A stretch of 61,725 bases of DNA, filler included, from Bipalium vagum (lineage: Eukaryota), in the NCBI GenBank assembly GCA_037834085.1. It is 3 parts of 3 records of this genome, joined end to end, with 100 filler letters (N's around TTAATTAATTAA, not from the genome) between each part and the next. Parts side by side here need not be neighbours in the genome. Positions count along the whole stretch, not along the records: positions 24,730 to 43,464 come from JBBMKC010020869.1; 2 more parts are not named here. The stretch is one strand, 5' to 3'. This document shows positions 1 through 61,725 of this stretch, one piece after another. The position numbers were made by a program, and so were the translations under genes. How positions within the stretch are numbered: the stretch's first letter is position 1; every line of letters starts with the position of its first letter. The notes beneath the pieces were generated by a model, which saw nothing but the letters and a program-made list of their open reading frames with translations, did no database searches and was not told the origin of the DNA.

Positions 1-35
1 AATAATATTAATAATAATAATAATAATAATAATAA

Positions 36-71
<36 letters not shown>

Positions 72-72
72 G
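1..72. repeat. (AAT)n microsatellite
   Basis: Near-perfect AAT trinucleotide run. Confidence 0.95.
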
Positions 73-1207
73 AATTGGTTTTTAATATTATAAAATATTT
101 TTAAATGTATTATTCTAATTTTATTTTTCATTATTTAAGTATTAATAATTCATTTTTGTTTTACATAGTTATTATTTAAGCATTGTGAGAAATTTTTTTT
201 TAAAAATATTATTAAATGTCTATTATTTTTTTTCTTTTTAAAATTTCACATATGAAATCATTTCATAATTTGTATTTTTACATAACTTTTCATCATTAGC
301 TTAACACAACACTAAATAAAGTAAGAAATAGTCTCCATAAATTTAATACTAATTTTTTATGTTGCAAATGAAAAGACTTTATATTCATGAATTTTAATTT
401 TTATCAACTTATTTTTTGTTTAAATTTATATTTCATATATGAAGCACATGATATATATATTTATGATTGTATTATTATTTTCTAAAAAATAATTCAGTTA
501 TTTTAAGTTTATTAAAACACATTTTTGTAAAATATAACAGGGATTTCGACATTTCTGAATTAATCTCAGCTAATATAGAGTATAAAAATATAAATAGAAC
601 TAAAGAACCATTTTTTATTCAAATTTATTAATTTGATTAAATTAATTAAAATAAATTTTGAAAAATATTGTTCGAAACACTTAAAAAATACGATATTTAC
701 AAAATAGGCTGTTTTTTAAATAATAATATTATTTTGAGATTATTATTATTATTATTTATATCAGACTATTGAAAATGTGAGATATTAAACTTTGAACATT
801 TTTACTAAACGTATATCAAATATTTGGCATATTCTCTGGTCTCGTTATCTCAATTTTCTAAAATTGACCATGGTTTTGGAATTCATTTTCTCACTATTTT
901 TATTTCCTGTTTTCAGATCTTTGAATTCCCTTTGATTTTCGACAGTCTACATTCCATTTAATAAAATTTTTCATACTATTCTTTGCCGTTCTTTTGTCCT
1001 TTTGAGTCTGCTTTGTGGGGATTTGTTTTAATTCGAGTTTTACTTAAGAAGTTTAATATTGGAAAATTTTTATCGAAGTTGTGCATTTTTCTCAAACATT
1101 CTCAAACATAAATCTGATGTGTCTTAAAAAATTATTTTTTATTTTTCAACTAATATAATAGTAAATATTAATTTAATTTCTTCATATTAATGCAGTGTTT
1201 ACGTGTT

Positions 1208-1327
1208 AATATTATTTAATAATATTGAATATTATCTCATGATATTGAATATTATTTAATAATATTGAATATTATTTAATGATATTGAATATTATCTCAT
1301 GATATTGAATATTATTTAATAATATTG
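1208..1327. repeat. 20-bp minisatellite, 6 units, each near-palindromic
   Basis: Units AATATTATTTAATAATATTG and AATATTATCTCATGATATTG. Confidence 0.9.
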
Positions 1328-2957
1328 AGTTTATTTCTCTAATGAAATTTTTCTTTGTTATTTTTAATTAATATCTTTAACTTCAATTTTATTTAAATAA
1401 TTTTACCTTATATTTTTATACACGAAAACCAATTAATAACATGTATCGGTTTATATTTAATATAAAAAAATTCAGATGTATTTTAATAATTTTTATTCAC
1501 GTTACCAGAAAAATTATTTCTACATATTTTCGAGTTAAAAATATTTTCTTTCTGAAAAAATTCATTGGTCTCTTTTTATCGAAACTCGAAGTTGCCAGTG
1601 GGGTTTTTCAGTTGAACGCAAAATTATTAATTAAAACAATTTGTAAACCTAACCATTGGTTATTGAAATGTAATTCTACATTTAATAAATATTAATATTT
1701 TATAAACAGCTTTAAAACCAATCTTTTATAATCATAATAAAGACGAATATTAATTGAGTTGATTTGATTTTCTGAGTTTTGGAAATCTTTTCAATAAAAT
1801 TTCACGGTTTTACGACTATTTTAATTGGTTTAAATAAATAATTTTACGTTTTAAAAGCTTGTGACACATAATATATCATTTTATTTTTCAAAAAATAATT
1901 TTAAAAAATATATATAAAGCATGAAAATAATCACCTCAATGTTAAAACAAAAGTTTTATAATTGATATTAATAATTAATAAATAAATATTATTAACATAA
2001 GAACCATTGTTATTATTAATGTATATTTATGAAATAGTCAACATATAATATAAATAATATCCTATTAAAAATAGACAATAAATTTACCACTCTCGATACA
2101 TTATTTCTTTTTAACTTTATTTATATTTTTTATTGTAAGTGTTTTTGATTTGAAAGTAGACATTTCTCCTCTGTGTTTCTTTTACAATAATTATCGCTTG
2201 GCTGATAAAACACAATATTAATAATGATCAATAAAAATGTGAAAGACAATAAGTTTAGATTTAATCAGAAATGAAATTTATTTATTTTCAACCGAGTATT
2301 ATATTTTCTGATTATTGTAAAATTTAGGTGTAAAATATATTATAATATCATACAATATACAAAAGGTTTTTTCTTATCGATTCCACTTCAACTAATCTAA
2401 GCTGTAAATCTAGCCGTTAAGGTATAATTTCCAGTTACCCCAAAGTCTCCAAGATAACCGTCTGGCTAATATAAAAAAAATTTATCATAAAAGGGCATTC
2501 ATGAGATGCGGGTGTTGCAAACAAAAAAGTTAAAATAATCAATGATGTATGCTCAATAGTACTCCAACATTGGTCATATTGATATTAAAGTCAATAAAAA
2601 GGTTTATTCAATGAAAAATCAGTCAAAATTTTCACCCTCTTCTTCATCAGTATAATTTAAAATTTCATTCAAATCTTCTGGATCTTCAGGTTTATTTCCT
2701 GAGTTCTCTTTCCTCAATTCTTTCAATACTTTCTAAACCAATACTTGTAATTTCACCATAAAATCGAACAGTTGTTTTTTAGAGGCTTTATAGGATTTTC
2801 TAGATTTTGGTATTTAATTACTTAATTATAACTACCCTATTTTATAAAATCTACATTTATTATTATACAAAAATGACATGTGTCCTATGTTCAGAATAAG
2901 TAGAGATATTTCATAAATATGGTATTGCGGCTTATACGCTGGTGCGGGTTATCTCGG

Positions 2958-3309
2958 CATCAGTTCTCAACCTTTTTTCTATGGTGACCCATTTTCCATT
3001 TTTAAGATCTTGGAGATCCCAAAGAAAATCAATATTACTAAAAAAAGTCATAACTCACCATATTTAATAAAATCAATTTTAGTAATAAAACCAACTTATA
3101 ATAATAAGATTATCAGATAATAACATTACCTATAAAATACTTAACTGTAATAGTTAAGGTAATTGTGAAGAGAATTAGTTTAATCAGAATCACGATTTAT
3201 TTAACAGCATCATAAAACACGATTTATCACATGTAATGATTTTGTACACTTACCATAATTCGGTGACTCCTTTAAAAATACTTACCGACCCCGAGGTTGA
3301 GAACCACTG
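2958..3309. mobile_element. hAT (Charlie/MER5-like) MITE
   Basis: Ends CATCAGTTCTCAACC and GGTTGAGAACCACTG resemble CAGTGGTTCTCAACC-type TIRs. No ORF, and no TSD resolved. Confidence 0.6.
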
Positions 3310-4529
3310 CTTTAGGATATATACTTATAAATATTATCTTATAAAAAACCTTGAAAAAGGTTATAGAAAACTCTTCAATATTTTTTGTCAGTAATTATCC
3401 ATTTTCATCATTAAACACAATCTGAACCATTGGTCTTCATTAAATAAAAATATCAATAAAAATAGAAAATTTCTTGGATTTCAAAGGATTCTGAATTAGA
3501 TTAATGTGTAAAAGTAAATGTTCTATTTTTCTGCTTCACTAAAACAATTTAAAACAATATTTCTTTGAATTATATTCCATTTCTTTTGTCTCTCAATATG
3601 CTATCGAGAAACGAAAGCCTTCATCCATTATCTAACTCGCTCGACATGATGCTCTTAGTCTCTTTCCGTTTTGACACCCCACTTAAGATTTGGGTTGAGG
3701 TTGTCATTATTTCTTGTGGAAATTTTCAATATCAAACAGTTTTCTGAGCATATGTCAAGATAAGCTTTGAGAAAGAGAAAAATACAAATTTATATTGATT
3801 TTTTTTCTTTATTTAATCATTTGCAAAGATTTTACTCTAAGTCGGTCATCCTTCATCGTGTTGGTTTTAAAATTAAATGGTTTTTTAATAGTAGAAAGAT
3901 TATTTAAACAAAATTAATCCCAAAATAAAATTGGCCAAATGAGTCTGCTTTTCATTGTCTATTTTTCAACCTCTAAAATCTATGATTGATTAATTAGAAT
4001 AGAGGCCGAACATCATGCGGTCTTCATGGAAAGTGAAGTTATTTTTAGAACTTTGTTTTTAAAAATAATTAAATAAATATTTTTATTTATTTTTTTAATG
4101 TTTGTTTTGTCTTTTTTCTATTTCATTAGTTTTTAAATTATGGTCTCTAATTTTATGTTTTTGCAAAATTTTTTATTTGAATTTAATAATTATTAATAAA
4201 CACATTTTAAATATAAATTAATATTATTAGTTAAAATTATTATTAGTAATTAATAATTATTAATAATTTATTATTATTAATATTATAATTAAAACTTCAA
4301 TCTGTTTTTGAATTTAGAACATTTTAATGAAATTGTAATATTATTAATCGTCTCGTTCCTCCTCCTTGAATTTCATTCGTTCTTTTTGTACATGTAGTTA
4401 TAGATTTATAAAATTAAAATATCACGAATAAAAATATTAATATTGATTAAAAAAATTAGAAAATTAATTTTTTTCTAATTTTATGTTGCGCCCACAATTA
4501 AGAAATATATATTGTTAAAAAAATAATAT

Positions 4530-4921
4530 TTTCACCAATATGATTCACCTCCATATTTAGATGTAGAAATTTGTCGTCATCTAAATGAAATCTTTCATTA
4601 AATATAGGATGAGTGTGAAGGTTGGAGAAATTGGTCATGAAAAAGTCAAGATCTTTTGCCATTGAATTTTTTCCTTTACATACATCTAAATAATTTTACT
4701 TCTTATGGTCCGAAGTGCCACCATTGATTTAATTGAATTATTGAATTATTCAAGCCTCTAATTTAATGAATTAATGTATTGCCAGATCAATTGAAAACTG
4801 CATTTCTAGTGTCTTGCTTTGTAGAAAATTTAGTTACTGCTTATAGAAATATACATATTAAATTCTTTCAATTAATTAACAGAATGGTGAAGCTTGGAAA
4901 TGAATTATCGAAAACCCTGTA
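4530..4921 (+). mobile_element. Highly decayed rosa/DD41D-like Tc1/mariner 3' remnant
   Basis: Degenerate FHQYDSPPY..RHLNEIF..W..KSQDLLPLNFFL; ends in a TIR-like ACCCTG followed by TA. Confidence 0.5.
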
Positions 4922-5432
4922 TTGAAATTTTACAAATTTTATTAATTCAGTTTTTATAATATTTTAAATTTCTCCCAATAATATTTCATTAAATATAAGT
5001 ATTTTATTCTATCAATGATTCATAGATTTTTCCTGTCAAGTTTTCTATTGAAAAAAATTTAGTACATTTTTCATCCATAGATCTTTCGTATACTTTATTG
5101 AAAATTAGAAATAATTATAAGTAAATATTATTTTCTTTCTGTCAAAATCTGAAATATTTCATTTAAAAAACATAAACTTTCTTCTTTTAACATTTACATG
5201 AGGTAATTTTTTATGAACCCGTTTATGTGGTTGTTATATTGTTAATTTACAAATCAAATCTTCCTTTAATTAATTATATAATTATAATTATAATCATTAT
5301 AAGTCAATAAAAACAATTTTTAAGTATTTGGTACCCTAGAATTGCCGATAATTCGATTATTCGATAAAACTTTAATTAATATTTAATAATTTTATAAATA
5401 TCTCGATAGAAATGGAGAATTTATACAACAGT

Positions 5433-5488
5433 AAATATTAGTTCTAAGCTATAATTTTTTAAATATTAGTTCTAAGCTATAATTTTTT
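5433..5488. repeat. 28-bp tandem duplication
   Basis: AAATATTAGTTCTAAGCTATAATTTTTT occurs twice. Confidence 0.9.
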
Positions 5489-6329
5489 AAAAATTATTTT
5501 TATTTTATAATATTTTAACTGTAATTAATAAATGCGAAAAATTATATTTTTAAGAAATAGTCAGCGCTCGGTTATTTGAATAAATTCCAAAAATTTCCAA
5601 TTTAAACTCAGTTATTGGAAAAAAGCAGCTGGGCTATTTGAATAATATTTATGTAAATTCAAACAAGTCGATGTAATATTTGTTTATAGTAATTGGTTTT
5701 TAGTAATTTATTATTTTATTATGAGAATTTACTAATGAATTTACTAAATATAAGTTTGAAATAAATTAATAATTTTATATTTACCTGTATTTTATAATTT
5801 AATTTTTTAAAACATTAATTAGGCATGATTTAATCTTGTAGACATCTTTTAATTCTATATAGTATTTTTTCGATTGATAACAATCTGAAAATACCTTTGA
5901 TTATATCTTTATTATTTTTATATATTATTATTATAAAATTAAAGAACTAAAAATAAATTTTTTTTCATCAATTTGATAAATCTGTAATTAAAAATTATTT
6001 TCCTTAATGAAATACTTTTTCAATCAATGTTTTTTTTGTTGTATATAATTAACGATAAATGCACAAAAATAGTTTTAAAAATTGAAGACAAGCAAAAATA
6101 ATGAAAAATTGAATAAAAAATTAAATACATCAAATTCAACATTAAAAGAATTTATTGAAAAATATTTGTAAACTATTTTTAATTAATTTTGTGAAATATT
6201 TGACGTTTTTCGATAGTTTTATTAAGTGATCAATTTCCTTGGTAAAATTAAAAAAATAATTCAAATTTTCTATTTATTTAATTTAATTTTTCAATTTTAT
6301 AAAAGGATTCGATATTTTAATTCTGCTAA

Positions 6330-12953
<6,624 letters not shown>

Positions 12954-14590
12954 TCATTTCATAATCATTTTTGTTTATTTATATATTGGATTTCTTGGTT
13001 TTCTCCTATTAATGATCCTTTGTGAATCTATTTTTAAATTTATTGTTTTTTGAATGTAATATTAAAATCTAGAAATTGTTTGTCTTTATTATTTATAAAC
13101 TTTGAGAAAATGTTTAACGTTTTGTGCTATCTCTCGATATATGTCGGTAATTGTAACTGAGTTTTGCGATCCAACAAAAATCACCTTTTGGCTGTTTTGG
13201 ATTTCAATTTATTAAATATATTTGAGTAGAAACAATAGAATGAATTTTTGCAACTTAATAAGCTCATTTTTATCCACCAAAATTTGTGAAGGAAGACTTC
13301 TACATTGTTAAAGTAAAAGTAGTTGAGATATTTAATACAAATTAAAGAAACTTATTTAATCAAAACTCCAAGGTTGTAAGATCAAAATAAACATATAAAA
13401 AAAAGAACAAATCAATTATTCTCAAAAATTATAAAATTTATTACAATTATATATATTTAGTTCCTTTATGTATAACCATACGATTAGAAAATTCAGAATG
13501 ATAATGAAGTAAACTTTCAACTTAATGACATTTTTTCATAATTAAAATAAATTTTACCTTGGTTATAACGACACTTAGAAATTAAAATTTTTACAATTTG
13601 AATCACTAAAAAATTAAGATTTCTTAATTATGACGGCGTATGTACCCGTCACATTTAACTGAATCATAGCTTACGCTGTCATATTTAATTGAGTAAAATT
13701 TATAATTTTTATATACATTTAACGTAACATTTTAATATATATTTTTGGATTTATTATTTATATTTATTAGATATGGATTACGATTTTTGTGAAACATTGA
13801 TCCGTTTTTCTTGTTTGGAAACGATACAATGGCTTATACAAAATAATCTATTAAAAGATATACAGAAATGCTCCAAATGTAACTCAATGATGCAAATGTG
13901 AACTGATACTATTATATCTGATAGTATCAAATGGAAGTTCACAAAGCATAAAACATCACTTAGTGTTCAAAGTGGATCATGAATTTCAAACTTTAAAATT
14001 CCGCTAAAAATACTAATAAAGTCAATTATATTATGGTCTATAAATCTTATGTTTGTAAAAAATAGTGAAGAAGTTGCAATGATGATAAGTACTGATATAT
14101 ATAATAAAACCAGAAAAATAAAGACAAAAAATGAAATTTAAATGCGAAATCTGTGACAGAAATTTTTGAACAAAAACTGGATTAATAGATCATAAAAAAT
14201 CAAAAAGTCATAATGAACAATTAAAAATTAATGAAGAACATTATAATAAATATTTATTTAAGCAGCTACCAAAATATAAAACTGGTGATCTTAATTTTAA
14301 TAAAGAAATCTTTCATAATGAATATGAATATATAATATTGAAAAAGAATTGAAAAATATATATAATATAATTTTGTTTATTTATTGACCAAAAACACAAA
14401 CCGTAAAGATGGTGAATTATAAAAATAATTTTGACAACAGTTTCTATAAAATATTCGATGTTATTATAATAATATAATTTTTTACCTGATGTGTTGTATT
14501 TAATTTCATTCATGTGTATGTAAAATAAAAAACCTTTGCAAAACAAAAGCCTGTAAAAATAATAATTCCTAAAATTATCACATAAATTAT

Positions 14591-15543
14591 TGTTACTATT
14601 ATACTTAGACGTAGTAACGTGTGCTTGTGTGCTCGTGACTCCTCACCTTTTTTAAAATCGTTGTGTCTGTAACTCCTCTTAATCTTTTCGAATCAAAAAA
14701 CCCACCACAATACCTTAACCGCACCCTTAGGAACTGAATCAAAACTTTTCAATAAAACTTTATTGACTAAAAACCAAATCACCAGGATAAGTTCCCAAAA
14801 TATGTCCAATAAATAATAATAACATGAATATACTACTATTAATGAGAAAAAAGAAAAAGATAATCACAAAGCGAGAAGTTCATGAAAAATAACACTAGAA
14901 ATAAACACAAAAAATATTGAACGGTCTCACCAATAGCGACAAGGGGTCCCGGGTTGCCCTCTAGGTCCTTCTCAGGTCACGTAGGGGTTTCCAAGGTCAC
15001 CGGGTCCCTTTGTGGAATCCTTCTGCGAAGTCATATCTACTTGAAAATATTTTGATGTCCTGTCTTCGGCTCGTAGCCCTTCTGAATTCGTGGTTTCCTG
15101 ATGGACGCTTCCTGGAATTGTCGTTCCCCGTTGTCGTATTCTCTGTTGGCATATTATCGTCCTGAATTCTGTTCCGATGGTCTAGCGTTTTTCTTTTTTT
15201 ATTGCGCCATTGTCGGGAACAGCGGTCTCTTTATATAGTCGTAGAGATTGGTCTACGATCACCAATCCCTACACTTAGAGATGGCTATTTTCCTTATTAG
15301 CCATCAACTCTATCTCTACGCCGAGATAGACTCATATCAAAACTAATGGAAACCTGCAGTTCACCCGACTGTCAGAGAATTCATTAGCCTAATCTGTCGA
15401 AAATCCCCATGGCGGGATTTTGTCAAAAAATAAATTTCTAAAAAATTTTCAAAAAAAAGTCTTATTATTATATTATTATAATCATTATTATTACTACCAT
15501 TACTAATTTCCATAATCATTATAATTAATTCCGAAATCTAACA
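14591..15543 (-). mobile_element. Solo LTR, copy A (953 bp; probably Ty3/Gypsy)
   Basis: TGTTA...TAACA termini and 4-bp TSD TTAT. Homologous to 35392-36361 and 40600-41172. TATA box, inverted CCAAT pair and AATAAA on the minus strand. Confidence 0.9.
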
Positions 15544-15652
15544 TTATTATTAATTATTTTAAATAAATAAATATATATATATATATATATATATAAATAT
15601 AAATAGTATAAATATATATATATAAATATATAGTATAATATAATATAGTATA

Positions 15653-16562
15653 CAGTAGTGGCCATTAAATTCATGCCACATACAAAAAAATAATTTTACG
15701 TATAATTGACAACTAAGCCAAAATATTATACATATAAATATATATTATGCTAATGTCATATTGATAATATATCGAATTAATGAAAAGTTAGTGAATTTAT
15801 ATTTATTCGTTTTGCTTTTTAGATTATGACATAAGTGCACGAAATGTATGTCGACGACTGGTGAACAATTTTGGTATATTAGCAAGACGCCCAGCAAAAA
15901 AACCACTATTGACGAAAGCTCAAATAGCTGGAAGAATAAAATTCTGCACAAAGTTGAAGGACAAACCAGCTGAATGGTGGCATCAAGTTATGTTCACAGA
16001 TGAAAGTACATTCCAAAAAGTAAAGAGTACAGGTTACAATTATGTCAGACGACCATCAGGCCAGCTGTTCAACTCAAAATTTACTATGAAAACTGTTAAG
16101 TATCCTCCTTCTTTGATGGTATGGGAAGGAATAACTGTAAAGGAACGTTTGGTCTACATATATTCCAAAAAGGCGAGACAATAAATTCTCAAAAATACAT
16201 AAGCGTTTGAAAATAAAGTCAAAAATCACATTAGCAGTATAGGAGCTACATTTCTTCAACTAGATTCAGTTCCTTGTCACACTGCAAAGATTGTCCGCAA
16301 AAGGTTCATTGATAACATAGTAAATGTTCTTCCAAATTGGCCATTCCATTCACCTGACTTAAATGTTATTGAAAACTGCTGGTGTATTATGAAGCAAAAG
16401 GTTGTTGCCCATCAACCAACTTCTGAACAGCAACTAATACAAATCTTAAAGCAAGTGTGAAGTACGGAGATAACGCCAAATTATTGTAGAAACTTGGTTG
16501 AAAATATGCCTAGGCGTATACAAGAAGTACTTGACAATAAGGGTTATCCTTCTAAATACTGA
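15653..16562 (+). mobile_element. Tc1-like element, frameshifted transposase with DD35E spacing
   Basis: TA|CAGTAGTGGCC left end; ARRPAKKPLL, VMFTDESTF, LDSVPCHTAK..WPFHSPDLNVIENCW, with 35 residues between D and E. Confidence 0.88.
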
Positions 16563-16918
16563 CATTTATCAAAAATAACATTACGTAAACATTTAGTTGT
16601 AAATAAATCCTTGCAGAAAGCAGACAGTCAAAATGATTGCAAACAATACACAGTTCTGATTTTATACTCACCTTAAATATTAAAATTTGTTGAAATTAAC
16701 TATTTATTATTGTCAATGTGATTATTTCCCTTTTGAATGTTTTTTGTAAAACAGTGACATATAACTAAATTTAAAATGAAATTTTTAATTTTAAGAAATA
16801 TTTAAGATATAAAAATTAAAATGACATTAAAAAAAGTTTGAATAAAAAGGATACGTTGAAAGAATTTGTTTAAATTTTCTCTTTTTATAAATTATTTAGT
16901 GTTGGATTAATTTTTATC

Positions 16919-19900
16919 ATGATTGACTTGTTTACCATATTTTCGAAGGGTGGTTTAGTTTTGGTTTGGTATTTACAAAATGGAACAGATACGGTGACTA
17001 AATCAGTGAATTCTTTAATAAAATCGATTGTTTTACAAGTATTATACAATACTTAAATTTCCAACTATTTTTATATAATTTTTAGGATAAAGTAAGCAAA
17101 AACCCTTATAATAATGATTTAGTTTCTCTGCAGTATTATATGGATAACCAATTCGATCTAGTTTATGTTGTAAGTTGTTAATTACATGTGTTCTGTATTA
17201 TTTTAATTTAAGGTAGCATATCAAAGGGTATTAGAACTAAGTTACATGGATAAATTTTTGACAGCAATTGAACTGAAATTCAGGGATAAATACAGAAATA
17301 TTTTGGAATCTAAAAATTTTCTTAATGATTTTTCTGATTTCTTGCCAACCGTAGATAAGATATTTTTAAATATTAAAAGCGAAGCTCTTAATAAACCAAA
17401 AAAGTATAACTATAAATTTAAAAATAATTTAAAATTTTCTACTGTTTCTTATGGATTGTATTTTACTTCTAGAGAAATGATATCATTTCAAGAATCTTAT
17501 AAATCATCTAAAACCTTGAAATCGATGACCAATGAAAACTTACGAAATTCTAAGATAGAAAAGCCCAAGATTATTGATAAGAAAGTTGAAAAGGAAACTT
17601 TGGAAATTAAACCTGAAGGTATGATTTTCATAAGTATATCATTATAAAATTTTTAGTTGATTTTTTCTACGTTTGATTTAAAATATTGGAGATATATCTA
17701 CATCTTAAAATCATATACAATGTTGTATTATTTATCAAGTTTTTAAAATTGAAATTAACTAGAAAAAGGAAGTACAAGACAAGAATATACTATATTATAG
17801 GTATAATTTTAGTTCTTAGTGTCATGTTATTAATTAATTATTTATAAAGTTAGCAAAGTCACTGAACTTAAATTTCTGTAGTGAAGTACACTTATTTTTG
17901 GTATTTCTAATCGTTGGGTTGATTGACCAAATTTAAATTCTTCTTTTTATTGGTTTATATTAAATTACTATGGTTTAATCGATATTAATAGTTAAAAAGC
18001 AATAATGAAATTTTTAAAGCATTTTCTTTTCATTTGACTTCAATTGTTTCAGTTGTCATAATAATCTATTATATAATTTTAATTATTTTACTAATCTTTT
18101 TGATTGATGATTATCAATAATTTATTATGATAAAAGAATTCTGTTTTATAAAAAAAACTTTTCTATCGAAATTTTGATATTCCTTTAATCCAGACTAATT
18201 ATAGCGAATGGTGATACGGATGAGCTGAAGTGTAACGTTTTTATTCCATTTCATTAATTAATTTTTAACGTAATGTCTACACAATGTTACAATTTTAATA
18301 AAATCAATATTCTGAACTTTATTTTGTTAAATTTTTTAATAATAGTAAGATTTCAAACATTACAGTTTTCTTTATTAAAACTCTAATAGGATTTATAAAC
18401 ATTTTTAAATTATCTGAAATTTTTTTATGTAATTTACCATATCATTACTTTACAGTTGAAAAGGTTGAAGAGGAATCAATCCAGAGTAAGCTGGCTAAAA
18501 TTACAAAAGGTCGATTGAAGAAGTCCAAAGTTGGAATCAGTAAAAAGAAGTCCAGTCCCAATGATTCTCCTTTAATTGAGACAGTAAAAAAAGTTAAGGG
18601 GAAAGAAAATCGAAAGTGGACCAATGAGGCTACTGGAGTGGAAGCAGCTGCTTTGAATTATAGCAAAAAAAGCGAAATCAATGGCGATAAAGAAGATTAT
18701 TCTTTAGAAGATAAACTTCCAGCTGAGGATTTGGAAGAACTCAACCAACTGAAGGGTCGATTAGAAGGACAGTTACGTGATATTGATGCTGAATCATCGG
18801 ATTCAAATGGTTCTGATGTCGAGGTTGAAAATGAGGATGATTTATCAAGTAGCAAGTTTCAGAAAAAATCTAACAACATGTTCAGTTTACTGAGGAAATG
18901 GGTTGGTGTTCCTGGAGGAACGCTATCGGAAGAACAAATGGCTCCGGTTCTTGAAAACCTGAAAAATCATTTGATATTCAAGAATGTTGCAAGTGAAGTT
19001 GCCTCAGAATTGTGCAATAGTGTATCTAAGAAACTGGTTGGTACTGAACTTGGAGCGTTTGAACGAATATCTACAAAGATTAGAACTGCAATGGAAGACT
19101 CTTGTCGAAAACTCTTAAATTGTGGTAGACGTATCGATGTTCTGAGAGATGTTATTGCTGCAAAAGCACAAGGACGACCATACGTAATTTCATTTTGTGG
19201 TGTCAATGGAGTTGGAAAATCGACAAACTTGGCAAAAATCAGTTTCTGGTTAATTGAACAGGGATTTAGAGTTATGATCGCAGCTTGTGATACCTTTCGT
19301 TCTGGAGCCGTTGAGCAGCTTAGAGTGCATGTTCAAAAACTTAATTATATTCACCCACCGGAACAACATCATGGTCAGCAGATGGTGCAATTGTACGAAA
19401 AAGGTTATGGTAAGAATGCAGCTACCGTAGCGATGTGTGCCATTTCAGCTGGTAATATCATATTTGGTTTTTAATTTCAAATTGACTATTCGTTTCCAGC
19501 AAAGGAAAAACATTTTGACGTAGTAATGATTGATACATCTGGTCGAATGCAGGACAATGAGCCTTTAATGCGCTCCTTAGCAACAGTAAATATTATATTA
19601 TATTTTTCTAGATTATTATTTTTTTTTAGCTTATTTCGGTTAATCAACCTGATCTTATTCTTTTTGTTGGTGAGGCGCTTGTTGGTCATGAGGCTGTTGA
19701 TCAGCTTGTCAAATTTAATAAAGCCCTTCAAGATTATAGTGGTTCTGATCACCCTAGAACTATTAATGGAATAGTACTCACGAAGTTTGATACAATTGAC
19801 GATAAAGTTAGTTACCCTAAAGATTTTGTTTAATTGGAAATTATTGTTTTTCATTAATCAGGTAGGCGCAGCTATTTCAATGACTTACATACTGGGCCAG

Positions 19901-19987
19901 CCAATAATGTTTGTGGGAACTGGCCAAACATATGCGGATTTGCGTCAACTGTCTCCTGAATCTGTTGTAAAATCTTTAATGAAATAA
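16919..19987 (+). CDS. SRPRA: Signal recognition particle receptor alpha (~641 aa); exons 16919-17038, 17086-17169, 17213-17403, 17473-17618, (optional 18205-18231), 18456-19451, 19500-19585, 19630-19806, 19862-19987
   Basis: N-terminus [15 protein letters not shown]; [62 protein letters not shown]. Spliced length 1926 nt, in frame. Confidence 0.96.
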
Positions 19988-20699
19988 TCATTTTTTTCAC
20001 CTGACATCTGATTTCTTTTCATCGGCTGGTGAAGGCTTCAGTGATTCCATACCTGTTTTACTTACATTTGTGTGATATTTTAATAAATACTATTTGCTCT
20101 GATTCAAGTTTAGAGTTGTTTTTTTGAAGTTATATTTCAAATGGATATCATTTATTTTATACGATAGAGTTTATTGTTTTTAAAAATTATGCAAGATTTT
20201 ACAAAGTGCATTTTTTGAATTGTAATTAAAAGTAAAAATTTATAAGAATTTTGTTTTTCGATGTTAAATAAATTTCTTTTTAATTAAAATTTTTCGTGCT
20301 GTATGAAGCATAAAATATATTTTTAAAATACAAATCAAAAGTTGTACAAGATTAAAAATTTAATAGTTAATTAATTTTTCATATTTAATGTCATTTTTAT
20401 TTTCGGCTTCAAATATGTTACTTATGTAATATGTATATGTATATTAAATATGTACTTTACCAGATCTCAAATTGTTTTAAAAATCTGATATTTTATTAAT
20501 TAATTATTAAAAGGATATTTTACTGAAAAATTTCAATATTTATAAGCAAAATCAATCTTAGAATTTTAATTTTAAATAAATGTTTAATAAGTAAATAAAT
20601 ATTAAAAAAAAATTAGTTTAAATAATATAGCCTTATCTTTAGTTTTTTAAAATATTAATTGAAAATATTTAATTTTCATACAGTAAACCGATTTGAATA

Positions 20700-23137
20700 A
20701 TGGAATTTGATGACTTTGAGGAAATTCCTACTAAAATTCCTAAGTTAGATAACTATAATTCCTCGGATAATGAAACTGACAATCTTCAATTCGACAATTC
20801 ATTCAGTAATTCTGAAGTAAAAATATTGATAAATAAGTAGATTAATTAATAAAACCCTTGCAGGTATGCATTATTTGCTTGGAACCTTGGACAACAAACG
20901 GTGATCATAAAATTGTATCAATCAACTGTGGTCACGTTTTTGGGCAAAAGTTTTTTTATTAATTTCTTAAAAAAAAATTTACCGTTTGCTTGATATTAGA
21001 TGCATTGAAAATTGGATTCACAAAAATCACGGTGGCTCATGTCCAACTTGTAAGAAAAGTTGCAATAAGAAAGACATTAGAGTATTGTATTTGGATGCTA
21101 AGAGCGTGAAAGTATAGACTTGTTTTTGAATGAAATTGTCAGGTCTTCATTTAAAGATTCTTTTAGCTTTTAGACAATGATGAAGTTATTAAAAAAACTG
21201 AAAAGATAAAGGAACTGGAATCTAAATATAAAGAAATTTCCGAAGAAAATTCTCAGCTGAAACTCATGACAAAATTGATGTCGATTGAAATGGCCAAGTT
21301 AAATGAAGAAGTTCAAAATTTAAAAGAAATGAAAGATTTAGCTGATTTTCACAACCAGAAAACTCAAATGATTAAGTATGGATGGTTTTTTGATTTGTAT
21401 AATGGAAATTTATTTTCATTTGTTTATTTGTTTGATTAATTTAATATTTATTAATTAATTATTGATTATTTAAGAACTCAAGTAGAAAAAATCGATTTCC
21501 AATTGGTGAAAAAAATTCCGATATCAGTTGTAATTTTTGAATAATGATTGTAATAACCCATCATTTATCACTTGTAAAACGGTTTTCAGATCGGCGGTTG
21601 CAGAGTCATGGGTTATTCGTATTTAGACAACAAAATCTGTGTCAGTTGTCCTATCAGTAATCGTATTTTTACCGGTTTTGGGGTGCGAGTGGTAAGTCTT
21701 TGTTTTAGATTTTTGGTTTAGAAAACATTTAACTTTCAGGTGGACATCAATGTTGGTAAAGTTAAAAAATATATCAATCTCCACAGTATGATGATAAGAC
21801 ATATCGATTACAGTCCATTTTTTTCCACAAATCTAATGATGTCTTGCAGCTTAGATAAATCAGTGAAATTGACTAGCACCAATTCTGATTCTGTGAGTTT
21901 ATGTTATTTCAAGTAAACCAATCTTGTCCCGATATGTATAATTGTTTTTCTTTTATCTTTTACCATTTATTACACAAAATAATAATATAATTATTATTAG
22001 TGTTCTTTGTTATAGATATTTAGATTAATATTATTACTCAATTTAGTAGCATTAAACACGAAAAATGTTATTCTTTGTCTTTTTTCCCTTAATTCTTTTT
22101 CCGAGATTATATTTGGATAAGATGTTAAAAATTTATTAACAGATTCTGGAAGTCCCAAAAAAGTTTCCATGTTTTCTTGTTCTTTTCTGCCCGTGATTTT
22201 ATTGGTTTTTCTTCAAAATAATGCAACCGATTTTTATTTGATTAAGATTTAATGTTACTATATTTAGTAACAAGTTTTCGAAATACCCAAAATTAATAAT
22301 AAAAAAATTATCTATTAAGTATTCAGGTTGTATCACATTACAAGTCTTCCAGTGCTGTTTGGAGCTGTGCCTGGTCGAATGACAATAATATTATGTATGC
22401 TGGTCTGTCGAATGGGAAAATTGAAGAAATCGACAGTCGAAACTTGTCAGCACCGGTGAAAGAGATTTACACTCTCTCTGGGGGTCCCATTGTTTCGTTG
22501 CGCTATATTGGTGCCAATGAATACATCAAGGACAGCGGTTTGCTGGTAACGAACTCTCAGGGAGTAAGAATTAATTCGAGGAAAAAAGGAATTTAAATCA
22601 TTATTTGTTCCAATTTTCTAGGTAACATTTCTTAGCAAATCGTCACTACAGGGTGGTTCAGATGAAAATTCTGAATATAAATTGGACACGGTTCTCATGG
22701 CATCTCAGTACGGAAGTACCATCGTCGCGAGCGCTCTCAACGACCAATCGTATCATTTGTTGAACACATTTCGGCCGAATGATTCCGTGAAAAATGTACG
22801 ATACTTAATTTCATCGATCGGATCGCGGAACACTGAGGACGGAATTATGTATGCTTCGGAAATCAAATCTTTTTTCGGTTCTAGTACAATGGAGTTCATG
22901 AGTCGGCCGTGTTTTTTGAACGATAAGTCGTCAGTCAATTTGATGGCCGGTGCTTGTGAAAATACGGCTACTATCAAAGTGTGGGACGTCGCTTCGAATA
23001 ACGATTGTTTGACATTATACCCCAAAGACGTAACTGCTCAAAAACCAGTTCTGGATTTTTGTCAATACAGCCAGGACCCAGTTTCTTTTGCTGCTCTGAA
23101 TTGTGATAATTTGTATTTATACAGGAAAACAGATTAA
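20700..23137 (+). CDS. RFWD3: RING finger, coiled-coil and WD40 E3 ligase RFWD3 (~528 aa); exons 20700-20816, 20864-20949, 21000-21111, 21167-21375, 21475-21529, 21590-21691, 21740-21892, 22327-22563, 22622-23137
   Basis: RING CIICLEPWTTNGDHKIVSINCGHVFGQKCIENW..CPTCKK, a coiled coil, GCRVM..GFGVR, SCSLDKSVKL, VWSCAW..YAGLSNG. Spliced length 1587 nt, in frame. Confidence 0.92.
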
Positions 23138-23778
23138 TTTCCGTTCATTTTTTTATTAATCAGTCTCGAAATTTGTCAAATGTAAATATTGATTTTTATT
23201 TTTAATAAAAATGATCGGGGTTAAATGATTTTGTTATTATAATAATTATTATTCCTTTATAATTATTATTAATATTTTATTATTATAACTGAACCTTTTA
23301 GCGCTCCTTTTTATTATTTTGGGAGGTGCGTTTGGGTAAATCAAACATCTTTGTCTTTCCAAAGAAAGAAATTCATTCGTTTTATTTCTTGGATATGTTA
23401 TTTTAATTAAAAAAATATTGATTAAAATTATTTAGTTTCGGAATGCTGGTTTTTCATTTTTTTAAAATGAACCACTATTTTTAATTTTATCTGGAAATTT
23501 TTTATATAATATAATCTTATAATAGATTTTTATTTTTCCATGTCTGTCACAGTTTTGATTCAATAGCGAGACAGTATATTACAAATTTTTGATAATAAAA
23601 CAACCAATTTCAAATGTAATTTAAATAAAAATTATTTGAATCATCTGAAAATTAATTAAAATTTATAAGTCTTCTATGAAATTGTGAATACCATAATGTA
23701 TGATTATTACACAAATTACTGTCTTGGTTGAAAATAAAAAATTATTTATAAATATATTATTTTCCTTAAATCGAAATG

Positions 23779-24390
23779 TGTAACTTTAGATCGATTTTCC
23801 TAACTCCTCACTTTGCTGATAATGTACGTGCTCGTTAAGTCTAAATTACTCTGAAAACTATCCGCTGTTGAATTAACAAAATCACAAATAACTTTATCTT
23901 ATTACCATGAATCAAAACTAATCATAATAAATTTTATTTCACAACATAAAACAAATTCAATGTAATTAAGTAAACGGTCAATACAAAATCATGCAGATCA
24001 CAAATAATATTTAAAATAAATAAATCACAAAACAGTCAATAATATCAATTTTAAATGTTCAAAGAAATGAATCACAAAAGAAAATTAAAACAAAATAATG
24101 GGTCTTACCTGAGCGGTCAACAGGTCCATCATCAATTTTCGGTCGATCAGAGGTTCTCTTACTTTAAAAATAAAAATAACCAAAATTTTTGTTTAAAAAT
24201 TGGATTTCTACTTTAATAAAGATTAAAAATTATACTAATCATAAGAATAGGCCACTATTTATATAATATATATATTAATATTTATATAATAATAGAAATA
24301 TTAAAATAATATATATAAATTATTAGTGTAATGTTATGTTATATTTTTAATTTCTTTTATAATTATTTTTGTTAATACTTGATAGTAACA
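23779..24390 (-). mobile_element. Possible solo LTR of a second family
   Basis: TGTAAC...GTAACA ends; on the minus strand TATAAAT, then CAG|GTAAGA, then a T-rich tract. No TSD found. Confidence 0.4.
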
Positions 24391-24629
24391 TTTTACACTA
24401 ATATGGTTCTCACTTTTAACAAGAATATGTTCAATAATATAATATATAATATAATATAATATTAATATTATAATTAATATTATTATATATTATTATGGGA
24501 AATTAACTCACACAATAAGATAATTAATTGATAATAATAATTTAATAATCTCAAATTATTAGGTTGTAAAGAAATAAATGGCGGTTTTTAACATCTAACT
24601 TTAAAGGAACACATGACAGCTTAAACAAA

Positions 24630-24729
24630 NNNNNNNNNNNNNNNNNNNNNNNNNNNNNNNNNNNNNNNNNNNNTTAATTAATTAANNNNNNNNNNNNNNN
24701 NNNNNNNNNNNNNNNNNNNNNNNNNNNNN
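24630..24729. other. Assembly gap with synthetic TTAATTAATTAA linker
   Basis: N44-TTAATTAATTAA-N44, identical to 43465-43564. Confidence 0.95.
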
Positions 24730-25074
24730 ATCTATGGATATCTTAGCCATATTTAACAAAAGAATTTCTAAAATTAAAAAAATATATTACTTAAGCATTA
24801 GCAAAACGTTGCACATATAGATTTCACTTAAAAATTGAATTTATCCTTAAAATAGTTTATATATTTAAATGAAATCAAAATTTAAAAACGCCTTAACATA
24901 ACAAATCTATTTTAATAATTATACAATAATTTTTTAAATAAATTTTAATGAGTATTAAACCTAACATAAACATATTTCTAAATTGACATAGACATTAACA
25001 AATAACATAAATAAAATAACAATATTATTAATTCTATGAGTTCTTGGGTCGTCCGCTATGCCATGTTTACTTAC

Positions 25075-28000
25075 ACACGGATTCTCTAACTAAAGAGGAC
25101 CCATTGAAAAATCATGTTGCAGAAAGGGTAAAATACTTACCATCAATGAAAAATTCTTCCGACTATAAAAAAACAAATCGTAAGTCTGCTTAAAGATTCT
25201 TTAAACACAAAAATAAATAAATCGTTTAACTAAATTTTTTGACTACTCTTTCTTCGGGAAATTTTTCGTCTTATATAGTAGTAGAAATTGGCCGTAGACC
25301 ACCAATTGCTACGTTTGAAAAGCTATTTCCTAAGTAGCCTAATAATTCCAAAATTATTTTTCTATTGCCTCGACGACAAGATTAATTATTAACTATTAAT
25401 TATTATCTCTCGTTATTTTTTAAAGTAATTTTATTACTGTAGAGACTTTCAGGGTCTGATCCAACGAACCTACCAGTTTGTGTAATCCATTAATTTTATG
25501 GATTACAATTATCTTTTGATAAACAAAATTTTGTTATTATGCATGAAAAATATAATTTTGGGGTTTTACTTAATATTTTAATTGAAAAATTTAGAATATC
25601 TAGACACCTAAAATCCTTCCTTTTTATGTTATCATATGTTATCAAATAACCTAATCTGGTTTTCAATAGATGATTGTAGTATCTTTCTTCAAATTTAGCT
25701 AAAATTCTTTATCAATAAAAACGTGAAACAGAAATTTTAACGGTATTTCTCTTTGAAAATTCCCATCCCAGCTGGTAAGGGAATTCAGAATTCTACAAAA
25801 TGGTTTTTTATACCTCCGTTTATTGATTTGAATAAACAAATTCTTCTAGAATTTCTACTTTCTTAACTTTTTAATTTTCATTTCAATAGTTATAATTTTT
25901 CTAAAAATAGATTCTAAAGTTTTCTTATTTTGGCCTGCTTTCCAAAACTTTAAATAATAATATAATTAATATTAATACAAATATTATTTTGATGATATAA
26001 TATAAATATAAAAAATTGATTATCAATCAAAAAAATGTTAAAGTCAATTTCACTATAAAGGATTTCTGTTTTTTATATATTTTTCGATCTCTGAACTGAT
26101 CTAAAAATATTTTTATGTAAAAATTGATTTACCTATTTATCAAGTTTTCATTTGATTTCAGAAATAGAAAATTATAATTAAAAAAATAAAATTTAAATAA
26201 AATTTACTTGATTGGATTATAGAGAAAACCTCTATATCTAAATTTCTTATTTTTTCAAAAGTTTTGTATTTTAAATTGTTATAAATAAAATCTTGGTCTT
26301 GAAAATACTTTCAACTCATATCTGCCTTAATCATTTGTGAGGCTAAAAATTTTTTTAATTAAACACAAAAGCTAGTTTTATATTATCTGAAGCATAAATA
26401 ATATATTTGAATTTACACTAACTATAAGCATTGTAGAGTTAAAAATAATTCAGTAATATTAGTACAAAGTCAAAAAAATCCATTGAGATTGTACCTGAAA
26501 CTTAATTCATTCATTTTACTATATTCCTTTCATAAAATTTTTTTTCAGTTCAAACTTGTCAATCCAGGTAAGGAGAAATCGATATTTCTAATTTTAGTAT
26601 CTAAACATATTTTATTTCATTATAATAGAAATATCTCTAAACTTTAGAAACAATATCCAAATAACCGACAAAAATATGTTCAAATAAATCTTCATAACTG
26701 TGTATGATCTCTTTTATTTAATTTTTTCTAATTTCGAAAAATTAATTGCATGTTGTGAATATCGGTTTTCAAAATAAAATTATTTTATGAAAATAAAAAC
26801 TTAAAATCTTATTTAACATTTATTTACCGAAAAAACAACATTGATATTATCATTCAATGATTTCAGACAAAATGATATAATAATTATTAATAAAGAACAG
26901 TTACTTTTTAATAACAGTTGAACTCATGATCACCACAGTATAAATTGATCAAAGAATTTTAAATTTATTTTCTCACACAATGAGAATAGTTAGTTAAAAA
27001 TATTGATGATTTTTCGATATACTGGTTGAAGAATATTCTTGAATTAATGCAATCTTAATTTACACATCAAAAATGGAGTGCAAAGTTTAGTTCAAATGTG
27101 AATAATCAACATTGACAAAGACTACCACTTGTTCTTCCACTAGTCAATTTTATTCCCCCTGCAGGAGAATCTGACAATTTATTCCATCTAAAACAAAATT
27201 TAAGAAACCATTAAATCTTTTACATAATTTTAAGAATTTCAAAATAAAACTTAGAAAATTAATACTCATTATGAAAGCCTTGGAGATACAGTTTTCTGGT
27301 CATATAATGAGGATTAAATTATAAGTGTCTATTGGTAATATTTATTCGTAGCTTAGAACTCGAATTTAGTTTGATAAAAACATTATGAACTATATTAGTT
27401 AAAATGGCTACAAAAGATTAAGAGTGACTTAAAATAATTTTGTTTAAATGCTCCTAAATATCTATAAATATTTGTAGATAAAATTGATCAATAGATCTAG
27501 CAGAACTTATAAACACTAAAATAAATTTAATATCCCATTCTACAATTCCCCATCTGAACACTGTGATCAGTATGAGTCATTTTGAAATGATAAACAATAA
27601 ATCTCAAAGTCTCTTTTGATGAAAGCTTACCCTCCTTGAAATGGATTTTGATTGTTGCTATCAATTTGACGCGTTTGTAAACTTGATTAATTTATGAATA
27701 TTTATTTTATGTATTGCTTTGACGTAGTTGAATGTAACGAAAGTTGTTACTTTTCATTTTATATTTTATCAATAGAAAATTAAATTATTATTAGAAAACT
27801 GTATAAGATCAAAATTAAATAAAATTATAAATACTTCAATGGAAAACAGAATTTAAATAAATTCATGAGCAAATTATAAAAATCTAAAGATGATTGATGA
27901 AAAATATCACATTTTTATTTTTGGTAATATACATCGCTACTAAATTAATGAAATTTTAAAGGGGCATATAAAGAGAAAAGCAAAGATTTTGGAAAAAATC

Positions 28001-29725
28001 AAAGAAAAATTACGTACAAAACATAAATAAAGGTTTGCTCCAAATCATGGCAGTGACAGATTAAAAGTCAACAATGTTATTTTGTTAGTGAAATGTGCGA
28101 TAATTTTTTTACCATCAATTTTTATCGAATTTATTATTATTATAATAAATTTTACATGTAAACATCATTAAATATTTATATTAAGATTTACGAATTAACG
28201 TATGCTTTGAATAATTCGTAAAAAACAAATTTTCGGACCATTTTGTTTTATTTACAATATTTTTTAATAAAAATGACTTAATAATTGATTAAATATTATA
28301 ACTATCTCAAAATCATAAATAATTATAATTAGATTCATTTATTTTTATTACATTTAATATTTTTCACATGTATTCAACTGATTTCATTAATAAAATTCAG
28401 GAGCTATGCGAGAAACAATATTTACAGAAAAGTAGTCGCATTATAAAAAAAATATCTTATACTTATGTTATTTATATAGTAAAAACCGACATGGTCGGCT
28501 GAAAATGAAAATAGAACCGAATAAAAAGATCAATAGCTGATAAAATTCAAAAATAGAATCTCAGCGATTTTCTGTTGAAAATCAAATGTTCGGATGCAAA
28601 ATCTAAAGGAAATTTCAATTACCATAAAAATCTGCGTAAACGGTCAAAGAACTTTATTAGAAGTTGAATTTATTTACGGAAAATACCAAAAGAATTTCTA
28701 AAAAATAGCTAAAGTTGTGTCTGCAGGAAAATAGATCTAGAAAAATTTTATTAACAAAAACGAAATATTCGGTGATGAAAAGAAACTCAAATTTGAAGTT
28801 TTATTTATTTTTCGTGGTTTGATGCATTTGATCCTCATTTTAAGTATCATCTATAATTACTCTAAGAAACGAAAAAGGAAAAAGTGACATCTTTAAACGA
28901 CAGACGTAATATAAACCAAAAATTAAATTTTTAAATGTCTTTACTTTTTTGACTATACAAATTATTTTTCATACTCGACATTGCCTTATTCCGATAGGAG
29001 ATAAAGGTACAATATTTAATGTTAAAATGAATAGCTCGTTTTGAAATTAATGACACCCTAGGTGAGAAATTAAACTTGTATAAAAGATCATAGAACAAAT
29101 ACACAATATCAATCATCGTAAACTTCATTAGAAAATACTACTGTATAATTTGATACAGGTATCAGCATTGTAGGATCAATTAAGTAAATAACATCTCTTT
29201 TCTTTTTTGGTCCACGTGATAAGTATGACAGGAGAGTCACAGAGTTAGAGACCCTTGAATTTTTACTAAATTTTCTCAGTTCTTAAGGTGGTAAATCATT
29301 CAGTAGCAATTTTTTAAAAATAAAATTATAATTTCAAATTATTAATCTTGATTAAATACTATTTAATTTTTTGAACTCAAGATCATTTCTCATTCAGTAC
29401 AAGAATACTAATGATAATGCTTCTTAACTTCAGGAAGCCGTAAAGTTTTTTAGTCAGAATTTGTTCGATGGATCTATTTTCTTGATTCTTGACGGATTCT
29501 TGTTGCAGCCGTTGTTGAATCAAAATAATTTTCTCTCTGTACATAACTTATATCAAATGTTGATACCATTGTTTATAATGAATAGTTTTACATAACTTTA
29601 TATAAATTGGAAAGAGGTTTGCTTCCTTCTTAATTGGAAAATGAAGACTATGAATGAAACTTCACCGGAAATTTTTAAAGGAGCTTCTAAAATCTATCAA
29701 TCTGGTTTCTCATTTTCTTGGGAAA
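25075..29725 (-). pseudogene. Decayed multi-exon gene of unknown family
   Basis: Several AG/GT-bounded exon-like blocks (about 26342-26208, 27408-27266, 27187 onward, 29720 onward) with long protein-like frames broken by isolated stops. Confidence 0.5.
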
Positions 29726-30589
29726 TTTTTAATATTTTTCTGTGAAAAAATCTATAATTTTTATACTTTCATTTATATAACAATTATCTTCTTTGTTGAG
29801 AAATAAAGATTTTAGTCACCATTTCACAAATATCAAAATTTATATGTGACTTGTTCACAAAAAATTATTACATTATATTTTATTACATTACTTAACAATT
29901 TATATTGAAGATTTTCAAGTGTATATTATGAAAATTAATAAAAAATTATAAAAATCGATTTTAGATAATGACTGTTTTTTGTTTTATTTCTTTTGCAAAA
30001 ACTGAACACATTAATTTCCGAATAACCAATTATTTTTTATTGATGAAATGAAAATAAAAAAATAGTAGTAATTATTGATTTAACAAAGAATGATCCAATA
30101 AAAAAATGAAATGTTAAATATTCTAAACCACAATTGTAAAATAAAGATCTGCAAAGAATTTACTTTCCCACGAATATTCATTGTGACTTATTTTATTGAA
30201 ATTATTAATAAAAAAATCTATGTTCTTATTAATTGTTTAAAATAATCATTACAAATTGTAAATTAAATTCAATGACAATCTACATTTTATTGTAATTACA
30301 TTGATATTGATTAAATAAATTTTAAGTAAATTTATAAAATATTCTTATTGATTTAACTTATTTTAAAATATTTAATATTGTCAAACTATTTGACTCACTT
30401 TGGATTCATATCAATTTTAAATAAACCTTCCATGTACAAATGAAGAACAAAAAACATTGATAACATAGAAATACAATGAAATTTGTCAACATTAAAAACT
30501 GTAATTAATTTAAATGGATATTTATTGATATTGTTTTTTCCAGTATGAAATTAGTTTTTCAATATTAAATAAATAGAATTTTAACCTCT

Positions 30590-30851
30590 TTAAGCTGTTG
30601 AGCAAGTTGTCTAATTTTTTCTGATATTTTTCTTCAACAACTGGCTTTAATTGACCTTTACTTAGCAGAAAACCCGGTCTTTGTTTTAGTGATTCAAGTT
30701 ACCACCTCGAAATCCTTTCAACCACATTTAAGTTACATATTCACTTACACTACTATCACTCTATTCAGTTAAATGTTTAAAATTGCTTTAGATGCATTGT
30801 ATTTTAGCTTAAACTCATGTAATATGCATATCCTAAATTTTGTTCAACCAT
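30590..30851 (-). mobile_element. Mariner N-terminal remnant
   Basis: ICILHEFKLKYNASKA..WLKGFRGGN..QLKPVVEEN. Confidence 0.65.
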
Positions 30852-30999
30852 GCTAAGAGATCAATGAAAAAAATTATATTTTATGTTATTATTATTAATT
30901 TTAAATTGATAAAGTTTGACAATTTCTCTTTAATTTTATTTATATAAATAAAAATTCCGATTAAGACTTGTTGAAAGATTTTAATTTGAAATTTGATAT

Positions 31000-31500
31000 C
31001 AAATATTCGCAATTTCAAATTGAACAACGTAATAGTATTCAGTCTCAGTAAAACGGAAGAGCGAGAAAAGCAACCCCTATAGACTATATATGTACTTAGA
31101 CTTCGTCGGAAGATAATTAAAGAAATCCACTCAAACATTGTTGATTCAGGCTTAAATTTTTAAGGTCTCTATAATGACAACTGAAAGAGGCAGACATTAT
31201 TCCTCATGTTAAAATGAATTAAACCCTCAATTACAAACCTGGTTTCGTGGTTGTCAAGTTAGTGCATCTTGGCGTAGAGCTAAAGTTATACTGAAATACA
31301 TGGAAACTGAAAAATACCACTATTTGACTCGTCCGGTAATTCTCCTGACATGCATCCTATAGAAAATGTTTGGGAGCTGTCTACAGGTCACATTGTTCTG
31401 GAAAAAATGAAAACCAGATCTGAAATGATACAGAAAATAAAGTATTTGTTGTTTAGCAACGGACTTAAACAAGACAGCCACCAATCAACAGTTAATCTGC
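31000..31500 (+). mobile_element. Decayed Tc1-like remnant
   Basis: SGNSPDMHPIENVWE motif near 31332-31376. Confidence 0.6.
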
Positions 31501-31637
31501 TTTAAAAATAAAGATGTAGACAGGTGTTAGGGAAAAGTCTGGAGAATAAAGAATAATTTCATAACTCAACTTTTTAAGCTTCAGTTGCATCATTTGTGCA
31601 ACATGCTATCGGATATTTTTTAAAAACTAAATGAGCT

Positions 31638-32361
31638 CATTATGATGACCAAAGCAATGTACACACCTGGACAAAAAAATGAGGCTTACATAATTTATAT
31701 CATATATCATGACATTTATTTTAACAATTTTAAAAAAAATTTCAAACAATATATCATTAACTAAATAAAAAATATTAAAAATGGATATATTTCCATTCGA
31801 CCAATTTAAGCAACTTGAGCCGTTTGGGTAGGCTTTATGATAGTCTCTTACAAGTTCTGTATTAATGATTTTCCATTCTTTCTCGACTATTTTCCACAGT
31901 TGACCAGGAATTTTGAAAATTTTCGCGGCTAGTTTTGTCTTTATGTATGCCCATATATTCTCAATGAGATTAAGATCTGGCGATTGTCCGGGCCAAAACA
32001 TAACCAGTACACCTGTTTTCTTCAACCATGGTTTTGCTGTTTTTGCTGTGTGCGCCGGTGCATTGTCCTGTTGGAAAATAATATATTGTCTTTCATTTTC
32101 CGTGCATAACTTCTCGATGCTTGGAAGCAATCCAATATCTAATATCCTTTGGTACTCTTTGGCATTAATTGACCAAGTACATCGTATAAGCTCACCAACT
32201 CCCGATGCTGAGAATATTCCCCAAACCATAATTCCCCTAGCGCCATGTTTCTTTTTGGTGGAAATACATTCTATTACATATTTTTCAGTTGATCTTCGAA
32301 GACAGCTTTCAGGGGCATTACTATGAAGTTCAAATCGGCATTCGACCACTCCAGAACACAT
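31638..32361 (-). mobile_element. Tc1 (DD34E) transposase, 5'-truncated
   Basis: KHGARGIMVWG, FQQDNAPAHTAK..WPGQSPDLNLIENIW, with 34 residues between D and E. Confidence 0.92.
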
Positions 32362-32956
32362 ATTGGAACCACTATTTAATAAATTAACGACACCAATTTC
32401 TTAAAACAAGTAAAAATGTAATAAAATAACCTTTTAAAATTCATTAAGAAAAATTTTTTTAATTTAATAACATTTAAAATAAAAATTTTAATTAATTTTA
32501 AATAGTAAAGCAATTCATAAGAATGTAAACATTCTAAAATCTGTTTAAGTACTCACAGTAACATTGTATTGAGATTCGAAAAAACCGATTTATCATTGTT
32601 AAAAAATTAAAAATTAGACTATTTAGTCCAAACTAGTGATCACTGATGTCTGAAATCTTATTAGAATTTCGTTGGTGATAAAAAATAGACCTATGAAAAA
32701 CTCAATTCATATTGTGAATTATTTAATCGATATTTTGAACTATACATGTCGACTTAAAAATATAATGGAAAATTTTATCAATTTGTGATATTGATTAAAG
32801 AAAAATCGATAGTGACAGAAGAAATCAAAAGATTTGAGTGATTAATCATTAAATCAATTGGAAATATATTTTTGATATTGCCTATTGGTAAAATAAATAT
32901 ATTCCCTTTAACATTAAAAAAAACAGTTACTGAAATAAGAACAAAAAACAGATGAA

Positions 32957-33715
32957 CTAGAACCTTTTTCGTATATCTCCGAAATTTTGAGATGATGTTC
33001 GTACCACACTGTTTGCTGTTTCATTGGATTCCCATCTACTAACAATGGAACGAGTACACTCAAAAAATACTTCTTGTATGTGTTCGCCATTAATGGCACT
33101 TGTCTCGAAAAATAACATATCATTTTCCTTGGAAAAATTTTCTGCCTCAGCAAACGAGACTTCTCTTGATCCTTTATTATCGTCCAAATCTTTTTTGTTG
33201 CCCACAAGAATTGTCGATAGGTTCGTACCCGCCAAACTTCTCGCATCAGAAAGCCAATTTATAACGGCATTAAAGGAATCTCTATTGGTGATATCATATA
33301 CAACCAAGGCTCCGCTAGCACCTCTATAGTATGATCGAGCAACAGATCTAAATCTTTCTTGGCCTGGAAAAAATTTTTACAATAAATTATCAATTTAATT
33401 TATTATTAAACGTTAATCTAATTTATGATAATGAAATGACCACATGATTTTATTTTATTAAAATTCAAAGTAGTGAAAGATAATTTAGAAGAACATAATT
33501 GACTAAATAAAAATTTGACCTGCTGTATCCCATATTTGGAGCTTTACTGTTTTATTATTAACTTGAATTATTTTACTAGCAAATTCGACTCCAATAGTAT
33601 GAATGGAATTTTCTTTAGGTTTCCGTTCAATAAAATGATGAAGAATACATGATTTACCAACTCCAGCGTTTCCAATTATTAAAAATTTAAATAAAAATTC
33701 ATATTGTTCAGTCAT
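32957..33715 (-). CDS. RAB4: Rab4-like small GTPase; exons 33715-33520 and 33363-32957 (alternative end at 32914 through a 34-nt intron)
   Basis: [68 protein letters not shown]. Confidence 0.88.
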
Positions 33716-33847
33716 TTTAAAACTTTAAAAATTATTATTTTAGAAAGATATTAAATGAATATTGCATGAACTTTTAATTAAGTTGTTTAAACAATTTTTC
33801 ACCATTTAAAAATTTTTTTATCTTATTAAAAATTATATATTATTTAA

Positions 33848-33962
33848 ATTATATATTATTTAAATTAAAGAAAATTTATAAATTAGTATATAATTATGGT
33901 TATGTTATTATATATTATTTAAATTAAAGAAAATTTATAAATTAGTATATAATTATGGTTAT
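33848..33962. repeat. ~56-bp tandem duplication (period 59) upstream of Rab4
   Basis: ATTATATATTATTTAAATTAAAGAAAATTTATAAATTAGTATATAATTATGGTTAT occurs twice. Confidence 0.9.
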
Positions 33963-34759
33963 TTCAAAAGATTCATGTACACTGAAATAGATTTTCAATT
34001 ACTGATTACTTAATTTTATAAAAATCATCAGAACCGATTATTAAATCCAACAGAAGTAAAAATTATTTTCATGTGTATTTAATTTTGAAAGACATTATGC
34101 ATATGTATTTTAGTGAAAATGGATGTTATTAATGCATCTTAAAAACAGAGGATTTTATTTTAAAAATGAATTAGCTAACACTTAATCTAAAGATTAAATT
34201 TAAAGGATATTGTGGAGTTATTATTCAACTTGATAATGTTGCGGCAATGAAATCTTACTTATTATAATATAGTGGAATTCAGGCTATGAAGATTCCTTTC
34301 AGAACTAATCTTCATTCTGAAATCGACTTGTCAAAAGAATGTTCCTCTTCAGATGGCGTGGTCTTGACTTCAAACAAACACCAAAGCGTAGTTGGAAATG
34401 TCCTGTTGTTATATTATTTAACACTTACCATTATCACTTAATATAAATCATTGATTCTTCATCCAATTTCGTTCATTTGTGCAGATTTTCTAAAGATTCA
34501 AGTCATCAAAAACATATCAATTATCTAAGATGTTTAGTGCAACAACTATAAAATTTTAAAATAACCATAACAAACTTATACACTAATTAAAGTTTAAATA
34601 ATCTCTTAGAGTCTTTTACATAAGATCTAAATTAATCAAATGAATATCATAGGCTGGCGTCGGCAGTAAGAATTATGCCTAAATTCCACTAAACTTTGTC
34701 GGAGTAGTGTATAATTAGTAATTACTATTAAGAAACATTCAAAAAATTATAATTAATTT

Positions 34760-34905
34760 TTATTAATTCAAACTCTGTTAATTCGAAAACCATTGTAGAT
34801 CGCAACAGATATTTTATTATTTTTACTTGTCAGTTAATTCAAAACTCTGATAATTCATTATAAACTTTTGTGTCCCGCACGTTACGAATTAACCAGGTTT
34901 TACTT
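34760..34905. mobile_element. pogo/Tigger-like MITE remnant
   Basis: Repeated AAACTCTGTTAATTCG-like motifs and an inverted CGAATTAACCAGGTTTTACT end. Confidence 0.4.
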
Positions 34906-35516
34906 TATTATTAGTAGTATCAGTATTAATTAATTATTATTATTACTAACCCTGATATTATTATCAACTATATTGTAGTCCTTTTTTAAAAAACCTTTTT
35001 GAGAGATGTCTTCGAACTAACTCAACGGGAAATCCTGATTTATTTAAATTCGGTTCCCCGACTCCCTTAATTAAAATTACTCAGACTTTATCAACAACTT
35101 TATTTATATATAATACAAAATTAAATCACAATTTCTGTTTTAACACAATCCAAATTATTTTCTACTTAATAACTGGTTCTTTTTGTTCCGCTTTCACTTT
35201 ACCTTACCTGGTTCAGATTCCACTTCACCCATCTTCTTAGTTTTCTATCATTAATTTGGCTGAATTTTCTTCCGATTCCTTTTGACTTTAAATTTATGAT
35301 GATTACTATGGTTACTATGAAAATATTAAAGTTAAATTTAACCTAGATTCTGATTAAAAATTTATTTTTATTTTTAAAAAATAGAAACATTTGTTGGGTT
35401 TTGAAAAATAATAATTTTGAATAATAATAATTTCAGTAATAATAATAATAATAATACAAAAAAAATTTTTTTTTTCAAAAAAAAAGGGGGGAAATTTTTT
35501 TCTGATTAATTATTAA

Positions 35517-35704
35517 GGGGAAATCCCACCGTGGGGACTATTTTTTCATGGGATCATTCTTGTTAATTGGAGATGGGGAAATCCCGTCGTGGGTATTATT
35601 TTTCATGGGATCAGGAGACTATCTCGGCGTGGAGATAGTGAGAAGCTATAGTCGTCTCAGAGCAGGGATTGGTGATCGTAGACCAATCCCTACGCGTATA
35701 AAAG
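35517..35704 (+). promoter_or_regulatory. LTR U3 promoter: duplicated palindromic boxes, inverted CCAAT pair, TATA box
   Basis: GGGGAAATCCC..CATGGGATCA twice; CTATCTCGGCGTGGAGATAG; GGGATTGG..CCAATCCC; TATAAAAG at 35697. The CCAAT pair, CTATCTC palindrome and TATA box are conserved in copy A. Confidence 0.7.
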
Positions 35705-35727
35705 GAGACGGCTATTCCCGTTAAGTT

Positions 35728-35878
35728 GCCCAAAAATTTCAGAGGAAACATTCAAAAGTTCTGCCAAAAAAAAATTTCAGAGGAAACATTCAAAAGTTCT
35801 GTCGGGAAAATTTTCAGAGGAAACATTCAAAAGTTCTGCCCAAAAATTTCAGAGGAAACATTCAAAAATTCCAGAGGA
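35728..35878 (+). repeat. Four ~35-38 bp tandem units inside LTR B
   Basis: Core TTTCAGAGGAAACATTCAAAA occurs four times. Confidence 0.92.
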
Positions 35879-35954
35879 CGCTGTTGGAGGAATTAAGAGG
35901 ACGACTATAGTAAATCTTTTATTCATTTCCAAATTATGCAGTCGGATTCTTTTT

Positions 35955-36044
35955 ACAAGGGGACCCAGCGAGCTTGGGAATCCCTAGGCGATGTGAGAAG
36001 GGTCTAGAGGGTGACCCGAGGACCCCTTGTCTCTCTTGGTGAGA
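35955..36044 (+). ncRNA. Conserved structured RNA element plus splice donor in the LTR (also 14925-15013 minus, 40749-40837 plus)
   Basis: ACAAGGGG/CCCCTTGT closing stem, GAGA and GNRA tetraloops, a compensatory pair change, and invariant GGTGAGA. Confidence 0.6.
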
Positions 36045-36559
36045 TCGATTTTGATTATTTTTATTTTTCGTTTTGTTTTCTTCAATTTCAGTATTAAATT
36101 ATTATCATTATTAAATTTAAATTCAGTAGTAGCGGGATTTCAGTTTATCCATAATAACATTTCTTTTGTGATCGATTTAATATTTGTAATTATTAGTACA
36201 AATAAATTTTTATTTAAAATATCTTGAATTGGTTATTAAAGGGAGCGGATACTGTATATTGGAGGGTGTTTTACATTCAAAGGCGTTGAGAGGGATTTCG
36301 AACACAACGAGTTACACAAAGTGACGAGCACACGTTGCTACATTTTAGTATAATGATAACACATTTTTACAAAAAATATCAAATTTTTTATTTCAAAAAT
36401 TTACAACAACATTTAATGTGAAAGTAAAAATCTCAGAAATTACATTTAAGTTTGAAACACCACTAATTATTAATCTAAATTTCAACTATAAATTTGCTTT
36501 AATTTATTTTTCAAAAAATCTCTTTTTTTAAAAAATAATAAAATAGTTGTAACTATTAC

Positions 36560-37058
36560 AAACTCAAACTGAAAAAAATCTCGAAAGACAAAAATAACTC
36601 CATTAGCATGTAAAATTTCTGAGTGTGGATTAAAAAGGATAAAAGAATTAAAACCATTGAAACCAGAAGAGTATTATATAAGAATTAATGATAATCCAAT
36701 TTCTTTAAACTGTAAAATGAAAATATTTAAAGTTTGTATTGTTTCTTTTCTAGAAAATTCAATTACTGAAATATTATGATCTGAAAACAAACGCTATACA
36801 AAAAGTGATTTTGAATCAAAAAAGGGTTAAAATTTCATAAAAAAATAGAATCATGATTGATTGTAATAGTGTTGATTAAGAAATATTATTTTCAACTGTC
36901 TTTCTAGCATTGTTAAAAGGAGATCTAGAATTATTGAAAGATCAAAATTCCTAATTTACTATTCTTTATTTACAAAACATATAAATGAAATAAAATTTAA
37001 GATATTTGATAATAAAAATGAACTAATACATTTTAATGGAGAACAAAATCGATTTTAA
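36560..37058 (+). pseudogene. Polinton/Maverick minor capsid (penton) pseudogene
   Basis: RIMIDCNSV and C-terminal RIIERSKFLIYYSLFTKHINEIKFKIFDNKNELIHFNGE match the Polinton penton pattern; contains stops and frameshifts. Confidence 0.7.
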
Positions 37059-37107
37059 TGTTCACAAATAAGTTTGTATTAAAGAGATTAAAAAGTTTTT
37101 ATAAAAA

Positions 37108-37230
37108 ATGGAGAATCTTTGTTTTGAGAGAGAAATAAATTTTAATCATCATTCAAAGTTACCAAAACCTTTTAGAATGTTACTTATTAGTTCTTCTGGA
37201 TCAGCAAAACCATATTTATTATTAAATATT
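37108..37230 (+). pseudogene. Polinton packaging ATPase N-terminal fragment
   Basis: LPKPFRMLLISSSGSAKPYLLLN is a degenerate LP..FR.LI.G.SG.GKT Walker A region. Confidence 0.75.
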
Positions 37231-37999
37231 ATTTATATATGTTTATATTTTATTATTATTTTTATATTATTTTCAATTATTCTTTTATCATCAATCTGGA
37301 AATAGCAATCTTATTTTGTGAATATAAATAAATGTTATATTTCGTAGATTTTAAACCAAAATTATTTTTTTCATTACAAAAGTATTGAAAGATATATCTT
37401 AAATTTTATCATATTCTTTTATTTCTGTTTGTTACTTTTATTAATTCCTTTAACTTTATTATCATTAAATATCGTTCCATCTTTAAAATAACTATAACTA
37501 TTATATATAGATTAGATTTTATAGCATAAAATTCTATGAAAATTTAATTAGACATTTTTTCTATTTCCATAAACAATAGATATATTTCCTCTTATTCCTC
37601 TTTATGTTAATAATAAATAATTATACCTTTTTTCTTTATAATATTTTAATTTTACCGGATTAAATTAAAAAAATACCTGTACGAAACCGAACTACCAAAA
37701 TTGCACCTCACTTATTGGAATTCATATGGAGACGAAAAAATAGCAATGATTTGTAGAATAACTTCATATCATTGCTATAAATGTATTTTGTAATATTTCA
37801 ATAAAATAAATAAACTTATTGATATTTCTTTCAATATTTCAGAATAATAAAATCATAAATTTGGCCCTAAAGAGGGCCAAAAACTTTCATATCTAAAATA
37901 GTTTAAATATCTAAAAACATAATTAAATAAAATTAAATACTTATCTAAAATGACCTTCGGTTTGACCCATATAAACAAAACGGGAACAAACCGAATTTC

Positions 38000-38536
38000 A
38001 ACCCCAAAATATTATGATAATATTGAATAAATTTACCAAGATACTGATTCATTTGTTATAAAAATTAAAACTGAAAATCTTTATGAAGATTTAAATCAAT
38101 TTAAAGATTAGGTGGATTTCTCAAATTATAAAGAAAATGAATTTGCTACTACTTTAAAATTAGATAAACTTGATTATACATAAAATAATAAAGTATTAGG
38201 AAAATTTACTGATGAATTAGAGGGGGAAATAATGACAGAATTTGCTGCATTAAAATCAAAATCATGTGGTTATAAATTTAAATCAATTTTAAATAACAAA
38301 GAATCAGAAAACATAAAAAATAAAGGAATACAAAAATAGGCTGTAAATAAAGAAATTAAATTAAATCATTTAAAAAAAATTTTTTTTATCCGATTATAAC
38401 AAAAAATGATTATACTCAAATTAAATCTGATAAACTTGGTATATTTCTTTTAAAACAAAATAAAAAAGCATTAGATCAATTTGATGATAAAAGATTTAAT
38501 TTAAATAATATAGAATCCAAACCTTTTGGTGTTTAG
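38000..38536 (+). pseudogene. Protein-primed family B DNA polymerase C-terminal fragment (Polinton)
   Basis: YQDTDSF (from 38034), NKVLGKFTDE..EFAALKSK, KNKGI, KKALDQFDDKR..PFG; contains in-frame stops. Confidence 0.92.
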
Positions 38537-38561
38537 CAGCAAAGCTGCGCAAACACATGAA

Positions 38562-38783
38562 TTAAAAGCTTTGATTTCGTAATTTATAAACATAATCTTT
38601 TAAGAAAATAAGCCTTTTCCATTTGGTTATAATGAAGAAAACAATTACCATAAAAAATAAAATTGAAATAATCACTAAAATAAAAATTATAAAATTAGAG
38701 CTTAATACTTTTTTATGTAATTTATCAATTAAGTTAATAGCATTTTCTAAATTATTATTTATTGTTTTTAAACCGATATCCAT
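38562..38783 (-). CDS. 73-aa ORF: short coiled coil plus transmembrane helix, Polinton-associated
   Basis: Intact ATG ORF converging on the pPolB stop; ~23-residue hydrophobic run followed by KWKR. Confidence 0.5.
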   Translation of the reverse strand: MDIGLKTINNNLENAINLIDKLHKKVLSSNFIIFILVIISILFFMVIVFFIITKWKRLIFLKDYVYKLRNQSF

Positions 38784-38872
38784 TTTTAGTTTATTATTCT
38801 AACATTTTTTAATCATAAAAGATAATTTAGGAGCAAATTCTCAGTAATCTATTATTGAATCATTTCATTCTA

Positions 38873-39260
38873 TTATTTACTCTTTAATTTTTCATTTCGT
38901 AGTTTCTCTCTTTCATCTTTATTTAATTCAAATTTTCTTGTATATTTATCTCTTACTTCTTGATTAATTTTTCTATTTCCAATTATAAATTTCTAAATCT
39001 TTTAAATTAATTTTATCTTGCATATCTTTCATTTCTTCTGACATAATTATCATAGTTTTATGAAATACTTCATTATTAATTATATAATCCTGTAATATTT
39101 TATTTTTTATAGCATAATTTTCTTTTACAACTAATTCAATTTTATCTTTTATTCCAGCGGAAAAAAGGGAAGAAATGAAGTCATTATAAAATAAACCAAT
39201 GATAATTGTAGGAATGCTGGCACACATAATAATTAGTATAAATACCCAAAGAAAAATCAT
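38873..39260 (-). pseudogene. N-terminal TM plus coiled-coil protein, one frameshift near 38975, Polinton-associated
   Basis: 95-aa ORF; removing one A continues it as RKINQEVRDKYTRKFELNKDEREKLRNEKLKSK-stop. Confidence 0.5.
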
Positions 39261-40130
39261 AAAAATTCGCCTTCAAAAATTCTAAGTTTATCATAAATCA
39301 ATTTGGACAGGAAAAATATACTAATTAAAGTGTAAGTGAATTATTATATTCACTTTAGTTAATAAATTAACTTTACAGAACTCGAATATAATTTCACTTT
39401 TCTGTTTTTGTTCAATTTAAATTTCCGGATTCTTCTTTTTGTGTTTTATTTATTAACTAGTTATCAGATTCGTTATTTTACTTCAGAGCATCTACACATT
39501 TCCTGGTGTAGATTGAATATCTTCTTTAATTAAAAATATATTGTCATTTTGATTTTATTAAAAGAAAAATCTTTTAAAAAGTTGTAAAAAGTGTATTAAA
39601 AATAAAAGTTTAAAATCGTTTTGTTTGCCTTATTTGTGATCGGTACACTACCCTAAGGAGTCATATTAAGATAGGTTGTACACATCCTCACTCTCACAAA
39701 ACTTAACATATATAGGATTTTACAAAATATGTGAAAAAAATTATTTTTGTGGGAAAGATATTTTATTTTTACTAAAATACATTGAAAAAACTCATATTTG
39801 ACGAAAAACTGGGTTTTGAAAAAATTAAGAGAAAATTCAATGTTGGATAAAAACCTTTGAGCGCCGGAATTGTTTTCTGATCGAATAGTTCTCCTTTTTA
39901 TCGTATTTTTATTTTTTGAGTTTGAATTCTTAGGATTTTATAGATTTTTGCGGATACTTAATATTCGTCCTTTTCTGGATTTTCAATTTTGAATAATTCT
40001 TCTTTAAAGGCTCTTTTAGAAATATAATCTTCTGTCTGTAATCCGAGATTCGCAACAGTTTGTAAATTCTTCCTTTTTTCTTGTTATTAAAATTTTTTCG
40101 TGTATTTTATAATAAAATTATTGGTATTTA

Positions 40131-40576
40131 CCGGGTGCGTCGTATAATCGCGGAAATAAATACACAAATATAAAAATTAAATTTATGAAGTAAAATTTTA
40201 TTGAGAACTAAATATGAACTTATATTTATTACATTATACATCCATAAACAATTATTCAAAAAGACCTACATCAGCATCAATTACGGCCTGAACCCTGGAC
40301 CTGAACCTGGAGCAAATCTTGATAATGTACTCCTGAGATATATTGTTCCATGCCTTCGTTAAAGCTTTCTTTAGAGACTTCAAATTAGAGTGCTGTACTT
40401 TGGAGGCCTCTGTCTGAACAGAGAAAATCAAAGGAGAATTGAGAGGAAGTGAGATCAAGTGAGCTAGCGGGCCATATTGATTTATCCCAGAATTTCATAT
40501 TTTCTTTCAGCCACGCTTGGGTTGCCTTTGAGGTATGACATGGATCTCCATCTTGGATAAAATTCATATGGTACAT
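40131..40576 (-). mobile_element. maT/DD37D-like transposon 3' remnant
   Basis: FIQDGDPCHTSKATQAWL..WPASSLDL, SLKKALTKAW..FRSRVQAVIDA; TA|CCGGGTG end. Confidence 0.8.
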
Positions 40577-40599
40577 ATTCCAAAAAATGAAATTTAATT

Positions 40600-41172
40600 T
40601 ATATACAGTCAAGGTTCGGATCACTCAAGGAATTAAAGGAATAGAGTTTAAATTCAAATTACACAATGTTATAAGTTCAAGTTCAAGTTTAGATCACGCA
40701 ATTATTTGTTTTTTGATTTGTATTGTTCCTGGGAGTCTTCACAAATTCACAAGGGGATCCAACGAGCTTGGGAACCCGTAGGTGACTTGAGAAGGACCTA
40801 GAGGGCGACCGGGGATCCCTTGTCGATCTTGGTGAGAGACCGTTTATTATTTTTGTTGTGCTGATTTCTGCTGTTACTTTTCATGAACTCTGTGATTCTT
40901 TTTTTCTCTCATTTCATTAATAGTAATGTATTTATTTTATTATTATTTATTGGACTTATTTGAGACTTCTCGTGGTGATTGATAGTGTGAATGTGCTTTT
41001 GGTTAATAAAGTTTTATTGAGCACGTTTTGATTAAGTTCTTAGGGTGCGGATACAGTTTTATTGTGGGTGTTTTGATTCGATAAGATTGAGAGGAGTTAC
41101 GAACACGCTTTATAAAAAGTGGAGTCATGAGCACACGAGCATACGTTACTACATCTAAGTATAATAGTAACA
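40600..41172 (+). mobile_element. LTR copy C, 5'-truncated (U3 missing)
   Basis: Shares the GC island, GGTGAGA, AATAAAGTTTTATTG and terminal AGTATAATAGTAACA with copy A. Confidence 0.88.
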
Positions 41173-42007
41173 TATTCTTTTTCAAGGAAAGAAAATTTAA
41201 CAAGATATTTAAAGAGACTAAGTTAGGACAAATGATCATCTGATGATGAATTGTATAGAACAATGCGATAAATAATATATTTATCTGTTTTGACTAAATG
41301 ATATTCGAAGTTGTAAATAAGTTAATAAATATTGTGAGAGGAAATGTTCAAAATTGTTTAATATTTTGTTGAATTTTGGTATTCTCCCGGTTTGTTTTTC
41401 TGAGATTTCTGAGACCAATTTTTAATTAAATAATTAGTATATTTTTACTAAGATATGTCTTTGGAATGGATTTATCCATTTTTCTTAAATATGTATCTTA
41501 AATACTATATTTCAATAAATATATTATTTTGGCTAAATGAGCGGATTTATGTCTAAAGAAGATTTCTTTTTACAATGACATTCACAAGTTAATAGAAATT
41601 TATACCAATGGTATAGATAACGATAGGAAATATGTAGAATATAATTGTGTTGTCTTTAAAATAAATGCATTTTGTTTTTTAAAAAAATTTCGCAGAATTA
41701 ACTGCTACACGTAATATTATTTCATTATCTAAATAATAGCAGAAGTCAATTTAATTTACAAAAAATGTAACCTTAAGGTTGAAACATAGTATTATTGGCA
41801 ATTAAATATTGCATTTGATATTGAAAAATATGGATAACTCTAATTAATAATAAATTTAGAAAAATATGAATATTAATTTTTATTATTTATATTATAAAAT
41901 TTAATCTAAAAAAAAACTTCATTTGTTAAAATATAACAGTTTTGTCCGAGCTAAATAAGAAATAACAAAATTGTTTTAATAATGAAAAGATAAAATAATA
42001 TTTAAAT

Positions 42008-42217
42008 ATGAAGAAAGTAATGTGTATTGTGTTATGCGCCACTTTATCCGGAGGATATTTAATGTCAATGGTAGCAGAAATCCGATTATTTAAGCATAAA
42101 GTAAAAAATTTTGTTGCTGTTTCACCTATTCCCGAAGCAGATGTCCAGGATTTTTATTCAAAATTGGATAAAAATGCTGACTGGAGTAATATTCGTGGTC
42201 CTCGGCCATGGGAATAA
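42008..42217 (+). mobile_element. Possible Mutator (MULE) transposase fragment
   Basis: KVKNFVAVSPIPEADVQDFYSKL resembles MULE post-catalytic helices; weak. Confidence 0.3.
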
Positions 42218-43464
42218 GCTATATAATACGTACAGTCTGTATGTAGATATTTTTATTGTGGAAAGTGCTGTTAGTACAAAGTCCATATTAATTAATTAAT
42301 GAAAATAATTATTCTTTTTTTAATTTTATAAAATTGATTAATTTTTTATAGATTTTGATTGAGATATACTTACTAAAATATGTTTATATTGAAGTTTTTA
42401 TTTAAAATCGAAAATTCAGAGTTTGAAAATGCTAATTTTATTGTTAAAGTTAATGATAAATTAATTTTATACAACTGAAACACTTAGAATTCTCCTAAAT
42501 TTTATATGAGAATATGTATTATTAGACATTGAAAGAAATTTTCGAATTTCAGTTTAAAAAATGAGATTAAAAATTTTTTTGAAATCGAATGAACAAGGAA
42601 ATGGTTATTGTATAAATATTTTGCTTTCTATCTATTTCAATTCTTTTTTATGTGGTCATAAATATAAAGGTAACGAAAGATTGAAACTAAAGATTTTTTA
42701 AACATCTGAAGATAATCGTAGTACATTTGTATTTTCAGTAAAGAAACGGGAGTGCATGAAAAAATATGTCAATAGGGAATAATGTCTCCACATTATACGA
42801 CAATCTTGAGTTTTTATATTAATAGTACTGTTAAATAGATGATTTATTTCCACCTTAAACATGTCGCCACATTCGCTGAATTTATTTATCATCTAATGTC
42901 TCAAATTATTAAAATAATTAAAAGTTAATAAAAACTATTATTAACTACTTATTAACAAGCCAATAAATCCTTCCGGGTTAATTAATTTGAACAATTTAGC
43001 TGTCAAAAAGAAAATTTTAAATGCTTTGGTTTTCGTTATTGTAATTATAATTTTAAAGTGAAATCCCAACAACAAACAAGAAGTTTATGATATCCCAGAC
43101 ATCTTTATAACAGATAAATCTCTTCAATATGCTGTTCGGGTTATTCTTTCTGATTTACACAAAAACTGCTGTTTTATATTGGTAGTATGTAGTCTCGCAT
43201 TGTTTTGTTGGAAACTACTTTATGGTATTTTTTCCATTAATGGGCGATTTTCATCGATGTATCGAAAAGCATTCAAATTATCTCTGATAAATATAAAGTT
43301 ACGCACACAAATATATTCTTATTTTCTATCCATATTTATTTTATGTAATAAAATCCTTTCTTCTATTAGGTTGTCTAATAAACTCGTGCCGTTTTTTTAC
43401 GATGTCTTTTTGAATGACTATTATTGATTTAATTATTATTAATTTTTTTATGATTATTATTATA

Positions 43465-43564
43465 NNNNNNNNNNNNNNNNNNNNNNNNNNNNNNNNNNNN
43501 NNNNNNNNTTAATTAATTAANNNNNNNNNNNNNNNNNNNNNNNNNNNNNNNNNNNNNNNNNNNN
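43465..43564. other. Assembly gap with synthetic TTAATTAATTAA linker
   Basis: N44-TTAATTAATTAA-N44. Confidence 0.95.
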
Positions 43565-43637
43565 TAAATATAAATATAAATATAAATATAAATATAAATA
43601 TAAATATAAATATAAATATAAATATAAATATAAATAT
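43565..43637. repeat. (TAAATA)n microsatellite
   Basis: About 12 perfect hexamer units. Confidence 0.95.
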
Positions 43638-44418
43638 ACATTATACGGAAAGGGAAAGGGAAAATGAAAACATGTCTTAAATTGAACTTAATCTTTAAAA
43701 CTTCGTCCGTTTAATCAAAATATTTGAAATCTTCTATCAATAGTTTCCAAAGAAATTATACTATTCATATATTTTTATTATGTTTGAAAAAACTGCTAGC
43801 TTTTGGGATAATTTAAACATTTATATTTTAATTTATTTCTCACTATTATATTTTTGATTTTTGTATCTATATGTTTTCTCAGTAAATGACAACAGTCCTC
43901 CTTATAACTACATGGTTATTTGTGTAACCCATGCAGAAAAATTCTTTTTAGCAAAAAATTTTTCTTTTTCCTCTTATTTTTTTTCATTTTATTTCCTCTT
44001 TTTTTTTTGAATTTGATGAATTTTGTATGAGTTGATTTTCTTTCTGAGTCAGCAGACAAGATGGTTTTATTTACGTTCCTATAGTGCCGGTGGAACTATA
44101 CGGCAAAAGACGACCTATTCAGGATCTCTCGAACCTATATTGATTGATATACTGAAACAAAGAAAATCACTTTCCTGGAACTTCAATGGGCCATAAGCTG
44201 AGTCAAATGAAAATGAATATGTATGTGGAATGATGTGAATGATGATTGATGGTGAAATATTCAAAATGACTTATATTAAATGCTAAGGAATGTAAAGCAG
44301 AAAGAAAACAAAAACTTTAGAAATAACCAAAATGAATTAATAAAACAAAACATTACGATGTACTCATGCACGATATAAAATAAATGTTGATTTTTTAAAG
44401 TTACATGAATGCTTAGTC

Positions 44419-44824
44419 TTAGGTGTGTGAATAAGTTTCGGATTCGGAATAAAAACGCCACAATTTTAATGTGCTTAGTAATACATTAATTATATATATA
44501 TGTTATTTGAAATAGTCAATAAATGTCTATTAATTTCACTATAAAAATGTCTTGTTTAAATATTCATCTTTTTAAAATTCGTTCCATAGCTCATGGTCCG
44601 GCTAACCAGCATTATAAACGTTACGAGGATACAAAATGTGGCTCGAATCTTGGATCGCCTCAGAAAACCCTGAATCGGAAACTTGTCTTGAAGGTGGGAG
44701 AAAGTATTGAAAAGCAGAATATTTCGAAGAATGAATGTGTTTATTTTTATAAAAAAGTTTATCTATTTTAGTTATTTCTTAGTTATTTATTTTTAAAAAT
44801 TCGGAAACTTATTCAAACATCTAA
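44419..44824 (+). mobile_element. Internally deleted mariner (same family as 7381)
   Basis: TIRs TTAGGTGTGTGAATAAGTTTCGGATT and AATTCGGAAACTTATTCAAACATCTAA. Confidence 0.85.
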
Positions 44825-46016
44825 TACATTTCATTAATACATGTTGCTTACTTAATATAGTTCACATAAGCAAAAAATATTATTTTTTAGTCAACAAAGA
44901 TATAAATATATTCAATATGCACAGTAATATAATATGAAAATGGTATAATAATATGACAATGGTATGAAACAAATTTCTTAATAACGTAATTGGTTTTAAA
45001 AAAATGCTAATCACCCAAAATACGTGCTCAAAGATTGTTCAAGGATTAATAAGAAGAAAATTGCCAAAATATAATAATAAAAAATATAATTAACACATAA
45101 TTAATTAAATTTCTTCAAAGCAGTCCCCAGCAGTATTTATACAGTTTGTTAAATTGTTTTTCTTTTTTTCGAAGCAAGAAACATGTTTCTTTAGATTCAT
45201 GTTTCGTATACTGGTATATGACTGTTCCAAGTTGACTTCGACTTTCATATCTATGATGAAAAAGATGATCTTTCAGTCTACCAAGCAATCAAAAATCACA
45301 TGAACACAAAAGTATTCCTTAGTATTCTAAGAAATCCATGAAAATTTGTGATATATGAGCCTTGACATATCATGATGAAGGCAAAATTGGTAGTTGATTA
45401 CATGCAAAACATTTTTCTTTCACATAAGGCAGAACAATATTGAAATAATAAATACTGATACTTTTCCCGAATTAGTTAAAAAATGTGCCAGAGGACCATC
45501 ACCGTTAAAGAAAATTGCATAAAACATCATATCTGGTGTTTTACTACGCTTTGCCTCTGAGAAAAATGATGCCCATCTAATCAATCCAACAATCTAGACT
45601 TTATTTTGTTTCTTTCATTAAGGTTGAAAATAAGATATACAAATTTCATAAATACTTTCAATTCAACTTCCAGTTATGTCTTCAATATCAAGAATAATAA
45701 TAAGGTATCTTTAATGACAATTTATCGGGAAGTTCTGTGATTTTCAAGTATTATAGCGGGAAAAGGGCAACCTTTCAGATGTTTTCTTTAATATTCCGTC
45801 ATCGTTCTTTGAAAATCTCACTCCATAATGCGATTGTGGCCAGTATGGGAAACTATTCATAACCAAAACTATCAATCAACAATCTCTTTTTTATCAGTTC
45901 ATTACTGACTTTGGTCTTCCTGATATCTTTTCATTTGTAGTGATCTAGCTTGAAAGTTTTTAAATTATATATTGAACTGTAAAATTAGATAGTTTCAGTT
46001 CTTTATCAATGCTGTG

Positions 46017-46353
46017 TATAAGGAGTGATTCGAACAATTAGTTTTTTTGAATTTTTTAAAAAAAGGACCTCACGCCTAGATTAACAATTATTAAATGTTT
46101 TTAATTTAAAGTTTTAAAAAATTATGTTATAATCTTTAAATAAATATTTTAAATAAATGTTGGTTAATTTTAAAAAAGTTAATAATTTAATTTTAATAAA
46201 AGGTGAGGTCCTAGTTTGAAAAGTTTGTTTGATTAATTAGATTTAATGAAATATATTATTATCATTACTTTGATTTTGAATTCTTATTTACAAAGAATAC
46301 ACAAGAATATAACTTTGTGAAAGCTAATTTTGTTTTCATAGGACCACTCTATA
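46017..46353. mobile_element. MITE; second, truncated copy at ~48177-48463
   Basis: TATAAGGAGTGATTC..GGACCACTCTATA ends; internal inverted AGGACCTCAC/GTGAGGTCCT; collinear homology with 48177-48463. Confidence 0.75.
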
Positions 46354-47316
46354 CTTTGTTTAATTAATTAAGTAAAAATTGATGAATAGAAGAAGTTTCA
46401 TTTTGGTCAATTAAATATTCTCGTTTTCTTAAACCTCAAAACTTTATTTATAAAAAACTAAAGTGTACGAAGACTTCTTTCCCAATGAAATTGATCCTTT
46501 TTGAATTTTTATGGAAACTATTTGGATTCCGTACGGGTTGTTATTATTTCTCATTACATTTTCTATTGACATTCAAAAATTATACAGATTTTGATTATGA
46601 AACCTGTTTAAATATAAAAAGTGAAATGTACGAATATATATTTATGCATTTTTTTCCATCACTATATTTTAATTCATATCCGAATTTTACTACTTAAATT
46701 ATTTGGTCAATGGGATGTATAAAAATATATGCTTTAATATTACTAATTTTGAGAATTTCCAATAAGATTCTATGTAAATATTAAAACAACTTGATTTATT
46801 TTTCACGAATTATTACCATAAATTATTTGATAGTTTATATCTATAATCAGAATTTATTATTATTTAAATACCATCTTAACCTCGTTTGTTACACTATAGG
46901 TCTTGATCATCCCAGATCTGCTTAAACTTAATAACGGATGTAATATATATTGATGTAATACTGTGAAAAAGTAACTTTTCTTTTTGAACAAAAAACTTTT
47001 TTTGGTTTACTACTTTTTTTCTGTTTGTCATTTAAAGATTTATTTCTTAAATCAATTTCTCACAGGTTTCAGATTTCATATTTATCAACATAATGAAACG
47101 TGTTTTTACTCAAAACCAGATCCAGAATTTGAGAATGAGATATTTTCTTATATTATTTTAGAAAATATAAATTAAATATATTTAATCGATAACTATGTAC
47201 TTGTATCAAGGAAATAGTAAAAATTTATATAAAATATTAAATGAAATTAAAGACAAACAATCGATATATTCATAATTAATGTAAAATCTCAAATGAAATG
47301 AAATTTTAGTAAAAAC

Positions 47317-47932
47317 TTATATTTTATTATCATCCGACGAGGTAGAAGAGATTGAGGAGCATTTATCCTTAGAAATTATCGGATGCCATCTTGTGACAGT
47401 AGTCCACGAAGACCCTATCGTTTCTGCCCAGTGTTCGGCTTGTATGGAGCAACTTGCTTTTTTAGGGCCTCCAAAGATCAGTCTTCCCATACAATCATTT
47501 TTAGATGTTGAATGCTTTTCATAAATGGAAACAAAAACAAATAATTGAGATAACTGGGAGTCATTGATGTCAAATATGAAGGACTCGTCAAAAACTGGAT
47601 TATATGTGGCTTTCTTAACAGAGGTCTTTTTGATTTTTTGAAGTTTTTTGTCGTTGTATAATACCATTTTTACGAATATATCTTCAAATATGAAAAGAAT
47701 AAATAAATATGAAAAATTAAATAAATATATGTAAAATGAAAAAACATTTGAATATTATTGATAACCATTAAAGATAACAATAAATAATAATAGATTATTA
47801 AAATCAATAAAATTAATTTTAAAATCTATATTATATAAATAAATTTTTGATTGAAAACTGAAAATTTCAATAATTTATAATTTTATCATTATGATTTCAC
47901 CACCACCTGGAAATATATTATTTCTCTTGTAA
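47317..47932 (-). CDS. Synaptotagmin-like gene, terminal C2B exon 47681-47317 plus candidate 26-nt exon 47932-47907; 5' exons not located
   Basis: DIFVKMVLY..KKTSVKKATYNPVFDESFIFDI..KNDCMGRLIFG..EHW..VTRWH matches a synaptotagmin C2B with the terminal WH motif. Confidence 0.85.
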
Positions 47933-48474
47933 CTGAGAAACCATTACAGATTTGATAGATAAAATCAATAATTGTAAAAATTTTTGCGAAAAATATGTTT
48001 TATTCATATTTACAGTCTTAAATTAATGTATAATTATTTATTTTATTTATAAAAAAAATTGTTGCCCCATCAATAAACAATTTTCAAAATTTGAATTGAA
48101 AAAATGTTTGTTGAACATTTTATTTCGTTTAAAATGTGTTTTATGAATTATTAAAGATTATTTTGTTATTTATAATTATAAGGAGTAGTTCGAACAATTA
48201 GTTTGCTTGAATTTTTTTAAATAAGGGTCTCACGCCTAAATTAAGAATAAGTTTTTAAAAATTATTAAGTTAATGTTTTTTAAATATTTAATAAAATATT
48301 TTAAATAAATGTTAACAAATTTTTATAAAGTAAATAATTTTGTTTTAAAAGTAGTTTACGTCCATGTTTGAAAAGTTTTTTTACGTAATCGGAATTAGTG
48401 AAAATATATTATTATTGCCTTGATCTTACCTCATTATTTAAAATGACTACACAAGAATATAATTATAATAACTT

Positions 48475-49784
48475 CAGGGTGTCCCATAAGTCCCTGCGGA
48501 AAGTAAACTTAAATATTTCTTAAGCAGATTGACATATTTAAGCGCTTGTTTTATAAAATTAAAGACAAATCTTTTAATATCTATTTCATATAAAAATATT
48601 TACAACAATTGCTCGAAATGGCTACTATTAACTGCTACTAATAAATGCATCCTTTTTATAATATTTAAAAATAAGCTATTCAAAGTTTCTGTGGTAACAC
48701 CTTTTATTTCTTTGGTGATTTTTGTTTTCAAGTCGTCAATATTTTTAATTTCAGATTTGTATATCTTTTTTCTTTAAATTGCCCCATAAATAGAAGTCAA
48801 GAGGAGTTAAATCAGATGAACGTGAATCCCATCGAATTGAACCACCTCTTCCAATCCACTTGTTCGGGAAATGAGCATCAAGATACCGTCATACATTTGT
48901 TGAAAATGCACAAGAGTTCCATTTTGCTGAAATACCAGAAACCGTACTTTGTACATTTTCCTCCCTTCAAACATAAATTAGTCTTGAAGCATTGATAGAT
49001 AATTTTGGCCATTATCTCATCTTCAAAGAAATATGGACCGATAATTTTATTTTTTGACAAAGCACACCAAACATTTACCTTATGAGATTTTCTAGCAGTT
49101 TCAAAAGTAACATGTGGATTACTTTCTGACCAAAATCTGACGTTATGTGTATTAACACATCCTTTTAAGTAAAACGTTGCTTCATCTGAAGAGAAAATAT
49201 TTTCCTGAATATCCACATTTTCTAACATTAGGACCAGGGTTTTGCACATCTCAACTCTGTCTTGCAAATCATCTTCATGTAATTCCTGCGTGAAATGGAT
49301 ATTAAAGGGTTTCAATGATAACTGTTCTCTCATTATTCGATGGGTTGTTGTTCGCGAAATGGAGCAGGTTGTTGCAACAGATCGAACACTGCATTGTGGG
49401 CCACTTTTAATAACTTCACTCATTTTCTGAACTTCATTTTCAATGATCAGCCTTAGTCTTCCAGAACGTTCACGATCTTCCACCGAGTCAATATCATAAA
49501 AACGATGAGAAGTCTCTTATAGTACTTTCACTCGGTGAGGTTTTCCCAAATTCGGCATTTAATTTCCGTTTAACAACAAAAAATTGAGTTGAATTTGGCC
49601 ATTAAAAGTAAAATTTTGATTTCTAACTTCAAATCAAGCGGTATTTGCTAAATCTAATTTTAAAATATTAAAAAAAAAACCTAGACTTACATACTTTATT
49701 ATTATATAAATAGAAATTTCAATCGATTGAATTTAATGAAAGATATTTAAGTTTAATTTCCACGCGGACTTATGGGACATCCTG
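48475..49784 (-). mobile_element. Near-full-length rosa/DD41D element with frameshifted transposase
   Basis: TIRs CAGGGTGTCCCATAAGTCC and GGACTTATGGGACATCCTG; SDEATF, KVNVWC, IIGPYFF, WIGRGG..SDLTPLDFYLWG; 41-residue spacing after frameshift repair. Confidence 0.93.
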
Positions 49785-50823
49785 TATATTACAAAAAATA
49801 AATAAAATAATAAATATTAGAATGGTACAAAAATAAACTATGGTTTTTGACCCTTAATTTTAAACTGATAAGATTCACATGTAAAAAATATTTTTCACAT
49901 GAGCAAATCTATTTATTCTTGTTGAATAAAAGCTTGTAGACCTGGAGACTATAAAAAATTGAAGATTGTTTTAACATCGGGTCGGTTTTGAAAGTTTTTC
50001 CCATGAATATTAATAGCTAGTCACTTCAAAAAGTTTTAGTTTATAAGTGAGAGGTTTTAACAGCAGGCACGGTTCATATTATACTTTTCCCATTTCACAA
50101 ATTTCTTTACTTTTTGATTTTCTTTGGTTTAATTTTGATTAAAAGAGTTACTTGATGGTTTTCAGTCGGTAACTTTCGAGTACTGTGCATCATATCTTTC
50201 AAATTTCCATCATCATTTCAGAACTTGGCAAATCACAACAAAAACCAAAAATCACCTCTTACAGCTCTGAATGTATGATTAATGAGAAAACAATAAATCA
50301 CAGGGTAACATATACTCCAATTGCCACATCTAAAACTTTTAGAAACATTGAATATTATGAGTACTTAAATTATAAACTCTCATCAATAATGTTACCAGTA
50401 ACAAGCCATCTAATAGCCAGTGTAGTCCAGCTTTTATAATATTTCATTCAATTTTTATTTTAATTTCATAGTTATAGATATATTACATGTAATTAATAAA
50501 GGAAGCACTCTGGCAAAGTCCTGAATTATTTTCTTCTGCAATCTTGCCTGAGTTTCCAGGCATTTGAAAGTGTTATGCGATGCATGAAAAGCTCTACATA
50601 GTTTGGAATTTTGGAATTTTTATGTCTGACACATTGAAAATTTGATAAACCCTTGCTTCTTAATTAAAATCAATAAACTGAGGATCTCAACGATTTGGTT
50701 GAATACTTTACAACTTAAACAAATTTTCATAATTATCTTTACTTATGAGACGGAGGTAAGTATTTCAAATCAATAACTTTTCTGAAATTCAACTTCGAAA
50801 ATAACTGGTGTTATGAAAGACTA

Positions 50824-51048
50824 NNNNNNNNNNNNNNNNNNNNNNNNNNNNNNNNNNNNNNNNNNNNNNNNNNNNNNNNNNNNNNNNNNNNNNNNNNNNN
50901 NNNNNNNNNNNNNNNNNNNNNNNNNNNNNNNNNNNNNNNNNNNNNNNNNNNNNNNNNNNNNNNNNNNNNNNNNNNNNNNNNNNNNNNNNNNNNNNNNNNN
51001 NNNNNNNNNNNNNNNNNNNNNNNNNNNNNNNNNNNNNNNNNNNNNNNN
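50824..51048. other. Assembly gap (another at 53296-53427)
   Basis: N runs. Confidence 0.99.
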
Positions 51049-52299
51049 TGCATTTAAAACACGTGATTGTTTTCCCAATGTATACTTTGAGACCTCAATG
51101 ATCATTGCTTATTATTCTTTGATAGTCGCAGAAATTTTTCTCTGTTAATCAAAGCACTTAACTTAAAATTCAATTTTTTATTAATTTTTCGCAATACAGT
51201 AAAACAAAAAAATCCAATATCTGTTTTGGAAATATTATTGGAATAATAATGTATTTGTTTGCTTTTCCTATGAAGCTTATCTATATGACAACCCATTAAT
51301 TAAATTTCGGATAACAATCTCTAAATTTGCATTTAGGGTGAAGTGGAATTTATCGTTTTTTTTACTTAAGGTTCGATAAGTCTTATATAAAGAAAATTTC
51401 TGATTGAATCAATTGAGATTTATTGGTGAAATTTCTGTTTTACTACCATTCTCAACATAATAAAAATATAATAATTTATCAAATTTCATAATATTAATAG
51501 AATAAAATGCACAAATAATTTCTTTTTATCTTTGGTCGTTAGACTAGACCTATATTATTTAATGTCTTTGATTAAGTTATTTTTTCTGACAGGTAACCAT
51601 AAGAATTCTCAGTTTTTATTGACAGAGCTCTTTTAATTTAATAAAATAAATAATTTTAAAAAATATTTCCAAAATCAAATTTAATGAATATCGAAATATT
51701 TTTTCTTATAGATAACGACAAGAAAAAATCGAAGATCAATATGAAACATATTTTTTAAAAAAAAACTCTTGTTTTAATGAAAAGAAGGGGCGATACGATA
51801 TGTAAATATTTATGACATAAGAATTTCGATATAATATATCTTGTAATTAATCTTTTATTTAATCACATAATAAAAGGAGATAAACTATTTAGGATAACAA
51901 ATGGTGAACAAGCTTTTTCAGATATTGCAGAGCCGATCAATTATTGAATATTTAAAAGAGAAATTATCTGGAATAATTAAAACAGTGGTAATTAATATTT
52001 CAATCGTTTATTGACTTAAACAATCAGAATTTCTCTTTCGAAAAAAGTTATTTAATCTTAAAGATCAAAAGACTGAAATATATGAAATCCCTTTCCCCTT
52101 TACATTTATTGTGTAATATTCACCAAGGGGTTCAAAATTCACCAATAATTCACCAATCAAGATTCTAATTTATATAAATATATTGGAACCTTGATTTAAA
52201 ATTATCAGAAAAATTCTAAAGTCAATTTTGACTTTTTTCTGTTTTATTACTTTTTGTTTTCTTTAAGAAATATGAGTCAGTCTAACAATAATACTTATG

Positions 52300-52800
52300 T
52301 GGAAGTAACCCCATATTGTAGTAACGGATGTTATACGCATAGAGGACACATTGAAACAAAATATAAAAATAAAAAGTATTGAAGTTTCCTTCAAAATATT
52401 TGGTGTGGAAAGCAATATGTTAATCTGGAAGAAAAAGTTATGAATTTGTATATAAAGGAACAAACAATAGCGAGATTTAAGTTAAGAAGTGTCTAGAAAA
52501 ACAATTGGTTCCAATTATTGAATTCCATACTTTTTCTGTATTATTTTGACCAAATATTGGCAGCTTGCCGTTACAGTATACAAGCTGAAGAATTCTCAGG
52601 CAAGAACAATAACAATATAGTTCCAAAAGAAGCCAATCCTCCAAATTGTTCGGATTTACGTCGGATTTAGTGCTATTGAGCCAATATAAAATGTAAGATC
52701 AAAGAAACAAAATTTGAAACAGGCAACCTTAAAGAATTCAAGCATAAATGGCGTAATCAAGCAAATAACATTAGTCAAACGGATATCCAGACCTCATGGG
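52300..52800 (+). mobile_element. Decayed DD37E-like Tc1 remnant
   Basis: IVPKEANPPNCSDLR motif near 52615-52660. Confidence 0.45.
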
Positions 52801-55800
52801 CCAACTGAAATCGAAAATTCTGCTACCTTGGGGTGGATAAATGATTTTAGTCTGTGTCTTTTGCATTTGTATTGTTATATACTGTATTGTAATAAATATA
52901 ACCTTAAATATTTCAATTATATTCATGAATAGGAGAGTTTTTAAAAATTTTTTAATAAGAATGAAGACTGTTGGATTGTTGTGAAAGTCTATCTTATTTA
53001 ATATTGATAATATTATATGATTTCGTTAACTCATTTTTAGGAAATTGCCCTTTCTCTCAATGAGGTCTTCGGATCTTTGAATCCATGGTTCAAGATTTCT
53101 GTAGTGCTTGAAATACTTAAATATCGCAAGATAATACATCAAATCATAATTAAATTAATTAACGAATTTACAAATTTGATATTTGACAAACTCTTATGAA
53201 TAAAAATATTCCGTATGATACTTGTCCCATAATGTTAAAAATATTTCTCTGGAGGCTTTGACTTGCTTCCAAACTTTTCAAACAAAAGTTCTTTTNNNNN
53301 NNNNNNNNNNNNNNNNNNNNNNNNNNNNNNNNNNNNNNNNNNNNNNNNNNNNNNNNNNNNNNNNNNNNNNNNNNNNNNNNNNNNNNNNNNNNNNNNNNNN
53401 NNNNNNNNNNNNNNNNNNNNNNNNNNNTTTTGTTAATTTTCATATTAATCTGTTTCCTATACTTAGACAGTAAAAGTAAAAAATAATTTATTAATTTCCA
53501 ATAAAATTAGAGAAAGTCTTTAATTAAGGACTGGTAAAATCTTCCATATAATTTATTTGCTCTCTAATCTGAATGTATAATAAATTTTAATTTTTCCACC
53601 AAAATATTTGAAAGGTTTTCATTTTATTTTTAAATAAATAAAGAAATTTTCAAAGATTTTCTTTTTTCGAAAAACTTATCAAAATTGTTTGTTCTACGAT
53701 TAACTTTAATATAAAATGTTTTAATTTATTGTCTATTATTCTGAAATTATGTTAATTTAAAACTGCTAGATATGAAATAATGAAAACGATGTTAACTCTT
53801 CTTTTTAGTTAATGGACAATCCATCAAACTGTTTTCATTTCTCTGAAGATATATTATGTCGTTACTAATTATGCTAAATAAATATAATAAAATCATAACA
53901 AATGTGGAAATATGAAACGATTCAGAAACCTCATTAAGTTAAAGATTTCTTTCCTTTTATCACAAAAAATTTTAGTCTTAGGAAAAGTTTTTATTCTTAT
54001 AAAAAATCGTTAATTAATGTTTATCTCAATATTTTAAATATTTTTAAAATGTAGAATAAAATTTTTTATTATTAAAGTTTAAAAAATTATTTTTTATTTT
54101 ATTATATTTTTTAGAACTATCTTGGTTAGAATTTGTGGTAATATAAATTTATGTTTGACTTATCGTGTAAATATTTACTTTTTTAATTTTGTGTCAAATG
54201 ATTTCAAAAGTTTTGATTTTAAGTTCAAATAATGCTTTAAATATTGATTTTGTATAAAAATATGGAATTATAATGAAAATAACTTAAACCACTATTTTTT
54301 TATTATTTGTTTTAATTTTAAAAAATTAACAACACTTGTTATCTTTTAAATGAGATCGTAAAATAATTAAAGAATATACATATATACATACATATATATA
54401 TATTTATTTTATTTTCAATTAAAATATTTACATCTTTTTTTTCTTTGAGTTAAATACAGAGTTACATAAATTTGAATTAATGTGTTTTCATTATTGAACT
54501 TCGATATTGCAGGTCTTGTCAAGGTTATTTTGATATTTATGAATTTAATATTTCTTATGCTATACAATGTTTTTAGAATCCAGACTTAAAAAGTGATTTT
54601 TTTCATTAGCGGAGCTTTTTATGGGAGTGCAGCGACCTTAAAAGCGACCACTTTTGTTAAATTTAATTAATATAATATGTAATTACAAAAGTAAAGCTAA
54701 AAATTGGTATTACTTTAAGATTAACTTAATCATTTAAAACAAAAATAACATGCTGCAGCTATATCGAATGAGACCTGTTTTTATTTTTATCATAAAATGT
54801 TCTTAATCAAAATAATAACGAAAATGATTTAATAAAAGACATAGTACTCCTTAAGTAAACTAAGCATTAATAATAAAATCTTAAAAATCAATAAATAATA
54901 AAATATTTTATTTAAATCTAGCAAAAATATAATGAAAAAAATTATTATCATCATTGTATTGAAAAAATAAAATCAATATTTATGACATGAAAATAATAAA
55001 TTATTTTTGAATTATTTTCATTTTAATGAATTACCAATCGATATTTCATACAGTATTTTATTTCATTAAAACAATATAAAGATATTCAACAATGAAGAAA
55101 GTTGAAAGGAAATTTAAAAACATTAAAAATATATATTTCTCAACTGAAAATTATATATCTGAATAATTAATTTTCATAAATAAAAATATATGTGAATATT
55201 TTCCATTTTTTTAAAATGAGTATTTTTCATTTCATAGAAGACCAAAATAATTACATTATAAAAGTTTGCGCGGTTTTGCAATATTGTAAAAATTGATAAA
55301 ATCGCAAAAGATTTATTATTTAGGAATAATTTAATTTTTTGAAATTTCCTAACAAAAAATTTAATTTTCTTTCATCTGTTAACATTTTGTTGTATCAAAA
55401 ATGAAAGGGAATCATAGCGCTGTGTCTTAAAAATAGCAAGGGAATTGTATGGATAATTTATTTTCGATGGAAAAGGGGGAGACAATTTTTCGAATTAAAA
55501 TTTTATTCTATTTTTAAAAGAATTTCCATTGTTTAGTTCAAAGATAATTTTACAATGTTTTTTCTCAATGTATGCTATCATAACAAGTACTATAGGCCTG
55601 AATGAGACGTAATTTAATGTAATTAAAACAATTCAATTATTTAGACATCGTTTCTACAAAAAGAATTTCAAATTGACTTAATTATTCAGAATAATAATAG
55701 AATTGAATGATGAAAAGAGCACCACATATATTTGGCAAAATTTCTAGAAGTGACATGGAATTTATTTTTTATAATTATTTAATTATTATTATTATTTAAT

Positions 55801-55939
55801 TAAACTGGGTTTCAATAATGAAAAAATATGTTTTATAACTATTAAGGTAACATTAAAATATTAAGTTAATCAATATTATTAAATATTTTTATTTTAATAT
55901 TGGTTTTTTTTATTAATACAATATCATCTTTAATAAATA

Positions 55940-56891
55940 CATTGGGGGTCTCAAAAAATGTTTCCACTTTTAAAAGTAAATCATTAACATTGTTCAGTCG
56001 AGATACTTATTCATTTTGTATTTTTAATAAACTATCACTTATACAATTGTGAAAAACACAGTAAAAAACATGTACAGTTTATAAGTTACCGTCTATGACA
56101 TCAATGTGTTATAATATTTTAATATATATGCTTAAAATGAAAATCCTTTAATATTGTTGTGATTGTAAGGCTATCTATATACATTTCTATATTCATTTCT
56201 TTTTGAATTTTAGCATATTCCGATGTAAGGAACCTTTCATTTTTCTCAACAGTCGCGGATGTTGTGCTGTAAACTTTATCTTTCATATAAAATCAGAAGA
56301 AACGTGCCAATGAGATTAAATCTGGTGATCAAGGAGAAGATTCCTTTGAATATCTTCTTTCAATTCACCTAATTGGAAGGTTAAAGAATTCCCTTACTTC
56401 ATGATGATAATGTACACGTACATCATCTTACTGCAAAGAAAAATCCTTAGGACCAAAGTCTTCTTTAATTCTTGGCATAATAAATTCTTGCAAAAGATTT
56501 AGGTAATTGGCACTCGTTACTATAGTGTCTAAGAAAAAAGGCTGAATAATTTGATAATTTAAAAGGCCGCATCACACTGTCACTTCTGGTACGTTAACGT
56601 TACGTTGACATTACGTTGTTCAGTAATGCATAGATTTCAAGTAGTCCAATAAGTAAAATTATTGGTAAGAAAGTGAAACCATTTAATTTAAAACTGGTTT
56701 TGTCCTTGAAAATATACATCACCTTTGTATTTTCCATGTCCTGTTCTTATAAGAAATATATTTTTCATATAAATTGTGATATCCATAATAAATTTTAAAT
56801 CTTTCCAATTTATAAAATTCCAAATTTAATTTTAATATTCCATAAATTGTGCGTTCTAATTTCCTTTAAAAAGTGGTAACATTTTTGAGAC
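55940..56891 (-). mobile_element. Decayed rosa/DD41D-like element
   Basis: TIRs GTCTCAAAAAATGTTTCCACTTTT and AAAAGTGGTAACATTTTTGAGAC; IIQPFFL..VTSANYLNLLQEF..SPDL. Confidence 0.8.
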
Positions 56892-59785
56892 ATGAAACTT
56901 TAATATTCAAATATTACTATTTTATTTTAAGTTTTTCATATGCAAAGAGAATTTTACAAAGTTAAATAGTGTTAACTATAGCATTGTAAAAGTTTTCATT
57001 AAATAAAAAATATAATATTAAATATAATAATAAATGTAAAAATAAAAAAGAATAATTGAAAATTTCATGGAATTAAGGTTTATTCTGATGTCATTTTTTA
57101 AATTTTTTAAATAAATAATATGAACATTATATTTTTATGGTGACTGACGGAAACTCTGATTGCTGTTAGAATTTTCTTTTACCATAGGTATTCTGCAACA
57201 CTGATAATTGAAAATTCATTTTTCAATGTTTAAATGTTTCTCGATGAACATCAATAAAAGGAAGAAATAAATTAACCTATTCATACCAGATTCTATAGAA
57301 AAATCAAAATAGAGTATACGTAAAGAAAGGGTTTTGAAAAGATTTTTGGTTAGACTTTTAAAAAGGAATGTGATAAAAAAGTTGAAGAACTATGGTCGAG
57401 ATTCAAAGAGTTTAGAATATTTTTAGAATTCGAATAAAAGATTTTTTTGACTTTTTCAACAGATATTGACTTTTATTATTAAAGCTATATTTCTAGAACT
57501 ATCTTTTAAAGGTTGAAATGAATGTAATAATTAAAATCTTAAATTTTAAAAATCTCAAAAAGCAAATTAAGTCTAAAGAATTATTTTAAATAGTTTACAA
57601 AGTTTCTTAATTATAAATTGAAATAAACTTCTTAATTTTCTAAAATTTAATTCTGTATTAAATCTGTTAAAATATTAAATTGAGAGGGACGACTTTTAAA
57701 AACTGTAAAATAAAAAATTCTCAATTTCGAATTGAGTTTCAATGATACCGACAGTACTGATAACTTGGCAGTAACTAACAATTATATTTTTAATTTTAAT
57801 GAAATAAAATATTGATTGAGTTTACGTTTGATTCATCATTGAACTTGAAAATATTCAAAATTATTTATTATTTATTAATTTATTTTGACTCAGTAATTAC
57901 ATGTGTTACTGTCAGAAAATAAGGCTTATATAAATTTTTAATATAATTTAATAAGTCATAATATCATAGTTTAGTTTAATTTTAGGATTTTTAGAAAAAT
58001 TACAATTTTTTAATTCAATAATAAATTCCCAATTATAAGCAATCGTGATAAAATAAAACCTATCAAACTGATCGATTTCTGGAATAATAATGTCAGAAAC
58101 TGTTAAATGTTCATGTCTAGGTCATACAGTTCATTCATTTACTTTTAGTGAAAAATGTCATATCAGATTATTAATTGACTAAAAATTTCTATTTAAATAA
58201 TTTTCATAGGACTTTTAAGAAATTACATATTTTTAAAGGGAAGATTGTTATGAAAAAATGTTCAACTAAATCAATATCATAATAATATATATCATATTCA
58301 ATCATATATTAGTAAAAAGTAAAGTTTTAAAATTAAATAATTTATACTATATTAGTACTAGAATGCTTTTTAAATAAAAATTGTTATTTTTTAAAAAATA
58401 ATATACATATTATATAAAAAATTAAGAAATTTATTATTTTAAAACAGGACTACCATGATCTATAAGTATTGATTTTTTAAAAACTAATAGTTGTATATAA
58501 TATGTATTTCTTTTAAATTATTAATTTATGTATTAACATAAGAGTGCGCTCAGAAAAGTATAGCATAAATGAATAAATAAAATAAATAAATATAATAATG
58601 AAATAAAATAAATACATAAAATAAATAAATAAAATATTTTACATTTTGTAATTACATTTATATTTATTCAATAATTATATATTTTATCAAGCATTAAATT
58701 TTTAGATAATTTTGTGAAATCCATTCTATCAATAGAATTCAATAAATTGAAAAATTTATTTTTATAGCTAAAAACAAAATTAAAAGCGACAGATGATATG
58801 GCTTAAGCAAAAAGAGGAAAATCAATAATAAGAATATTAGATAGATTAAAAGACATTGTTAATTTTTTTTGAAAAAAAATAAATATTAAATGATATTTTA
58901 CATAAATTTTCAAAATTATAAAAAGCTAAAAATGTAATTTATTTATTCTATACAATTTAAAAAACCATTGATTTCTCTAGATGTGTTGAAAATAGAAAGC
59001 TGAGTGAAACAACTTATAATCATATATTGACATTAAGACTGAGCAGTATTGTTTTCTAGCGTAATTATTATTTTAGACAAAACAAAATTTTTCGACATGA
59101 GAAACATCGTAATCAATATTTTTATAATTATTTTTATTTTTCTTTAAAATAAATGACGAGAGCTAAACAAAATTGTTATTATGATTGTTATTATTTAAGT
59201 TGTATTATTTATAAATTAGAAAATTTTTATATTCTAAAATTTTCATTTATTGATAAACATTTTTTTCTTTTTCCTCATCACAATATTTGATTTATATTAT
59301 TCAATAAAACAATTCTTTCTTCTGTAATAAACAATTTCTCATTTTATTTAATTAATAAATATCTGGATCTCATTTTTACAAATTTATATGAAAATAAATG
59401 AAATTCGTTTTTCATTGCAAGATTATCAATAAGATGAGGTGACAACTGATTTTGAGAAATAATTCTAACTTGGTATATTTATATTTTTCGAGGTTATATT
59501 TATTGAGTTTCAATTGTCTTGAACTTATCCACCAACATTTTGAATGCAGAAATTTCATTTATTTTTAATCTCACTTCTATCATATATTTAGATTCAATAA
59601 TGACTGTTGTATTATTTCTCAGTACTTATCATTTATTAAGTTTCCAAATAGGTTCTTGCCAATTTCATTAAATAGTTTTTTCACTCAGAAAACAAATTTT
59701 TTTATTAGATTACTTTAAATCAAGCATATAGTTTGATATTTTAAAAATAACATTACGTCATATTTTAAGTTTTTGACTAGTCAAA

Positions 59786-60430
59786 ATGGGGGATAGAAAT
59801 TCAATCATTTGTTTCTGTTTACTAAATGAATTTAAACTTTGGTCTAATGTCTCAGAAGTCAGTCGAAAATTTCGTTTGACATTTAAAGAATGTGCAGTAG
59901 ATGAAATTACGGGTCGTTTTTTGTTCGAGACGTTTCGATCTGGTGATGAAAATCTGGAAGATGCACCGAAATCTGGTAGACCCATTAACATGGACAATGA
60001 TGATTTCAGAAAAATAATCGAGTCACATTATTTTTTAAACATGTAAGGAACTTGGTTTGTTAGCAAATTTCAACGAAGAAACATCCAGATTACATATGCA
60101 TCCGATTAAAAGGAAATGGTAAATATTCAAATTGGTTCCTCATGACTTCAAAGAATAGATCCCAACGACTGACGATATGGACTTCTCATATTAGTCGGTT
60201 AAAAGTAAAGCTATTTTTTCATTGAATATTGACATCCCATGAAAAGTTTGTATTGAATTCTAACATCATTGGTTATCTTTTACGGATCGCTTACTACAAG
60301 CTCTAAAGGCTGGACAATTCCAGAAAAATTTTTACTGTTTATTTGATGAACTTTTGAAGGAATAATTTACCATGAGTTTGTAAAATCGTAAGAAACAATA
60401 ATCTCTTTCGTCTATTGTGCTCAATTATAT
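59786..60430 (+). mobile_element. Decayed mariner transposase
   Basis: LLNEFKL..FRSGDENLEDAPKSGRP, followed by a degenerate VPHD motif and stops. Confidence 0.85.
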
Positions 60431-61632
60431 GCTCAATCAAGTATATATGTAAATCTATGTAATCAGATTTTATCAGGATGATATGGCACTAAACTAAAAT
60501 AAACAATGCTAGAACTATCTAATTTACGGTCTACAAGAAAAAATTTGAAATAAAAATAATAATTTGAATAGATCTTTTGTTTCTTATTCAATTGTTTTAA
60601 TGAATCCGGTGCCAACCCATGGGATAATAACAATGTACTAATCATCAAACCAGTGACGAAAAGCATAATAGAAAAATCAAGGATGACAAAACCAAGATTA
60701 ATTATATAATAAAACCAGCATGAGTATACTATCAAACATGGTCCATAGGAACACCAAAATTCGGATTTTTTCATTCTTAATATTTTTTTATTTCTCTGAT
60801 ATTCTTTATACCAGTTTCTTTTTCGAAATTATTAAATATCAATTTGACGGATGATAAAGAAAAATGAATAAATAATGAAATGAAAAATAAATAAAATGAG
60901 TACATAAAACATTAGAAATCTCTTAGTGGAGAATATAAATGTATTTTAGTCAATAAAAATTAAAAGAATAAATAAAGTCGTCGCAAATAATATATTTCTT
61001 ATTTTCTTAAGACAAATAATAAAATTGGATATTATGCATTCATAAATTGATTAAATAAATACTTCCTCTTTCTATTTTATAATTCTCACAATTTTTTCCA
61101 ATAAAAATCAGAAATTTTCTATGAGATTGACATTATTATAAAATTGATTTTTGTTTAATGAAATTTTATTTGATACCGACAATACTTCCCTCATCAGTAT
61201 TATAGTTACCCTGTAAGCAGGAAATCTTTTCTTTAATTTTCATCAAGCATTTCAATTAAATTTTTCAATTAATTTAGTAAACTTTCCAAATATATGGAAT
61301 TTTTTCATCTAAAAAATCTAACTTGAAATTGGCGTATGATAATCAGGTTTTAAAAAGAAAATATTAACAACATTTTCGTACTATATTTAGATTAGTAATT
61401 AAAAAACAGAAATTAATTATAATTTAAATAAATAAATTTTTTTTAATTTATTTAAATTTTTTTTGTGTAAATTATCTGGACCACTGATTATTTTTAAAAA
61501 TTTTAGAAGCCTTTAAAACTCTTAAATATAATTTAATAATTTAAATATAATGTAATTATTATTAAAATTGTAATATTGTTTGAATTTTTTATATTCCAGT
61601 TATATAACCATGGATTGTTCCAAAATCTGGAT

Positions 61633-61725
61633 TGTAAAATCCCGAGTTTAAGCTGCAGCGCGTATTAGCTGCAGATGACATTTTATAAAAATGTATTTTT
61701 TAGTCGTATAAACTGCAGCACGTAT
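61633..61725 (+). mobile_element. pogo-like terminal repeat running off the window
   Basis: TGTAAAATCCCGAGTTTAAGCTGCA with repeated TA(A/G)GCTGCA subterminal motifs. Confidence 0.5.

Follow-up and report, generated by a model that had tools for sequence, protein, structure and literature searches.

The stretch of Bipalium vagum DNA analysed as a whole (61,725 nucleotides, GenBank assembly GCA_037834085.1; the window in the following) holds intron-containing host genes and Tc1/mariner remnants, together with copies of one LTR family whose features are compiled in Table 1. An SRP-receptor protein encoded in the window has its best matches in tapeworm and fluke, at about 49-50% identity, which suggests a poorly sampled lineage, and short host introns with loose donors are found at the loci 19452-19861, 6496-6540 and 33364-33519. 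Further repeats comprise a 300-nt direct repeat (46017-46312 and 48177-48462; 75% identity, 2.15 kb apart), terminal inverted repeats (48463-48516 and 49743-49794) flanking a mariner-like ORF, and a dispersed 167-nt repeat (7381-7547 and 44419-44578).

Table 1. Coordinates of the LTR copies and their observed or predicted parts, counted along the window
Feature	Position	Strand	Remarks
Solo LTR, copy B	35392..36361	+	starts TGTTGG, ends ATAACA; 4-bp target-site duplication CATT
Conserved U3 inverted repeat, copy B	35664..35691	+	just 5' of the TATA box; depth peak in run X1
TATA-like box, copy B	35697..35703	+	common to A, B and D
Hypervariable section of likely R, copy B	35732..35881	+	four copies of a 35-38 nt unit; trough of X1 depth
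Island, copy B	35955..36030	+	predicted rod
TAG closing a candidate short reading frame	35985..35987	+	inside the arm; frame common to A, B, C and D
Apical GAGA loop (GNRA-type)	35995..35998	+	not kept in D
'Second GNRA' of the earlier note	36011..36014	+	35981 is the likely partner of its first G
GGTGAGA, candidate 5' splice site	36038..36044	+	GT at 36039-36040
Candidate mini-intron in R, copy B	36039..36132	+	T-rich tract; AG ends at 53 and 88-94 nt
AATAAA, copy B	36201..36206	+	common to A, B and C; G/T-rich stretch next
Solo LTR, copy A	14591..15543	-	TGTTAG…GTAACA; 4-bp target-site duplication ATAA
Parts of copy A	island 14939-15013; donor word 14925-14931; AATAAA 14759-14764; TATA 15237	-	
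Copy C	40746..41172	+	without the LTR 5' half; island 40749-40823; donor word 40831-40837; AATAAA 41005-41010
Copy D	25023..25339	-	distant, decayed
Parts of copy D	U3 repeat and TATA 25255-25339; diverged island 25032-25107	-	pairs kept; no donor word

Copies A and B are solo LTRs of an LTR retrotransposon. Both possess short inverted TG…CA ends of the form TGTTRNR…YNYAACA, their target-site duplications measure 4 bp (lengths of 5 and 6 bp do not fit), and the order of TATA-like box, AATAAA and G/T-rich stretch is as expected of an LTR. Judged by the ends and the duplication length alone, the family probably belongs to Ty3/Gypsy (Metaviridae); no match to gag or pol was obtained among the 27 ORFs scanned in the window, and no internal region of the element lies there. 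The profile match of copy C begins at 40746, i.e. at the island, and adjoins a weak Tc1-like match (40451-40570; tblastn E 0.01). Copy D, absent from the earlier note on this DNA, was found with a profile of A and B, the U3/TATA segment matching at E 0.0014.

Directly 5' of the TATA box, U3 contains two to three tandem inverted repeats (15240-15335 and 25275-25340, both on the minus strand, and 35615-35695), kept partly via paired changes; the last repeat before the box shows the highest depth of the whole LTR in the public run X1, described below. The repeat nearest the TATA box of copy B we take to be two inverted CCAAT words. These U3 repeats may be promoter palindromes or 3'-end RNA hairpins. 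We infer that transcription starts about 25-30 nt 3' of the TATA-like box, upstream of the island, which begins 224 nt (A), 258 nt (B) and 170 nt (D) past that box. The intervening stretch (35720-35950; 15014-15210 on the minus strand) is hypervariable between copies, built of tandem 35-38 nt units in B and purine-rich in A, and is flanked by conserved blocks on both sides. Because the island is located between TATA box and AATAAA, it is likely part of R. The sequence of TATA box, island and poly(A) signal claimed earlier is borne out by the whole LTRs A and B, both with a TATA box, but not by copy C, where the LTR 5' half is missing.

The earlier note had described three island copies with their donor words (14925-15013 on the minus strand, 35955-36044 and 40749-40837), and all three are present; the core pattern matches three times in the window versus 0.01 matches expected by chance. 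As had been stated, the copies differ strongly upstream, with 50-57% identity in the 90 nt 5' of the island (46-50% when shuffled), while island and donor word together are 81-83% identical among A, B and C. Downstream of the island, B resembles A and C at 56-59%, almost the shuffle level, and A resembles C at 75%. The GC-rich character of the roughly 75-nt element could also be confirmed (GC 0.57-0.59, compared with 17-36% GC per kb in the window), as could the closing stem, the inner arm and a pair that is C-G in B and T-A in A and C. The word GGTGAGA, 7 nt past the stem, had been called invariant; it stands in A, B and C but is absent from D, i.e. it occurs in three of the four copies. A comparison with the known families of Rfam gave no match at gathering level in the window.

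In the rod predicted for copy B, the outer stem has 11 bp and is interrupted by an A-A mismatch; a bulge of 9 nt on the 5' side and a purine-rich internal loop come next, and above them would follow the arm (9 bp), a GA bulge and the tip (3 bp). Where the earlier note had drawn a second GNRA hairpin, the letters of the loop are there but a hairpin lacks support, both of its pairs having probability 0.0 in A, B and C; apart from its first G, this loop likely faces 35978-35980 in an internal loop with tandem G-A. Here 'GNRA' and 'tandem G-A' serve as general labels for these loops. Constraining the fold to two hairpins was 3.4-4.5 kcal/mol worse than constraining it to the rod in each of the copies A, B and C, and the fold of the four-copy alignment is one long rod. 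Furthermore, the first G of the second loop is replaced by A in D, paired with T at column 27. Given the energies, the alignment fold, the pair 27-57 and the loop G that is lost, one long irregular rod with a single apical GNRA is more likely than two GNRA hairpins, an architecture that is probably wrong. In copy A both G's of the predicted tandem G-A loop have changed to A. Against the rod, the two pairs of the former second hairpin are intact and never vary in all four copies, and the minimum-energy fold of copy B is a third structure with a three-way junction, 8 kcal/mol lower than the rod. Taken singly, the copies are not clearly better folded than shuffled sequences on the sense strand (z -1.72, -0.21 and +0.50), and the minus strand folds about equally well (z -1.33 to -1.90). 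As the stability of single copies is unremarkable, the case for structure rests on comparison.

For this comparison, structure models were built from A, B and C only, and D was held out. Copy D proved to be the best non-training match of both models, with E 0.044 (16.6 bits) for the rod and E 0.018 (18.2 bits) for the two-hairpin fold, scores that do not separate the two folds; the sequence-only model was weaker on D (E 0.41, 6.9 bits), all these model E-values being rough. Relative to A, B and C, copy D carries 33-34 substitutions in 74-75 columns and keeps 20 of the 24 predicted pairs, where a random scatter of its changes keeps a mean of 11.1-11.8 (P 0.00005-0.00025), with the alignment of D fitted to the model and gapped only at columns 47, 65 and 77-80. 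Pairs of D changed on both sides are still standard in six of six cases versus A, five of five versus B and six of seven versus C. Over all four copies, changes on both sides are seen in 7 of 25 pairs, compared to 2.5 after shuffling and 0-3 in slid registers; the count is drawn from few sequences, and the new pairs are mostly T-A, in a genome drifting towards AT. The non-Watson-Crick cells of the sense strand comprise 10 G-U, 3 A-C and 5 other mismatches, and pair 30-53 fails in two of the four copies. It follows from D, which keeps the stems without the donor word and without the apical GNRA loop, its tip and part of the bulge being changed, that rod and donor are not inseparable, though D is decayed. 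On the minus strand D has two GTAAGT words, one upstream of the island (25143-25136) and one inside the tip (25074).

A further source of variants was the public run X1, in which 2,285 contigs, of unrecorded library type, match LTR B; only 194 of these 2,285 are at least 99% alike, such that the run may derive from another individual or species. A second run, X2, was left out of the counts, with 7 contigs matching LTR B and none matching island A. Depth of X1 along LTR B has three peaks, at the U3 repeat with the TATA box, at the island and at the LTR end; summed depth, which is not copy number, amounts to 23,000-45,000 over the island, 290-2,100 upstream and 4,400-8,500 downstream. Variants were scored on 14951-14991 of copy A only, with a threshold of 2%. 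Columns 35 and 48, which form one pair, show matched variant shares of 17.0% and 20.7%. In the apical GAGA loop, variation of at least 2% is confined to the N (2.9%) and the R (2.4%) of the GNRA pattern, and 15.9% of contig depth has A in place of the first G of the second loop. The shares at columns 56 and 61 (3.6% and 4.2%) are compatible with either the rod or the two-hairpin fold, and the 5.8% variant at column 33 has no partner change at 2% or more. Both the distant copy D and the X1 variant shares support the former description of the island as a conserved structured element in a likely R region. Considering the four-copy comparison together with the X1 variants, pairing in the island is in all likelihood under selection, and the island would most likely represent a conserved element acting at the level of RNA.

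The region between island and poly(A) signal offers a candidate route of RNA processing. The distance from donor word to AATAAA is 166, 162 and 173 nt in A, B and C. The tract 3' of the donor consists of 52-57% T, with AG ends at 36 nt in A, at 53 nt in B and at 88-98 nt in all three copies. Five host introns checked by translation measure 44, 45, 48, 55 and 156 nt; their donors (GTAATA, GTAAAT, GTTAGT, GTTATA and GTCAAA) are looser than GTGAGA. Since host introns are this short, a mini-intron inside R is plausible, and since A, B and C all retain it, unspliced RNA would have been the template at their making. None of the 15 joints listed, out of 32 in X1, starts at the donor. Predicted accessibility of the donor in local folds differs among A, B and C, and no conserved fold hiding it was found in the local folds of these three copies. 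Downstream of its island, D aligns no better than shuffled sequences. The donor word beside the rod may resemble the donor hairpin of HIV-1.

Several known systems invite comparison. In prototype foamy virus (Schrom et al. 2013, PMC3694450), the major splice donor lies upstream of the poly(A) signal within R; use of the poly(A) site near the 5' end is suppressed when U1 binds, and at the 3' end the donor is concealed by structure. The present LTR likewise places a donor-like word and a structure in a likely R, upstream of AATAAA. On the other hand, R of the foamy virus is 193 nt long with a mapped start (PMC3694450), compared to an estimated 450-500 nt from an inferred start here, and the candidate donor, unlike that of foamy virus, is placed beyond the 3' end of the rod, some 300 nt away from the presumed start. 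In addition, U1 dependence and masking by U3-dependent refolding were demonstrated for foamy virus (PMC3694450), whereas here sequence and predicted folds are compared; word and order for a foamy-type U1 control exist in three of four copies, R and donor use being predicted. In PMC2664473 and PMC3601003 (Benachenhou et al.), stem-loops in R are described from gamma-, beta- and lentiviruses, such as the MLV R stem-loop, HML and TAR/polyA, and stem-loops explain the residual conservation of a long R, much as proposed for the island. The retroviral structures are simple hairpins that sit either where R begins or close to the poly(A) signal (PMC2664473, PMC3601003); the island, in contrast, belongs to an invertebrate element, has no Rfam family and would form a bulged rod of 75 nt, placed 170-260 nt past the TATA box. 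Short inverted repeats, TATA, AATAAA and a G/T-rich stretch are shared with LTRs of animal Metaviridae (PMC3601003).

Tapeworm Saci2-like LTRs are alike in their TGT…ACA ends, 4-bp target duplications and flatworm hosts (PMC12471100), but span about 450 bp versus 950-970 here. The term 'secondary structure' is absent from the main text of that paper (PMC12471100). Retrozymes, hammerhead-bearing LTRs (PMC4918200), also carry a structured RNA, whereas here neither a hammerhead nor any other known ribozyme was matched. Layouts of hammerhead, hairpin, twister, HDV-like, SECIS, K-turn and tRNA elements did not fit, by Rfam and ARAGORN as well, and a c-di-GMP-II match (E 2.2) is at chance level. Scanning viral contigs with the core pattern returned 0 loci; three pattern loci in metagenome contigs all lack the flanking stems and were assigned to chance. 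By analogy, the rod, better supported than the two-hairpin fold, probably works like known R-region processing elements, and the comparison does not show the island to be a member of any known class of such elements.

Along these lines we suggest, at a probability of about 0.4, that the rod and the adjacent splice-donor-like word control splicing or polyadenylation of the element RNA. If transcription starts 5' of the rod, each end of the genomic RNA would contain the rod, the donor and the poly(A) signal. In the 5' LTR, U1 at the donor would suppress the AATAAA about 165 nt downstream, as in foamy virus, and/or the donor would start a mini-intron of host size. With bulges and a GNRA tip, the rod would bind protein or guide folding, and in this way set the use of the donor and favour genomic RNA that stays unspliced. 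Among the three functions proposed in the earlier note, U1- or splicing-linked control offers the best circumstantial fit, and the ribozyme is without positive support.

The stems that D retains without a donor are also what one would expect if the rod were a packaging, dimerisation, export or strand-transfer element at both RNA ends, and the donor a separate matter; bulged rods are known from retroviral R regions (PMC2664473). Dimerisation, however, is poorly matched by a tip that is GAGA with no conserved self-complementary loop, and the palindrome GGATCC exists only in copy C of the four, within the stem; this group of functions is possible but, on balance, unlikely. A smaller chance is given to the idea that a short upstream reading frame constrains the 5' half in addition, or in the main; a ribosome on it would open the rod and tune translation. 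This frame would start at an ATG 21 nt 5' of the stem, and in columns 1-30 synonymous changes account for 18 of 43 differing codon pairs, versus 6 of 38 and 3 of 36 in the other frames, pairs that are not independent. Between A and D 5 of 10 are synonymous (null 1.14, P 0.002) and B versus D gives P 0.025, while there is no excess among A, B and C (P 0.25-0.42), C versus D gives P 0.12 and the third-position bias reaches P 0.08-0.11. The column 33 variant keeps the stop and breaks the pair. An in-frame ATG is found in copy A (15034) and in one single X1 contig, yet the ATG of B is out of frame, there is none close by in C, a stop interrupts the frame in D, and A and D are without the TAG. Upstream, each of the four copies keeps the frame open over at least 30 codons; taken one by one, most of these open lengths do not reach significance when compared with dinucleotide shuffles (P 0.015-0.36). 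Furthermore, it stops within the stem, and the foamy shunt ORF stops before its stem (PMC2761275). The earlier note had reckoned with conservation owed to an overlapping ORF; this could in part apply to the 5' half, but an ORF leaves the paired changes on the 3' strand unexplained.

An R-region RNA role has to be weighed against the conserved inverted repeats of U3, up to three before the TATA box of the same LTR, which together with the equal folding of the minus strand could mean that the island acts in DNA, as transcription-factor sites or as a single-stranded or cruciform hairpin. It can be held against such an action, which we consider improbable, that G-U exceeds A-C by 10 to 3 on the sense strand, that loop variation follows GNRA, and that the paired transversions of D keep no sequence motif. 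Hammerheads cut LTR-to-LTR transcripts in retrozymes, and an undescribed self-cleaving ribozyme might do the same here: a tertiary core could be built from unpaired bases that are conserved, namely the GA bulge, the purines of the internal loop and the A-A mismatch, and the homology of copy C starts at the island. Besides the lack of an Rfam match at gathering level, four local scans were at chance level (best E 0.43), no conserved pseudoknot was seen by eye, and D alters the tip and part of the bulge, which makes self-cleavage of this kind very unlikely indeed. It is scarcely credible that the island is a captured Pol III promoter derived from tRNA or 5S RNA, of the kind carried by Helenus, Ajax and Cassandra. 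Although 75 nt with a closing stem in an LTR with a 4-bp duplication recall the animal Helenus (PMC10886601), ARAGORN reported 0 genes, Rfam returned no tRNA or 5S, and the box-B word GGTTC given in that paper (PMC10886601) is missing from all four islands. Helenus-type identity is thus largely refuted. There is, finally, a slim prospect that the rod belongs to a new tertiary-folded class of retroelement RNA, marked by a GNRA tip, a tandem G-A loop and a hinge bulge, that would gate the donor, and perhaps be self-cleaving or switched by a ribosome stopping in the arm. If true, such a rod would be a device linking translation or cleavage to the choice of RNA ends in an animal LTR retrotransposon.

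The significance of splicing- or polyadenylation-linked control by rod and donor lies in a problem of the element itself, in that an LTR with a poly(A) signal inside a long R must silence that signal at the 5' end. Such silencing has been worked out in a few vertebrate retroviruses; we found no literature on it for invertebrate Gypsy-like elements and no description of the present element. The Bipalium vagum family may therefore serve as a compact, high-copy candidate, combining a predicted rod, a donor-like word, a possible mini-intron and a poly(A) signal.
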